This document shows positions 1-64,000 of a stretch of 64,000 bases of DNA, in pieces (position 1 is the first letter of the stretch; each line of letters starts with the position of its first letter). The DNA is from Candidatus Poribacteria bacterium. GTDB lineage: Bacteria; Poribacteria; WGA-4E; WGA-3G. The position numbers and the translations under genes were made by a program. A model generated the notes under the pieces. The model searched no databases and was not told where the DNA came from. It worked only from the letters and a program-made list of their open reading frames with translations. Location: the NCBI GenBank assembly GCA_965205025.1, contig CBDBFU010000011.1, positions 64,001-128,000 of the forward strand. Direction: 5' to 3'.

Positions 1-58
1 AGATATTCTCTGATTAGATATTTATCAATTATCTTCAAACCAGATTCCCTATTCTACC

Positions 59-1261
59 TTATGATTCCGCATTTCTATTCACGACAATAGGTAATTTCTT
101 ATCTTTTTTTCGCCATGCTTTAAATATACCTTCAGTTAGCATATTGACTGTGAATAAAATTCCAATTACACCAATCACAAGATTTGGTAACCACATAGCC
201 AATGCTGGATGGAATTGTCCAGTCATCCCTGTATTTTGCCCAACTTGCAAGAGAAGATAATACAACAGTATAACCCCTAAACCGATTCCAAATCCGATCA
301 TTCTTCCGTTATGTTTTACGATAAATCCGAGTGGTATACCTATTAACCCAAATGCTAAGCAAGCAAAGGGGAGCGCGAATTTCTTATAGTATTCCACTCT
401 TGCATACCGCAATCTATTCATAGCAATATCAGATTTTCTTTCTGGTTTTATCGAATTTTCGATATTTTGAATATGTGATTTGAGTTCACCAATCTGCATA
501 GTTTGAGGATGTTGGGTTTTATAGTCTGATCTTTGAAGATTACGATTAAAATCCAGAATGATTTGTTGCTGTTGGAAATGTGTTATCCTAAATCCATCAG
601 ACCCATCAGTTTCAGGTTCGTATGTTTCACCATCGTAAAGAGTTAACTTTGCATTTCCATCCTCAAAACCAAGACTTGCGGATTCGGCTAATGTATACCG
701 GGGTTGTCCTTTTTTATATTCATCCCATATTTTTATTTTCTGTAGTCGTTCAGATTCTTCGTCAGTAGATTCAAACATCCAAAGTTTACCTTCTGATTCA
801 AGCTCCTTCATTACTATTCCTTCTTCTAAAATTACTGCAGGATTATGTCTTTGTATAGCACGTTTAAGGGATACAGAAGCGAGTGTAGCTCGTGGTAACA
901 CCAACTCCATCAACAATAAATCAATCCCACTTAAAAGCACCGTTACACATAATAGTGGAATCATTAGTTGATTGAATGAAATACCATGTGCCCTCATTGC
1001 TGTAATTTCATTATCTGTTGACATCCGACCTAAAGACAATAGAATTGCCACCAAAACAGCCATTGGAATTGAGAGGACAACCGTTGCAGGCATCACATAT
1101 AGTAAAGATTCTAATAAATAAAAAGGACTAACACCTTTTTTTACAAAAAGTTTTACAAGACGAAAAAGTTCATCAAATAATATGATAAATGTAAAACAAA
1201 TGAGTGATATTAAAAATGGTGGTGTGAATTCCTTAAGGCAATATCGTGAAATTATTTTCAT
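59..1261 (-). CDS. LptF/LptG family LPS export ABC transporter permease
   Basis: N-terminal MKIISRYCLKEF, three TM helices plus 'LGRMSTDNEITAMRAHGIS', a periplasmic domain, then 'KKFALPFACLAFGLIGIPLG' and 'AMWLPN'. This is the YjgP/YjgQ layout; LptF vs LptG not resolved. Confidence 0.88.
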   Translation of the reverse strand: MKIISRYCLKEFTPPFLISLICFTFIILFDELFRLVKLFVKKGVSPFYLLESLLYVMPATVVLSIPMAVLVAILLSLGRMSTDNEITAMRAHGISFNQLMIPLLCVTVLLSGIDLLLMELVLPRATLASVSLKRAIQRHNPAVILEEGIVMKELESEGKLWMFESTDEESERLQKIKIWDEYKKGQPRYTLAESASLGFEDGNAKLTLYDGETYEPETDGSDGFRITHFQQQQIILDFNRNLQRSDYKTQHPQTMQIGELKSHIQNIENSIKPERKSDIAMNRLRYARVEYYKKFALPFACLAFGLIGIPLGFIVKHNGRMIGFGIGLGVILLYYLLLQVGQNTGMTGQFHPALAMWLPNLVIGVIGILFTVNMLTEGIFKAWRKKDKKLPIVVNRNAES

Positions 1262-1477
1262 ACTTCTTATGGTTCTGTTCTTTTTACATATATTTGTTAG
1301 ATAGACAATTGATTCTTATGTATTAAATAGTTCATCATTTTTATTATCTTTAATTACAATTTACACTAATGAATTAAACGACAATCACATATATTAGTTA
1401 TAGGTTTTCAGATTTTCTTCAATTTATTTTATGTTTTTTATTAGAAATTGTATGGTTGACATGTTATCATGTGAGTT

Positions 1478-1945
1478 ATGAATATACCTTTGGACGCAAT
1501 TCAATTAACAGAGACAGACTTGTCTGAGTATTCAGTGTATCACTCCTCGGCACAAGAACTTTATTCACTAACAGCACCAGCTAAACCGGTTGCTTTGTTC
1601 GGTTGGCGAGATCGTTGGTGGTTAGACAATTCTGCTGGTAAACAAGTCAACTTGAACTATTGGTTATTTGAATCTCCTGATGATGCTCAAACTGCTGCAG
1701 ATAATGGACGTGTTCGTTTATCAGCACAAACAATCAGTAAAATAGGTGGACTTGAATCAGTATATCAACCCGTATCTGAAGAAGAATCTGAACTTGGAGA
1801 TATTGTGTGGCAGGCTGGAGCGAATTGGCTTTTTGTCCACGGTTCTTTTGTTGTATTAGTTGCAGAAGTTGGCGGACAAGTTCCTGCTGAAACTACCCTG
1901 GCAATCGCAAAAAAGATTAATAATAAAATAAAGGCGATTCAGTAA
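1478..1945 (+). CDS. hypothetical protein
   Basis: 155-aa ORF filling an intergenic gap with natural composition; no recognisable motif. Confidence 0.6.
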   Translation: MNIPLDAIQLTETDLSEYSVYHSSAQELYSLTAPAKPVALFGWRDRWWLDNSAGKQVNLNYWLFESPDDAQTAADNGRVRLSAQTISKIGGLESVYQPVSEEESELGDIVWQAGANWLFVHGSFVVLVAEVGGQVPAETTLAIAKKINNKIKAIQ

Positions 1946-2042
1946 TAACCATATAATTTTATTTTAGGATGGATAAACCTGACAGTGGAATATATTCATT
2001 GTCGGTGCGTATCCATCCTTTTTATTTCAAAATCAATCTCAC

Positions 2043-3110
2043 CTAATAATCTTGAATCCAATTTTCCGATTGATATTCAAGTTGAATATTCTCCACCCCG
2101 CCAAAATGTCTATGTTCAAACCATGGTAAAGCTGATTCTGCGGCATCATTTGCATTATGGAAATTTGTTGTTGCCTCGTTTTCCAAGAACTGCGTTACTG
2201 CCCCAATATCAGGGAAGTAGTCCACAGCATCTTTCCATATTGCACGGCCACATAGGAATCCACTTGCGCCGGCTTCTGCTGCGAGTTTCACGTTTTCTAA
2301 GAACTCATCAATATCTACTCCTGCACTTAGAATTACCCACGGGAGTGTTGAAGCCGTGTCCAGCTTTTTACAGATTTCTTTAACTTCACTTAGACTATAA
2401 GCAGAGGCACCTGCATAGAAAGAACTATCCTTATACTCGTCAGTATATTTGAGATCTGCAGGGAATTCTAATTTGAGGATATCAACTTTATACGATGGAT
2501 CTGTAAATTCTTCCACACTCCGTATAACTAAATCCGGTTTCTGTTTTGCAAATTCCACGCTTTTTGTTGTTCCTTCCAGCGCATAACTTACAAGTTCAAG
2601 TAAGAACGGGATATCCTGTTTTTCACATTCATCTCCGACATGTCGAACGAATTCTTGCTGGTGTTTTAATGCTGGTGCTGAAGCATCGGGATGGTAATAT
2701 GCCAATAGTTTTATTGCATCCGCGCCAGCGCGTTGTGCTTTGGCAATTGTCCAATTTTGAATAGGATTGGATAACCGTTCATTTTCTCCTACACCTTCGC
2801 TGACATAACCAGATTCTTCATAAGCCAATAAGAGTGCGACGTCTCTTGGTATTTCTGTGATTGAATACGGATGCCCATAAATCGGATCGGTTAAAACTGC
2901 TGTGGAATTGGGTGCAAGTAGTCTCGTGATTAAGGTTTTAATTGATGCGACATCATCGTATTTTACATCTGTTTTTTCAATATTGAGAACTTCGGCAAGT
3001 TTTGTGACCATAGATCCTCGTTGGTCGATAGCCATCATTTTGAATCTTCCACTTGCATCAGCAAGTTTCATAATTCCTCTCAATTTTCCAGATGAAATAA
3101 CAGTAGCCAT
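2043..3110 (-). CDS. lacD: tagatose-1,6-bisphosphate / sulfofructosephosphate aldolase (class I, LacD-like)
   Basis: Motifs MAIDQRGS, AIKLLAYYHPD, DILKLEFP, PWVILSAGV and SGFLCGRAIW. Confidence 0.85.
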   Translation of the reverse strand: MATVISSGKLRGIMKLADASGRFKMMAIDQRGSMVTKLAEVLNIEKTDVKYDDVASIKTLITRLLAPNSTAVLTDPIYGHPYSITEIPRDVALLLAYEESGYVSEGVGENERLSNPIQNWTIAKAQRAGADAIKLLAYYHPDASAPALKHQQEFVRHVGDECEKQDIPFLLELVSYALEGTTKSVEFAKQKPDLVIRSVEEFTDPSYKVDILKLEFPADLKYTDEYKDSSFYAGASAYSLSEVKEICKKLDTASTLPWVILSAGVDIDEFLENVKLAAEAGASGFLCGRAIWKDAVDYFPDIGAVTQFLENEATTNFHNANDAAESALPWFEHRHFGGVENIQLEYQSENWIQDY

Positions 3111-3128
3111 TTAATTGTGTTCTCCTTA

Positions 3129-4232
3129 CTAATATTCGCGTTCAACGAAAAAATGGATAAGTGATAAAAAAAGATTCTTTGCTTTATTATCAGGTAAGTG
3201 TCCAAAATTGTCAGTAAACAGTTCTGCTGCTTGTTTGAGTAAAGTTTTTGAGTGTTGCTGTGCATATTCGATAGAATCATATTTATGCATTAATTTGAGA
3301 ACTTTCTCAATATCTTCTTCTGTTTTTTCAGATCGAGATCGAGCCATAATTTCAATTACAGCATCTGTTTCACTTGAGGTGCATGAGTTGAATAGGTGTA
3401 TGAGGACAAGTGTTCGCTTTCCTTCACTAAGGTCCCCTGCAATTTCTTTCCCATATCTACCGACATCGCCAATCAAATTTAATACATCGTCCTGAATTTG
3501 GAATGCAATTCCTAAAGACTTACCAATCTCAATAAAGACATCCGTCTCTTGATTTGAAGCACCAGCGATAATTGCTCCTACACGACATGGTGTAATACAT
3601 GTGTACCAAGCGGTTTTCTGAATACACATAGTGAAGTAATCGTTTTCATTCAAGTTCCACTGATTATTCCGTACCCAACTGAGTTCAATATGTTGTCCTT
3701 GAACAACTTGATTACTGAGTTGAATGAATTCGGAAAGGATTTGGAAGGAAAGTTGATGCCCGAGGATATCAGTATTTCGATGGAGTAGTTCCCACATTTT
3801 ACAATGTAAAGCGTCTCCAACATTGATAGCCATAGGGATACCATGTTTCTGATGTAGACAAGGTTCACCGCGTCTGAGTTCAGATCCATCTTCTATATCG
3901 TCATGAATCAGGAGCCAATTTTGTAGCAATTCGAGTGCAGCTGCGGTGTTTACCGCAAGCTTTGCATCTCCTTCAAGAGCTTCACAGATAAGAAGACACA
4001 GAGCAGGACGTAAGCCTTTCCCAGCACGGCGTGGATAGTCCAACATCATCTGATAAAGTTGGTGTATATCCTTATGTTCATGTGTATTAGGAAGGAAGTC
4101 AAAGATACATGCGTCTACTTTTTCTTTGACTTCATTGAGATAAGCACTGACGTGTTCTTTGGTTGGTGCGGGTTCACACCCAGGTTTAGGCATTGGTCTC
4201 TTTGTGTTTCCTGTCCTTCTCCTTTGCAGCAT
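3129..4232 (-). CDS. polyprenyl diphosphate synthase (GGPP-synthase-like)
   Basis: GKGLRP, LIHDDIED..RRG, KT, FQIQDDVL and DLSEGK motifs. The true start may be slightly downstream. Confidence 0.9.
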   Translation of the reverse strand: MLQRRRTGNTKRPMPKPGCEPAPTKEHVSAYLNEVKEKVDACIFDFLPNTHEHKDIHQLYQMMLDYPRRAGKGLRPALCLLICEALEGDAKLAVNTAAALELLQNWLLIHDDIEDGSELRRGEPCLHQKHGIPMAINVGDALHCKMWELLHRNTDILGHQLSFQILSEFIQLSNQVVQGQHIELSWVRNNQWNLNENDYFTMCIQKTAWYTCITPCRVGAIIAGASNQETDVFIEIGKSLGIAFQIQDDVLNLIGDVGRYGKEIAGDLSEGKRTLVLIHLFNSCTSSETDAVIEIMARSRSEKTEEDIEKVLKLMHKYDSIEYAQQHSKTLLKQAAELFTDNFGHLPDNKAKNLFLSLIHFFVEREY

Positions 4233-4432
4233 GTATAGTTAAATTATATCACATGACAGGGGTAAAATCAAATTTATTGATTGGTTAGGGTGTGTATAAT
4301 TTTTGGCATTAAAGTACTGGCAGGTATCTTCTTCGAATCACGAAAAGTTTGTAGTCATGATCGGGGAATCGGAATCCTTCATGATAATTTACGGATAGTT
4401 TCCCATTAGACTTTTCGTCCCTACAGCACAAA

Positions 4433-5389
4433 TTAGTCTTGTCTTTTTATTTTTCCCCATGTAGATGTCAATAATTGCTCATTAGGCTTAACAGAAAGAG
4501 ATGATGCACCTGGATCATACCACACAGGATCAATATTAACACCTTCCCGAGTAAGCTGCACAGTCTTACTGGTTGCTATATCAACAGTGAAAATATGAAC
4601 TAGACCTCTAACTGACTTACTATATACAAGCTGTTTTCCATTCGGTGCCCATGCCAAAGAATAAACTCTTAACTGTTCTGTTGTAGTTATTAGTTTAGTA
4701 CCTGTCCCATCACCATTAGAAATATATATACCGTTGTCTATATCACTCCCACTCCAAGCGAAAGCAATTTTCTGACTATTAGGTGACCATCGAGGTAGTG
4801 TAAACCAAGGTTGCTTATGGAGTATTAACCTTTTATTAGTATTGGATTCAAGATCATATATGTAAATCTCTCTTTTCTTAACGTTAGAGATGACATAAGC
4901 GATCTTGGAACCATCAGCAGACCAGGATGGATCACCCCCCATTCTATGCGTTTGGATGGTTGGCTCAATATTTTGTCCATCTGCAGATGCGATGTGGATA
5001 TTCCAGTTTTTAGCAATTTTTGAGTATGCTACAAAAGCGATTTGTTTTCCATCAGGAGACCATACTGGTTCACGTTTATAATTCATCTGTTCAAACACAG
5101 GTTTCACGTTTGAACCATCTGCGTCCATAATATAAATATCATGGGTTCCACTACGTTCAGTACAAAAAAGTATCTTTTCTCCATCGGGTGACCATGCCAA
5201 TTGGTTTATTTTTCCTGATCGTCGGAGAAGGATTTGATGATCTTCACCATCTGGATTCATCATCTCTATTGACGAGGTGCCATTTTGCCAACTTACATAA
5301 GCAATTTTTTCCGTATTAGGTGCTGCTAACACTGGATACACGAACAACAAACATATACTATATATAAGAATTAATCGTAGAGTTTTCAC
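4433..5389 (-). CDS. secreted TolB-like beta-propeller (PD40 repeats) with C-terminal TWG motif
   Basis: Signal peptide; repeated WSPDG units; ends SVKPNEQLLTSTWGKIKRQD. Confidence 0.85.
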   Translation of the reverse strand: MKTLRLILIYSICLLFVYPVLAAPNTEKIAYVSWQNGTSSIEMMNPDGEDHQILLRRSGKINQLAWSPDGEKILFCTERSGTHDIYIMDADGSNVKPVFEQMNYKREPVWSPDGKQIAFVAYSKIAKNWNIHIASADGQNIEPTIQTHRMGGDPSWSADGSKIAYVISNVKKREIYIYDLESNTNKRLILHKQPWFTLPRWSPNSQKIAFAWSGSDIDNGIYISNGDGTGTKLITTTEQLRVYSLAWAPNGKQLVYSKSVRGLVHIFTVDIATSKTVQLTREGVNIDPVWYDPGASSLSVKPNEQLLTSTWGKIKRQD

Positions 5390-5556
5390 AGGATTCCTCC
5401 AATTATTATACCAATTCTAAGTTCACATTATTGGCATTAGGAAATAGTTATTTATTTCAAGTTATTTCTATAAACATTCCATTCCTTGATTCGCGAGGCG
5501 AAAGGTGTATCCCTAAATTGACACCAATGATAATACTATGGACAACAACTGTTGGT

Positions 5557-6303
5557 CTATTCAATAGAAATCGTTACTGTATTAGATTCAAGTGATGTTT
5601 TCCCACGTAGAGATTTTATAGGCAAATATATATCCTGTAGTTGATCCTTATATTTTTCTCTAATGAAATCAATTTGATCTTGCGTGTAGCTAATTGCTTC
5701 TTTCTTAGCTTCGGGTGTGAACTGTGGACTTGTGTTATTCTGTATTTTCATTATCTCGCGTTCTAATTCGATAATCTGTGGATGTTGATCTTGGATGGAT
5801 TCTTTATATACCTCCATAACGGTTGTTACTTTGATGGTATATGTTCCCGGATTAAGTTGAAAGTGTGCAGACAGATCTTCTAAGGAGATGGTCTGGGTTT
5901 GAGTTGCTTTTAAATCATAACCCTTAACACACCTCATAGATTTTCCACCTTTGTAAAGTGTCTTTAGGGGAACTGAAGGGGCAACTGGTTTTGCCATCCG
6001 TAAGACCTGTCCATTACTATCTGTTACGGATAACTGTTTGAATACATTTGCTGTTGCAACGACTGAAAATGGTACCAACAGATCGAATTTTCCATTTTGA
6101 ATTTTTAGTTCAAGTGGTATTGATTCTCCAGATGTATAGGATGTTTTCGATGATGTAAGATCCAGAATTGCCAGTGCATCTGATGTCCCATTATTAGATG
6201 GAGACGCCTCTTCGACAGGGGTTTGGGTTTCTGTTTGCATACCACCCAAACATCCAAGTATACAAGTAATAATTAAAATATTAAGAATTGAGAGTGATTT
6301 CAT
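5557..6303 (-). CDS. hypothetical lipoprotein (Ig-like fold likely)
   Basis: Signal peptide with lipobox-like ILGC; beta-rich body with 'PGTYTI'. Confidence 0.6.
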   Translation of the reverse strand: MKSLSILNILIITCILGCLGGMQTETQTPVEEASPSNNGTSDALAILDLTSSKTSYTSGESIPLELKIQNGKFDLLVPFSVVATANVFKQLSVTDSNGQVLRMAKPVAPSVPLKTLYKGGKSMRCVKGYDLKATQTQTISLEDLSAHFQLNPGTYTIKVTTVMEVYKESIQDQHPQIIELEREIMKIQNNTSPQFTPEAKKEAISYTQDQIDFIREKYKDQLQDIYLPIKSLRGKTSLESNTVTISIE

Positions 6304-6367
6304 AAGTTCATATACCCCAAACGATATGTAATGTCAAGATAAGAAAACTAAAGATAACATATAGACA

Positions 6368-7462
6368 TTAACGTCTCTTATTCATGGTTATTCCTAAACC
6401 TGGAAGAGTGGATACATCAATAAATCCGTCAGTTATAGTTTCTGGTGGATTAACGAGTGTACTTCGCCAGTCCACTTCTCCCCAGGCATATTCAAGGATT
6501 CCGAAGTTTGGAATCGTTGCCATACACTGAACACTTGCTGCAGTTGCTACAGGACCACTTGGGTTGTGTGGCGTAATCTTCACATTGGTAGTTTCAGCTA
6601 ATGTTGCAATCTTTTTTAATCCTAACAATCCACCAACATGTTTTACATCCGGTAGGATATAATCAACTTTTACCTGTTTTAGTAGTCTATCAAAGTCTTC
6701 AAGTGTCCGTAGTTTTTCTCCTGTTGCAATCGGCATTGACGTAGATTGACTGACATGTGCTACAGCATCTAAATCCACCAATGGAATTGGATCTTCAATC
6801 CAAAAAAGACTTAGATCATCCAATTCTTTCGTTGTTTGGACAATTAACCCCGGATTAAATCGACTGTGGCAATCTACCATCAGATCAATATCTGGTCCGA
6901 TGGTCTCCCGTATAGTACGTAAACGATCAATCCCTTGACGAATAGCAGAATTGAGCGAGTTCTTAGAGATATCAGAAGCAGAAACACCGTCAAATGGAGC
7001 ACATTTAATCGCAGTAAATCCTTCGTCTACTGCCTTTTCAGCATTCTTAGCAAAGCCTTTTGGACTTCTGTCTATAGTTGCACGGTTAATATTGGCATAT
7101 AACCGAATCTGTGACCGACACTTACCACCCAACAACTGATAGCTTGGAACATCTAATGACTTTCCTGCTAAATCCCAAAGAGCATGTTCTATAGCACTGA
7201 TTACCGTATGTCCAGTATGTCCCTCGCTATTTCTGAAGAAACGTCTACGATAGGATTCAATATCGAAAACGTTAAATCCAATCAAGTCCGTTTCAAGTTC
7301 TTTGATGATCTGCTCTACACGTTCATCGTCTCTACTGTGCGAGGCTTCCCCGATTCCTATTGTCCCATCTTCAGCATGGACAATAACAAACACCCAATTA
7401 CCGCGATGGTTAACATGTATAATTTCTGTTTCAATAGATTTAATCTTGAGGGTCTGCATCAC
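6368..7462 (-). CDS. mandelate racemase/muconate lactonizing enzyme family (galactonate dehydratase-like)
   Basis: GIGEAS, SAIEHALWDLAGK, LLGG, DLMVDCH, WIEDP, ATGE and PHNPSGP motifs. Confidence 0.9.
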   Translation of the reverse strand: MMQTLKIKSIETEIIHVNHRGNWVFVIVHAEDGTIGIGEASHSRDDERVEQIIKELETDLIGFNVFDIESYRRRFFRNSEGHTGHTVISAIEHALWDLAGKSLDVPSYQLLGGKCRSQIRLYANINRATIDRSPKGFAKNAEKAVDEGFTAIKCAPFDGVSASDISKNSLNSAIRQGIDRLRTIRETIGPDIDLMVDCHSRFNPGLIVQTTKELDDLSLFWIEDPIPLVDLDAVAHVSQSTSMPIATGEKLRTLEDFDRLLKQVKVDYILPDVKHVGGLLGLKKIATLAETTNVKITPHNPSGPVATAASVQCMATIPNFGILEYAWGEVDWRSTLVNPPETITDGFIDVSTLPGLGITMNKRR

Positions 7463-7540
7463 GCAGTATTTCCCATTATGTTAAGACAATGCGGTATAAT
7501 AAGCTAATACAATGCGGTATGTAATTAAATAATGCCATTC

Positions 7541-8188
7541 TTACGATACAGCTGCCCATTTTGCTGCTTGTGTGATGAATTTCTGCATTCCCTCGCGCTC
7601 GAATGTGCCTGGACCGTGTCCTAATGTAGTGTAAAATACACGTCCGTCACCGTAACTTTTTACCCATGCCATTGGATGGGATTTGCCGAACCATTCTGCT
7701 GTTGCTAATACCTGTAGATTTGGTTCATGTGCGGATATGTAGATTTCATCTTCAACATCAAAATCAGCAATACCTTGGGTAGTAGGATGCTCATTATCTT
7801 CAATATTTACCGTGAATGTTGATCCAGGTGGATGCCAATTTGCGTGTCCACCAATTAGGTCCACGGCGCGTCCACCGATCCACCATGCCGTACCGTGAAT
7901 ACCGACCAATCCTTTTCCACCCTCCACAAATTGGAACAATCCATCTTCTTGTTCAGTTGATAAATCAGGCACACGTTTAGTTGTTCCATCTTCTTGTCGT
8001 TCTGAACGTGTAAATCCAGTGCCGAAAACACATGCATCGTAATCGTCTAATTCTTTCGATGCCAAAACGGCTTTATCATCAGTTAACGTCGCTGAGATTT
8101 CTGCATCATCATCAAGAAATCCGTGAATCACACTTGCACTTGCATTAAATCGGTGGTTTTCACCTGATAGTACGAGTATTTTTGGCAT
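7541..8188 (-). CDS. ThuA-domain (class I glutamine amidotransferase-like) protein
   Basis: GGKGLVGIH, DEIY, HPMAWVKSYGDGRVFYTTLGH. Confidence 0.88.
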   Translation of the reverse strand: MPKILVLSGENHRFNASASVIHGFLDDDAEISATLTDDKAVLASKELDDYDACVFGTGFTRSERQEDGTTKRVPDLSTEQEDGLFQFVEGGKGLVGIHGTAWWIGGRAVDLIGGHANWHPPGSTFTVNIEDNEHPTTQGIADFDVEDEIYISAHEPNLQVLATAEWFGKSHPMAWVKSYGDGRVFYTTLGHGPGTFEREGMQKFITQAAKWAAVS

Positions 8189-8351
8189 AATTGACTCCTT
8201 TAGAAATCGAATATTCTTATAATTTTGGTATATGTTGATAGTTTAGACAATAACCGATTTTCTGTCAATGTATTCTCTGATCTGAATAGTTTCTAGCGAA
8301 ATTATTTAGTATTTATTACTTGATGTTGGTTAAATGTGAAAAAAGAAAATG

Positions 8352-8390
8352 TGAAAAAAGTTACACTTTTTGTCACATAGTGTGACATTG
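8352..8390. repeat. conserved 39-bp element, copy 1 (inverted copy at 50085-50123)
   Basis: TGAAAAAAGTTACACTTTTTGTCACATAGTGTGACATTG is 38/39 identical to the reverse complement of 50085-50123 and contains the palindrome TGTCACA-N3-TGTGACA. Confidence 0.9.
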
Positions 8391-8631
8391 TATAATCGCC
8401 CATCCGATCTGTTACAGACTGGATTTAGAGCCATTTTATTATAATTACGAGAATTTCCAAAATTGATGAATTTTGTGTCATTTTCTGGTGTTTTTAACCA
8501 TTAAAGCCATCTGTGTTTTTCTCTATTTCTGATTGTATTTTTATGAAATTGTTGGATTGTCATTTCTCATTTTCCCAAATTACACCTTCTTAATATGATA
8601 CATTTTCTTTTTCTCTTTTTATACATTTATA

Positions 8632-8849
8632 ATTTTTCATAGTTACCATTTTAGATCATGTGATACTGAAGTGCTCTAACACCAGTTCTGTACTGATTTT
8701 AGAGGCTGTCTTCATGGTTTGTTATTTTTCATAGTAACTATGAAAGTTTCTAACTTTCTTACATTGTAAATCATCGATAAACATAGTCTGGCACTTGATT
8801 CATGTCTGTTTTTACATTATTGGGTAATAGAAGCGTAACTATGAAAAAT
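8632..8849. repeat. cluster of CATAGT(T/A)AC inverted repeats
   Basis: ATTTTTCATAGTTAC (8632-8646) is the perfect inverse of GTAACTATGAAAAAT (8835-8849). A central palindrome TTTCATAGT-A-ACTATGAAA lies at 8727-8745. Confidence 0.8.
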
Positions 8850-9274
8850 ATTCATAGTATAACAATTATATTTCATTGAGTTTGTTATAGGCGGTATTTG
8901 CCACCATGTTTGTGATAGCATCATATCCGATTTAATGTGATATATATAATTACATAATAAGATTTATATGTCAAGAGAAAAATTATATATTGTGATAGAT
9001 ACATAAATTTCTTATTAGCTAATGTTAGTTTTTTATTATGGGTATTTCTATAATATTATATCTTTAGTTGTGTTATAGTATGGTATTCTTCAATCTTTTT
9101 ATTTATTTAAGGAAGGATGGAAGGGATATCTGAATCGCGGATTACACGGATGACGCGGGTTTAGCGGAGAAGAAAGGCTATAGTCTGTAAGATTTTCTTT
9201 TTCTACTGAAACTACGAATCAAGAAATCAATGATATGAATGCCGTATTGTTTTATGGAATCAGTTTTTCTTTAT

Positions 9275-9303
9275 TTGACTTTGAGTAGAAAATATGTTAT
9301 TTT
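9275..9303 (+). promoter_or_regulatory. sigma70-type promoter of the small membrane-protein gene
   Basis: TTGACT-17 bp-TATTTT with extended TG; shares AAATATGTTAT with the paralogue promoter at 49483-49511. Confidence 0.6.
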
Positions 9304-9322
9304 TTAATAGAGGCATAAACTG

Positions 9323-9772
9323 ATGAATAATCAGGAACGCGTTGCTGGGGATAAAAACAAACGTTCATCAATATTTACAGTCAAAGACGCTGAAAACACT
9401 ATATTGTGTTTCTGTATCTATGTTATTATCCTTTTCGTTTGTGTAATTATACACCAGTATTTACTCAAAAATTACAAATTTATTAATTCTCTTTATTTTG
9501 TAGTTGAAAATATCTCAAAAATAATAGCTGCATCAACTTTATTGGTTATTTTTGGGGAAGGAATAGACATCATGTTACGACGTTTCAGAGAATATCTCCG
9601 GAGAGAACAGGAAATAAAAGCAAAAGCAAAAGATGAAGTTTACGATGAAGTTTACAAAGAGGTGGCAGCGTGGGATCGCCGTCGAAGGGATGCTGAAGCA
9701 CAGGGTATAGAATTCAATGAACCTCTGCCGATACAACCGCGAGAAAATTCGCAGGATAATTCAAAGAAATAA
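9323..9772 (+). CDS. small 2-helix membrane protein with charged C-terminal tail (paralogue of 48994-49458)
   Basis: Two hydrophobic segments, then GIDIML...WDRRRRDAEAQGIEFNEPLPIQPRENSQDNSKK, which aligns with the paralogue tail; GAGG RBS upstream. Confidence 0.85.
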   Translation: MNNQERVAGDKNKRSSIFTVKDAENTILCFCIYVIILFVCVIIHQYLLKNYKFINSLYFVVENISKIIAASTLLVIFGEGIDIMLRRFREYLRREQEIKAKAKDEVYDEVYKEVAAWDRRRRDAEAQGIEFNEPLPIQPRENSQDNSKK

Positions 9773-9829
9773 TTATTGGTATCCAAACACTAAGTCAGAG
9801 TGATATTCATGCCAAACTTTACCTACCGT

Positions 9830-12800
9830 TCACACACCTAACTCTGGTAATCCGTTAACAATTTCATTTGTCTCCAGACTTACATAAATCACCTTTGCAA
9901 TTAGATCCACAATATAACGCGGTTCATCAACACGATTTGGGTCGTTGACAATTCCGCTGCGTTTGTCTGTCTTGACGCGATACTGGTCTATCACCCACTC
10001 CAATGCAGAACGTGTTCCGAGACGATATTCATACGTTTTCTCTGGAATACCATCAATCGTCAGAAATTCGTTATATTTCAGTTGTGTCTTATCTTTGGAC
10101 AATTTCATCTTTTCTACACGCCAATCTACCGGTACACCAGGGGTTTCAATGTATTGGAGTCCATCATATTTCGGTACGGTTTTATAGTTAACATGGATAT
10201 CAGCTAACTGTTCACCGGCATTTGCGAACCCCCAGAAATCGGGGGCAAATGGTATATGGGGTAAGTCGCGTCGTAGGTTTGCCTGATATTTTTCACGATA
10301 TTCTGGATGGTGTAGGATTCCGTAGTTATAGTAGAAAATATCCCATTTTGTGATCGCATCGTCTTTGTAGTGCTTTCGGAATTCTTCCAATGCCCAATCG
10401 GTTATGTTCTCTTTTCGTCCTGTTCCATCTTCATTATAGGTATAGAATGGAAAACATTGAGAACCACTTTGCGGAAGAAGATCAGTAATTTGAGTAGCCA
10501 TTAATGAAAACATTGGCCAGTTTGCCCCAACTTTCAGCCAAATTAAGCGATTCTCTTCTTCAGTTTCTTCGGTAGGGAAAAAAGAGGGAAACAGATAAAC
10601 ACAATTATTTAGAACACGATCAAAAAAGAAATTGGTTTTTACATAAGGACGATATAGTAAATTCCTTACTTTGGACTCAGTAAATTCAGCAATCCTTCCA
10701 CGCTGCATGTGTTGGCGTAATTCCCTATCCCATTTGATTCTTGTGTCATCATATATAACAAAATCATTTACTTTTACTTCCTGTTTTTCACGTCGTTGCC
10801 ACCTATCCATCTCAGAGTTATAGGTATCAATCATATTCTGGATATTCTTAATCAGAACATTTCGGTGATAATTATTAACCCAAGTGTCACGACCTGTTTT
10901 TACACCACTACTGAAGGACTTGAATATCACATCCTTTGTTATTCCTTTCTGTGCTTTTGCTTCCTTCGTACCCATAGGAATAAATGTATCGAATTCAACA
11001 TGAAGTCCTTCAGTTAGCCATGTGTTTTTCGTGTTTGGTTCTATCTCTTTCCATGCAATATTACCTATATGTTGTTGTTCATTTAGAAATTCAAATTTCT
11101 TCGTTCTATTCCACAAGTCATCTGTTCGATAGTAAAATATATGGGGTGTCTCTGTCTGTCTCTGTTTTGATTTAACAAATAAATTAATACATACTCCAAC
11201 CCGTATGCCGAATACATTTGCATCCGATACCTTCAATCCTTTCCGTGCATTCCCACCTAAATCCAATACATAAATCGAATCAAAATCCTCAGCAAGGTGT
11301 TTTCGCATCCCATCAAATGCCAGACCGTCAACAAATCCATTGTTTGTTACAAAAACAACAATTCCTTCTTCACCAATTCTATCTGCTGCCCATCGGATCG
11401 CTTTTATGTAGGGATCATATAGTGCACTTTTTAACTGTGCATTGGAATCTGCAGCATAGGTATCCTCAATACGTTTATCCATTGTTTCGTATTTTCGATT
11501 CCGATTATTATCACTGTCATTTACCTGCCATGCATTGTAAGGTGGATTTCCAATCACAACAAACATCTCCGCTTTTTTCTGCCGTTCCACACGATCTGTG
11601 TTTTCTTGTGTAAACATCTGAATCTGTCGATCTTCAAGCAGTTCAAACGTATCCGCAAGCGTAATACCTTCAAACGGTAAATAGGTTTGGGTGCGTTGAT
11701 AGTATTCCTGTTCTATGTTCAAACTTGCAATATAGTATGGTAGGAGCATCACCTCATTACAGTGTAGTTCATGCTGATATTTCTCTTCTAATGCTGTACC
11801 TTTAATATCCTGCATCAGACGTACTATGAAATTACCTGTACCAACAAACGGATCAATGATATGTACACCACTATCTGATAGAGAACGACCGAATTCTGTT
11901 TCCAATATATGCCCCACACTGTTTACCATAAAATCCACAATCGGTTGGGGTGTGTAGACGATCCCGTGTGTGTCCGCAACATCTTCTGAAAATCCTTGAA
12001 AGAACTTCTCATAGAATGTGTTGAGGAAATGCTGTTTTTGTGAAAAATCTCTACAGAGAGTTGCTGCTTGTTCTATAGCAACATAAAACCGATCTAACGG
12101 TTCAAGGAATGCGTCTCGACTCACTGCCTGACGCATCAAGGCATCGGTAACATTTTCAATCTCACGTGCGATGATGTTCCGTCGGGTAAAATCTGACCTA
12201 TCAAAGACTGTCCGAAAGATACGTTCTGTTAGGATGTGCTGAATCAACATTTCTTCGACTGCTGCACGTGATAGATCGGGGTTAATTGCTGAACGACATA
12301 TCTCGTAAAAGTCCATGAACGCTTTTTTAAAGGATGAGTCGGAGTCATATCGTTGTTCTATGAGTTGCTTTAAGTTATTGGCAAGATCAGGAACGTGTTC
12401 CCTGAAATCTATAACAGCGTTCTGCCAATCTGCAAGTGCGGGTGCAGTGTATCCGAAAAGGTATTGAAGGGTTGCGATAAGGTTGGCAGGTTCGGTTATT
12501 TCCAGATCAAGTGCGACCTGTCCGTTTTGTATGAGGAGTCCGCGTTCTGGTGTTTGAAAAAGGATATTTTCGAGTGGGTAGCCAACATCACGTTTCTGTT
12601 GTACGGCTTGGTATAGATCGTCATCTGTGTCTTTTGCTTCCCAATATGCGAATGGAATACCGATTTCATTTAATACTGCCCCGTCAATGACAATCCGATC
12701 ATCTGATGCGGTTTGCATGGCGTATTGTGGGATAAGGGTTGCATCTACCTGTTTAGCACAAATTGTGAGGAGTGTTTCGAAGGGTGAACTGACAGCACCT

Positions 12801-12928
12801 TCGTGTGTGACATCGTGCTGTTGGTATTGTTGTAGGGTAGCGTAGTAGTCTTTAATTGCCTTGTGTGACGGTTTTATGTTTAGCTGCCGCATATCGGTAT
12901 GATAACAGGTATTAGGGATAGATGGCAA
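9830..12928 (-). CDS. single-chain restriction-modification enzyme (N6-adenine MTase plus type ISP-like specificity domain, no helicase)
   Basis: N-terminal 'IDGAV...YWEAK' nuclease-like motif, YTPQPIV, DPFVGTGNF (SAM binding), GNPPY, and C-terminal 'YRPY', 'YGILHHPEYREKY', 'SALEWVIDQY'. Start more likely at 12892. Confidence 0.88.
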   Translation of the reverse strand: MPSIPNTCYHTDMRQLNIKPSHKAIKDYYATLQQYQQHDVTHEGAVSSPFETLLTICAKQVDATLIPQYAMQTASDDRIVIDGAVLNEIGIPFAYWEAKDTDDDLYQAVQQKRDVGYPLENILFQTPERGLLIQNGQVALDLEITEPANLIATLQYLFGYTAPALADWQNAVIDFREHVPDLANNLKQLIEQRYDSDSSFKKAFMDFYEICRSAINPDLSRAAVEEMLIQHILTERIFRTVFDRSDFTRRNIIAREIENVTDALMRQAVSRDAFLEPLDRFYVAIEQAATLCRDFSQKQHFLNTFYEKFFQGFSEDVADTHGIVYTPQPIVDFMVNSVGHILETEFGRSLSDSGVHIIDPFVGTGNFIVRLMQDIKGTALEEKYQHELHCNEVMLLPYYIASLNIEQEYYQRTQTYLPFEGITLADTFELLEDRQIQMFTQENTDRVERQKKAEMFVVIGNPPYNAWQVNDSDNNRNRKYETMDKRIEDTYAADSNAQLKSALYDPYIKAIRWAADRIGEEGIVVFVTNNGFVDGLAFDGMRKHLAEDFDSIYVLDLGGNARKGLKVSDANVFGIRVGVCINLFVKSKQRQTETPHIFYYRTDDLWNRTKKFEFLNEQQHIGNIAWKEIEPNTKNTWLTEGLHVEFDTFIPMGTKEAKAQKGITKDVIFKSFSSGVKTGRDTWVNNYHRNVLIKNIQNMIDTYNSEMDRWQRREKQEVKVNDFVIYDDTRIKWDRELRQHMQRGRIAEFTESKVRNLLYRPYVKTNFFFDRVLNNCVYLFPSFFPTEETEEENRLIWLKVGANWPMFSLMATQITDLLPQSGSQCFPFYTYNEDGTGRKENITDWALEEFRKHYKDDAITKWDIFYYNYGILHHPEYREKYQANLRRDLPHIPFAPDFWGFANAGEQLADIHVNYKTVPKYDGLQYIETPGVPVDWRVEKMKLSKDKTQLKYNEFLTIDGIPEKTYEYRLGTRSALEWVIDQYRVKTDKRSGIVNDPNRVDEPRYIVDLIAKVIYVSLETNEIVNGLPELGV

Positions 12929-13349
12929 GGATAAAAGGGTTCCTTGTAGTTTTTTCGTAGGTGAAACCCAACATTTCCAGTATGATTAGTGTTGCATGTA
13001 GTTCATATAGAAATGTGAAAATATGGTAGAAAACAAAATAACCCTGATACACAATCAAATGACTTGATAAATTCCATTGGGTATGATATATAATGGATAT
13101 AAATATTAAATTAAAAACTTGACCCAGTTAACTTATTGTTATCGGTTTTTACGGATTTTGGATTTGTACTATAAACATTCCGATTCTACCAATTCAAGGA
13201 AAAACGGTATGAATCTTACTTATGCATTCCCTTAGATTAAAGTTTGTCTCAACTAATGAAGAATATTCATACAACCCTTTTTGTGAAACACATGGTTGCT
13301 AAGAGACTTTTAGAACAAATAGGGAATATTAAAACTTAGGGTAAATTAT

Positions 13350-13745
13350 ATGTTCAATGACTTTATTAAAAAAAGACAGTTCGGGCGTTATGTCAAAGGA
13401 AGAACAAAAGATATTCTTGCTCATTATCAACTGGTGAAAACTCCTAATACCTCTAATGAAGATGTATATAAAATTCTAATTGCAAATTCGATCGAAATTC
13501 TAAGAAGTTTCGGATTTATAGATGGACAAACTCAAGAGATTGATACTTATGTGGAAAGTCTATTAATAGATACAAAGAATTTTTGTAACACACATAACAA
13601 GTCATTCGGTTTACAAGCAGTTTCCTCAGCTATCATTTCATCAGAAGCAGGTTTTATGGTAGCTGAAAATGCATGGGCAGAACCTAAAATTATCAGTAAG
13701 ATAATTGTTAGAAATGTTAGTAGTATCATACCTCAGAATTTATAG
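13350..13745 (+). CDS. hypothetical protein
   Basis: 131-aa ORF in the accessory region; no motif recognised. Confidence 0.55.
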   Translation: MFNDFIKKRQFGRYVKGRTKDILAHYQLVKTPNTSNEDVYKILIANSIEILRSFGFIDGQTQEIDTYVESLLIDTKNFCNTHNKSFGLQAVSSAIISSEAGFMVAENAWAEPKIISKIIVRNVSSIIPQNL

Positions 13746-13821
13746 GGTATAACTACCACGGCGCAGTTTCCCACTGGAACACATCCTCAGAGGATTGTCT
13801 CAATTCCTAAGTTGCAGAGCA

Positions 13822-16818
13822 TTACTTTATTATTAACATCCTCCGCGTGGCAGTAAACTCCCCAGCGGTAAGCGAGTAGAAATACAGACCACTGGAAACA
13901 GATTCTCCTATCTGGTTTTTCCCATCCCAATATACTGCACGGTTACGACTCTGATAAATGCCAGCAGCCTTATTACCTAATTCTAATTGTCTGACTATTT
14001 CCCCATCTGCAGCATATATGGATATACTAACATCAGCAGGTTTTGCCAGTTGATAAGGTATCCATGTCTCAGGGTTAAACGGATTTGGATAGTTTGGTAA
14101 GAGTGCAGTCGTTTCTGGAAGCATCGTAAGTAAGAGGTTTTGTAGCATATGGATACCTCTGCGGAAGGTTGGACTGCCATTATCCGCTTGCATTGCTTGC
14201 GCGATCCAACTTTGGATCTGGTCAGCAGTTGGAAGGGGCACTGCTGGTGCAGCCGGTCCTTCCGCTCCAATTTCACTTGCAACGATGACTAAATCCAAAA
14301 TATTGACAGTGCCATCACCATTGACGTCTGATCTCTCGATTGATATGTCGAACGATGAAATGATTACGAGATCAAGTATGTTGGTTACCCCGTCTTCGTT
14401 GACATCAGAATCAGCATAGACAGTGCCATCATCCACTTTAAAGCGAACAATTTCCGTAAAGTTTGATCGTCGTGTATTACCCGCTTTATCAAATACAGTC
14501 ATCTCAGCAAGTCCCCAAGTGCCCGGGACACTGCCAACAGGTAAAGTAATGTTTAGCTGATAGGTTTTATAGACGGTCGGATCCCCCATAAAATACATGT
14601 AGTTATGGTCAGGAGCCCCGTGGTTGTATTGGTGCATTACACCTTGCGGATCACGGAGAAGTATTTTTGCTGAACTATATCCACTAATGTCATCTTTTGC
14701 TCTGAAGGTAATATCAACAAGGGTTTCGCCATTGGGGTCTTCAGGACGAGTAGGTTCTGCATTGATCGTAATTTGATTTACGTCCAACACTGGCGGCGTG
14801 CTATCCGGGAACCGCGTTTTAATCTCTATTGTGTAAGGTCCTTCGTCAAGCACAAACTGATCGTTTTTGCTTCTTATTACCTGTGGCGATTCTGGTGGAA
14901 TAAACCAGACACCGACACGGTTCCCCGGAATATCTTCTGTTGAAATGTGAGCAAGTGAATAAGTTCCACTCTGGTGATATTCTGGTACAGTTATCTTAGC
15001 CTGGACTTCACCACCTTGTTGTGCTATGGCTTTTCCCTCTTTTTCCCCGTACCAATTACCACCACCTATAGAATAGGTTTCACGATTATTATCATTCATT
15101 GAGGTAGCACAAGCCGCGACGCCACTACTTTCAATAACCCGCCAATGCACATGAACGATTTGATATGGATTTCCCTTTTCAGTTACCTCTTGTGACAAAG
15201 AGAGTCTCACCGAATTTTTGACATAAATAGGTCCTTCTAAATCCTCAAGCGGATTCTCAATATAGAGTTTCCATCCGATATTGTTTTGGGATTGGTGCCG
15301 TTCGTTGCCATTAGCATCCCATAAGTGAATCTGATCTGGTGTCCAAAAACCACTTGATGCATAGCGTGATAAGGTGAGATGTCCTCGAAAAATATGCCCC
15401 GCCGGGACAGGTTGACCATTGGAGTCTATTGGATAAAGACGCATCTCTGCAAATGAGTCTTTTTCACTAAACATCCGTATGTATGCTTGATGCGCTGTAT
15501 CCAAGTCGTTCTCACCATGAATTTCAATCTCAATGTAAATTTGCTTATCTTCCTCGGGTTTACCCTGAACCTGTATGTCAACCCGTATAATTCGCCCCGG
15601 ATAGACATAGTCAGGATAGAGATTATAGACTTCAAAGGTTAAGTCTTTACGTATCTGTGAGATGTAACGTGTGCCGTGCATCACTCTATTCTGGATAAAT
15701 TCGTATTTGGCGGGTGATCGTGAACGCAACTTGTCGGGGTTTACTATATAGAAACTTATACTCTCTGCCATATCTTCATTCGGGTTCACGCCATGGGCAT
15801 AGGCAGATACAAATTCGGTCTGTTTTGTAGTTGACCAACCATCTGGATCATCAGGGTTTTCATACCATCCACCGAGTTCAATCCAATCCTGTTTGAGTTG
15901 TTCTTCAAAAAGATGGTCCCAAAGGAAATGTGCTTTTTCATGCAAGATTAGACGGTGTATAGCATCGATGCCTTGCTTTTTAAACGCAATTTCCATAAAT
16001 TCGATATAGCCAGCACCCGTCCATGCAACAGCACTTGCTTCTGGATAAAGTGGATGTGGTGTTCCATCTAAACGTCTAACCAGATATTTCAGTCCGGGTG
16101 TTTTGAGCATACCTTGCGGAAACTCTTCAAGCATTGAGACGAGTGCCATCAGTTCTTCGTTCTTAAATCTCGTGAATCGACCGGCGTGTTCACCCGTTGT
16201 ATGACGTGTCAGTTCGGTATAATCAGGAACTTCTATACTGACATCGTAACGGTCTCTCAATATCCGTATAAACCCGAATCTATGCGTTCCATTATTCGTT
16301 ACGAACCGAACGACCGCACGGTGTAGCCTTTTAGAGAAATATCTACCCCGAACCCCTTCGATTTCAGCAAATAGCGGTTTGGTATAGGTAAATGCGTCTT
16401 TGGAAATCGTGACAATCTTCGTATCACCTTGAAATTCAATCTCAATGTCATCTTGGATGTGTCTATCAGTGAGTTTCCATACGGAGTTCGCTACCTGATT
16501 TTCCGTTTCACGGATGTTATTTTTTGGCTGCGGAACAGATTCAAAGGTCTGTAGTAGTTTGTATGCGTGTTCAGCAGTCCATTCAGTACCGAGATGAACA
16601 GAATACCGATGCATCAACCATAAAGATGCGCTATTAGATGATATTTCTATCTGTTCATCTAATATGGTTACTTCTATGGGTTCAATAACGGTAGCACTTT
16701 CTTGTCCTTCGGGTGTTTCATCTATTTCCCAAGAAAATTCATAGGCTTTGGAATCATTGATAATCAAAAACAGAGTGGATATAATGACTACAGTTATAAA
16801 TATTATTCGTAATTTCAT
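13822..16818 (-). CDS. secreted HExxH zinc-metalloprotease-like protein with dockerin-like repeats and FlgD/T9SS-like C-terminal domain
   Basis: Start placed at MKLRII (16818) by alignment with the paralogue. Signal peptide; ILHEKAH and FVSAYAH..NEDMAES; DVNEDGVTNILDL and DVNGDGTVNILDL; LLPNYPNPFNPETWIPY...RRMLIIK. Confidence 0.85.
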   Translation of the reverse strand: MKLRIIFITVVIISTLFLIINDSKAYEFSWEIDETPEGQESATVIEPIEVTILDEQIEISSNSASLWLMHRYSVHLGTEWTAEHAYKLLQTFESVPQPKNNIRETENQVANSVWKLTDRHIQDDIEIEFQGDTKIVTISKDAFTYTKPLFAEIEGVRGRYFSKRLHRAVVRFVTNNGTHRFGFIRILRDRYDVSIEVPDYTELTRHTTGEHAGRFTRFKNEELMALVSMLEEFPQGMLKTPGLKYLVRRLDGTPHPLYPEASAVAWTGAGYIEFMEIAFKKQGIDAIHRLILHEKAHFLWDHLFEEQLKQDWIELGGWYENPDDPDGWSTTKQTEFVSAYAHGVNPNEDMAESISFYIVNPDKLRSRSPAKYEFIQNRVMHGTRYISQIRKDLTFEVYNLYPDYVYPGRIIRVDIQVQGKPEEDKQIYIEIEIHGENDLDTAHQAYIRMFSEKDSFAEMRLYPIDSNGQPVPAGHIFRGHLTLSRYASSGFWTPDQIHLWDANGNERHQSQNNIGWKLYIENPLEDLEGPIYVKNSVRLSLSQEVTEKGNPYQIVHVHWRVIESSGVAACATSMNDNNRETYSIGGGNWYGEKEGKAIAQQGGEVQAKITVPEYHQSGTYSLAHISTEDIPGNRVGVWFIPPESPQVIRSKNDQFVLDEGPYTIEIKTRFPDSTPPVLDVNQITINAEPTRPEDPNGETLVDITFRAKDDISGYSSAKILLRDPQGVMHQYNHGAPDHNYMYFMGDPTVYKTYQLNITLPVGSVPGTWGLAEMTVFDKAGNTRRSNFTEIVRFKVDDGTVYADSDVNEDGVTNILDLVIISSFDISIERSDVNGDGTVNILDLVIVASEIGAEGPAAPAVPLPTADQIQSWIAQAMQADNGSPTFRRGIHMLQNLLLTMLPETTALLPNYPNPFNPETWIPYQLAKPADVSISIYAADGEIVRQLELGNKAAGIYQSRNRAVYWDGKNQIGESVSSGLYFYSLTAGEFTATRRMLIIK

Positions 16819-16989
16819 GGGAAGTTGTTTATTTCCTTGTAATCTGTTCATTGACAATGGTATGTTGATACAATTAAGGTATGATTTCAATCTCTACTGT
16901 TGAAATACGATTAGGTAATTAACTCAAAGTTCATTTATAGGTAAGAATTCTGTATACAATTTTACTCCAGTGGTTAACCGAGTTTCCAT

Positions 16990-17265
16990 TTACCCTCCGA
17001 AGATTTTGCTCATGAACAAAACGATAATGCCAATACTTACACCGATGTTCACAAATAAAAGAAGGGGTCGCATCCATTGACATTTCTTATTATAGCCCAT
17101 TCTCAATGCCTGCCAACTGAGCCATCCCCCTAAGCACAGCAGCGATAGACCGACTAATTCGGTTGTGATAAAAGTCAACACCATACCCAGCAGAAGCAAT
17201 AGTGTCCCGTAAAAATTAAAGCGCTGTGCCGGTGACCCATGAACTCGAAATAATACAAACTTCAT
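16990..17265 (-). CDS. small hypothetical membrane protein
   Basis: 91 aa with three hydrophobic segments, located between the two protease paralogues. Confidence 0.5.
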   Translation of the reverse strand: MKFVLFRVHGSPAQRFNFYGTLLLLLGMVLTFITTELVGLSLLCLGGWLSWQALRMGYNKKCQWMRPLLLFVNIGVSIGIIVLFMSKIFGG

Positions 17266-17274
17266 AACGATTGC

Positions 17275-17871
17275 CTACTTCAGAATTAACATCCTCCGCG
17301 TTGCAGAAAACTCACCTGCTATCAATGTATAGAGGTAAACGCCACTTGCAACAGGCTCACCAACATTATTCTTACCATCCCAATATGCAGCACGGTTTCT
17401 GTCATGATAAATCCCCGCAGGCTTCACACCCAAATCGAGCGTTCGGATAACCTTAGCATCTGCTGAATAGATCGTCAGTGTTACGTCTGTGGACTTCGCG
17501 AGTTGATATGGTATCCACGTTTCCGGGTTAAACGGATTTGGATAGTTTGGTAAGAGTGCAGTTGTTTCAGGTTGTATTTTTCGTAGCAGATTTTGTAGAA
17601 CATGTATTGCGGTTCTGAATGCTATACTACCGTCATCGGCTTGCGAAATATCTGAAAGTATAGTTTCTATCTGATTCTGGGTGGCATATATCGGTGCAGC
17701 GTTGACTTCTTCAGTCACTTCGTTAGCTACAGCGACTAAATCTAAAATGCTTACAGTACCATCATTGTTTACATCTGCATCACTGTTTTGTGTACCAATT
17801 GCTTGTGCGACAATAATTAAATCAAGTATGTTGATTTGACCATCCTTGTTCACATCTGATTCAGTGTACAT
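17275..17871 (-). CDS. dockerin-like plus FlgD/T9SS-like tail, detached 3' part of the 17883-20225 gene
   Basis: Aligns with the last ~200 aa of 13822-16818; separated from the upstream ORF by a 20-bp tandem duplication. Confidence 0.8.
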   Translation of the reverse strand: MYTESDVNKDGQINILDLIIVAQAIGTQNSDADVNNDGTVSILDLVAVANEVTEEVNAAPIYATQNQIETILSDISQADDGSIAFRTAIHVLQNLLRKIQPETTALLPNYPNPFNPETWIPYQLAKSTDVTLTIYSADAKVIRTLDLGVKPAGIYHDRNRAAYWDGKNNVGEPVASGVYLYTLIAGEFSATRRMLILK

Positions 17872-17872
17872 T

Positions 17873-17912
17873 GAATCGTCTTCTATCTCAAAGAATTGTC
17901 TTCTATCTCAAA
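17873..17912. repeat. 20-bp tandem duplication causing a frameshift
   Basis: GAATCGTCTTCTATCTCAAA followed by GAATTGTCTTCTATCTCAAA (one mismatch). Confidence 0.92.
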
Positions 17913-20225
17913 TCGTATAATTTCTGTAAAATCATAACGTTTTGTGTTTCCTGCTTTATCAAAGATAGTCATCTCAGAAAGTCCCCAAATACCAGGAACA
18001 CTTCCTACGGGTAGAACAATTATCTGCTGATATTCTTTGTAAACGGTGGGATCACCAGGAAAATACATATAATCTCGATTTTCAGGATAATGATAAAAGT
18101 GGTGTGTAACACCTTGTGGATCTCTTAACTTCATATTACCGATCGTATAACCGCTGATGTTATCTTTAACAGTAAAGATTATATCAACTTTAGTTTCTCC
18201 GTTTGGTGCTTCAGGTCTTGTCGGTTCAGCTTTAATTGTGATGTTGTTAACATCCAACATAGGCGGTTCTAAATCGGGGTTTTTCGTTTTTATTTCTATT
18301 CTTTGTGGTTCTTCATCACTTGACTCATCTGTAAAATATATATTTGAAAAGTTTAGTGCAACATCACGCATACCGATTCTATTGAGTTCATAAACTCCAC
18401 TTGGCATGTAATCAGGAAATTCAAAGTTTACAGTTGCTATATTGGTCTCTTTGTCGTAAGTTCCGTATTCAGTTCTTGAGTATGTATTAGCAAATGTATC
18501 ATTCATACTGGCGTCAAGTCTATCAATATCTGTTTCTTCTATTACTTTCCATGTTGCTGTAACCTGTTGGTATGGTTGTCCTTGTCTATTTGTTGAATTA
18601 GATAGTGAAAGTCGCAGTGAGTTATTCTCATATTTTGGTGGTTCACAGTCGGCTAATGGATTATCTATATAGAGTTTCCATCCAAAATTTGTTTGTGATT
18701 CGTGTCGTTCATTACCATTTGCATCCCACAGTTCAATTGTATCTGGGTTCCAATAACCACCTACAGCGTAACGTGATAGTTTTGCTTGTCCACGTAAGAT
18801 TTGTCCTGAAGCAACTCTTTGTCCATCAGGTGTGTGCGGTTGTAACCAAGCTATATCAAACCAAGTTCCTTTTTCGCTATATACTCTTATATATGCAGTG
18901 CTTACACTGTCTAATTCGTTTTCCCTGTGAATTTCAATTTCTACCGTGATTAGTTTATCTTCTTCAGGTTCGCCTTCTACTTTTATATTTATTCGCTTAA
19001 TCTTCCCTGGATAGACGTAATCGGGATAAAGGTTGTAGACTTTGAAAGTTAAATCTTCGCGTATTTGTGAGATGAAACGTGTTCCATGCATTATACGACT
19101 TTGAATAAATTCGTACTTAGCAGGCGCACGTGAACGTAATTTATCAGGATCCACAATGTAAAAACTAATACTCTCTGCCATATCCTCATTTGGATTTTTC
19201 CCGTGGGCATAGGCTGAAACGAACTCTATCTGTTTTGTTGTAGACCATCCATCCTTGTCATCTGGGTTTTCATACCAGCCTCCAAGCTCAATCCAATCCT
19301 CCTTAAGCTGTTCATCAAAAAGGTGCGCCCACAAGAAATGTGCTTTCTCGTGTAAAATTAGACGGTGTATATAATCAAGTCCCTGTCCTTGAAATGCCGA
19401 CTCCATGAATTCAATATATCCCTCACTGGGCCACGCAACAGCAGGAGCAGTAGGATATATGGGATGTATCGTACCATCAAGACGTCTCACAATGTATTTG
19501 AGTCCAGGTATTTTCAACATTCCTGAAGGGTATTCTTCAAGCATAGATGTAAGTGCTATGAGCTCCTCACTCTTGAATTGAGAAAACCGTGATGCTTCTT
19601 CGCCAGTTGTGTCTTCCGTCAGTTCTTCATAATCTGGTATATCTATGCTTAGATTATAACGTTCTCGCAGAATATTCTTGATAGCGGATTTGTCATTGCC
19701 ATTATCGGATACAAACCGTACGATTGATCGGTGCAGACGTTTTGAAAAATACTTCCCACGCACACCCTCTATTTCGGCTAAGAAAGGATTGGCATGAGTA
19801 AAAGCATCTGATGCAATAGTAACAACTTGTACGTCTCCGTTATATTCTATTTCTATATCGTTATGAATATGCTTATTACTAATTTTCCAAATTGAAACTG
19901 GTACTTGGTTAGGAAAACGTAGATTGTTTTTTCTTTGCGGAATAGACTCAAAAGCTTGCAATAACCGAGAAGCATAAGCTCCATTCCATTCTGATGTCAG
20001 AAGTACAGAATATCGTTTCAGTAACCATATTGAGGCACTGTCAGATGCGATTTCTGTTTTTTCATCAAGTATATTGACTTGTATGGGGTCAACTATAGTG
20101 GCACTTTCTTGACCTTCAGGTGTTTCATCTATTTCCCAAGAAAATTCAAAGGCTTTGGAATCATTGAGTATCAAAAACAGAGTGGATATAATGACTACAG
20201 TTATAATTATTATTCGTAATTTCAT
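17883..20225 (-). CDS. secreted HExxH metalloprotease-like protein, paralogue of 13822-16818, truncated before the sorting tail
   Basis: Near-identical signal peptide; ILHEKAH and NEDMAES; collinear with the paralogue up to FTEIIRFEIED. Confidence 0.85.
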   Translation of the reverse strand: MKLRIIIITVVIISTLFLILNDSKAFEFSWEIDETPEGQESATIVDPIQVNILDEKTEIASDSASIWLLKRYSVLLTSEWNGAYASRLLQAFESIPQRKNNLRFPNQVPVSIWKISNKHIHNDIEIEYNGDVQVVTIASDAFTHANPFLAEIEGVRGKYFSKRLHRSIVRFVSDNGNDKSAIKNILRERYNLSIDIPDYEELTEDTTGEEASRFSQFKSEELIALTSMLEEYPSGMLKIPGLKYIVRRLDGTIHPIYPTAPAVAWPSEGYIEFMESAFQGQGLDYIHRLILHEKAHFLWAHLFDEQLKEDWIELGGWYENPDDKDGWSTTKQIEFVSAYAHGKNPNEDMAESISFYIVDPDKLRSRAPAKYEFIQSRIMHGTRFISQIREDLTFKVYNLYPDYVYPGKIKRINIKVEGEPEEDKLITVEIEIHRENELDSVSTAYIRVYSEKGTWFDIAWLQPHTPDGQRVASGQILRGQAKLSRYAVGGYWNPDTIELWDANGNERHESQTNFGWKLYIDNPLADCEPPKYENNSLRLSLSNSTNRQGQPYQQVTATWKVIEETDIDRLDASMNDTFANTYSRTEYGTYDKETNIATVNFEFPDYMPSGVYELNRIGMRDVALNFSNIYFTDESSDEEPQRIEIKTKNPDLEPPMLDVNNITIKAEPTRPEAPNGETKVDIIFTVKDNISGYTIGNMKLRDPQGVTHHFYHYPENRDYMYFPGDPTVYKEYQQIIVLPVGSVPGIWGLSEMTIFDKAGNTKRYDFTEIIRFEIEDNSLR

Positions 20226-20537
20226 GGGAAGTTGTTTAACTCCTTATAACCTGTTCATTGACAATGGTATGTTTGTTCATACAAATAAGGAATGATTTCA
20301 ATCTCTACTGATGAAATACAATTAGGTAATTAGCTCAAAACTCATTTTGTAGATATTATCATAATATAAACGATCTAAAACCAGAATATATATTATATGT
20401 TCATTAATACTATAACAGGTCTGAATACTACTATAAGTATATGGAATATGAAACTATATGTCAATTAGAAATATGAGATAAGGGTACGTAAATAATTTGC
20501 CTTTAATGGTATCAGATAAAAACAAAGATATATTCCG

Positions 20538-20659
20538 TACACACTTAAGTTAATATCGTATTAACATATGTGATTCACGGAGAATTGGTATCAATAAATT
20601 ATAAACACTTATAGAATAAGGGTTCGTAGAATTGCTCCGTGAAGGTTTCCGTGAAAGTG
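20538..20659. repeat. ~122-bp dispersed element, copy 1 (copy 2 at 50366-50488)
   Basis: Both copies share TACACACTTAAGTTA, ATGTGATTCACGGAGAA, AAATTATAAAC-CTTATAGAATAAGG and AATTGCTCCGTGAAGGTTTCCGTGAAAGTG. Confidence 0.9.
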
Positions 20660-20718
20660 CATTCATCTCAGAACAATAATTATTAACACTTTTTCCATTC
20701 ATATTATCTATCTTACAT

Positions 20719-20791
20719 AGTAAACTTTAGATTTATAGACAATTTACTTGTAGGAGCGACCTCCCGGTCGCGACCAGGAGGTCGCTCCTAC
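20719..20791. repeat. GTAG-type REP-like palindrome with conserved leader
   Basis: GTAGGAGCGACCTCC...GGAGGTCGCTCCTAC hairpin preceded by TAGTAAACTTTAGATTTA; related copies at 23447-23508, ~30944-31009 and ~28813-28838. Confidence 0.8.
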
Positions 20792-20921
20792 AGAAGAGGT
20801 GTGAAACGCAAACGTAAGTTGAGCCAATAGAAAATTAAAACAGTTTCCAATCTTGAAAATATCAGACATATCTGCTAAAATACACTGAACTAAGACATAT
20901 ACCCTATAGAATCTTCAACAA

Positions 20922-22571
20922 ATGGATTCATTACAAAAAATGATAAGACAACACTACAAAATAACAATCATACTGCACTATATATTTATAATCTGCCTAT
21001 CAACTGCTACTGCAGAACTCATCGATCCCAATACATATTGGTTGATGGTGGATACATCGCAAGATGAACGAGCAACGACGCGATTGGATAAGCTAAGCAA
21101 TTTACTTGTGGATGTGGGCAAAGTCCCAAAGTATAAGATACAACACATCAAGGGTGAGGATGCATCCTCTGATGGAATACGAAACACATTAAGTGATATA
21201 GCCGATAATCCTGCTACTATTGAAACAGTAGTATTTCTATATCATGGAGATGTATCAAAACCACTCGGTAGTACTGCGATGCTACTCACCTCATTCTCTG
21301 ATGAAATGATTCAGGATGCGGAACTGAATAAATGGTTAAAACAAACCAACAAAAACCGTATACTCGTAATTGTTGACGGTTATGCAGTTGATGAGAATAT
21401 GGGTATCTATTATGGAAATAGAGAAACGCTGGGAACTGGTGCACTCAATGTTATTCACCCAGTAGATTCTGTACAAACAACTGGAAAGAATTCATTCATA
21501 CAGGTATTGATTGACACCTTATCCAACGAAAAAACAGATGCTGATGAGAACAGACTTATCAGTATCATTGAGATCTATCAACAACTACAAGAAAAAAACA
21601 CATTCCAACAATCTATTCTTGCACCGACAGGTGATGTTGAAGCTACAATCCTAAAACTCAGTCCAGCTATAAGGGTCGCATCCTTTCCTGAAGGTGCTAC
21701 AATATCTCTAAATGAAATAGAGACTGGTGAAACCCCTAAGCTTATTACGACTGATATTAAGAAAGGAACATATCAAGTATCAATCAAGAAAGTTGGATAT
21801 ACCATACCAGAACCAAAAACCGCTGAGTTGAAATTCACACAAGGTGAAGTGGTTAATTTAGCATGGGTTTTAAAACCGATTTCTGTTATAGGTATAGTAA
21901 CAGGCCCGAAAGATTCATCAGTTGTTGGTACAAAAGTCTCTATTCCTGAAACAGACTATGAAACCGAAGTTGGGGATGATGGGACATATTCTTTTGGGGA
22001 ATGGGGAACAACGGGTCTGCTCACACCGGACAAGGAATACACCCTCTATGCTAAACAGGGTGACTTTTTATACGGTTCAGCGACATTTAAATTTGAAGGC
22101 TATGAAACAATAGAACAACCCATTACCTTAACTAAGAAGTCTTGGTTTGAAATTGCAGAATTTGAATTTGGCAGGAATGAAGATCAGAAAGCAGTAAACG
22201 CCTTTCAAAATGGTATTGAAGAAACCACTGATTTTCCACCTATGTCCTCAGAGTTAACGGTAATGTTGCTAAGTGCGTTCAGTGATGTTATTGATAGTGG
22301 TAAAATTACAAATATAAAATATATAGTCGTGACTGCAAAGTTAGCGGAAGCTTATCAACGTCCAGAACTCGCCAAAAAGTATTGGACACAAGTCAAGTTG
22401 AAAGCTGCAAAAGGAACATCGGCAGCAGAATTAGCACGCAAACGTTTGTGGCAAATGAGTCCTTGGCGGAACATCGTTTCCATAGGTGCAGTCGTCATCC
22501 TCATAGTTGCAGTCGCCTCTGCCATTTGGACATTATACCGTTATCGCAAATTAAAACAGACCGAAGGTTAA
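20922..22571 (+). CDS. membrane-anchored protein: degenerate caspase-like N-terminal domain, PEGA domain, carboxypeptidase-regulatory-like domain, helical region, C-terminal TM
   Basis: Signal peptide; VVFLYHGD and LVIVDG; SFPEGATISLN..GETP...GTYQVSIKKVGY (PEGA); C-terminal hydrophobic helix followed by basic residues. Confidence 0.65.
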   Translation: MDSLQKMIRQHYKITIILHYIFIICLSTATAELIDPNTYWLMVDTSQDERATTRLDKLSNLLVDVGKVPKYKIQHIKGEDASSDGIRNTLSDIADNPATIETVVFLYHGDVSKPLGSTAMLLTSFSDEMIQDAELNKWLKQTNKNRILVIVDGYAVDENMGIYYGNRETLGTGALNVIHPVDSVQTTGKNSFIQVLIDTLSNEKTDADENRLISIIEIYQQLQEKNTFQQSILAPTGDVEATILKLSPAIRVASFPEGATISLNEIETGETPKLITTDIKKGTYQVSIKKVGYTIPEPKTAELKFTQGEVVNLAWVLKPISVIGIVTGPKDSSVVGTKVSIPETDYETEVGDDGTYSFGEWGTTGLLTPDKEYTLYAKQGDFLYGSATFKFEGYETIEQPITLTKKSWFEIAEFEFGRNEDQKAVNAFQNGIEETTDFPPMSSELTVMLLSAFSDVIDSGKITNIKYIVVTAKLAEAYQRPELAKKYWTQVKLKAAKGTSAAELARKRLWQMSPWRNIVSIGAVVILIVAVASAIWTLYRYRKLKQTEG

Positions 22572-22672
22572 CCCTTTAAAACCCGTGATTCTAAATTAAG
22601 GAAACCGTAACAAAAGTAATATTGATAACACCTAACTCACGTTAAATTAACTTCTCAAACGGGGGCAATCAC

Positions 22673-23449
22673 ATGTATAACCGAACTTCGAAACTAATAC
22701 TATTAGTTGTGATGTTTACAAGCGTGTTAATGGTTGGAAAAATTTCTCATTCTGCTCAAGCGATTAGTGATGGATTGGTGAGTTATTGGTCATTTAATAA
22801 AAACACAGTCCCAGATAAAACGGTTAAAGATATTGTTGCCGGTAATGATGGAACCATAAACGGAAGTGTTGAGGTGGTAAACGGTCATATCCAAGAGGCA
22901 CTTAAGTTTAGTGGTGGGCATGTTGATTGTGGTTCGGATAATAGTTTAATTGCTATTGGCAATGAATTAACATTAGAAATGTGGATTAAACCTGAAAGAC
23001 CTGGATGGGCAATTATTGCTGGGGTATCAAGATCCGGTAATAATTCCTATGTGGTTGCTTGGTCAGATACAAGCCGTCTGGATTTTAACATTTGGAATGG
23101 CGCATTAGAGACATGGCCGTTTCATAGTGCATCACAACTTGCCTTAAATGAATGGCATCACGTCGCTGGTGTGTATGATAGTACGGAAGCATTAATCTAT
23201 ATCAATGGTGAGTTGGACAATCAGAAGAAATTCGAAGGTGAAATCAAACACAATGGTGAGAATTTCTGGATGGGTGCAAGAAAAGTAGGTGGATTACAAT
23301 ACCACGGTCTCCTTGATGAATTACGACTCTATAATCGTGGTTTATCTCAAGCAGAGATTCAGAAGAATATGAAGGCAGAAGGTCTTGCAGTAGAACCAAA
23401 CCAGAAATTAACACTTACCTGGGGGTACAATAAAGGTTTCAAGGAATAG
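22673..23449 (+). CDS. secreted LamG-like jellyroll protein
   Basis: LVSYWSF, TLEMWIK, WHHVAGVYD, IYINGEL, LDELRLYNRGLS; tail AVEPNQKLTLTWG. Confidence 0.9.
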   Translation: MYNRTSKLILLVVMFTSVLMVGKISHSAQAISDGLVSYWSFNKNTVPDKTVKDIVAGNDGTINGSVEVVNGHIQEALKFSGGHVDCGSDNSLIAIGNELTLEMWIKPERPGWAIIAGVSRSGNNSYVVAWSDTSRLDFNIWNGALETWPFHSASQLALNEWHHVAGVYDSTEALIYINGELDNQKKFEGEIKHNGENFWMGARKVGGLQYHGLLDELRLYNRGLSQAEIQKNMKAEGLAVEPNQKLTLTWGYNKGFKE

Positions 23450-23508
23450 TAAACTTTAGATTTAATTTAACACTTTACTTGTAGGAGCGCCCTCCCGGTC
23501 GCTCCTAC
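23447..23508. repeat. GTAG-type REP-like palindrome
   Basis: TAGTAAACTTTAGATTTA...GTAGGAGCGCCCTCCCGGTCGCTCCTAC, homologous to 20719-20791; lies between convergent genes. Confidence 0.8.
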
Positions 23509-23527
23509 CGTAGAGTAAATTACATCT

Positions 23528-24418
23528 CTATACAAGGTTATTTGCTGCACGAACAGGTCTAAACAATGTCTGCCGTTTTGGGGGCATTTCCTCAAGCAAC
23601 TTCGGATGTGGATTCCAGTCGTGCCACTTAGCATTTACTGTATTATAACAACTAAAAATCGCCAACCGATCATTCTCTTCGTTTGTCCATTGGTGTGTGC
23701 TATGCGTCAATGCTTCAGTGAAGAACAGCAATGAACCCGCGGGGCATTCATAGGTATCCCATATCTGTGAATCCGGACTTTGGATAGTATCCGGTGCTGT
23801 ATAAACTGCCTTATGGCTTCCTGTTATAAAGAGTGTCCCTCCCTGACGATACTTCACAGGATTTAGTTCCCATACGATACGGGTTAAACCACTATATCCC
23901 TTGCCAGGAATACAGCGATAAAGGTGAGAATCCCCAGGAAAACGGAGTAATCCATTGCCGTTGTGTGGTCCAAAATGACCATCTCCAACTGTACGATAGA
24001 ACAGACTACAGGACTCCATCCGAAATCCATAACATTCTTGATTTGACAAGGCAGGATGTGCAAGAAATTCGTTTAGAAAACCGACAACGTTCGGATGATC
24101 GGCTAATTTCTCCATCGGTCCACCAAGAGGGGTTCGATGGTGTTCTGGAATAGATTCAGGATCTGTTCGTAGACGCATACAGAAGTCTTGCATCTCTTCC
24201 AGTTCATCCCCCTTCAACACACCGGGCATTAATATCCATCCCCTCATATCAAACAGATATTTTTGTTCCTGTGTAGGAACAACAACCGATGTACCTTCTG
24301 AAGTTGTTTGTGGTAGTTCAGCATTATCTTCATCAAGTGGTGCACCCAAATTCTTGTCAACAATAAACGGTTTTGTATAATGTGTAGTTTCTGCCATAAT
24401 AATACTTCCTATTCTCAT
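23528..24418 (-). CDS. phytanoyl-CoA dioxygenase (PhyH) family Fe/2OG enzyme, HxG variant
   Basis: QKYLFDMRGW, GGTLFITGSHK, CPAGSLLFFTEALTH and the distal R; the first metal motif reads PHNG. Confidence 0.8.
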   Translation of the reverse strand: MRIGSIIMAETTHYTKPFIVDKNLGAPLDEDNAELPQTTSEGTSVVVPTQEQKYLFDMRGWILMPGVLKGDELEEMQDFCMRLRTDPESIPEHHRTPLGGPMEKLADHPNVVGFLNEFLAHPALSNQECYGFRMESCSLFYRTVGDGHFGPHNGNGLLRFPGDSHLYRCIPGKGYSGLTRIVWELNPVKYRQGGTLFITGSHKAVYTAPDTIQSPDSQIWDTYECPAGSLLFFTEALTHSTHQWTNEENDRLAIFSCYNTVNAKWHDWNPHPKLLEEMPPKRQTLFRPVRAANNLV

Positions 24419-24462
24419 TCATTGAATAAAATATACCTAACCTTGGTAAGAAAATCAACTGT

Positions 24463-25701
24463 TTATGACTTGGATTTTGCCAGTTTCAATGCATCTTCAG
24501 AGACATTCAGTGTCTTAGCAATATCTTCATCTGTATGTGAAATAGACATAAACCAGATATGTCCGGGTGGAAGATATAATCCACCGTCTAATGTTGCTTC
24601 ATAAAACGCTTGACGAAACTTACTTTGCTCATCATTCTCTGAACTCAAACCGAAAAATGGCATTGCACCAATTCCACCTATACTTGCTTGGTCAATACCT
24701 AACCTCTCTGTCATTTCACGGTAACCATCTAAAAGTTTTGTACCCTGTTTCCACATGAATTCGACACCATCTTTTGCTTCTAATTCTGCAATCGTCGCAA
24801 TAGCAGCTGCAACGAGAGAAACCTCACCATGGAAAGTAGCGGCTACCCATACATTGGACACTTCATCCATAATTTCGTCTCGACCAACAACTACAGCGGT
24901 AGCAAAACCATTTGCTAATGCTTTACCGAAGACTGACATATCAGGTGTAATACCGAAGTATTCCTGTGCACCCCCCAAAGCATATCGAAAACCGGTTTTC
25001 ACCTCATCAAATATCAGCAATGCATCATGTGAATTTACAAGTTTTTTCACATCTGCCAAATATCCATCTTCTGGTAGACTGCTTCCGGAGGGTTCCATAA
25101 TTAGACAGGCTATCTCTCCCGGATGCTCTTTAAACAGATCTTCAAGTGCTTCTATATCATTAAACCCAACCGAAAGTGTTGATTCTGCACTTGCAGGTAA
25201 ATGTCCACGTGTGTTATGACACCAATCGTGCCATCCGTGATATCCACATCGTATGACTTTCTCTTTTTCGGTGTAAGCACGTGCAAACTTTAATGCACCT
25301 GTTGTTGCATCGGAACCCCCAACAAAGTATGCAACTCTATCAGCTGAAGGTATAATTTCTACAAGTTTTTCTGCAAGTTCGATTTCTAATGTATGTCCAA
25401 AGTTATATACATTCCCGCGTTCTAAAGCATTCGCAACGGCTTCGATTACAGCAGGATATGCATGCCCAAGAATCATCGGACCATATCCCATCAAATAATC
25501 GATATAATCATTTCCATCTGCATCCCAAAAATGTGCTCCTTTACCACCAGCAACCATAACAGGTTCAGGAGGTTGACTCTGTTTATGCGGTTGTCCACCC
25601 CCGACTAATGCAGCTTTCGCACGTTCCCTCCATGCAAATGACTTTTCAAAAGATCTACCCATTCTTTGACCCTCAATAAAATTTGATAGATAGTATACCA
25701 T
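24463..25701 (-). CDS. class III aminotransferase (glutamate-1-semialdehyde aminomutase-like)
   Basis: DADGNDYIDY, GYHGWHD, LIFDEVKTGFR, PDMSVFGKA (PLP lysine). Confidence 0.9.
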   Translation of the reverse strand: MVYYLSNFIEGQRMGRSFEKSFAWRERAKAALVGGGQPHKQSQPPEPVMVAGGKGAHFWDADGNDYIDYLMGYGPMILGHAYPAVIEAVANALERGNVYNFGHTLEIELAEKLVEIIPSADRVAYFVGGSDATTGALKFARAYTEKEKVIRCGYHGWHDWCHNTRGHLPASAESTLSVGFNDIEALEDLFKEHPGEIACLIMEPSGSSLPEDGYLADVKKLVNSHDALLIFDEVKTGFRYALGGAQEYFGITPDMSVFGKALANGFATAVVVGRDEIMDEVSNVWVAATFHGEVSLVAAAIATIAELEAKDGVEFMWKQGTKLLDGYREMTERLGIDQASIGGIGAMPFFGLSSENDEQSKFRQAFYEATLDGGLYLPPGHIWFMSISHTDEDIAKTLNVSEDALKLAKSKS

Positions 25702-25798
25702 ACTTTATATTTCGTTGAACGTTTTTGTTGTCAAACGTATATAATTATGACATACTATACTATCATTTAGATTGGAAACAGAAGATTGAATTCGATTC

Positions 25799-27187
25799 AT
25801 GGAGGGTACGAAAATGGCAGAAAACCTATTATCAGATGAACAGATGAAACAATTTATCGTGAATGGCTTTGTCACCGTTAACACCTCGTTATCCCCTGAG
25901 TTCCACGAGGAAGTCTTTAATAACACTGCTACCGTATTTGATAAAGAAGGGAATCCCGGCAACAATCTATTACCACGGATACCTGAAATTCAAAGGGTCT
26001 TTGACGATGCTAACGTAAAAGGTGCACTGACAAGCCTTTTGGGACCGGATTCCTATATGCAACCCCACCGTCACCCGCATTACAATCCTCCCGGTAGTAA
26101 TGGACAGGGAATGCACCAAGATGGTGGTAAACGGTGGTCACATCATACACGCAGGTTGTTGGTTTTCTACTATCCACAAGACACACCCGTAGAAAGAGGT
26201 CCGACAGGTGTTGTCCCTATAAGTCATTACTTTAGTACACAAGAAGGATCACAGATTTCACCTGAAACACCCATCTCTGGAAAAGCGGGTACAGTTGCCT
26301 TTGCAAATTACGATTTATGGCACCGTGCTATGCCTAATCAGACAGAGCACAGACGATATATGATGAAGTTTCTCTATGCACGGATGACCGAACCCCATGA
26401 ACCAACCTGGGATAACAGAGATGTAAAATGGGAGAATGGAACAACGTATGGTCCAGCAGAACATCAGGAGATGTTCAAACATCTCTGGAATTGGCATCTC
26501 GGTTCAAAGGGAAATCAAACATCAGTATCACCCAATGGAGAATCGTTATCTGAACTTATTACTGAAGTCAACAGTGAAACAGAATCAAACGGATTAAAGG
26601 CTGCCTATGAAGTGTCTAAATTTGGTGAAGAAGCAGTGAAACCCTTGATTCGTTGTCTTCATGAGGAATCTGATATGACGCGCAGAAATGCGTGTTATGC
26701 ACTAAATGCTGTTGGTCGTCCTGCTGTTGCAGCGTTAGAGAACACCTTAAAAGATGCTCCCGATCATACCCGTGCAAATGCTGCCGAAGCGTTAGGTGAT
26801 CTTGGCTTGAAATCTGAATCTGCCGTGCCAACTCTGGTAGAAGCCTTACAGGATGAAAATCCATCTGTACGCTCCTTTGCTATCGAAGCATTAGGGACGA
26901 CAAGCCAAACAAGTTCAGCCGCTGTACCGGGATTAATTGAAGCATTAGAGAGTGAAAATGGTGGGATTAAACGTAATGCTGTGTTCGCTTTAGGAAGAAT
27001 TGGAAAAAACGCTACAGATGCTGTTGAAGGTTTAGAAAACCTACTTCTTGATGAAAATCGGTATATTAGAGGTGACGCATTCCATGCATTATACAGAATT
27101 GGCACCCCTGAAGCAAAGGATGTATTATTGCGTTATCTCCAAACTTCCCGTTGGTGTCCAATAACGAATCGTGAAAGTACGTTCTAA
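25799..27187 (+). CDS. PhyH-family dioxygenase fused to HEAT/PBS-lyase repeats
   Basis: MHQD, DLWHR and RYMMKF, followed by repeats such as RRNACYAL, RANAAEALG, RSFAIEALG and RNAVFALG. Confidence 0.88.
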   Translation: MEGTKMAENLLSDEQMKQFIVNGFVTVNTSLSPEFHEEVFNNTATVFDKEGNPGNNLLPRIPEIQRVFDDANVKGALTSLLGPDSYMQPHRHPHYNPPGSNGQGMHQDGGKRWSHHTRRLLVFYYPQDTPVERGPTGVVPISHYFSTQEGSQISPETPISGKAGTVAFANYDLWHRAMPNQTEHRRYMMKFLYARMTEPHEPTWDNRDVKWENGTTYGPAEHQEMFKHLWNWHLGSKGNQTSVSPNGESLSELITEVNSETESNGLKAAYEVSKFGEEAVKPLIRCLHEESDMTRRNACYALNAVGRPAVAALENTLKDAPDHTRANAAEALGDLGLKSESAVPTLVEALQDENPSVRSFAIEALGTTSQTSSAAVPGLIEALESENGGIKRNAVFALGRIGKNATDAVEGLENLLLDENRYIRGDAFHALYRIGTPEAKDVLLRYLQTSRWCPITNRESTF

Positions 27188-27227
27188 CATAGTTGGACAC
27201 AAACTACATCTTCAACGGTTATATGAT

Positions 27228-27278
27228 TCAGGATAGTCTATATCACAGGATTGGTTGTGGTATAGGACTATCCTGATT
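27228..27278 (+). terminator. long hairpin downstream of the PhyH-HEAT gene
   Basis: TCAGGATAGTC...GACTATCCTGA stem extended by TATATCACA/TGTGGTATA. Confidence 0.5.
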
Positions 27279-27333
27279 TGACAATTCACAAAAACTTTAC
27301 ACATCCTCACATATTAGAAAAGGAACTTTTCTT

Positions 27334-27912
27334 ATGAAACCCAAACAAATATTACAATCAAATTTCTTTTTTCTATTCCTTACCGCATTTCTCTTCCTGT
27401 CGCTTTGGGGATGTTCAACAACGTATCAGCAAAGTAGCATCCTTACCCTACAAGGTCCGTACCAAATACCTGACTTGCCAAAATCTGAACTTGCCACTAT
27501 TCAAATCGATAGAAACTGGATACAGTATGAGGGTCGTTTCGCTTTGGCAATCAACAAAAAGATCGCATTACGTGAAAATTTTAGTGAACACCATACCAAT
27601 GTTATCAATGATGTTTTCGTTGTCCCAGGGACGCATGACATAGCACTTCTACTGATCACCTATAACTATCCTGCAGGCGAAAGTAAGGAAACGCAAACCA
27701 CAAAGTGTTTGTCCATTGAGGTAAAAGCAGACAGCACCTACCTGTTGACAGCTGAATATGAAAATGATACAGACGATGAACTATGCTTTCAACTCATTGA
27801 TAAAAATACATGGGAAGTTGTCAGCCAACCACAAACTGATACCAACGTTTCATTCAATTACAAAGATTCTGATAATCATTCGATTCAATTTGGTGGATCA
27901 TATAATTTCTAA
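27334..27912 (+). CDS. hypothetical lipoprotein
   Basis: Signal peptide with LWGC lipobox; beta-rich body with 'VVPGTHDI'. Confidence 0.65.
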   Translation: MKPKQILQSNFFFLFLTAFLFLSLWGCSTTYQQSSILTLQGPYQIPDLPKSELATIQIDRNWIQYEGRFALAINKKIALRENFSEHHTNVINDVFVVPGTHDIALLLITYNYPAGESKETQTTKCLSIEVKADSTYLLTAEYENDTDDELCFQLIDKNTWEVVSQPQTDTNVSFNYKDSDNHSIQFGGSYNF

Positions 27913-28047
27913 CGGGAAATAAAGATAAAACACCATTTCAAAGTTATATGGTAATTCTTGTTCTTACGCTTACTATAACCGTTTGTTTATCAAATAACAT
28001 CACACAAGACAGTTTACCCATACAAACAATCTATCCATACGTAAACC

Positions 28048-28776
28048 ATGAAAAACAGAACATTTATACAAAAATACTGGTATTATTTCGTAATATTTTC
28101 TGTGTTGATTGGCACATTGTATTCCTTAGGGATTTATTCATCACATCTCAAACGCAAGGAATTTATTGCTAAACTGATATTTATAAAAAAGCCTCCTGCT
28201 GATGCTACTCCTGGTGGACATTGGGCTACTGACGGTACATGGAATAACAAACCCTATGTGGAAAAACCGAAATATACACACCATCATAAAACCGAAACAA
28301 AAGATCCACAAAGTACATTATCCGATGAAAAACTTAAAGAAATTCAACGTTTAAAGAAAATACAGTTGACACAAGAGCTTATAGAGTTGAAGCAGATAAT
28401 AGTTGATAAAGAAGTTATGATTGAATATCTACATGCCCAATTACCAGAAAATGAACGTGCTTTTGAAGAAAAAAGAGAATTCTTAAAACTTATTCAGAAG
28501 TATAACCAGCCAATCCTGGCATTCGAAGATTATGATTTTCTTTTCTCATACCCAACGCAATCGGAGATATTGGAAAAATATCAGAGCAAAGAATCTTTAC
28601 AAGCATTCTGCCATCGTGTAAAAGAGTTCCAATCTATGTTATTAGAAGTATCGGGTGAAATTGAAAAACGACCTGCATTTGCAAGACACATGCATCGAAA
28701 TTATCCAGATATTATGAAAAAACTTAAAAAATTAGCGGAATTAGAATTACCATCAATCTCTGCGGAAGGAATGTAG
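28048..28776 (+). CDS. hypothetical protein with N-terminal TM helix and coiled coil
   Basis: Single TM, a KKPPADATPGGHW..DGTW segment, and a helical C-terminus. Confidence 0.65.
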   Translation: MKNRTFIQKYWYYFVIFSVLIGTLYSLGIYSSHLKRKEFIAKLIFIKKPPADATPGGHWATDGTWNNKPYVEKPKYTHHHKTETKDPQSTLSDEKLKEIQRLKKIQLTQELIELKQIIVDKEVMIEYLHAQLPENERAFEEKREFLKLIQKYNQPILAFEDYDFLFSYPTQSEILEKYQSKESLQAFCHRVKEFQSMLLEVSGEIEKRPAFARHMHRNYPDIMKKLKKLAELELPSISAEGM

Positions 28777-28888
28777 CAATAATAACGCAAGGATGGGAAC
28801 AGGATTTTGAAGGATCGGGGAGCGAAATCCCCTCCTACCCAAGAGCCTAATGCTTATATTGACGCTTATGGGTCTCTTTTGTAAACAT

Positions 28889-30826
28889 CTAAGGATAAAA
28901 TTGGTACATGGTTGTGTTTGTAATTACATTTAATATACTCCATGTTGTCCCCATGAGATAATCACCAAGAACCAATCCAAGAAAGAAGGGAACAACACGA
29001 CGATAACTTTGTATACCACCATGTCGTAATATCAACCATTTTAACGTTAATGCAATCAATAAAGGAATCCATAAGTCCGACATCTCCTGATTGCTTGCCA
29101 TGACATATCCGAGGGGATGTAATGGCAACCAAAAGAATTTGACTCGCAAATACGTCAAAACCATCATCACACTAAACCCTATCCCCATGAATATTACGCC
29201 TATCCAATCAGTATCAACTGGGTAGTTAATCCAATTCGTTAATCTACTGAAATATTGCCTACCATATCCCAATGCCCAAGGTCCATAGTAACCAGTATCT
29301 GCACCAAACTGGTAATACATATGGAGTTGCACCCAAAATGCAACAAGTCCTCCCATAACAGTTGCAATTAATAGAGAATACAGCATTTTACGTTGACTAA
29401 TATTAGCCACCTCAGAAATTTTAAATGCCTCAAGTTGGTGTGGCATCTGCTGTGGACGGTAATCCCTATTAAAAAAACAAACAGATAATGCTGTTAAATT
29501 TTGTGCACCGAGTCTGTGTGTTCCTATGATTGTATTTAAGATGTACCGGGGTGCTTGCCAGTGATAGGCATGGACGAAAATTCCTGATTCAGCACGGATT
29601 CGTGTCGTAACCAATGGTGTGATTAAAAAAAGAACAGCGAAAGATAATGCTAACCAAATTGCCATACCCGCTTTGTAGAGTAAAAAAGCAAATATTAGTA
29701 TTCCTATAACAAAACCCCATACTGCAGTCCGATATGACATTGGATGTGTAGATGCTAGCTCAGGGGGTTCTCTCCCTCTATTAAATGCACTTTTTAATAC
29801 CTCTTTGAAATGCCTTTTACCCGTCCACCAAAAGAAGAAACATAATCCCACAAATGCCCCAATTGTTTGTTCGTTCAGGTACGGAAAACGCGGAATACTT
29901 TTCCAACCAACTGCACCTGCTAAAGCAACTTCGTTTCGATAAAGAAAATAGAAGAAGGTTGTGGAGAAAAGTACATCCAAAGGCATAAGGAACATAATTC
30001 CAATTGCAAACGGATAGAAGGCGGTTATGATTGTGCCATAGTAGCTTAATGGGGGTTCACTAAATCTGAAGAAACGTCGTGTTACTGGTATATGAGGTAT
30101 AACAGGATAGAGATGACTTAATCCATTAAACAGACTGATACCTGCAGCAATCGAAAAACCGATCCACATCCTCTTATTACGAAAAAAGTTCGTCTTTGGA
30201 TTTGTCATTGCCAGTGGAAGTTGAATGACAGGAAATGTCAACCTTTCACGTTGGGACCACTGTTGCCTTAATATAGTGTTAAGACATAAAAAGATAAAAC
30301 CGATTACAGTGAATAATAACAACCACCCCCCAACGACAGGTATCCACACTCGTAAATGCTGTGGTAGGTACAGTGTTGAATCACCTTGATAATAGCCACG
30401 CAATACGTCTTGGTCTGAGACGGTTAACCAATTTGGTAGATGATGCCAGAAGAGTGTCTGCCATTCATTTTCTTCTGTAGCGAACCATGTACTATGTCCG
30501 AGAACTGATAAGACGGCTTGTAAAATATCACAACCTGCTAAAGATGTAGCGACACTTAAGGAGACATAAAGAAATAGAAACTCACCTTGTCCCAGAGCAA
30601 AAACCGGCGTTAAGTATTTTAAAAGGGTATTTATGATGAGGATTACTGTGAGAATAAAAATGACATTGGAGAGTGGAACAACCCATGTCGGGAAAGTATA
30701 CCGAACCAACTCCATTTGGATGAGGAAATAACAGTTTATTGGTGAGAGGATTGTGAAGATGAGTAATACGCGCCAAGTGAGGATACGCTGTTGCGGGAGA
30801 GATGCCAATTCGCCTACCTCTGTCAC
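28889..30826 (-). CDS. multi-pass membrane protein, putative peptide transporter (DUF6785/DUF6784-like)
   Basis: Many TM helices; LRQQWSQRERLTFP, RIRAESG, WLPLHPLGY, LKWLILRHGG and PFFLGLVLGD motifs. Confidence 0.75.
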   Translation of the reverse strand: MTEVGELASLPQQRILTWRVLLIFTILSPINCYFLIQMELVRYTFPTWVVPLSNVIFILTVILIINTLLKYLTPVFALGQGEFLFLYVSLSVATSLAGCDILQAVLSVLGHSTWFATEENEWQTLFWHHLPNWLTVSDQDVLRGYYQGDSTLYLPQHLRVWIPVVGGWLLLFTVIGFIFLCLNTILRQQWSQRERLTFPVIQLPLAMTNPKTNFFRNKRMWIGFSIAAGISLFNGLSHLYPVIPHIPVTRRFFRFSEPPLSYYGTIITAFYPFAIGIMFLMPLDVLFSTTFFYFLYRNEVALAGAVGWKSIPRFPYLNEQTIGAFVGLCFFFWWTGKRHFKEVLKSAFNRGREPPELASTHPMSYRTAVWGFVIGILIFAFLLYKAGMAIWLALSFAVLFLITPLVTTRIRAESGIFVHAYHWQAPRYILNTIIGTHRLGAQNLTALSVCFFNRDYRPQQMPHQLEAFKISEVANISQRKMLYSLLIATVMGGLVAFWVQLHMYYQFGADTGYYGPWALGYGRQYFSRLTNWINYPVDTDWIGVIFMGIGFSVMMVLTYLRVKFFWLPLHPLGYVMASNQEMSDLWIPLLIALTLKWLILRHGGIQSYRRVVPFFLGLVLGDYLMGTTWSILNVITNTTMYQFYP

Positions 30827-31105
30827 TTCGGTTTAAAGTGATGTTGATATTAGCAGAGATAAGTTAGGGATTCAAGTAAATTGGCTGATAGTGCAGAGTC
30901 ATTCAATTGTAGATAAAGATATTTTCTGACATAGGTTTCTTCTGTAGGAGCGATCTCCGAATCGCGACTCATAACACGAATGGTCGGGAATCGGATTTCC
31001 CTCCTACATAACATGATCTGATATGTGAATTAAATGAAAAGTGTTAAAATGATAGTTAATTTACCAAGGATTTACAATAATCAGACAATAATGTTTGTTT
31101 ATTTT

Positions 31106-32377
31106 TTACCACTTACCCTGAACTGGTTTTTCACTTGCCTTTTCATAAAGTTCTGACCATTCTTTCGTGCCATCATCATAGGTTAATTCGAGACGTGTCC
31201 CTTCAACATACGCCTCACCATTCCCAGCATTAAAATAACTTAATCCATCACCAGCCATGTGAATACAACTCCCATCGGGATAGACTGCAGTTTTAATCAA
31301 TCGTGGATGGTCGTGGATGGTATACCCATCAGAATCTAATTCCGCAGATGGAACACGGTATTGTTCGATTGCATCTTCATCTACCTCAATACCTAATCCT
31401 GGAGCATCAGGGACGGTATGACAACCATCTGTTACAACTATAGGTTGCTTTAAGAGATGGTGGCTATATAGGTTTAGACAAGTAATTGCAGGCCAGGTGG
31501 CATGGGTAAGTACACTACCAAGATGTGCTGCCCATGTAGATGTAATTCCATTACCTACAATTTGGAGCCAGAACGGCATATCCGCTGCAGCACTTTGATA
31601 ACCTTGATTCATCACTGTTGATTTACCACCACCAATAACAAATCCATTACACACGTCTTCACGAACACAAGTCGTATATGGTGGTGAACCGAAATGCATA
31701 GCAATAGGACAATCAACCTTCTGCCGTATCTCTTTATTTCCTTCAACATCTCCCTGTGGAATTGGAGACTCAAAGATAGCCACATTCGGATGTGCAGCAA
31801 GTTTTTGCAATATCGGTATGGCAGTTTCTGCATCACGCAAGCAACCGTTTGGATCCAGATCCAATTTAAATTCAGTCGGCACAACTTCTGCGATTGCTTC
31901 AACCTGTTCCACAATATCCCACCAGGGACGGGGTTTGTTTTTGAAGCTTGTATATCCATTTTCAACTGCATCTGCTGCTTCTGCAGCCCAATTCTCTGGT
32001 GAGGAGTCTATACTCCACCATGAAATAGGGACATCTTCTCGACACTGTGAACCAAGAAGTTTATATACTGGAACTTCAAGAATTTTTCCAACTACATCAA
32101 AGAGTGCAATCTGTAGACCGGCACCAAGTGAATCTTCATTCATATATTCAGCAGGACTTTCTCCGAGAACACGGTCCACACTTCCTTCACTCACACGACT
32201 ATATGTATAATGTATAACTGTTTCACCCCATCCAATATGACCGGTATCCGTGGTAACTTTGATAAGTTCAAGTAATGACCAGTTATAAACAGTTGAAACA
32301 CTTTCTCTGGTAATATTGTGTTGACGCGGTGTAAAAGGCACATCAACAAGAATACGTTCGATGTTGGTGACTTTCAT
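31106..32377 (-). CDS. mandelate racemase/muconate lactonizing enzyme family protein
   Basis: GWGE, ALFDVVGK, KNK, LDPN, FESP and PGLGIEVDE motifs. Confidence 0.85.
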   Translation of the reverse strand: MKVTNIERILVDVPFTPRQHNITRESVSTVYNWSLLELIKVTTDTGHIGWGETVIHYTYSRVSEGSVDRVLGESPAEYMNEDSLGAGLQIALFDVVGKILEVPVYKLLGSQCREDVPISWWSIDSSPENWAAEAADAVENGYTSFKNKPRPWWDIVEQVEAIAEVVPTEFKLDLDPNGCLRDAETAIPILQKLAAHPNVAIFESPIPQGDVEGNKEIRQKVDCPIAMHFGSPPYTTCVREDVCNGFVIGGGKSTVMNQGYQSAAADMPFWLQIVGNGITSTWAAHLGSVLTHATWPAITCLNLYSHHLLKQPIVVTDGCHTVPDAPGLGIEVDEDAIEQYRVPSAELDSDGYTIHDHPRLIKTAVYPDGSCIHMAGDGLSYFNAGNGEAYVEGTRLELTYDDGTKEWSELYEKASEKPVQGKW

Positions 32378-32488
32378 GGATAGACTCCTTTAATGATTTA
32401 AAAAGTCAGGACTTACGGACTTCTAAGGTAGGAAAGGGCAGGAAAATCTATTTATTTCCTACCCTCAAATTGCATGATTAAAAGAATA

Positions 32489-33004
32489 TTAATTATTCTC
32501 TGCCCCTTCATTAATCCAATCAACAAATAGTTGTATCTGTTCGGCGTTTAAGGGTACTCCACCGATCGGCATTTGTGGTTGCATTTCACCTTTAATATAT
32601 TTTACAACCAAACTGCCGTCACCATTCCCAACAACAAAGGCTGCACCTCTATTTCCACCAGCTTTGAAGGTATCGTATTCAGTTAAGTCAAGACCACCAC
32701 CACCATTACCATCATGACAATTTGCAACGGCACACGTTTCGGCAAGAATTGGATTAATATCATCCTTAAATGAAACCTTCGGCTCTTCCGGCACAACGGG
32801 TGGTGGATCGGGTTGATCTGGTGGAACTGTAGGATCAGTAGGTTCGGTCGGTTCAGTCTTATCACCTTCACCGGTTACCATTTCGGTTGGTGAATCACCT
32901 TCATCACCACAACCCATGACAAATCCAAAAGATAATACTAATGAAAAAGAAAAGAGTAGAAGTATTAAGAATCGAAACCCAGTTAAATTTATTTGCACTA
33001 ACAA
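32489..33004 (-). CDS. lipoprotein with planctomycete-type cytochrome c domain
   Basis: VMGC lipobox, Pro-rich linker, VSFKDDINPILAETCAVANCH, GLDL, QMP and WINEGA. Confidence 0.8.
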   Translation of the reverse strand: MLVQINLTGFRFLILLLFSFSLVLSFGFVMGCGDEGDSPTEMVTGEGDKTEPTEPTDPTVPPDQPDPPPVVPEEPKVSFKDDINPILAETCAVANCHDGNGGGGLDLTEYDTFKAGGNRGAAFVVGNGDGSLVVKYIKGEMQPQMPIGGVPLNAEQIQLFVDWINEGAENN

Positions 33005-33244
33005 TTCCTCCGTTATGTTATTATAACCTATGCTGCTACATACAAGTATTAGACAAATAATGCCAATATACTATAGAATTCCATAAACTGTAAACTTTGC
33101 TCCCGCGGAGCGATATATAGTAATCAAAGCATTACATACATATACAATCACGTAATTCGCATTAATTTGTAGCACCTTTAGTTATTATAATTCCTTAAGT
33201 CGTATAATATAAAAAGAATACCATTACATCATGGAGAAGTCAAT

Positions 33245-34189
33245 ATGAAAATACTAATAACAGCTGAGATTACTTCAGATCAACAGAAACAAATTCAATC
33301 AATTTCAGAGGATTTGACCATAGTCAATCCGAATAGTTCAGATGAAACCCTACGAGAAATAGAGGATACCGATATAGTTTTTGGAGGATTTAACCGTTCC
33401 CTATTTGAAAATGCAAAAAAACTCAAATGGGTACAAGTCTGGGCTGCAGGTGTTGACGGTATTCTGTTTAAAGAATTTGTTGATAGTGAGATCATCCTAA
33501 CCAGTGCAAAAGGATATGTTGGAACACATTTAGCGGATCAAGCATGGGCACTAATATTAGGGTTAATACGTGGTATAGGAAGGTCTGTAAGAGAGCGTAC
33601 TTGGGATAATAAAATGTCTATCCGTGATCAAACATGGGAATTGTGTGATCGCACACTCGGTATTGTCGGTTTAGGTGGTACCGGTATTGAAGTTGCACGC
33701 CGTGCAGAGGCATTTGATACGCGAGTTGTTGCAGTAGATCCTGAATCAGTTGAACCCCCTACCTTCATCCATGATGTATGGAAAATGGACAAATTCAACG
33801 AACTACTTTCTGATTCTGACATTGTCTGTATCTGTGCACCATTGACACCTGAAACTGAAGGGATGTTTAACGATTCTGCGTTTGAATTGATGAAAACAAA
33901 TGCTCTTATCATCAATGTCACACGCGGTAAAATAATTGATGAGCAGGCATTACTTCGTGCATTAAAGAATGGACTCATCGGAGGGGCAGGATTGGATGTA
34001 ACACCCGTTGAACCCCTACCCCAAGATAGTCCATTGTGGGATATGTCAAATGTAATTATTACGCCACATGTTGCCGGTGGTTCTCCAATTCGTATGGATC
34101 GCACAGTAGACCTATTCTGTGATAACTTAGAGCGATATCTTGTTGGAAAACCACTACTCAGTATAATAGATAAGCAGAAAGGATATTAG
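33245..34189 (+). CDS. D-2-hydroxyacid dehydrogenase
   Basis: GIVGLGGTG, PLTPET, INVTRG, GAGLDV..EP, TPHVAG. Confidence 0.92.
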   Translation: MKILITAEITSDQQKQIQSISEDLTIVNPNSSDETLREIEDTDIVFGGFNRSLFENAKKLKWVQVWAAGVDGILFKEFVDSEIILTSAKGYVGTHLADQAWALILGLIRGIGRSVRERTWDNKMSIRDQTWELCDRTLGIVGLGGTGIEVARRAEAFDTRVVAVDPESVEPPTFIHDVWKMDKFNELLSDSDIVCICAPLTPETEGMFNDSAFELMKTNALIINVTRGKIIDEQALLRALKNGLIGGAGLDVTPVEPLPQDSPLWDMSNVIITPHVAGGSPIRMDRTVDLFCDNLERYLVGKPLLSIIDKQKGY

Positions 34190-34207
34190 ACTAATTAATA
34201 GCATTTT

Positions 34208-35218
34208 CTAATCTAAGTCTGCTATTTTTACCAATTGTTTCCCAATGTTCCCACCTTTTAGCATACTAATAAAGGCTGTAGGAGCACTTTCGATTCCACC
34301 ATCATTAATCGTCTCGCGGTACTTTAATTTCCCTTCTCGTAACCATTCTGCGATTTGGGCTAAACCTTCAGGGTGTCTATCGGCAAAATCCGATACAAGC
34401 ATTCCTTCAATCCGAGCGCGTTTTGTAATGCAATACCACAAAAAACGTGGTCCTGTCTCCGGTTTTTCAAGATTATATTGCGAGATCTGACCACAAATAA
34501 CAACACGACCTTTAACTCGTAAATTCGGAAAGACTGCATCTGTTATCTCTCCACCAACATTATCAAAATAAACATCTATCCCATCAGGATACAGTTCGGA
34601 TAACTTCTCTTGATAATTCGATTCCTTTTTGTAGTTGAAACCGTCATCAAAACCCAATTCGTCTGTAATATAGGAAACCTTCTCATCAGATCCTGCTGAA
34701 CCGACAACATAACACCCTCTAATCTTCGCTATTTGTCCAACAACTGATCCTACAGCACCAGCCGCCCCAGAAACAAATACTGTTTCACCTTCTTGTAGTT
34801 TACCTACTTCAAGTATACCGAAATATGCAGTCAATCCAGGCATCCCAAGTATCCCTACACCTGTAGAAATAGGGGCAATATCAGGATCAATCTTTCTCAA
34901 GCTATCCCCATCCGTCACACCATACTCCTGCCATCCAATATGAGCATTGACAATATCCCCCTTGCTATAGTCGGAATGTTTAGAAGCAACAACTTGCGCA
35001 ATTCCTCCACCAATCATGACTTCATTGAATTCCACATTTGGGGCGTAAGAACGCGTTGCATTCATCCGTCCTCTCATATACGGATCCACAGAAAGATATA
35101 TGGTCTTCACAAGTACTTGTCCGTCTTCAGGTTCAGGTATAGGTGTTTCAACAAGTTGGAAATCAGTTTCTTTAGGATAACCTTTAGGTCGTGCTGCTAA
35201 TGCTATTTGTCTGTTCAT
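34208..35218 (-). CDS. NADP-dependent oxidoreductase (prostaglandin reductase/CurA-like MDR)
   Basis: LSVDPYMR, GMPGLTAY, VSGAAGAVG, YFDNVGG, CGQISQY. Start placed at MNRQIALA after an AGGAG RBS. Confidence 0.92.
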   Translation of the reverse strand: MNRQIALAARPKGYPKETDFQLVETPIPEPEDGQVLVKTIYLSVDPYMRGRMNATRSYAPNVEFNEVMIGGGIAQVVASKHSDYSKGDIVNAHIGWQEYGVTDGDSLRKIDPDIAPISTGVGILGMPGLTAYFGILEVGKLQEGETVFVSGAAGAVGSVVGQIAKIRGCYVVGSAGSDEKVSYITDELGFDDGFNYKKESNYQEKLSELYPDGIDVYFDNVGGEITDAVFPNLRVKGRVVICGQISQYNLEKPETGPRFLWYCITKRARIEGMLVSDFADRHPEGLAQIAEWLREGKLKYRETINDGGIESAPTAFISMLKGGNIGKQLVKIADLD

Positions 35219-35219
35219 C

Positions 35220-35957
35220 TTAACTCCTTCTATTAAATTGGACTCGGTCTTTACCGTGAATAACAATTAGTTCGTGTTTAGGTGAATCCCAATCAAAAAC
35301 TTTCACTATCGGTACGATTACCCTAACAGCCAATCCTATTCTTCGTTTATCAGAACGGTTTGCTTCTGAATGATGCATAGTCCGTTCATTAAAAAGTACA
35401 AATTCTCCCGGTTGCATCTCAAGATTGACTATATTGGAAGTGTCAATGTAATTCAAATCACCCATCTGATTAAAAGCCATATCTGAAGTTGCTTTTATAT
35501 GAGGTATCACTTTACGATGGGATCCAGGTAAGATCTGTAGACAACTGTTCTCAAGTGTTGCTGAATCAATTGCTATCCAAGCTGATATAATAATCGGGGG
35601 TTCCACTGGCCAATAATTGAAATCTTGATGCCACGGTATCTCTTTTGCTCCTGGCTCTTTGACGAAAAAATTGGTTCTCCATAATAAAAGGTCTGGACCA
35701 TAGATCGATGCCATGCGATTAACAATAGTTGGATGGGTTGCAAGCTTATATATCAAAGGATAATCGAGATGTCGATTATGTACCCTAACTTTATGGTCTG
35801 GGGCATCAGTTTCAAGAATATCCTCAATATCTGGCTGCATGTTAACCATATCTTCTGGACTACATAGAGTATATGGACCAAGGTACCCCTTTTCCCAAAA
35901 TTGTTTTTTCTCATCTTCACTTAATCGATGATTTGTGTTTGACATATATTCCTCCAA
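35220..35957 (-). CDS. PhyH-family Fe/2OG dioxygenase
   Basis: PWHQD, LPGSH, TMHHS and RIGL motifs. Confidence 0.88.
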   Translation of the reverse strand: MEEYMSNTNHRLSEDEKKQFWEKGYLGPYTLCSPEDMVNMQPDIEDILETDAPDHKVRVHNRHLDYPLIYKLATHPTIVNRMASIYGPDLLLWRTNFFVKEPGAKEIPWHQDFNYWPVEPPIIISAWIAIDSATLENSCLQILPGSHRKVIPHIKATSDMAFNQMGDLNYIDTSNIVNLEMQPGEFVLFNERTMHHSEANRSDKRRIGLAVRVIVPIVKVFDWDSPKHELIVIHGKDRVQFNRRS

Positions 35958-35978
35958 ATTAATCTCTATAGTTTAATG

Positions 35979-37020
35979 TTAATATTCTTGACATACATGC
36001 ACTTTTACTGCGCCAGATGTCTTATCTGCTGAAATACGAAAAGCTTCCTGGATTTCTTCAAGTGGATAGTAATGTGTAACCAATTTCGTTGTATCCACTT
36101 TTCCAGAGTCAATCAACTCAATTGCTGCTTCAAAATCAGTTTCCATACCACTATATCCATAACAATTTGACCCTATTATAGCCGCTTCAGACCACACAAT
36201 AGTAGACAGATTTACTTCAAGGGGTTTATAGTATCCAGCAACAAGCACTACTGTTCCCTGTTTTCTAACAATTGTTGTCGCTGTGTTGAAATTCTCTGCA
36301 CCACCCACAGTTTCTATAACCGCATCAAAACCAATTCCACTCGTAACATCTTTTACATAGTCATTTACATCGGTATTACTAATGTTAACTACATGGTCTG
36401 CACCAAGTTCCTTAGCAAGTTTCTCCTGTTGTTCGTATTTAACTGTAATCAAGGTTTCTTTAACACCGGAAGCGACAGCGTCTGCCAAACAAAATTGACC
36501 AATTGTACCACCCCCAATAATAGCAATCGTATCCCTTGAATTTACTCCAGATCGCGCTACAGCACGGTGTGATACTGCTAAGGGTTCAACAAGTGCACCT
36601 TCCTCAAATGTCATCGTATTAGGCAACTTAAAGAGACCGGTATGATGTGTTGATGTGAATTCCGCAAATCCACCATGCATATTCGGTGAAATCCATTGTC
36701 TATGAATACATAGATTATATTGTCCGGTTTCACAGAATTTACATGATCCGCAATGTGAAAAACACTCTACAGCCACTTTATCGCCAATTTCAAATTCTGT
36801 CACACCCTCCCCAAGTGCAGCAAACCGTTCCGCAGGTTTCATGTCCAGCTGCATGCTCATGGGATTGTCCCCAATGACCAAAATAACTGTGCAGATCACT
36901 ACCACAAATCCCTGTCTGTTTGGTATCCACAAGGACATATCCGGGTGGTGGAATATCCCTTTCTACCTCACGCACCTCAATCCCTTCTATTCCTGTATAT
37001 ATCGCAGCTTTCATTTTCAT
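35979..37020 (-). pseudogene. Zn-dependent alcohol dehydrogenase (MDR) with a +1 frameshift near 36823
   Basis: N-terminal ORF carries GICGSDLH and GHE; C-terminal ORF carries CGSCKFC...C and GGGTIG. Removing one T from ACG GTT T GCT GCA joins them as TVAALGEGV. Confidence 0.85.
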
Positions 37021-37066
37021 AGAAAACTCCTTACAGTATATAATTATCGTATCAAAACCATATTCA

Positions 37067-38707
37067 TTAAGAATCTTTATCCAAATTAGTTACAATTTGT
37101 CGTATTGCCTGCTTATCTGTTTTTCCAACGCCACTTTTTGGTATCTCTTCAACAACTATGAATCTGTCTGGTATCCAGAATTTTGGAAAAACTTCAGTAA
37201 GATAATCATTCATTAGAAGTGAAATTTCATCAACGGATTCATTTAACACAAGGATCGCAATTGGACGTTCCCCCCAAGTATCATCAGCAATACCTACAAC
37301 AGAAGCATCCATAACAGATGGATGGGAGATTATGGAATTCTCTAAAGCTACTGATGAAATTGATTCTCCTCCACTACGTATAATTGATTTTGTCCGATCA
37401 ACAATGTTCATATAACCTTCAGGATTAATTGTAGCCAAATCTCCAGTACGTAACCATTCATCCTGTGTCAAATCATCCTGAGATCCACCGTTTTTGTAAT
37501 ATGCATTTGCTGTCCAATGGCTTCTTACTTGAACTTCACCGATTGAAGCACCATCCCACGGAAGTTCTACATCCTTTTCATCAACAATCCGAATCTGTAC
37601 CCCAGGAATGGGACGACCTTGCATCGATTTAATTGTCCATTGTTCATTATCTGACAAGGCTTGGTGAAAACGGTTCAGGTTGCAGATAGTTCCCGTGGGT
37701 GACATTTCTGTCATACCCCATGCATGACGAATTTCAACATCTAATTCTTTCTCAAACGTTTCAATATGTGCTGCTGCAAAGGCTTCGCCTCCAACGATTA
37801 TTCTACTTAATGAGGAGATTTTATCTCTATTCTTGAGTAATTCAGGTAGTAATCTTATCCAGACTGTAGGAACCCCTGCAGCAATAGTAACACCTGTTTT
37901 GGATATCAAATCTATGATCATATCTGTGTTTTTTCCAGGGAGAACAATGTCTGCCCCAGCAAACATTGCTGCATAAGGGATTCCCCATCCTAACGCGTGG
38001 AACATTGGCACAACAGGCATGACAACATCATTCTCTGTAATACCAAATCCATCTGCTTGATTCGCCGCTAAAGTATGGAGAAACATGGATCTATGGGAAT
38101 AAATAACTCCACGAGGATCACCAGACGTACCACTTGTGTAACATAATGCCATCCCCAAGTTTTCGTCTTGGATATACATTCTTGTCTTACCGCTATTAGA
38201 CATTAGGCTTTCATAGTCTAATTCGTTCCTTCCTTTATTATAGTGTATACATTTTGAATTTGTTTCTATTATTACCGTACTAATAGGATTAATCTCTTGT
38301 TTAAACTTAGAATAACCACCCAACAGATCACTATCAACAAAGATCATTCTATCTTCAGCATCATTTACAATTGTTGCAAGTTGTGGTGATGAAAATCGTA
38401 TATTTAATGGATGGATGATACCACTAACCAACGGTATAGCAAAATATAACTCAAGATGTTGGTAGGAATTAAATGCGTATGTAGCAATTCTGTCTCCCTG
38501 TTGAATACCAAATTCTCCTAATGAATGTGTTAACGAATTAACACGTTCATATAGATCTGTATAACTATATCTATGGATTTCTCCATCATGAAGTTGGGTG
38601 TAGACCTGTTTATCTCCATGAATTTTGTATGAATGATCCAAGATCTGATCAAGTGTCATCGGATAATTCATCATTGTACCGTACATATCTTTCCTTATAT
38701 ACAACAC
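37067..38707 (-). CDS. acyl-CoA synthetase (AlkK/DmdB-like medium/long-chain fatty acid-CoA ligase)
   Basis: YTSGTSGDPRG, PMFHALGWG, WGMTE, LRTGD, DR.KS and WGERP motifs. Confidence 0.9.
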   Translation of the reverse strand: MLYIRKDMYGTMMNYPMTLDQILDHSYKIHGDKQVYTQLHDGEIHRYSYTDLYERVNSLTHSLGEFGIQQGDRIATYAFNSYQHLELYFAIPLVSGIIHPLNIRFSSPQLATIVNDAEDRMIFVDSDLLGGYSKFKQEINPISTVIIETNSKCIHYNKGRNELDYESLMSNSGKTRMYIQDENLGMALCYTSGTSGDPRGVIYSHRSMFLHTLAANQADGFGITENDVVMPVVPMFHALGWGIPYAAMFAGADIVLPGKNTDMIIDLISKTGVTIAAGVPTVWIRLLPELLKNRDKISSLSRIIVGGEAFAAAHIETFEKELDVEIRHAWGMTEMSPTGTICNLNRFHQALSDNEQWTIKSMQGRPIPGVQIRIVDEKDVELPWDGASIGEVQVRSHWTANAYYKNGGSQDDLTQDEWLRTGDLATINPEGYMNIVDRTKSIIRSGGESISSVALENSIISHPSVMDASVVGIADDTWGERPIAILVLNESVDEISLLMNDYLTEVFPKFWIPDRFIVVEEIPKSGVGKTDKQAIRQIVTNLDKDS

Positions 38708-38750
38708 TATTAACGTTGATTTTGAATATAGAACTTTAGTTCTTGTGTAT

Positions 38751-38885
38751 CAAGTCACGTCTGAACGAAATTTCTATCTAAAATGTATCATAAGACTCTT
38801 TGAGTTCTGTAGGAACGAAATGTTTATAGAAAAAGGTTGATAAGATTGTTTGAGTCCCGTAGGGACGGAATGTATATAGATAGCA
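38751..38885. repeat. degenerate 50-bp tandem REP-like repeat, about three units
   Basis: Units start at 38751, 38801 and 38851 (e.g. TGAGTCCCGTAGGGACGGAATGTATATAGA), each with a short palindrome. Confidence 0.7.
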
Positions 38886-39214
38886 ATTTCCTCAATACTA
38901 AACTCACCTAAGAATAAACCTATTTTAGTTTATCATATTCACTTAGTTTTTTGATAGATTAATATGCATAAAACCCACATTATATCTCATTCAATTCAAA
39001 TGTTAATTCTACAGACCTGATTAATTTATATTTGCATTCTCAATTAGAATAAGTCATAATTATCCTTAGTAACGGTACATTCTATATGTAAATTTGGTTT
39101 TTAAGATAAATGACTCTATTTAAAAAGATGTACCGAATGATGAGTTAAGAATACTTAATAACGTGAACTCGACGTAAGAGAATTAAGTGTTAAATCACTA
39201 AATCCTGTTTTAAT

Positions 39215-39437
39215 TGCCACGGTAGGTGTGGTTTCTAACCGCACCGAAAGTTTGTTTTCACTGCCACGGTAGGTGTGGTTTCATGAGGATTAAGTTTTAA
39301 ATTCGGTAATTCCTATTTTCCAAACTCGGTAGGTTCGGTTTCCTAACCACGGGGAATGCTAAATAGCATTCATACCGTTGATTCGAATTTCTAACACATT
39401 ACCGAATTATTATTTTAATCTTCATCTAACCGCACCG
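39215..39437. repeat. two REP-like palindromes, the second interrupted by a 143-bp MITE-like insert
   Basis: Intact TGCCACGGTAGGTGTGGTTTCTAACCGCACCG at 39215-39246; the second copy is split into 39262-39282 and 39426-39437. Confidence 0.8.
39283..39425. mobile_element. MITE-like element with ~28-bp imperfect terminal inverted repeats
   Basis: Left end ATGAGGATTAAGTTTTAAATTCGGTAAT; right end reverse complement ATGAAGATTAAAATAATAATTCGGTAAT. A related left end is at ~44345-44373. Confidence 0.7.
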
Positions 39438-39474
39438 ATACTAATATTTCTTATAACGTGTTCAAGTTGTTAAT

Positions 39475-39524
39475 TAAAAACTATTTAAGGAGTTCTAAGT
39501 AAAAACTATTTAAGGAGTTCTAAG
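39475..39524. repeat. perfect 25-bp tandem duplication in the TonB-dependent receptor leader
   Basis: TAAAAACTATTTAAGGAGTTCTAAG twice, each containing AAGGAG. Confidence 0.92.
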
Positions 39525-39533
39525 GAGAAATTT

Positions 39534-42323
39534 ATGCTGATTTCAGGGAATTATAGGTATTTTAGTCTTGTGATGCTTATTTTGGTATTATTTGTAATAT
39601 TACCTATAACAGCAAATGCAGAGACACTAAAAGTAATCATAAAAGATCAAGATGGGAGTGCAATCTCATCTGCTAAGGTTATGATCGGTGGAGAAGAGAA
39701 AACAACGGATAACGAGGGTACAGTAGAGTTTACTGATGTGTCAGGAGCTGATTCAGTTCAGATTACTGCAATCGGTTATGCTGGTAGACGAGTGAATATC
39801 ACATCTGGACAAACAGAACTTATGGTTGCTCTTGCACCAATACAGACAATCGAATCTATTGTTGTTGTCGGTACAAGAAGTATTGGGAGACGAGCATTAC
39901 AAGCACCTGTCCCAATTGAAGTGGTAGAAAGAGAACAACTAAGTTTGACTGGACAATCTGAAACTGGAAGAATTCTACAAATGTTAGTTCCATCATTCAA
40001 CTTTTCCAGTTCATCTATTAGTGATGGAACAGATGCATTACGGCCTGCAACCCTTCGGGGTTTAGGTCCAGACCAAACATTAGTTCTTATTAATGGAAAA
40101 CGACGCCACAAAAGTGCCTTACTACACATCAATACTTCTGTCGGACGCGGAACATCTGGAACGGATTTTAATGCCATACCATCATCAGCAATCAAGAGAA
40201 TCGAAGTCCTACGGGATGGGGCTGCTGCACAATATGGCTCAGATGCTATTGCTGGCGTCATAAATATTGTATTGAAAGATGATGTTGATACTGGGGATGC
40301 AAACCTATATTGGGGACAAACCTACGAAGGTGATGGAGATACATGGATTGGGAACGCAAATTACGGTATGAAGGTTGGCGAATCGGGTTATATTAACCTT
40401 ACCGCAGAATGGCGGGATAGATACCGAACAAACCGTGCTGGACTTTCAGGTACACGACAATATGATTGGTTAGAAGAAAATCCTGGTCGACCAGCAGACA
40501 GCATACTTGAAATAGAAAATGATGATGGCACGGTTACAGAAAAACCTGTCTGGTATGATTCAAGAGAATATACTTTTGATAGACAGAACTTCCGCATCGG
40601 TGATGCTGATTCATCACAAAAGGTCGGTTTTTACAACTTTGGCTTACCACTCGCAGCAGGTATAGAACTCTATTCATTTGGCGGTTATTCAACACGCCAG
40701 AATAATAGTGCCGGGTTTTATCGGAGAGCCAACCAAGCTGAAAGAACTATCACAGAGATATACCCAGATGGATTCTTACCTGAAATCAATACTGGGATTG
40801 AAGATGTTTCATTAGCATTAGGTATGGACTGGACACATGAATCTACAGATTTGAATGTTGATGTCAGTGTGAATCACGGACAAAATATATTCGACTTTTT
40901 CATTTCTAACTCACTTAATGCATCATACGGTGTCGGAAGTCCCACTTCAGCAGATGCCGGTGGTTTTGAACTCTCACAAACAGCATTTAATTTAGATGTC
41001 TCATATCCGTTGGAATATCAGTCATCCTTAATTAATTTGGCTGGTGGTTTGGAGTTCCGTCGTGAAGGTTATGGTATCAATGCTGGTGAACCAGCATCGT
41101 GGATAAATGCAGGTCTCGGCCCGGATGGAGCTGCCTCTGGTATACAAGTCTTTCCTGGATTCAGACCAAACCAAGAAACTGATGAAAATCGAACTAATAT
41201 CGCGGGATATGCTGATTTTGAATCATACCTGAGTGGGCAACCTGGTAGTGGACTACTCGTCGGTGCAGCTGTTCGAGGTGAACAGTATAGTGATTTCGGT
41301 TCCACTATTACAGGAAAAGCTACTACACGATATGACTTGAGTAAACAAATCGCTATACGCGCAGCAGGAAGTACTGGTTTCCGAGCGCCTTCTCTACAAC
41401 AACTCTATTTCAACAACATCAGTACACAGTTTAAGATCGATACAGATGATATCAATGGTAATGGTGACACTACGGAATTGATACCACTTGAGGTGGGTAC
41501 ATTCAGAAATGATAGTGATGCTGCCCGCGCATTAGGTATTCCTGAATTGAAAGAGGAAACAGCATTTAACGTCTCTGGTGGGGTTGTATTGAAACCTATA
41601 GATAAACTGTGGTTGACAGTTGACGGATTCCTTATTCAAATTGATGACCGAATTGTATTGAGTGGAAGTTTCAGTGCTGATAAGGTTCCAGGTTTAGCAG
41701 AAGCCGGTGCCAATAGTGCACAGGTCTTCACGAATGTAGCACAAACTCGTACACAAGGGGTAGATGTAGCTGCAGGTTATCTCTACGCATTTGAAAATGA
41801 GTCACTTCTAAACCTGAAAGTTGCCCTGACACTTGCTGATACTACCGTAATAGGTGATGTAGATGCCCCTGAAATCCTTGTTGGTTTAGAGGACACACTC
41901 TTCCCTTCACAGGAACGATCTATGATAGAAGAATGGCAACCAAATACTCGTATCAATATCAATGCTGACTATTTAGTTGGTGATATCACGCTTGGTGGAG
42001 CATTACGCTACTTCGGTGAATATACTGTACAGGAAGGTAGTGGTGATGATCCCGCACGCCAAACTTATGGCGGGAAATGGCTAACAGACATCCAAGGTAA
42101 TTACCGTCTGAATGAAGGTCTCTCCCTCACCATTGGTGCGAATAACTTGTTAGATCAAGTGCCTGATGAAAACCAAATTGGACAATCTCGTGGCGGAACC
42201 CTTGTAGATGGTAATGACGAAGTCATTGTAGATTCCCCAGGAGTCTTCACATATTCAAGAAGGGCTGCTCCATTCGGTTTCAACGGTGGACTCTACTACG
42301 CGAAACTATCCTATAGTTTCTAA
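39534..42323 (+). CDS. TonB-dependent receptor
   Basis: Signal peptide, N-terminal carboxypeptidase-regulatory-like domain, IVVVGTR, LRGLGPDQTLVLINGKR, IEVLRDGAAAQYGSDAIAGVINI plug, terminal YSF. Confidence 0.95.
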   Translation: MLISGNYRYFSLVMLILVLFVILPITANAETLKVIIKDQDGSAISSAKVMIGGEEKTTDNEGTVEFTDVSGADSVQITAIGYAGRRVNITSGQTELMVALAPIQTIESIVVVGTRSIGRRALQAPVPIEVVEREQLSLTGQSETGRILQMLVPSFNFSSSSISDGTDALRPATLRGLGPDQTLVLINGKRRHKSALLHINTSVGRGTSGTDFNAIPSSAIKRIEVLRDGAAAQYGSDAIAGVINIVLKDDVDTGDANLYWGQTYEGDGDTWIGNANYGMKVGESGYINLTAEWRDRYRTNRAGLSGTRQYDWLEENPGRPADSILEIENDDGTVTEKPVWYDSREYTFDRQNFRIGDADSSQKVGFYNFGLPLAAGIELYSFGGYSTRQNNSAGFYRRANQAERTITEIYPDGFLPEINTGIEDVSLALGMDWTHESTDLNVDVSVNHGQNIFDFFISNSLNASYGVGSPTSADAGGFELSQTAFNLDVSYPLEYQSSLINLAGGLEFRREGYGINAGEPASWINAGLGPDGAASGIQVFPGFRPNQETDENRTNIAGYADFESYLSGQPGSGLLVGAAVRGEQYSDFGSTITGKATTRYDLSKQIAIRAAGSTGFRAPSLQQLYFNNISTQFKIDTDDINGNGDTTELIPLEVGTFRNDSDAARALGIPELKEETAFNVSGGVVLKPIDKLWLTVDGFLIQIDDRIVLSGSFSADKVPGLAEAGANSAQVFTNVAQTRTQGVDVAAGYLYAFENESLLNLKVALTLADTTVIGDVDAPEILVGLEDTLFPSQERSMIEEWQPNTRININADYLVGDITLGGALRYFGEYTVQEGSGDDPARQTYGGKWLTDIQGNYRLNEGLSLTIGANNLLDQVPDENQIGQSRGGTLVDGNDEVIVDSPGVFTYSRRAAPFGFNGGLYYAKLSYSF

Positions 42324-42341
42324 TAAGAATAGCAAAAAGAA

Positions 42342-42387
42342 AAAGCGTTATACTGGTAACTGTTTGTACCTGTATAACGCTTTCTTT
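42342..42387. terminator. intrinsic, probably bidirectional terminator
   Basis: AAAGCGTTATAC...GTATAACGCTTT flanked by A-rich and T-rich runs between convergent genes. Confidence 0.7.
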
Positions 42388-42464
42388 ATGTTAACTATCC
42401 TAACCCAAGTGGGCTACTAACGGATGTGAAATTCTCTGTTCTATTGAAATAGGTGTAATAATGG

Positions 42465-44084
42465 TTATTCTTCGAGTGTATCCGTTTCAGATGTAAGATA
42501 ATAATACCCAACGATAATACACATTTCGTCTTCAGAGGTAAATCCAAACTCAAGCGGTACATCTCGATCATAGTTGCTATAGGTACACTGAAAACTAAGT
42601 CCATCCGTAGCATCAAGCATCAGCGGAGGATTATAGAACGTTATAGGGGCATCATCATAAGCAATGCTCCTATGTAGCAACTCATTTGTTGACATCTGAG
42701 TAATTTCAAACAATTCACCATGTCGATGCATGTGAGAGGTCAGCATCATTATATTCACGACTGCATCCGGGGCTATACCTCGGAGGTCAAGTTCATCTTC
42801 AATGTACCAGTCCATTTTAGCAATACGGGTGAGTCCGGGAGGAACGTTAATAGTCGTGTTGGAGATAAAAATTTCAACCGCTTCATGTTTGACTTCTTCA
42901 GGTGGTAACGTATAGAGATTCATATATACCTCACCTATGAGTGTTTTAGTACCTAACAAATTAATGTAGTGAGAATTCAAATCGAATATAGTATCACCGG
43001 AGAGTCGAAGTGCAACACCTTCTGGAAATTTAAAAGAGAAGTCTTTGCTTTGTGTCCCGCCAACGAAATACCGGTGTGTACCAAGATTACCAAGTGCTTG
43101 CGCATCGTCTGGATTAAGTTCACGGAAAACATGATTCGGGTCAACTCCTATTCCCGGGGTGATACCAGTATGAATAATGTCTTCTTCTATACCCCTTTCA
43201 GTGATTCTATATAAAATAAAATGATGGCTTCCTGTTGGGTAAAAAATTTCGTATCCGTTGATGAATATATCACCTTCTATCAGATCCCCATTTTCATCAC
43301 GGATCTGTGTTGCGTAAAACACCTCACGTTCGGTACCCGGCTCGATTGTGTAAGGTGGTAAATGTAACTGATACCCTTGTCCAGGTAGCGGTGCTGGCGG
43401 TGGTACAAATGTTTCATCGGGATCTCGAAGCACACCAAGATCGCCAATTCCTTCTACTTTTCCTGTCTGTGGCGCACCGGCAGCAATCCATTTACGAATC
43501 GCATCTATTTTACCGTCGTGAAGCACACCACTACCAAGTGGCATTATTGACCCATACTCTTGTGATATGGGGGCAATCAACTTCGTCAATAAGAAACTAT
43601 TTTCAGGATTGCCCGGATCAACAAGTTTCATTCCAGATGCCAATGCCGCCGGGTTCTCTGGTGCTTGTCCTACTAACTCCTCATAGGAAGACGTATAGGT
43701 AAGGTTCAATCCAGCAATATTTGTCGGTGCCGCATGGCACGCACTATTCGCACAGCTCTTATCAAAAATATACTCTTGTATTGAGTGATAAGTTGAATGC
43801 TCATCCGGTACTGTTTCTCCAAAACGATTGCTGACGCGAACAAGATCAAGGATATTGATAACACCATCACGATTCACATCAGGGTCATGTAAAGCAGTGC
43901 GATCTCGCGACTGGCCAATAGCAGCAGCCACAAGCACTAAGTCTTGAATATTTACAACACCGTCTTTGTTCACATCCTCTAACAAACTCGGCGTATCACT
44001 GTGTCCAAACACAGTACAAGGCACAGTCACCATAAGCACAAAAAACACAAACAAATAAACTATCTTTTTTAAAATCATTAACAT
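42465..44084 (-). CDS. secreted dockerin-like + cytochrome c + copper type II (PHM/DBH-like) monooxygenase fusion
   Basis: DVNKDGVVNIQDL and DVNRDGVINILDL; CANSACH...IMP...WIAAGA; SHHFILY, SHY, SHMHRHG and DEMC copper ligands. Confidence 0.8.
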   Translation of the reverse strand: MLMILKKIVYLFVFFVLMVTVPCTVFGHSDTPSLLEDVNKDGVVNIQDLVLVAAAIGQSRDRTALHDPDVNRDGVINILDLVRVSNRFGETVPDEHSTYHSIQEYIFDKSCANSACHAAPTNIAGLNLTYTSSYEELVGQAPENPAALASGMKLVDPGNPENSFLLTKLIAPISQEYGSIMPLGSGVLHDGKIDAIRKWIAAGAPQTGKVEGIGDLGVLRDPDETFVPPPAPLPGQGYQLHLPPYTIEPGTEREVFYATQIRDENGDLIEGDIFINGYEIFYPTGSHHFILYRITERGIEEDIIHTGITPGIGVDPNHVFRELNPDDAQALGNLGTHRYFVGGTQSKDFSFKFPEGVALRLSGDTIFDLNSHYINLLGTKTLIGEVYMNLYTLPPEEVKHEAVEIFISNTTINVPPGLTRIAKMDWYIEDELDLRGIAPDAVVNIMMLTSHMHRHGELFEITQMSTNELLHRSIAYDDAPITFYNPPLMLDATDGLSFQCTYSNYDRDVPLEFGFTSEDEMCIIVGYYYLTSETDTLEE

Positions 44085-44317
44085 CCTAACTTTCTATAGT
44101 TGTGTCAATTATTGCAACTAATATATATAAACTAACCTGAGTTGATATAAACAAAAACTCTGATAAATAGAGAACTCCTAAGGTATAAAGAAATTATACA
44201 TAAATCACTATCATAAGAAGTTCTGTATGTCTATTATACAATTTTTTTGGGATATTATCGACTCATAATTGACTTTGAAACAAAACCCCGATCCTTCAAG
44301 ATCCTTTTACCACCCTT

Positions 44318-44628
44318 GGTAGGCTTGGTTTACGGGGAATGTCTTATGAAGATTAATTTTTAAATTCGGTAATTCTAATTCCCCAAGACCCAGTAGGCGG
44401 GAATGCTAAATAGCATTCATACCGTTGATTCCTTGATTCCTTGATTCCTTGATTCGCGGGTGAATCTTTGTAGAAAACGCTGAAACCCACTAAATAAGCC
44501 CCAGCGGGGCGAAAGGTGTGTAGAAAACGTCATAACCCTAAACAACAAGCCCCAGCGGGGCGAAAGGTGTGTAGAAAACGTGTTTATCCACTATCTTGAG
44601 TTCCATAGAGACGGAATATCTATAAAAT
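44318..44628. repeat. cluster of REP/MITE-like elements and a short tandem repeat
   Basis: GAATGCTA-AA-TAGCATTC hairpin shared with ~39354-39371; TTGATTCC repeated almost four times (44425-44455); two identical 34-bp units at 44496-44529 and 44547-44580. Confidence 0.8.
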
Positions 44629-44878
44629 ACCTATTGAAGTAAATTGACTTTTTCGAATGCTAATAATGTAAACTAATCAATAGAATTAGTATAATCTATC
44701 TGATAATTATCCAAACTATAGTCATTTAGTAATGAGTAATCATCATATTAAATGGTATAATGTATAATCAATATATGAGATGAGTATAACTCCTTGAAGT
44801 CGTGTTGTAGAAGATGAATCTTGGAATAGTTATTGAGATTCAAACACAAAAAGCCTGAATTCATGCTAAAAACTTTAA

Positions 44879-45008
44879 ATACCCAATTTCAGCAAATCCA
44901 TTGCATGCATTTATCATGTTTGTTAAAATAAACCAATATGCTATTGCTGTATCGTCCGAATTTGTAATAATTCCATTTAGGATGTTTAATAATATTCTAT
45001 GATGATAC
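44879..45008 (+). promoter_or_regulatory. promoter/leader, copy 1 (homologous to 50649-50783)
   Basis: TTGCAT-17 bp-TAAAAT with extended TG, followed by a short hairpin; collinear with copy 2. Confidence 0.7.
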
Positions 45009-45099
45009 CGATATAATATGATATGATTTAGATTTCATCCAACGGAACTCTCGCAAACACTATATTAGTCCCAAAACATTGGGATAGGTAGTTTATGAC

Positions 45100-45381
45100 A
45101 CATGACATCATTTGCTGGTGCCTGCAAGCAACGAAATTTCAGTATATTGCATACTTGGTTATCAAGTGAAAATGGTCCTATATTAATTTACAGATTTGCA
45201 TATGGACTTTGGTGAAATAATTAGAGGAAGACATATTTCACAAGTCAGTGTTCCACTATTGAGTGATGAAAATACCCAGCGGGAAATAAACAATACAGTT
45301 TTGGAAGCGATTCAGAATCGAACCGAAGTCTATAACTTGGAACAGAAGGCGTTGAGGATCCATGATGAAAAGGTTATCTAA
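45100..45381 (+). pseudogene. 3' remnant of a restriction-modification specificity (HsdS-like) subunit
   Basis: Frameshifted fragments 'HTWLSSENGPILIYRFAYG' and 'RHISQVSVPLLSDENTQREINNTV' resemble a TRD end plus the conserved helix; recognised by eye only. Confidence 0.55.
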
Positions 45382-45421
45382 GCACATTTAACTTCCGTTG
45401 AGGTAATTACACTACTGCCAA

Positions 45422-46759
45422 GTGTCGTGGGTAGTTAATGAAAGGGAACTAATGGATAAGGAAAAGAAAAATCTAGAAAATAGAAAGGAAGATTGGATAG
45501 CGAGTGTTTTAAAAGCAACCCTTGCTCCTTTTCCTATTGTAGGTCCTTCACTCTCAGAATTAGCGAGTAAATTAATTCCGAATCAGAGAATTGACAGAAT
45601 TGCCTCTGAACTCAAAAGTTTAGAATCAAAGATAAAAGACATTGGTGAGACCGTTGATCTGTTGAAACCGGAATTCGCTGAAGTTTATTATATTCGAGGA
45701 GCTAAGGAAGTTCATCAAGGGAAATATGAGAGTGCTATTGACAACTATAATAATGCGATTCGACTCAATTCTGAATTTGCTGAAGCCTACAACGATCTGG
45801 GTGTTGCGCAAACCATGCTTTCTCGTCATAATGAAGCTGTCCTAAATTTTGACAAAGCGATTGAACTCAGATCGGATTTTGCCATAGCATACTACAATCG
45901 AGGCCACTCAAAATTCTATCTTGATCAATATAGTTCAGGTATCTCTGACTATGATGAGGCGATTCGTCTGAAACCAGGTTTGTTTGGTGCCTATATCAAT
46001 AGAGGCAATGTAAGGTTCTTATTTGGACAGTACGCTGACGCCATTTCTGACTATAATGAGGCAATTCATCTGAAACCAGATTCAGTTGAAGCGTATACTA
46101 ATAGAGGCAATGTAAAAAGCAAACTTGGGCAGTATAGCAATGCTATTTCCGATTATAATAAGGCGATTCGTTTGGAACCAGATTTTGCTGATGCTTATAT
46201 CGGTCGCGGTATTACGTATTCTAATTTTGAAAAATACAAAGAAGCCCTTGCTGATTTTAACAAAGCGATCCATCTAGACCTGAATTCCGCTTATGCCTAT
46301 ATGAATCGTGGTATCACGTATGCTAAACTTAAAAAATACAGAGAGGCTATTTCGGACTTTGATGAGGCGATAAGACTGGATCCTGCTTCCACTAACGCCT
46401 ATAGAAGTCGTGGTAATGTGAAGAGTTTTCTTTGTAAATACGACGATGCAATTTTGGACTATAACGAGGCGATTCGTTTGGATCCTGCTTCCGCCAATGC
46501 CTATTTTAATCGTGGTGTCACGTTTGCTCAACTCAAAAAATACAAAGAGACTATTTCGGACTATGATGAGGCGATTCGTCTGAACCCGGATTTCGCTGAA
46601 GCATACATCAATAGAGGGGCTACAAAGCAAAGTCTTAGTAAATATGAGGAGGCAATGGTGGATTTCCAGACAGCTTTAAAAATCGCTGAAGAACAAGGGA
46701 AAGCACACCTCAAAACTCATATTGAGCAAGCGATTCAAGAACTCAAAGACAAAGAGTAG
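45422..46759 (+). CDS. tetratricopeptide repeat protein
   Basis: About ten 34-aa AY.NRG...AI.DY..AIRL.P repeats. ATG start likely at 45452. Confidence 0.92.
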   Translation: MSWVVNERELMDKEKKNLENRKEDWIASVLKATLAPFPIVGPSLSELASKLIPNQRIDRIASELKSLESKIKDIGETVDLLKPEFAEVYYIRGAKEVHQGKYESAIDNYNNAIRLNSEFAEAYNDLGVAQTMLSRHNEAVLNFDKAIELRSDFAIAYYNRGHSKFYLDQYSSGISDYDEAIRLKPGLFGAYINRGNVRFLFGQYADAISDYNEAIHLKPDSVEAYTNRGNVKSKLGQYSNAISDYNKAIRLEPDFADAYIGRGITYSNFEKYKEALADFNKAIHLDLNSAYAYMNRGITYAKLKKYREAISDFDEAIRLDPASTNAYRSRGNVKSFLCKYDDAILDYNEAIRLDPASANAYFNRGVTFAQLKKYKETISDYDEAIRLNPDFAEAYINRGATKQSLSKYEEAMVDFQTALKIAEEQGKAHLKTHIEQAIQELKDKE

Positions 46760-46815
46760 TATTTTACTCAAGCGGAGCTAAAGAAGGGAAAACCAAGACC
46801 CGTGTTCTTCCAGAA

Positions 46816-47574
46816 TTAAACTTTCACGGCATTCCCACTCAAAACGGCACCCCAAACACAAAACACCCCATCATAATCCATAATTTCAAAACAGCGATAC
46901 CCCATCATCGGTGTCTGCAAACGGTTCGTGAAATCCCAACCCACGAGACTAAAACCCGGAAAACAACCCATCAGGATCGGAAGCAGAATGAAATTACTAT
47001 AGTTTGGACAGTTTGAGCGGTACATATTTCGCCCCTCTGGGGCTTAGACCTTGGTAAGGTATGGCGTTTCTACAAACATTTCACCCCTCTGGGGCTACAC
47101 TTTGGTCCATCCGAGTCTATTTTCAAGAGTTGGATTGGTGTGAGAAACGTGGAGAAAAACCACAAACACTTTCAAGATAGGTGAAGCATCTCTCACAAAT
47201 TGTCCATAATATAGTATACGGTATTAACTTGTAGAAAATCTATCATATATAAATAAGAACAGCCCCAGCGGGGCGGAAGGTGTATCCATAGGATAACATT
47301 GATATGACTAGTTCTGCTAATCAAGACCAATCTAAGAACTTTAAACTGTCCAAACTATTGTGAAATTATCCAATCTTTCCCACTCATGCCGTGTATGGTT
47401 CGGTACTGGTAAATATCTTCATTGATGTCTCAGAAGAATCCGCACGTTATCACGAGACACGATCCAAAAAACGATCTTCCTTGCGAACAAGAAGTCTGTC
47501 TTGAAACCGAGTTCTTGATTGTAGAAGTCTATTGACTCCGTCAAATTTTTGACATTAAGACTGGGTAGATTCAT
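46816..47574 (-). pseudogene. VOC/glyoxalase (bleomycin-resistance-like) gene interrupted by a MITE and decayed
   Basis: 5' part reads VKNLTESIDFYNQELGF...VSRDNVRILL...PNHTRHEW; 3' part beyond the insert reads SDPDGLF..F*SRGLGFHEPFADTDDG / RCFEIMDYDG. Confidence 0.75.
46997..47360. mobile_element. 364-bp MITE with 18-bp TIRs and 8-bp TSD
   Basis: Ends CTATAGTTTGGACAGTTT and AAACTGTCCAAACTATTG (17/18 match); TGAAATTA on both flanks (46989-46996 and 47361-47368). Confidence 0.88.
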
Positions 47575-47820
47575 TCAAGTGTCGTATTAAACATTATAAT
47601 GAATTAGTTTTAAATTTTGTTAACCTCTGTTATACTGACTTATTATCTTTCGAACAAATATTTTCTGGGGTTTTTATTTTGCGAGGGTTACCAGGCAACT
47701 TTTTTATCTGCGTTGGACATTTTTTGAGTTGCAAGTCTACAATTGAAAAGAAGACGGGCGGAGGTGAGTCGTAAAAGCATGCATTTATGTGTGTTGCGGA
47801 GGTATATAAGGAGAATTGAT

Positions 47821-48360
47821 ATGCCAGAGAAAACGGCACCTAATCTTGGTGTTGAAGACATAGATCATATAATAAGAAAAATTGTTGATAATCCTACTTT
47901 TTCTAAGGAGAAGATAAACGAACTAGCGGGTATTGGTTCTCGGCAAAGTAGAGAGAATCTATTATTAACCCCTTGGATATTGGATAATACGCGTCTTGTC
48001 TTGGGTGAGGATATTGATTTGCGGCAAAATGAAGAACTTCGCAGTCTGCGGGATGATAAAATATATCCTGATTTGGTAGGTAAAGACCTCCGAGGGTATC
48101 CTATTATTGTTGAAGTGAAATTTAAGTTCGATTATCCAGAAGATAAAAAACAGAATCGCACAGATCCTGAATACATGGCTATTGGTCAGATTCTTCAATA
48201 TTCTCGTGCGTATAGGAGAGAATATCCATCAACTGAAGACCTGCGTTTGTTAATTGTTAGTATAGATTATTCGCCAGATGTGGAGGATGTTTGTAAATTC
48301 TTACGATCAAAAAGCATTGACATTCGCTATATTTCTATCAAGAAGATATTATGCAAGTGA
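47821..48360 (+). CDS. PD-(D/E)xK nuclease (NucS/EndoMS C-terminal-like)
   Basis: YPDLVGKD...IIVEVK...AIGQILQY. ATG at 47821 with AGGAG upstream is preferred over the TTG at 47743. Confidence 0.75.
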   Translation: MPEKTAPNLGVEDIDHIIRKIVDNPTFSKEKINELAGIGSRQSRENLLLTPWILDNTRLVLGEDIDLRQNEELRSLRDDKIYPDLVGKDLRGYPIIVEVKFKFDYPEDKKQNRTDPEYMAIGQILQYSRAYRREYPSTEDLRLLIVSIDYSPDVEDVCKFLRSKSIDIRYISIKKILCK

Positions 48361-48405
48361 TTTGAGAGGAAGTACACCCAGCTAAGCCCGTGTCGTTACG
48401 GTGGA

Positions 48406-48924
48406 TTAGCGGAAAGGATTGCTTTTGTTGACTCTTTTTAGTTTGCCTAATGCTTGTTCCAGCGGAGATCGGAAAGGATTTTGTTGTTCAAGTCTGTTTC
48501 TTCCTGTGAATTTTAGAAGTTTCTGCAATGGTGTCTCTAAATCGGGGATGTTGACAAAGACAAGGTCAACGTTTACCGGTAAGCGTTCAGTTATTTTGGG
48601 TGGGTATATGATCCCTATGAACTTCTCAATACCCCTTAGTGTATCCGTGTATTCGTCCGTGGATACATTGAGCCAATATCCCCATGGTATAGTAGCCCAC
48701 GTCACATAGAGGCTATAACGTTTATACACTTGAATTTTCGGATCATTAATATGTTCCCTCAACCTATTTTTTATTTCCCCGCTTCCAACTTTTAGTATAG
48801 TTTGCGGATGAGTATCTGCCCAAATTATATAATTCCCCGTTACACTTAATCCCCAAGGGAATTCAAGTCGAGGATTATCTATTAGTGAATTATTGAAAAA
48901 GTCCGTCTGTCAATGTAGTTTCAT
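48406..48924 (-). pseudogene. GIY-YIG-like small nuclease with an in-frame TGA at codon 5
   Basis: The frame is open from the TGA at 48910-48912 to the stop: MKLH*QTDFF...TGNYIIWA...TILKVGSGEIKNRLREH...LYVTWA...GIEKF. Confidence 0.65.
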
Positions 48925-48993
48925 GTACATGATACAACCCTTCATAAAAGTTGTGGGTCGCCAGTTTGAACTGACGACCTCGTTGTGATGCTG

Positions 48994-49458
48994 TTATTCT
49001 TTTGAATTCTCCTGTGATTTTTCTTCTGGATGTATCGGCGGGGGTTCAGTGAACTCCTCGCCTCGATCCTCCGCCTCTTTCCGCCGACGTTCCCATTCTG
49101 CAAACTTTCGATAAGCTCTTGCTTCTCCTTCAGCGATTCCTTCTGCTTTGGCAGTTTCTATGGCAGCTGCTATCCGCTTCTCACGTCTTGCTTCAATAAA
49201 GTCTGATAGTAACATGATTAGGTCTATGCCTCCGATTATCATTGCAACGAGTGCCGCACCCACCGGGATAAATGCGGAAATGTCTTTTGTGACATTTTGA
49301 ACAGAAACGTGTTCCTTCCAGCCTTGTGTTATCTCATAATCCAGTGCGATATACCCGTATATGAGAGCGAAAAGAGAAATTAGGAATAAGGCAACGCCTG
49401 TTTTTCCTGTTCTCCAGAAGTCTCGGACGGCGTGCCAGAAGGTTCTAATCTGTTTCAA
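48994..49458 (-). CDS. small 2-helix membrane protein with charged C-terminal tail (paralogue of 9323-9772)
   Basis: Two hydrophobic segments, then GIDLIML...AEGIAEGEAR...WERRRKEAEDRGEEFTEPPPIHPEEKSQENSKE; GGAG RBS before the TTG. Confidence 0.85.
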   Translation of the reverse strand: MKQIRTFWHAVRDFWRTGKTGVALFLISLFALIYGYIALDYEITQGWKEHVSVQNVTKDISAFIPVGAALVAMIIGGIDLIMLLSDFIEARREKRIAAAIETAKAEGIAEGEARAYRKFAEWERRRKEAEDRGEEFTEPPPIHPEEKSQENSKE

Positions 49459-49482
49459 AATGTGCTCCGTTCTGTTGTATAC

Positions 49483-49511
49483 AATATAACATATTTCAGA
49501 TAAGTAATCAA
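49483..49511 (-). promoter_or_regulatory. sigma70-type promoter of the membrane-protein paralogue
   Basis: TTGATT-17 bp-TATATT with extended TG on the minus strand. Confidence 0.6.
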
Positions 49512-49755
49512 GGCAAATCTACCTAAAGGGTGTGTAAAGTTTTTGTCACATTACTAAGTACCAAAAAAACTCAATTCCATATACCTTCATTTAGAATTTC
49601 ACATTTACAGTTTATTCATCACTACACTAATGCCGATTAATATCCCTTTCTAATTTACCCCAAAATATATTTATTGAAAAATAAATTGAAGAAAACAAAA
49701 ATATCTAACAACTAATATACAGATATCACAATAACATAAAACAAATTAAAAATAT

Positions 49756-49784
49756 TTGTCAAAATGAAAATAAAATTGTATAAT
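49756..49784 (+). promoter_or_regulatory. near-consensus promoter firing into the conserved non-coding element
   Basis: TTGTCA-17 bp-TATAAT. Confidence 0.55.
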
Positions 49785-50084
49785 ACTATATCGTTCAATA
49801 ATTATAAACTAAATACAACAAATTACTTGGAAGTTACGAATTTAGAACTTTTTGGGACATACCGAATTATAGGAAAATATTTGATGAAATGTCATAACAC
49901 TCATAATCAGAAAGAAATAACAAATACTTCTATGAATACGTCTCTTTTTGCGGAAAATAGAAGTCCTAAACAGAATGGAAACAAAAGCACAAAATCACAC
50001 TTTTTAGATTTTTTTATAATTTCATTTAAAATTGCTGTAAAGTCAGTATACAAAAGGGTTCATAGCCCATATTTGCACCAATTT

Positions 50085-50123
50085 CAATGTCACACCATGT
50101 GACAAAAAGTGTAACTTTTTTCA
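50085..50123. repeat. conserved 39-bp element, copy 2
   Basis: Reverse complement matches 8352-8390 at 38/39 positions. Confidence 0.9.
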
Positions 50124-50365
50124 TTTTTCCGAGGCATAGACTAATGCACCAACAACTCGATCTACTGTCTGAGTATTTAGGATTAAATGACTGTTTTTAG
50201 ACCTTATTTTTTGTCTGTATATTTGGAATTAACAATTCTAATTCAGGGAAAACTGAGTATCTAATGATAAGTCTATTTTTTGAAGTTTTGTATATCAAAA
50301 ATACCGTACTCCAGCGGAGTGCTATGTGCCGATACACTTCGTATGAAAAACATATTAGTACTTAA

Positions 50366-50488
50366 TACACACTTAAGTTATAGTGTGATTAACGTATGTG
50401 ATTCACGGAGAACGGGTCTACTTTAAATTATAAACCCTTATAGAATAAGGCTTCGTAAAATTGCTCCGTGAAGGTTTCCGTGAAAGTG
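50366..50488. repeat. ~122-bp dispersed element, copy 2
   Basis: Direct homologue of 20538-20659. Confidence 0.9.
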
Positions 50489-50648
50489 TAAAAAATTCAA
50501 GACGACAAATATTAACAGTTTTTTACAATACACAGTATCCATAGATCTAACATAACTGGGGTTGAGATGAATACTAAAGATGATATTGGAGATAAATATT
50601 GGTATCCAAGTATGATAGCAGCGTAATGTATAGTGATAATAACTTAAC

Positions 50649-50783
50649 ATACCCAATTTCAGGAAATCCATTGCAAGTATTTATCCTGTTTGCTAAAATA
50701 AACCGATATGCTATCGGTGTATCGTCCTAATCTGTAATTATCCCTTTTTGGTGTTGGATATTCGTCATTGATTATTGCGATAC
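50649..50783 (+). promoter_or_regulatory. promoter/leader of the cytochrome c gene (copy 2)
   Basis: TTGCAA-17 bp-TAAAAT with extended TG; hairpin CCGATA-TGC-TATCGG. Confidence 0.7.
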
Positions 50784-50819
50784 AATATTGAATAGCTTCA
50801 GATAAAGGGAGAACAATAC

Positions 50820-51383
50820 ATGAATCGGACAATATATATAATTGGATTAACGGTGATAGTTATTGCTGTTGTCATAGGAGTATCTATTAAATCCGTTGAT
50901 AGTCAGAATGATATGGTAGAACGGGGTAAATACCTTGTTGATGCAGTGGCAGCCTGTGGTTTCTGTCATACACCTCGTGCTGGTGCAGAATATAACGCAG
51001 ATATGTACCTTGCAGGACATGCAGAAGGGGATCTCTATTCACGTTACGATCGGAGTTTGATGCAAAGAGGTATATTTCTTGCATCACCCCCAACTCTGTC
51101 AGCATTTTCAGGTCCTTTTGGAACAAGTTTCGCGACAAATTTAACACCTGATAAAGAAACAGGACTGGGGGAATGGACTGAAGAGATGTTCATTAACGCA
51201 ATGCGGACAGGACATCATCAAGGAAATGTAAATAATCGGAAGATATTCCCACCAATGCCGTGGAAACATTATGCACAAATGAATGATTCTGATCTCAAAG
51301 CTATTTGGGCTTATTTGAAAACAATTAAACCTGTAAAAAATGAAGTTAATCCTATACTAAATCCAATGGGTAGACCATATTAA
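50820..51383 (+). CDS. c-type cytochrome
   Basis: N-terminal anchor, VERGKYLV, CGFCHTPR, NLTPDKETGLG, PPMPW, DLKAIWAYL. Confidence 0.9.
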   Translation: MNRTIYIIGLTVIVIAVVIGVSIKSVDSQNDMVERGKYLVDAVAACGFCHTPRAGAEYNADMYLAGHAEGDLYSRYDRSLMQRGIFLASPPTLSAFSGPFGTSFATNLTPDKETGLGEWTEEMFINAMRTGHHQGNVNNRKIFPPMPWKHYAQMNDSDLKAIWAYLKTIKPVKNEVNPILNPMGRPY

Positions 51384-51431
51384 AAATACCTATGTTATAG
51401 GATGTATCTTAGATAATATTGGAGATAATAT

Positions 51432-52496
51432 ATGGCATCGAAACAGAAAAAAGTCCGGGTAGCAGTGGTAGGAATGGGAATTGGTAGACCGAATGGTGCT
51501 GCACTATCAAGAAATCCAAGAGGTGAAGTGGTTGCACTTTGTGATCTGGAAGAAGAACGAATGAAAGCATTCGCTAAGGATTTACCGAGTAAAGTTGAAT
51601 TCTATACTGATTACAAAAAGATGTGCAAAGCAGATGACATTGATGCTGTCTTTGTTGGAACACCAAATCAATGGCATGCACCCATCGCTATGGAAGCAAT
51701 TAACAATGGAAAGCATGTGATGGTTACCAAACCGTTAGCAGATTCTGAAGAAGCTGCTGCTGAATTAGTTGATGTAGCAGAAGCATCAGATGTGGTTAAT
51801 ATGATGTCTCTTTCCACACGATTCGGTCGCCAATGTCAATACCTTGGTAAACTATATCGTGATGACTATTTTGGTGAGATATATTATGCCAGAGCAAGAA
51901 GCGTCCGTAGAAGTGGTATACCTGATTGGAATCTCGGATTTATTCAGAAAGGTGGAGGTGCATTCCGAGATATGGGGGTACATGTTCTTGATTCTGTTTG
52001 GTGGATTATGGGGATGCCAAAACCCGTCTCTGTTCTTGGGGCTGCAGGTGCAAAATTCGGTCCGAAAGGTCTCGGATATTGGAAGGGAGTAAAAGCAAAG
52101 AAAGAACTCTATGAAAAATACGATTCCGATGATTATGCTGGTGGCTTCATTACCTTTGAGAATGGTATAGGTTTACAAGTTGAAAGTTTCTGGGCATCAC
52201 ATCAACCTGGAGAATTTCAGATCGAACTGTTTGGAACTGAAGCTGGAGCAACAATGGATCCACTTAAAGCCTACCGTACTGATAAAAACGGAGAATTTGA
52301 AGATATTGATCTTAAACCACCAAAAAGCAAATACGAACAGACATGGGATGCAATCGCAGACCATTTTATTGAGTGTATTTTGGATGATGTGGAATGCCAA
52401 GCCCCCCTTCGTCATGGATTAATTGTCCAAAAAATGATGGAAGGTCTACTTAGAAGTGGTGAAACTGGACGTGAGGAACTTATTGAGGTTGAATAA
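51432..52496 (+). CDS. Gfo/Idh/MocA oxidoreductase
   Basis: VAVVGMG, TPNQWH, GKHVMVTKP, GGGAFRDMGVH. Confidence 0.9.
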   Translation: MASKQKKVRVAVVGMGIGRPNGAALSRNPRGEVVALCDLEEERMKAFAKDLPSKVEFYTDYKKMCKADDIDAVFVGTPNQWHAPIAMEAINNGKHVMVTKPLADSEEAAAELVDVAEASDVVNMMSLSTRFGRQCQYLGKLYRDDYFGEIYYARARSVRRSGIPDWNLGFIQKGGGAFRDMGVHVLDSVWWIMGMPKPVSVLGAAGAKFGPKGLGYWKGVKAKKELYEKYDSDDYAGGFITFENGIGLQVESFWASHQPGEFQIELFGTEAGATMDPLKAYRTDKNGEFEDIDLKPPKSKYEQTWDAIADHFIECILDDVECQAPLRHGLIVQKMMEGLLRSGETGREELIEVE

Positions 52497-53197
52497 TGAG
52501 CATTGACAAATCAACATTACAAAGTGACTTTGAAAATACCGGATTCGCAATTGTACCTAATCTGTTTTCACGTGATGAAGCACAACGACTAAAGCAGGAA
52601 TGTATTGATATTCTAAAGGCTGTAAAGGAAGAAACAGGGCATGAGGCAGGTAATGGGGTATTAGTAGGATTAGCTGCGCGGAGTCCAGTATTTCAAGAAG
52701 CTGTAGGTGATGGACGTTTACTCGATGTATTAGAGAAGATACTTGCACCGAATATCGAATTTCTAAGTGATAAAGTCGTATTTAAAAGTGAAACCATGAC
52801 ATTTGCAAGTCCATGGCATCAAGATTGGCACTATTGGCATGGGGCACACAAATTCTCTATTTGGGTAGCTCTCGATGATGCTACTGTGGACAATGGTTGT
52901 CTAAAACTCTTCCCAGGCTCACATAAATCCGCAATTGTACATGATGGTGATGCAAGTGATGGATACGGTTTCGGAAATAGACTTCGACCAGATGCCGTGG
53001 ATGAAAACCTTGCTGTAACCGCAGAAATAGAAGCAGGGGGTGCTGTCTTCTTTCATGACCTTACACTCCACTCAAGTCATCCGAACATCTCTGGTGAAGA
53101 ACGATGGGTATGGATACCAACCTATCGTGATGCTAAAGCAGAGGATAACGATTATCCATGGGCTGTTGCAGCGAAAGTAGTACGCGGGAATAACTAA
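52496..53197 (+). CDS. PhyH-family Fe/2OG dioxygenase
   Basis: PWHQD, WVALDDAT..NGCL...PGSH, LHSS.PN.S...R. Confidence 0.9.
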   Translation: MSIDKSTLQSDFENTGFAIVPNLFSRDEAQRLKQECIDILKAVKEETGHEAGNGVLVGLAARSPVFQEAVGDGRLLDVLEKILAPNIEFLSDKVVFKSETMTFASPWHQDWHYWHGAHKFSIWVALDDATVDNGCLKLFPGSHKSAIVHDGDASDGYGFGNRLRPDAVDENLAVTAEIEAGGAVFFHDLTLHSSHPNISGEERWVWIPTYRDAKAEDNDYPWAVAAKVVRGNN

Positions 53198-53368
53198 TAC
53201 TATTTCTGAACATAAAAGTCTCTTTTATGTAGCATAAACTTTCAGCTTGTGCAGTATTTCAAGTTATACATAACAACTATTCATGGGATAAACATTTTTA
53301 AAAAAGGTATAACATACCAACTACAAATTACGATCACACAAGTAAAAAACTGAATTACAGGAGAGAAT

Positions 53369-54223
53369 ATGTTTAAAAATCTAAGTACTGGTGCAATTGG
53401 AATAAGTGCAAACATGCAAGAAGGTTTAGAACTGGCAAAGAATGCAGGTTTTGAAGGATTGGACATCAATATCGGTGAAGCACATCAACTGGCAGAAGAA
53501 CACTCCGTACAACACGTTAAAGACTTATGGTCAGATGCTGGAATTAAGATGGGTGGTTGGGGTTTTGGTGTCAATTGGCGCGGTTCTGATTCGGATTATT
53601 ATGCAGGCTTAGGTCAACTCCCTCAACGCGCCGAATTCGCTGCTGAACTCGGTTGTTACCGTACAAATTGTGTTGTTGGTCCATCATCCAACGATATGAC
53701 TTTTCAGGAAAACTGGGATTTTACTGTCAAACGTCTACGTTCAATTGCTGAAATACTCAAGGATTATGGACATTCATTAGGTCTGGAATTCATTGGACCT
53801 GCTACAAGTCGGAAGGGGGCAAAACATCTCTTTGCCTATTCAATGGATGCAATGTTAGGATTAGCTGCAGCCATCGGTACAGGAAATGTTGGTTTATTAT
53901 TTGATACATGGCATTGGTACACTTGTCACTCAACTTTAGATGATGTACGAAAACTATCTGCATCGGATGTTGTTTATGTCCATATCAACGATGCTCCTGA
54001 TGGTATTGAAACCAACGAACAGATTGACAACATTCGTTGTTTACCGGCTGAGACAGGTGTAATTCCACTCACAGAACTGATGCAGATTCTTGCTGAAATC
54101 GGATATGATGGTCCAGTAACTCCTGAACCGTTTAGTAAGAAAATCGGGGAGATGGAACCAGCTGACGCAGCAAAAGCAACTGCTGAATCCTTAGATCAGG
54201 TATGGGAAAACGCTGGCTTATAA
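53369..54223 (+). CDS. sugar phosphate isomerase/epimerase (TIM barrel, AP endonuclease 2 family)
   Basis: LGLEF, FDTWH, VHIND, GYDGPVTPE. Confidence 0.88.
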   Translation: MFKNLSTGAIGISANMQEGLELAKNAGFEGLDINIGEAHQLAEEHSVQHVKDLWSDAGIKMGGWGFGVNWRGSDSDYYAGLGQLPQRAEFAAELGCYRTNCVVGPSSNDMTFQENWDFTVKRLRSIAEILKDYGHSLGLEFIGPATSRKGAKHLFAYSMDAMLGLAAAIGTGNVGLLFDTWHWYTCHSTLDDVRKLSASDVVYVHINDAPDGIETNEQIDNIRCLPAETGVIPLTELMQILAEIGYDGPVTPEPFSKKIGEMEPADAAKATAESLDQVWENAGL

Positions 54224-54255
54224 GCTACAACTGAATTACATAAGAAGGACACAAT

Positions 54256-55062
54256 GTGAACTTAATTGATAAAGATATCATTCTTGCCATTACACAAAAA
54301 TGGGAAGGGGATCGGTTTCCAGATGGACGTCCACGCGTTCCTGATGACATTCTACAAAGAATGAAAGCTATTACTATTGAGCAAGCGTGGGGAGTTCTTA
54401 ATGGAAACGGTTATAAATACCAATTCGCTGGTGAGTGGATGAACCTACATCCAGACAGAATTCTGGTTGGTAGGGCTGTAACCTGTGCATTTGTACCTAT
54501 CCGTCCTGATTTCAATGACGCTATTTCGCAACAAGGTGAAAAAGAAGGACGCGTTGGGGGACAAAATTCTTGGGTGATTGACACACTTGTAGAGGATGAT
54601 GTCATTGTTGTAGATTTATTCGGTAAAGTCAAAGAAGGCACTTTTGCAGGGGATAACCTTGGGAACTCTATCTTTGCAAAAACCGGAACAGGAATGGTTA
54701 TTGACGGTGGTATTAGAGATTTAGATGGAATTTATGAACTACCAGATTTTTCAACTTTTGTTCGAGGTGTAGATCCAACTGGTATAGCGGATGTCACACT
54801 TACCGGCATCAACATACCTATTCGTATTGATGAAGTAACAGTATTACCCGGTGATGTTGTATTAGGCAGACGTGGTGGCGTGATTTTCATACCTCCCCAA
54901 TATGCACAACAGGTTGTAGAACAAGGTGAAGAGGTTAACCTACGCGACCGTTTTGGACATCAACGATTACGAGAAGGAATCTATACACCCGGTGAAATTG
55001 ATAGAAAATGGAGTGAAGAAATTGAAAAGGATTTTGAAAAATGGCGGTCCACTCAAGAATAA
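54256..55062 (+). CDS. RraA/HMG-aldolase family protein
   Basis: VGRAVT, GDNL, VIDGGIRD, VLPGDVVLG..GGVIFIP. Confidence 0.85.
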   Translation: MNLIDKDIILAITQKWEGDRFPDGRPRVPDDILQRMKAITIEQAWGVLNGNGYKYQFAGEWMNLHPDRILVGRAVTCAFVPIRPDFNDAISQQGEKEGRVGGQNSWVIDTLVEDDVIVVDLFGKVKEGTFAGDNLGNSIFAKTGTGMVIDGGIRDLDGIYELPDFSTFVRGVDPTGIADVTLTGINIPIRIDEVTVLPGDVVLGRRGGVIFIPPQYAQQVVEQGEEVNLRDRFGHQRLREGIYTPGEIDRKWSEEIEKDFEKWRSTQE

Positions 55063-55107
55063 TACTAACTACTACCTCACATCCATATTTGAAAGGTAAT
55101 CTCTCAA

Positions 55108-55818
55108 TTGCGTGAATATTCTAAAATAATTGATCGGTTAAATGAACTCGACCTACCTAAAAATATAATCGGTACAGTTCATAACTACCCTATCTTTAAA
55201 CTGTACCTACAATCATCAACCAAAACACAGAAACATGTGCTAATTACAAGTGGGTTACACGGTGATGAACCTGGTGGAATTGAAGCATCATTACAGTTCC
55301 TATCAAGAGATAACTCTAATCTTCTAAAGACATTTAACTTTATTGTTATACCATGTATCAATCCTTACGGTTATGTTCATAATACCCGTGAAAATAAAGA
55401 TGGTATTGATATTAATCGTATGTTTGAGAGTGATGAGATTAGAGAAGTAATGATTATTAAAGAAGCTTTGGATGAAACACAGTTTTCGTTTACAATTGAT
55501 TTTCACGAAGATTATGATGCAACGGGTTTTTATCTATATGAAGGTAAAGATGATGGGAAATTGATTGGACCTGAAATCGCACAACAAGCTACCTCCATCG
55601 GTCCAATTGATACGGATGATTCTGGTGAAGATACTACAAGTATAGTTAAAGGCGTGTATAATGTTTCTCCGAAATGGGGAGCAAAAGGTTTAGCACCATA
55701 CCTATTAAAATACCATACTAAACATGTTCTCATCACAGAGACGCCAACTGTATGGTCTATTGAACAACGTACTTCACTTCATTTAGGTTTATTAGATGCT
55801 GCATTGACATACTATTAA
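55108..55818 (+). CDS. M14-family zinc carboxypeptidase / succinylglutamate desuccinylase-like
   Basis: GLHGDEP, NPYG, RENKDGIDINR, IDFHED, ETP. Confidence 0.85.
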   Translation: MREYSKIIDRLNELDLPKNIIGTVHNYPIFKLYLQSSTKTQKHVLITSGLHGDEPGGIEASLQFLSRDNSNLLKTFNFIVIPCINPYGYVHNTRENKDGIDINRMFESDEIREVMIIKEALDETQFSFTIDFHEDYDATGFYLYEGKDDGKLIGPEIAQQATSIGPIDTDDSGEDTTSIVKGVYNVSPKWGAKGLAPYLLKYHTKHVLITETPTVWSIEQRTSLHLGLLDAALTYY

Positions 55819-55829
55819 GAGGAATATCT

Positions 55830-57089
55830 ATGGAGACACAACCAAATCTATCGAATGTAAATACCGCTTCTTGTCCATCAGAATTGAAGATAACTGATAT
55901 GCGTATAGTACGTACAAAAGTTGGTGGACCAATCCTAAAGTTAGACACAAATCAAGGAATCCATGGTCTTGGGGAAGTACGGGATGGTGCCAGTCCAACT
56001 TATGCATTAATGCTGAAAAGTCGGATTATAGGAGAAAACCCGTGTAATGTTGATAAGATATTCAGACAAATAAAGCAGTTTGGACACCATGCCCGCCAAG
56101 GAGGTGGTGTATGCGGAATTGAAATGGCATTGATGGACTTGGCTGGTAAAGCTTACGGTGTACCTTGTTATCAACTTGCTGGTGGCAAATTCAGGGATAA
56201 GATACGGTGTTATAGTGATACTCCATCTTTGAAAGACGCAGAAGCAATGGGGAACATTCTTCAGGAACGGATTGACAGAGGATTTACTTTTCTTAAGATG
56301 GATATAGGTGTTGGCTTACTACGTGGATTAGATGGCACACTTTCTGCCCCAGATGGTAATTTAGATACAAATTCACTGATGCACCCTTTTACAGGTATTC
56401 GTCTAACAGAGAAAGGTATCAGTATCCTGTGTGAGTATGTTGAAACAGTCCGAAACATAATAGGTTATGAAATTCCATTAGCAGTAGACCATTTTGGACA
56501 TATAGGTATTGAGGATTGTATTCGACTTGCAAAAGCATTAGAAAAATACAATTTAGCGTGGTTAGAAGACATGGTACCTTGGCAATTTACAGACCAGTAT
56601 GTTAGACTATCGAATTCCTGTGCAACACCAATCTGTACAGGTGAGGATATCTACTGTAAAGAGGATTTTATGCCATTATTTGAAAGTCGGGGAATTGCAG
56701 TATGCCATCCTGATATTGCAACCTCAGGTGGCATTTTAGAAACAAAGAAGATAGGGGATCTTGCAGAAGATCACGGAATTGCAATGGCACTACATATGGC
56801 TGGTACACCTGTATGTGCAATGGCAAGTGTTCATTGTGCTGCAGCGACTTCAAATTTTATGGTTTTAGAGAACCACTCTGTGGATAATCCGTGGTGGGAT
56901 GAGATGGTAACAGGATTGCCAAATCCAATTATACAGGATGGTTATATCACAGTCCCAGATACACCTGGATTAGGTATTCAGTTGAATGAAGAGATAATCA
57001 AAGAACATCTACATCCAGATGAAACTGGATATTTTGTACCTACAACACAATGGGATAACGAACGTTCACATGATCGATTGTGGAGTTAG
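55830..57089 (+). CDS. mandelate racemase/muconate lactonizing enzyme family protein
   Basis: GLGEVRD, EMALMDLAGKA, KMD, VDH, WLED, CTGED, PGLG. Confidence 0.9.
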   Translation: METQPNLSNVNTASCPSELKITDMRIVRTKVGGPILKLDTNQGIHGLGEVRDGASPTYALMLKSRIIGENPCNVDKIFRQIKQFGHHARQGGGVCGIEMALMDLAGKAYGVPCYQLAGGKFRDKIRCYSDTPSLKDAEAMGNILQERIDRGFTFLKMDIGVGLLRGLDGTLSAPDGNLDTNSLMHPFTGIRLTEKGISILCEYVETVRNIIGYEIPLAVDHFGHIGIEDCIRLAKALEKYNLAWLEDMVPWQFTDQYVRLSNSCATPICTGEDIYCKEDFMPLFESRGIAVCHPDIATSGGILETKKIGDLAEDHGIAMALHMAGTPVCAMASVHCAAATSNFMVLENHSVDNPWWDEMVTGLPNPIIQDGYITVPDTPGLGIQLNEEIIKEHLHPDETGYFVPTTQWDNERSHDRLWS

Positions 57090-57100
57090 CGGTTGGTAAA

Positions 57101-57580
57101 TTATAGTAATTCCGATAGTTTTGATCCACACCTTGCTATTTTGATATCTGATGAATCACCTCTAAGTACCACTCTGGAGTAAGATTTTCTCAATTGTCTA
57201 ATCTCAGAATTGGAAATACCATTGTGGAGAAGTAAAGGAATGCATATAACATCTACATTCATGGGGATATAGCCTTTAGCGAAATCAACACCACCTTTTA
57301 ATTGTTTAACTGCTTTATTAGCTTCTGCATTTCCTCCCTTGAGTTCCATTGGTACTACTACAAACTTATTTGACTGGTCAAAGTAAAAGAGTACACACTC
57401 ACATTGATTTTCACTATCACGTCCATCTGGATATACAGAATCAAGATCAACAATTACTCGATCATCCTCTGAAACATTAGTTAGGTTAACTCTACATTTA
57501 CCTTTTTTAAATATGTTCCCTTTAAATAAGTGCTCTTTACCGATTTTATTCCGTATACTCTGTAGTATCTTACTCTTCAC
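57101..57580 (-). CDS. small putative PD-(D/E)xK-like nuclease, partner of the ATPase
   Basis: QCECVLFY...PMELKGG....AVKQL; overlaps the upstream ATPase stop by 4 nt. Confidence 0.6.
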   Translation of the reverse strand: MKSKILQSIRNKIGKEHLFKGNIFKKGKCRVNLTNVSEDDRVIVDLDSVYPDGRDSENQCECVLFYFDQSNKFVVVPMELKGGNAEANKAVKQLKGGVDFAKGYIPMNVDVICIPLLLHNGISNSEIRQLRKSYSRVVLRGDSSDIKIARCGSKLSELL

Positions 57581-59055
57581 TCGTGCTTATCTCCTGTCTT
57601 TTCCATGAGTAAGGTTCGTAGATCTACAGATTGATTGTATAACCCCTCCGCAACTTCCCCATAATCCATCGGTTCAAAACCGTTAATTGGATCAAAAATT
57701 ATTTCCTCAACTGGTTTGTCAGAATGAAACCACCATGTACCAACCTCATCTGCTGTAAGCCAAGATTCTGACTCGGTTTGATTCTCTCCTCTTTTCTTCA
57801 TTTCACCAATGCGAACTAAGTTACTAATCTGTTCAAGGAACCACTCACTATGTGTTGTAATAATCACACGGACTCCTGCTCTTACTAATTTAGCTAATGT
57901 AATTGCTACTTGTGTCTGAGCACCAGGATGTAAATGGGATTCTGGTTCTTCAATTATGAGGGTATCTCCCCGTTTAACAATTCCACGTAAAAACAAGACC
58001 AATGGAGTAAGTTCTGATACCATAGATGAGGATTGATTCATTTGAAAATTCTTATTTGTTTTATTTGGGTGATAAAGGAATTCTGGGTATGCTGACGGAG
58101 CTGTTCGGTTAACTTGTATCTTCCCTCCCAGTACCTCTTCCTCTAATTTATCTGCGATTTGTCGTATTTTATTGTCACTTCTACTTCGTTTATTTTGCTC
58201 TTTATAATGTATGATAAACTTAAGAAAATCTACAATCATACCTGAAAATGTAGATATTTCAGGAAAAAGTTCTATTCCTATACGAGATGAACGTTCTACA
58301 AGTGAACTGGCAATTACACCATGACTCTGCATAATTCCACTTCGTGCAGCAGGTAGGTAGTATGATTTTCTTCTCTGTTTAAAGAAAGAAGAATGTAGAT
58401 ATTCATTCAGCTCCTCAAGACCAAGTGTCTTTTGTAACTTCTTCTTACCACTAGACAATATTACTAAATCCGGATTTATGATTCCTTCTACTACGGGTTT
58501 CTTAGTACCAGAACAATTCAGACTAAAATTCCAAAGATTCTTTTTTCCATCATCAACTTTTATAGAAACAGATAGTCGACTTGACTTATTGCCTGTATTA
58601 CGTCTCAAGTTAGAGATTGACTCGTGGTCAAAACATCTCTTAAGCTCTTCTATCAAAAAAGATGAATCCTTAAAATCTGAGATAAGATCGGTATATATTC
58701 TCTGTGGTAGATCAGAAAAAGTGAAGGGTTGATCAATATTATTCAGTTTTTCAAGAGTATTACGTATATCTTCCTTTTCTGATTCAGTTTCTGCTTCGTT
58801 AATCCTATAGAAGTAGTTTTGAATGAGAAAATAGTGTAATTGATAATGAGTAGATATAGACCAAGGAAATTGTGGAAAACCATCAAATGCACGATGCATG
58901 GCATAAATGAGTGCTGAAAGATAGGTCTTCCCTGAATTACTTTCTCCAACAAACACAGTTAATGGACGGAGATCAATTTCAGCACTTTTTATAGGTCCAA
59001 AGTTTTGAGCTGAAACTTGAATTTTCTGATTTCTTGAACTTCTAATATTTCTCAT
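57577..59055 (-). CDS. ABC-type AAA ATPase (AAA_15/AAA_21-like)
   Basis: NFGPI, GESNSGKT (Walker A), LPAARSG, SSSM signature, IIEEPESHLHP (Walker B/D-loop), ITTHS. Confidence 0.88.
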   Translation of the reverse strand: MRNIRSSRNQKIQVSAQNFGPIKSAEIDLRPLTVFVGESNSGKTYLSALIYAMHRAFDGFPQFPWSISTHYQLHYFLIQNYFYRINEAETESEKEDIRNTLEKLNNIDQPFTFSDLPQRIYTDLISDFKDSSFLIEELKRCFDHESISNLRRNTGNKSSRLSVSIKVDDGKKNLWNFSLNCSGTKKPVVEGIINPDLVILSSGKKKLQKTLGLEELNEYLHSSFFKQRRKSYYLPAARSGIMQSHGVIASSLVERSSRIGIELFPEISTFSGMIVDFLKFIIHYKEQNKRSRSDNKIRQIADKLEEEVLGGKIQVNRTAPSAYPEFLYHPNKTNKNFQMNQSSSMVSELTPLVLFLRGIVKRGDTLIIEEPESHLHPGAQTQVAITLAKLVRAGVRVIITTHSEWFLEQISNLVRIGEMKKRGENQTESESWLTADEVGTWWFHSDKPVEEIIFDPINGFEPMDYGEVAEGLYNQSVDLRTLLMEKTGDKHE

Positions 59056-59074
59056 TTATATATTATATAATATT

Positions 59075-59285
59075 ATAACCCAAATTGCTATCTTGTAGTA
59101 TAAACTCATCGCACACACTTTGATAATCCATCCACGTGGTGGGATCGGTCGTTTTGCCTTCTGTCCACTAATCTGATAAAGGATCTTAGTCGGTTTACCT
59201 TCACGAGTGATTTCACACCAGAGAACCCACTGATCTAATTTTTGAGTTCTTTAGGGGCAGCCGTATATGGGTCAGTATAATTCAT
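59075..59285 (-). pseudogene. N-terminal remnant of a phage/plasmid primase-polymerase
   Basis: MNYTDPYTAAPKELKN / DQWVLWCEITREGKPTKILYQISGQKAK / TDPTTWMDYQ across two frameshifts; resembles the P.EL...QWV.W....GK.TK.PY.....A...DP.TW pattern. Confidence 0.65.
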
Positions 59286-59349
59286 ACCTAACTATTTTTA
59301 CTTTACAAAATCCTTCCAAATATAGTATCCTGATTAAATCATGAAAACT

Positions 59350-59442
59350 TGGTAGAGATTCTTACCCGTGTCGCAAGGCGCGGTCTCTACCATCAACAGT
59401 CTGAAGACCGGAAGTTCGTGATCGTGGTGGTTCGTGACTTCC
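59350..59442 (+). ncRNA. candidate structured RNA (two hairpins)
   Basis: UGGUAGAGA/UCUCUACCA stem enclosing CCGUGUC-GCAA-GGCGCGG (GNRA loop, G-U pairs); second stem GGAAGU/ACUUCC. Confidence 0.45.
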
Positions 59443-59556
59443 AAAGTTAACATAACCTACAAACGCATAAATTAATATACCTAAACCAATTAAACTCTTT
59501 ACTGAGTTCGTGATATGTGGGGATAATACCCCTCACGCCAAAAAGGGAGAATACCC

Positions 59557-60117
59557 ATGAAAAAGTTTGTCGGAATACTGATAACTCTGTTTATTATCAT
59601 GACTTTCTCAGGATATACGAAACAGGAGACACCTGACGTTAAAATTGGAATATTCGCTGATGTAAGATGTAATGACAAAAACATGAAAATATTAATTGAA
59701 CGATATATTTCCAAAGAATTAAAGAGTTTAGATGGTGTCCACTTAGGACTTACAAGTTTAGGTGAAATTGTTCTCTTTGCTGAAAATCTATCTATAACTC
59801 ATTATTTGCATATCCTTGCAGTTGAAGCTGAACGGATAGGAATTGGCAAAACTGGCGAGATAGCAGTTTCCGCTGCTTATACTGAAATTATTGATCCTGC
59901 TTCAGAACTTGCACCTGTCCTTCAATCTCGTTTATCACCTAAAACTTACAGTGACGTATCAAAAGATCTCGCTGGGAAAAAATGGCTACTATCGCTTGAA
60001 GTAATGCGTGGTCATTTTCTAAAGCTTGGTCATAAAAGAGACTTGGAAAATATCTGTAAAAAAATTGTTAATAACTTTGATGAAACAACATTCCATTCAT
60101 CACGAAAAAGCAGATGA
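59557..60117 (+). CDS. hypothetical exported protein
   Basis: GGGAG RBS and signal-peptide-like N-terminus; no motif recognised. Confidence 0.65.
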   Translation: MKKFVGILITLFIIMTFSGYTKQETPDVKIGIFADVRCNDKNMKILIERYISKELKSLDGVHLGLTSLGEIVLFAENLSITHYLHILAVEAERIGIGKTGEIAVSAAYTEIIDPASELAPVLQSRLSPKTYSDVSKDLAGKKWLLSLEVMRGHFLKLGHKRDLENICKKIVNNFDETTFHSSRKSR

Positions 60118-60330
60118 TTTATGAAACGTCATCCATTACTTGACTTTGACCCTGATACTGGTAGTCAAACACCGAAGATGGATTTAGATTAGAAAATAGG
60201 CTGTTTCGGTGTAGGCAGTTTCTATTTTTTGATTGCCCTGATTTTTTACCATATTTTCATAAAAGGGTGTTGAACACCTCCGTTAATCAAATCAAGATTA
60301 TTATTGTAGATATATCAGATATGTTAAAAC

Positions 60331-60369
60331 ATACTAAAGTTTGGACATAAATTGTCCAAACTTTAGTAT
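60331..60369. repeat. perfect 17-bp-arm palindrome
   Basis: ATACTAAAGTTTGGACA-TAAAT-TGTCCAAACTTTAGTAT; shares AGTTTGGACA with the MITE TIR. Confidence 0.85.
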
Positions 60370-60464
60370 AGTAATAGTTTATAATAGATAAAATTAATCA
60401 CATCTATGATTGGCACAAATTTACGAGTACAGAATGCACCATTATAGCAGACAGTTATATTAAC

Positions 60465-61253
60465 TTACCGTTTTAGATTTCCCCAAGTTGTAGTCAATTT
60501 GCCGCGGACAGAAACAACCAGTGTTTCGTTGATGATTTTCTGTATATCCGCTTCTGATAAGGCATAGTTAGCTAACATGAGTTCGTCCATACTTCCTTGA
60601 AAGAATCTTGGACAACATCCATTAGCTTCACCACCAAACCTTAAGACTCGATCAGGCGCACTTCTACCTGGACCTTTTTGAGGAATTACTTTCCCATCGT
60701 GTTCACCGTTGAAATAAAACTTTGCTTCGCTGCCATCCCATACAAGTGCTACATGTGACCACTCTTTTGCTTTTATCTTCCCATCAGAAATATGATATCC
60801 TGGAGAAGTAGTGTCATAAAAATAGTATGCAAGTTGACCTGCTCCCGGTTCAATCTGTAAATAATAACTGTTTTTATAGAAAATTGTACCTTTATTTTCC
60901 TGACCTCCAGCTGGGAGTTCATCCGGAAATATCCATGCCATCATTGTTATCGCTGCATCAATATCAATTTCATTTGAATTGGGAACTTCAATAAACTGGG
61001 ACTTACCCACTTCTCCTGACATTTTTACTGCCTTCCCAAGTATCCCATCTGTCCATTTGATATCTCCGTTAATTTCTCCCTCTAAACCAGCAGTTGCGTC
61101 TTTAACTTTATTTCCACTTCCTTCATCAAAATGCCACACATATAACTTTTTGCCGAGTTGTGCCTGATTTCCTTTACCTCCAGCTGTGAACCCGTCATTG
61201 CAAATAGTTATACTTAGAAAAAGAATCAATATTATCCAAATATGGAACTTCAT
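60465..61253 (-). CDS. secreted LamG-like jellyroll protein
   Basis: WHFDEGSG, TMMAWI, WSHVALVWDG, MDEL; tail VSVRGKLTTTWGNLKR. Confidence 0.9.
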   Translation of the reverse strand: MKFHIWIILILFLSITICNDGFTAGGKGNQAQLGKKLYVWHFDEGSGNKVKDATAGLEGEINGDIKWTDGILGKAVKMSGEVGKSQFIEVPNSNEIDIDAAITMMAWIFPDELPAGGQENKGTIFYKNSYYLQIEPGAGQLAYYFYDTTSPGYHISDGKIKAKEWSHVALVWDGSEAKFYFNGEHDGKVIPQKGPGRSAPDRVLRFGGEANGCCPRFFQGSMDELMLANYALSEADIQKIINETLVVSVRGKLTTTWGNLKR

Positions 61254-61400
61254 TGTGCTCCTCCATGTATGTAATTATGTTAGTATTGGTAATGTGACAG
61301 GATTAACTATAGAATTTTTGAGGTAGAGGGTAGGTGAATTACCTACCCAAGGTTAAGTGAGAGAAGTGTTACAGTGAATTACAATATTTAAAGTAAGTAA

Positions 61401-62171
61401 TTATTCTTTAATATCCGCCCAAGTTGTAGCCAATTTCCCACCCGGAGATACATCAAAGAATACACCTTTATTCATATCACTGTTGATTTCATCTTCTGAT
61501 AAAGCACGGCTGTAGACAGCAACTTCATCAACCATACCGATCATCCCCGCAAGACCTGTTTGACCTTTTCCTATATGAAAGACAATATCTACGCTGGTAA
61601 TCTTACCTGCGGGTGGTTTGAATTCAACATCCAATTTTCCATCTATATATTGACGTATCATATCACCATCATAGGTTGATGAGACATGATGCCATTCTTT
61701 CAAGGCAGGTTTAATCGTTTGTTTGTTACGAGTTCCTTTCCAACCGCTTATGTCAATCCACGTCTCAATTTGGGGAGCACCTGTAAACTGTGCACTCCAT
61801 TGTAGACAATATCCACCTTGGTTACCAGAGGTTCTACGACCCATAAGGTTTGAATCTCCTTGAGATTCTTCTGGAAAAAACCACGCCTGGATTGTGAGTT
61901 GATCAGTTATATCAAGCTCAGGAACTGCACCTATCTCAACGAATTTTCCTGTTCCATCCAGATGTATACAACCCCCAAATTTTCCGTCTTTTGACCAAGT
62001 TGCTCCATTAAAGGTTGCTTCAAGATTATTACCACTTGCATCTTTAGCTGTATTACCTGTCCCCTCGTCAAAAGGAAAATACATCATGAGATCTTTGTCA
62101 TCATTAATGCCCCATGCATTATAAGATAGGGTAATAAAGAAGATTAGGGCTGAAATAGATATAATTTTCAT
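61401..62171 (-). CDS. secreted LamG-like jellyroll protein
   Basis: YFPFDEGTG, WHHVSSTYDG, YIDGKL, VDEVAVYSRALS; tail DVSPGGKLATTWADIKE. Confidence 0.9.
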   Translation of the reverse strand: MKIISISALIFFITLSYNAWGINDDKDLMMYFPFDEGTGNTAKDASGNNLEATFNGATWSKDGKFGGCIHLDGTGKFVEIGAVPELDITDQLTIQAWFFPEESQGDSNLMGRRTSGNQGGYCLQWSAQFTGAPQIETWIDISGWKGTRNKQTIKPALKEWHHVSSTYDGDMIRQYIDGKLDVEFKPPAGKITSVDIVFHIGKGQTGLAGMIGMVDEVAVYSRALSEDEINSDMNKGVFFDVSPGGKLATTWADIKE

Positions 62172-62298
62172 TTGGTTTACTCCTTACTGTATTGGTTAAT
62201 ACATATCCAATATCTTATTAAAGGTTAAATGAGTGAAGTATTTGACTGGATTAAGTACATATTGTTCGAAACAAACTAAAAGTAGTAATAATGCTAAT

Positions 62299-63933
62299 TT
62301 AGAATCTTGATATTTCAAGTTCTTTTGATGTAATGAACTCCAATAAAACAGGTACACCTTCTTCTGTCTTTTGGATACCGCGTTTTATTGCAGGTATAAT
62401 ATCTTCAGGAGATTCGACTCGTTCACCGTAACCACCAAACGCTTTAGCCATATCTGCATAATTGCCAGATATATCTGTTGATCGGTATTTCTCAGTTGAG
62501 ACTTGCATGATAGGAATTTCAATTGCCATAGAGAAGTTATTGAATAACACAGAAAGTATGGGAATTCTTTCGCGTACTGCAGTCTCAAAATCCATGCCAG
62601 TAAATCCAATTGCTGCATCACCCCAAACATTTACACAAAGAGCATCAGGTTTAGCAAGTTTAGCACCCATTGCTAAACCAAGACCGTAACCGAGTTGTGT
62701 GGTTTTACCCCATCCTATATATGAGAGTGGCGTAACAGATTCCCAGAAAGGAGAGAGTTGATCCCGCGGACTACCAGCATCATGTGTGATAATTGTGTTC
62801 TTAACATCAACTGTCTGCATCATATCCCATATTACACGATACGGGGTCATAGGATTTTCGGTTGAGGTAAGTTTCGGCATCCACTGTTTTAACCATTCCT
62901 TTTTAATGTCACTTATTTCTGTAGTAACCGATGTTGCATCTCTTTCAGGTTTTCCTTTTATACGTTCACGAATTGCCTCTACCAATCCTTCTAAAATTAA
63001 TCGTGCATCACCAACCAGAGCTGCATCTACTGGAACATCTTTGTTTATATCTTCGGGATCTAATGTTGCATGTATAACGCGTTTTCCATCTGGAATAGTT
63101 ACCCCGAAGTTAGTTCTTGTGAAGCTACATCCAATTCCAAATAGTAAGTCTGTCTTTTCGAGAAAATGATGTAAAGGTTTTGGGATGGAACGACCACCAG
63201 AACCAAGGGATAATGGATGATTTTCAGGGAAAGCACTTTTACCACCTAAGCTTGTTGTTACAGGGGCAGCAAGAAGCTCAGCAAGTTCAATCAGAGAATC
63301 CCATGCTTGGGCATAATGAACACCTTGTCCTGCATAGATGACGGGACATACAGCATCAATTAATGCAGCTGCTACCGCATCAATCTCAGAACTATCAGGA
63401 ACATAACGTACTTTTGGCACAGGTATTGGATCAAATGGTTCTGGTACTTCTGCATTCATCAAATCTCCTGGTATCTCCACAAGAGTTGGTCTGGGTCTAC
63501 CGTTCCTTACCTGTGTAAAAGCACGTCGCATTACCTCTGGAAGTGCCTCAGGAATCGTCAATTGTTCACAGGATTTTGTTACATTTCGATAGTTCAAAGA
63601 GGAATTAAAGTTGGGTTGTATCTGTGTTAATGTTCGAGCGTATCCCATAGGTAGAACAACAATAGGTGCTGAATCTCCATAGGCTTGTGCAACGCCTCCA
63701 AAAGCATTTTCAGATCCTGGTCCACTCTGCATACAAAAAACACCGATCTTTTCACCAGAAGTTATTCTACTTAATGCATCAGCCATGTGTAAACCGATAC
63801 GTTCTTGCCGAACAATTATAGGTCTAATATCAACCTTTGCAGCTGCCTCTATCAAATGGTTCACAGGATAGGCAAAAAGATATTCTACTCCTTCTGCCTT
63901 TAAAACTTTAGCAACCGCATCAATGACTTTCAT
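62299..63933 (-). CDS. thiamine pyrophosphate-requiring enzyme (acetolactate synthase-like family)
   Basis: RQER...HMADA, GPGSEN, PVIYAGQG, GDAAIG...N TPP-binding motif. Confidence 0.9.
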   Translation of the reverse strand: MKVIDAVAKVLKAEGVEYLFAYPVNHLIEAAAKVDIRPIIVRQERIGLHMADALSRITSGEKIGVFCMQSGPGSENAFGGVAQAYGDSAPIVVLPMGYARTLTQIQPNFNSSLNYRNVTKSCEQLTIPEALPEVMRRAFTQVRNGRPRPTLVEIPGDLMNAEVPEPFDPIPVPKVRYVPDSSEIDAVAAALIDAVCPVIYAGQGVHYAQAWDSLIELAELLAAPVTTSLGGKSAFPENHPLSLGSGGRSIPKPLHHFLEKTDLLFGIGCSFTRTNFGVTIPDGKRVIHATLDPEDINKDVPVDAALVGDARLILEGLVEAIRERIKGKPERDATSVTTEISDIKKEWLKQWMPKLTSTENPMTPYRVIWDMMQTVDVKNTIITHDAGSPRDQLSPFWESVTPLSYIGWGKTTQLGYGLGLAMGAKLAKPDALCVNVWGDAAIGFTGMDFETAVRERIPILSVLFNNFSMAIEIPIMQVSTEKYRSTDISGNYADMAKAFGGYGERVESPEDIIPAIKRGIQKTEEGVPVLLEFITSKELEISRF

Positions 63934-64000
63934 ATAATAACTCCTCTGTTTCTATTGTGAAGTGGTAGGAATACCCGAATCCATAACAAGTGGAAAATGG

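Follow-up and report, generated by a model that had tools for sequence, protein, structure and literature searches.

An intergenic repeat with a conserved palindromic core near two membrane-protein genes of Candidatus Poribacteria

The window, a 64-kb stretch of Candidatus Poribacteria DNA that was analysed over its whole length, holds two related genes for small membrane proteins. The genes and their expression signals are the following.

9275..9303 (+), proximal promoter of copy 1, TTGACT-17-TATTTT
9323..9772 (+), family gene copy 1, 149 aa, ATG start, divergent subfamily
48946..48979 (-), intrinsic-terminator-like hairpin after gene copy 2, GGTCGTCAG-TTCAAA-CTGGCGACC followed by a T run
48994..49458 (-), family gene copy 2, 154 aa, TTG start, typical family form
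49483..49511 (-), proximal promoter of copy 2, TTGATT-17-TATATT with TG

The two proteins have 49 of 135 positions identical (36%, E = 1e-19) and are most similar in the C-terminal tail, which bears out the shared tail described in the initial annotation; they fall in anciently split subfamilies. In a quick tree of the family genes (L028, whose profile match is split in two, was left out), the copy 1 gene groups with those of L001-L003 on a long branch. The family comprises 365 matches, all named ones from Candidatus Poribacteria, and 630 representative clusters, and its ESM Atlas relatives are unnamed clusters only. Its genes are multi-copy and often stand in tandem arrays, and the proteins carry variable AEGx repeats. 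The predicted fold (pLDDT 70) is a two-helix membrane hairpin, then a helix of ~65 residues, probably soluble or cytoplasmic, and a proline-rich tail. No family in Pfam, NCBIfam or PADLOC matches the membrane protein (PADLOC 0 for both, E <= 0.1), and no solved relative was found, the best match being LptE at E = 0.09. A conserved promoter of their own, a Shine-Dalgarno sequence and a TTG start are family-wide features, and the same promoter architecture is seen in most of 35 family upstream regions. The two promoters that had been noted as matching were both confirmed, but their motif is that of the family and not peculiar to the pair. A terminator is present for many family genes, with hairpins like that of copy 2 after the stop codon in L013, L006, L009, L003, L010, L030 and L036. 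For 41 family genes, the median upstream spacer is 208 bp long.

Copy 1 abuts a restriction-modification (R-M) enzyme, as annotated, namely a Type ISP/IIG gene at 9830-12928. The nuclease assignments beside copy 2 were not confirmed: Pfam, NCBIfam and PADLOC give nothing for the GIY-YIG-like neighbour (118 aa, 48406-48762), and for the PD-(D/E)xK neighbour (205 aa, 47743-48360) there is a non-significant McrBC match only (E = 0.13). The same R-M family stands beside a family gene in 5 of 50 sources, and no neighbour of the family genes is generally conserved, the commonest cluster occurring in 9 of 50 sources. At another place in the window, PADLOC pointed to a pair of candidate defence ATPases.

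Each gene has, upstream, a short core within a longer block A, and a weaker block B.

8332..8360 (+), 15-bp tandem duplication (AAATGTGAAAAAAGA x1.9), overlapping the 5' edge of core copy 1
8345..8495 (+), block A copy 1, ~150-bp non-coding module (nhmmer envelope, E = 5.9e-36)
8354..8390 (+), core copy 1, GTTACAC-T5 and then the palindrome TGTCACA-TAG-TGTGACA at 8371-8387 (CM R1, 72.1 bits)
8985..9100 (+), block B copy 1, weaker second block, TTCTTCAAT..GGGATAT..ATCG
49679..49791 (-), block B copy 2, found by blastn against copy 1
49970..50130 (-), block A copy 2, long form with a 10-bp insertion (nhmmer E = 1.8e-33)
50085..50121 (-), core copy 2, palindrome at 50088-50104 (CM R1, 71.7 bits)

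The core motif can be written as GTTACAC-T5-NNCACATNGTGTGNCATT. The 37-nt core pattern has exactly two matches in the window, 8354-8390 (+) and 50085-50121 (-), and none in 100 shuffles. Self-BLAST of the window returned the core pair as 39 nt with 97.4% identity, in agreement with the element of 39 bp first reported as identical at 38 positions. The sole mismatch lies, as reported, in the N3 centre of TGTCACA-N3-TGTGACA, at its middle base. The identity of the two window cores is far beyond chance. Each core is co-directed with its family gene and ends 933 bp (copy 1) or 627 bp (copy 2) from the start codon, which confirms the approximate distances of 930 and 630 bp and the shared relative orientation given initially. 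The most invariant part of the core is the asymmetric GTTACACTTTTT that flanks the palindrome. The two copies of block A are 68% identical over 142 nt, and those of block B 64% over 118 nt (blastn), with a match in L042 as well. Collinear similarity towards the gene is present as annotated; its first block spans ~150 bp, and block B is a weaker, separate one.

We scanned 920,666 bases, made up of the window and 49 related loci, with nhmmer and a covariance model. Full copies of block A were found in the window (two), L028, L013 and L042 only; a sixth is truncated where L013 ends, and a match in L025 is borderline (E = 0.044). The six copies lie in five or six distinct contexts of three low-GC genomes, and block A thus occurs, as expected of a dispersed intergenic repeat, in several copies at unrelated loci of more than one genome. 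The gene to the left of every full copy (5 of 5) is transcribed away from block A. Across five copies from three genomes, the 31-bp core is identical at 26-30 of 31 positions in all ten pairs, and the ~110 columns of block A outside it are 50-67% identical, a pattern indicating that the non-coding core is under real constraint.

The palindrome shows a symmetric compensatory change in L028 and L042, from TGTCACA/TGTGACA to TGACACA/TGTGTCA, and is broken in the L013 copy. A promoter-like pair, TTTAca-N17-TAtAAa, follows it at the same alignment position in five of five copies, 36 or 46 bp past the palindrome; an indel of 10 bp, or one helical turn, separates the two forms, and the alignment places it in copy 2 and L028 (two of five copies). 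The pair scores 7-10 of 12 across the five copies, with a poor -10 in copy 1 (TACGAG). A reverse-strand promoter-like pair is also found in four of five copies, and AT-rich spacer DNA yields many chance matches of this kind. Symmetry that is kept and a fixed phase to a -35/-10 pair are what an operator with its promoter would show; the support is thin, because it comes from one indel event and one double substitution.

Other identities of block A were examined. It holds no conserved ORF in any frame, as stops and the 10-bp indel break every one of them. A reverse-frame peptide (..C.KKCN..) appears in five of five copies, but it has stops, the 10-bp indel and no start codon, and the palindrome change would swap V and D, so that a coding reading was rejected. 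Rfam 15 gave no match at gathering score over the whole window and, in the two spacers, chance-level matches to eukaryotic snoRNA and miRNA families only (E 1-5). No covarying RNA fold was found across the block A copies, and the z-scores of its fold against shuffles are alike on both strands, averaging about -2. An origin from phages or plasmids was discarded after blastn of 8330-8500 against 50,697 phage and 72,556 plasmid records gave no match. In copy 2 and L028 the last letters of the core are ATTGAAAT, and a CRISPR-like solitary repeat was considered on this account; it is very unlikely. The window holds no CRISPR-spaced arrays, no cas genes and no CRISPR-DR match, and the short-period repeats that were flagged in 4 of the 49 loci are all unlike the core. 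Readings of the core as attC, dif, or a sigma-54 or ECF promoter did not fit, by eye, the consensus sequences. The part of the literature that could be consulted on Poribacteria intergenic repeats, Poribacteria non-coding RNA and Pelagiporibacteria held nothing relevant.

Insertion sequences (IS) have left marks in the spacers, in the window as two terminal repeats.

49528..49547 (-), ISKra4-type terminal inverted repeat, GACAAAAACTTTACACACCC, 19/20 match to the intact IS of L033
50635..50654 (+), degenerate second terminal repeat, GATAATAACTTAACATACCC, 15/20, tentative

The intact ISKra4-type IS lies in L033 (2096-3529) and has 20-bp terminal repeats and a 9-bp target duplication, GTTTTAGCA, on both sides. 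In the window, the repeat at 49528-49547 stops 16 nt short of the -35 of gene copy 2 and bounds, together with that at 50635-50654, a 1127-bp segment containing block A copy 2. This boundary is tentative, because the segment shows no target-site duplication (its 9-bp flanks differ) and tblastn with the L033 transposase found no transposase remnant in the window. At the other four full copies, even the best terminal-repeat matches differ at 7-11 of 20 positions, and blastn of all six units against the L033 IS returned the terminal repeat of copy 2 only and no interior homology. ISKra4-type ends lie 16-18 nt upstream of the family-gene -35 across four loci. A GTTACAC-plus-palindrome module weakly similar to the core lies inside a deletion derivative of the L033-type IS in L047, unlinked to a family gene, and another in L018, 180-290 bp upstream of one; the resemblance of the L018 and L047 modules to block A is weak (CM E = 0.056, nhmmer E = 2.5 and 5). 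The copy 2 spacer also holds two ~155-bp repeats, 50366-50523 and 50634-50788, which match 20538-20694 and 44864-45019, respectively. The near-consensus promoter annotated at 49756-49784 (+) is real as a sequence match (TTGTCA-17-TATAAT, 11/12) but is weak evidence, because its AT-rich region yields an excess of promoter-like sites (16 vs 9.3 +/- 2.9 in shuffles).

The initial annotation had taken element and gene for a functional unit. The distribution contradicts this in the way that the annotation itself had named as refuting, with most family members lacking the element: over up to 10 kb, none was found at 44 of the 49 family loci, including L008, L019 and L021, in which the gene is 83-84% identical to copy 2 at the DNA level. 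Five of the six clear copies of block A have a family gene within 1.3 kb, and the remaining one is beside a moeB-like gene. At four of the six loci block A points at a family gene 485-830 bp downstream, across sequence that is not conserved. The element is convergent with the family gene in L042, and a clear copy in L013 (20383-20453) and the borderline one in L025 are unlinked to a family gene. Of trials with copies placed at random in ORF-free space, 13% put both window copies within 1.3 kb of a family gene, and 4.5% put at least five of six copies that close. The element is thus positioned beside family genes only weakly beyond chance, the linkage being weak after correction for intergenic space (P = 0.045-0.13); moreover, the 49 loci were chosen for holding family genes, which is an ascertainment bias. 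It had also been argued that the non-coding DNA is far better conserved than the linked protein, which compares unlike things, the two proteins being from anciently split subfamilies. We conclude that element and protein do not form a general functional unit. Since most relatives of the gene lack the element, it would rather be a dispersed repeat, with a putative protein-binding or promoter role, than a dedicated partner.

The explanation that we favour, tentatively and at somewhat less than even confidence, is that block A is a dispersed, IS-associated protein-binding/promoter repeat with a selectively maintained core. It would be dispersed through one low-GC clade of Candidatus Poribacteria, in intergenic spacers that are long, AT-rich and littered with IS. 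The core would act as DNA, as a putative site for a sequence-specific protein (a regulator or a transposase-derived factor), and this protein would control the promoter inside block A, which would therefore behave as a portable operator-plus-promoter. At four of six loci block A could thereby add a distal regulated promoter to a family gene that probably has a strong promoter of its own already. Block A and the family would co-occur because the multi-copy family genes share the repeat- and IS-rich spacers. Of the proposal that the element is a protein-binding or recombination site moving with the gene, the putative protein-binding site is retained, but it is not dedicated to the gene. That five of six copies lie so close to a family gene, as a dedicated regulator would give, counts against a dispersed repeat, and the restriction of terminal-repeat-like boundaries to copy 2 counts against the link to IS elements. 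That the copies are old and have kept the core speaks for a role in the host at each site, and against a repeat that is selfish only. A more far-reaching version, decidedly improbable in our estimate, is that block A is a portable operator-plus-promoter or small RNA gene repeatedly coupled to family genes via ISKra4-type elements; if true, IS elements would here have helped, in a new way, to rewire the regulation of a multi-copy membrane-protein family.

Two alternatives would give the core a direct role in gene control. If block A were a dedicated cis-regulatory site, a host transcription factor on the core would control the family genes through the distal promoter or by looping. The proximity of five of six copies, four of them co-oriented, the recurrence of the association in three genomes and, by the quick tree, at least three separate gene lineages, and the position of the weakly similar L018 module all suit such a site, and the core constraint, the symmetric compensatory change and the phased 10-bp indel fit a transcription-factor site. 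We nevertheless regard it as doubtful, though worth serious consideration, given the 44 of 49 loci without the element (even those with the gene 83-84% identical), the choice of loci and the simulation result, the unlinked L013b, L025 and L047 and the convergent L042, and the variable distance to the gene (485 to 830 bp) over unconserved sequence; a partner half-site near the proximal promoter exists in copy 2 only and is the IS terminal repeat. Block A might instead encode a small non-coding RNA, or the 5' part of an RNA that extends further, with the core as a structural or processing hairpin and a target that might be the neighbouring family mRNA or lie elsewhere. A conserved unit of ~150 bp in ORF-free DNA with promoter-like sites is consistent with this, as are the palindrome with compensatory change on both sides, the closed structure into which the long forms fold (z = -3.2 for copy 2 and -3.1 for L028) and the hairpin of A-run, loop and U-run, followed by U-rich sequence, that ends six of six copies, the truncated L013 copy included. 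RNAalifold, however, gives on the forward strand the 7-bp palindrome only and on the reverse strand 8 further pairs, one with compensatory change, and the equal z-scores on both strands are those that DNA inverted repeats give. The closing helix is missing in three of five copies, the palindrome is broken in L013, Rfam has no match, no terminator is predicted in either spacer on the relevant strand, and the complementarity between block and gene amounts to one 12-nt inverted match in copy 1 and none in copy 2. An RNA gene is thus unlikely.

The remaining readings make the element part of a mobile or defensive cassette. A site-specific recombination or inversion site, at which family-gene cassettes are exchanged or flipped, would agree with an asymmetric core of ~31 bp with an internal palindrome, and with L042 and the copy 1 locus sharing the R-M gene and the orientation of block A while the family gene differs in subfamily and is inverted. 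In copy 2, a 17-nt inverted match to the core (15/17) flanks a 545-bp segment with the near-consensus promoter; this match is the ISKra4 terminal repeat, the other copies have no counterpart, and inverted repeats of such quality are common in AT-rich spacers (13 pairs in 1451 bp). No recombinase gene lies near the element in any element locus, and a 3-nt spacer between 7-bp arms is a poor fit to tyrosine-recombinase core sites, all of which leaves recombination with a very small probability. An inverton in copy 2 was rejected, as flanking inverted matches occur there only, their second arm is the IS terminal repeat and no recombinase is nearby. The initial annotation had also suggested a toxin-antitoxin or defence module of a membrane effector with a linked non-coding RNA, for which the small membrane protein, the R-M neighbourhood (the same R-M family beside family genes in 5 of 50 sources) and the candidate ATPase pair could be cited. 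PADLOC is silent on both proteins, which at 149-154 aa have a long, predicted cytoplasmic helix and a conserved tail, and their genes have a strong promoter of their own and are multi-copy, often in tandem. The element is missing at 44 of 49 loci and otherwise lies 0.5-1 kb away, without consistent complementarity. The distribution largely refutes this reading, to which we assign next to no probability.

For Poribacteria, an uncultivated phylum, the analysis adds a 31-bp DNA motif under strong constraint, for which a binding protein is to be expected. It also adds a large membrane-protein family that is unannotated, varies in its AEGx repeats and has expression signals of unusual conservation, and evidence that the long spacers of the low-GC lineage are shaped by ISKra4-type elements and ~150-bp repeats. 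The case is a caution for genome scanning: a near-identical short non-coding core beside two paralogous genes mimicked a two-part system, an appearance that dissolves with family members from several genomes and a correction for intergenic space. The results have no bearing on health or on a long-standing open question.

Among known systems, type I toxin-antitoxin loci resemble the present ones in having a membrane protein gene with conserved non-coding DNA nearby. Type I toxins are hydrophobic and typically under 60 aa, whereas the family proteins, with 149 and 154 aa, are 2-3 times the typical size; block A, moreover, is not antisense, stops 485-830 bp short of the gene and is missing beside most members of the family. 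Non-autonomous derivatives of ISKra4-family elements are comparable in that an intact IS is present in a related genome (L033), a derivative in L047 holds the GTTACAC-plus-palindrome module and two terminal repeats 1127 bp apart enclose block A copy 2. Unlike such derivatives, block A has no homology to the IS interior or transposase, the other full copies have no terminal repeats and the L047 resemblance is weak. In class I-type geometry, a palindromic operator or activator site lies upstream of a sigma-70 promoter; block A is similar in that its symmetry is kept through a double change and is phased, at 36 or 46 bp, to a -35/-10-like pair, and differs in having no adjacent regulator gene and an asymmetric GTTACACTTTTT as its most invariant part. 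Correia elements of Neisseria and BOX, RUP and ERIC repeats are ~100-160 bp non-coding intergenic repeats with inverted repeats, whose promoter-like or protein-binding sites can alter the expression of neighbouring genes. Block A shows no sequence similarity to them and differs in number (6 copies in about 130 kb from three genomes), in having no clear terminal inverted repeats or target duplications at its own ends, and in the age of its copies (50-67% identity except for the 31-bp core). It is like them in size, dispersal, inverted repeats and promoter-like or putative protein-binding sites, and likewise modular, with blocks A and B and other ~155-bp repeats in the spacers.

The near-identity of the two non-coding cores pointed out in the initial annotation is real. 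A 37-nt pattern from the 39-mer matches the window only at 8354-8390 (+) and 50085-50121 (-), with no match in 100 shuffles, and the sole core difference between copy 1 and copy 2 is the middle base of TGTCACA-N3-TGTGACA. Alignment of the copies revealed the 39-mer as the best-kept part of a repeat of ~150 bp, block A. A profile and covariance model search over 920,666 bases, the window plus 49 related loci bearing a family gene (each denoted by L and a number), gave only six clear copies:

Window 8345-8495, + strand: block A c1, from profile and covariance model
Window 50130-49970, - strand: block A c2, long form
L028 8953-9114, + strand: block A, long form
L013 9117-9267, + strand: block A L013a, palindrome broken
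L042 5603-5453, - strand: block A, from profile and covariance model
L013 20453-20383, - strand: block A L013b, cut by the locus end

L013 and L028 belong to one genome and L042 to another. All three are low in G+C (35-39%), as is the window (38.5%), which has a gene content typical of Candidatus Poribacteria (PhyH, ThuA, Gfo/Idh/MocA, MR_MLE, LamG and dockerin families); every named source of the 49 related loci is likewise a Candidatus Poribacteria. Within a single Poribacteria clade, block A recurs as a dispersed, non-coding repeat.

Any two copies are identical at 26-30 of the 31 core columns, compared with 50-67% of the ~110 non-core columns. The invariant core reads GTTACACTTTTT, then ..CACAT.GTGTG.CATT. 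In L028 and L042, TGACACA/TGTGTCA replaces TGTCACA/TGTGACA, a double change that preserves the symmetry lost in L013a. A promoter-like pair, TTTAca-N17-TAtAAa, occupies one alignment position in 5/5 copies (scores 7-10 of 12), and exactly 10 extra bases separate it from the palindrome in copy 2 and L028. This anatomy marks the core as a DNA motif with a probable function; block A itself most likely joins a putative protein-binding site to a promoter. Two other identities were rejected: a coding gene, as no reading frame stays open in all copies, and a described RNA, as Rfam matches were absent at gathering score and those at E 1-5 were eukaryotic and at chance level. RNAalifold supported the palindrome alone on the forward strand and 8 further pairs, one with a compensatory change, on the reverse strand. 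Single-sequence fold z-scores were similar on both strands, as expected from DNA inverted repeats.

Copy 1 has mixed affinities. Its core and the flank 5' of it are like those of copy 2 and L028, whereas its 3' part is closest to the syntenic L042 (70/108, versus 55/110 for copy 2). Its block A therefore looks chimeric, suggesting a short conversion tract, which would help to account for the 38/39 core identity inside the window. Both spacers have 26-29% G+C and lack credible ORFs. The copy 1 spacer also holds, at 8600-8870, about five copies in both orientations of a unit of ~14-24 nt (TTTTTCATAGT[T/A]AC / GTAACTATGAAA), including a perfect palindrome near 8729-8743; none was seen in copy 2.

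The copy 2 spacer contains members of two further intergenic repeat families, and the related loci supply an insertion sequence (IS) for comparison:

Window 50366-50523: ~155-bp repeat 1, 84% match to 20538-20694 (self-comparison)
Window 50634-50788: ~155-bp repeat 2, 81% match to 44864-45019 (self-comparison)
L033 2096-3529, - strand: apparently intact ISKra4-family IS (ends, target duplication, ORF)

Each ~155-bp repeat lies upstream of a + strand gene and is co-oriented with it; in repeat 1, TTCACGGAG...CTCCGTGAA form a long inverted repeat. The 49 loci contained neither family. The L033 IS is flanked by a target duplication of 9 bp (GTTTTAGCA), has inverted ends of 20 bp (GGGTGTGTAAAGTTTTTGGC) and contains an ORF of 343 aa, the C-terminus of which matches a transposase fragment in L047 that itself hits NCBIfam NF033572 (E = 3e-24). 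What appeared to be a partial inverted core beside the copy 2 promoter (49528-49547) is an ISKra4-type terminal repeat. A degenerate second end (15/20) is present at 50635-50654, so that block A of copy 2 lies within an IS-like bounded segment of 1127 bp, in which neither a target duplication nor a transposase remnant was found. IS-type ends were not found at the other four full copies. Block A most likely resides in IS-derived DNA in at least one case. L047 16110-17269 is a 1160-bp deletion derivative of the L033 IS that retains the last ~100 codons only; its interior carries AAATGTTACACTTTT and the palindrome TGTTACAC-NN-GTGTAACA. The same ~400-bp module precedes a family gene in L018, and its weak likeness to block A (covariance model E = 0.056; nhmmer E = 2.5 and 5) offers a lead, but only a lead, to possible kinship.

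The terminal repeat (..CAAAAACTTTACACACCC) occurs in the window at 49528-49547 (-), 4288-4305 (-) and 27289-27306 (+), and elsewhere at L003 9860-9877, L011 19303-19320, L040 10518-10535 and L022 4542-4559. In four family genes from different subfamilies (L003, L011, L040 and copy 2) the distance from its end to the -35 is 16-18 nt, and in the window polyprenyl synthetase gene it is 16 nt; L022, outside the counted set, shares the flank of L003. With at most one mismatch it lies within 220 nt upstream of 4/42 family genes, versus 12 of 5000 stretches of equal length drawn at random from these sequences, a background that includes coding DNA. This may reflect target preference, shared ancestry of end and gene, or a promoter role of the end. 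Other dispersed sequences include a short repeat at window 44346-44570 that recurs in many other genomes of Poribacteria (L004, L005, L032, L034, L035, L040, L042 and L044 among the loci; 75-94% identity over 33-85 nt), and GC-rich REP-like palindromes (CACCAGCGGTGCG) in L006 and L042; beside them, L042 3500-3673 encodes what we take, from its peptide, to be a RayT-like transposase fragment.

The proposal that element and membrane-protein gene generally belong together does not hold: block A is absent from the other 44 loci by profile and covariance model, including some where the family gene matches that of copy 2 at 83-84% of its nucleotides. Four copies (c1, c2, L028, L013a) share the orientation of a family gene lying 485-830 bp downstream. 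A second and weaker conserved block, B, is found nearer to the gene. The L042 copy is convergent with its family gene, ~1.1 kb past the 3' end; this locus is syntenic with copy 1 via the restriction-modification gene, and its family gene is of the other subfamily and inverted. L013b precedes a moeB-like gene. The sample is biased, since loci were fetched for containing family genes. When elements were placed randomly in the ORF-free space of the four element-bearing sources, 13% of trials put both window copies no more than 1.3 kb from a family gene, and 4.5% did so for at least 5/6 copies, because the largest spacers are those bordered by family genes. In a quick tree (L028 omitted), element-linked genes need at least three state changes, no fewer than shuffled labels. 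The linkage is less meaningful than it looks.

The family gene is a self-contained unit. Its upstream spacer is elsewhere short (median 208 bp, 41 genes), and most of 35 upstream regions show TTGACA, ~17 nt, a TG-TATTAT-like box, ~20 nt, GGAGG and a TTG start; the matching promoters of the two window genes are therefore genuine, but a family-wide trait rather than specific to the pair. Many loci, copy 2 included, have a GC-rich hairpin and T run 3' of the stop codon. As annotated, ORFs 9323-9772 (+) and 48994-49458 (-) are related (36% identity, 49/135, E = 1e-19), mostly in the tail. A two-protein profile retrieved 365 proteins at E <= 0.01, the named ones all from Candidatus Poribacteria, and an exhaustive search 630 representative clusters at E <= 0.001, the best 150 of which are all small (48-244 aa) and include no fused forms. 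Distant members share a layout of two membrane helices, successive (A/K)EGx repeats and the tail W..W..RR..AE..G.PF.EPPP. AlphaFold predicts a hairpin of helices and, after it, one helix of ~65 residues (pLDDT 70); no related solved structure and no Pfam or NCBIfam match was found. The copy 2 protein, which shares 64-95% identity with sampled members, typifies the family, and that of copy 1 falls with L001-L003 in a subfamily on a long branch. Tandem arrays are frequent (L011 16.8-20.2 kb, L009, L038, L048), and several gene copies are frameshifted. Length varies mostly by 4-aa steps (146, 150, 154 ... 190) through the number of AEG[I/K/R] units, 12-bp DNA repeats (e.g. window 49143-49173) at which slippage could permit length variation. 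In L006, a close low-GC relative, a copy-1-type gene (9992-10347) is 5'-truncated and frameshifted and lacks an upstream block A; L006 shares with L013 a divergent WD40-repeat gene upstream, yet the two carry family genes of different subfamilies.

Nothing was found in support of the suggested toxin-antitoxin or defence module: the family protein has no PADLOC match. The element has no match in phage and plasmid collections. Defence-related genes seen in the window include:

Window 9830-12928, - strand: Type ISP/IIG restriction-modification gene (family also in L036, L041, L042, L047)
Window 57101-59055, - strand: candidate two-gene defence system, ATPase and partner

The restriction-modification family adjoins a membrane-protein family gene in 5/50 sources, as versions of ~1030 aa with coupler, methylase and specificity domains (window, L042) or of ~1600 aa (L036, L047). 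In the candidate system, the partner (159 aa) weakly matches PDC-M47B and PD-T4-4_B, and the ATPase (492 aa, AAA_15/AAA_21) matches PD-T4-4_A (E = 2e-39), PDC-M47A and AriA.
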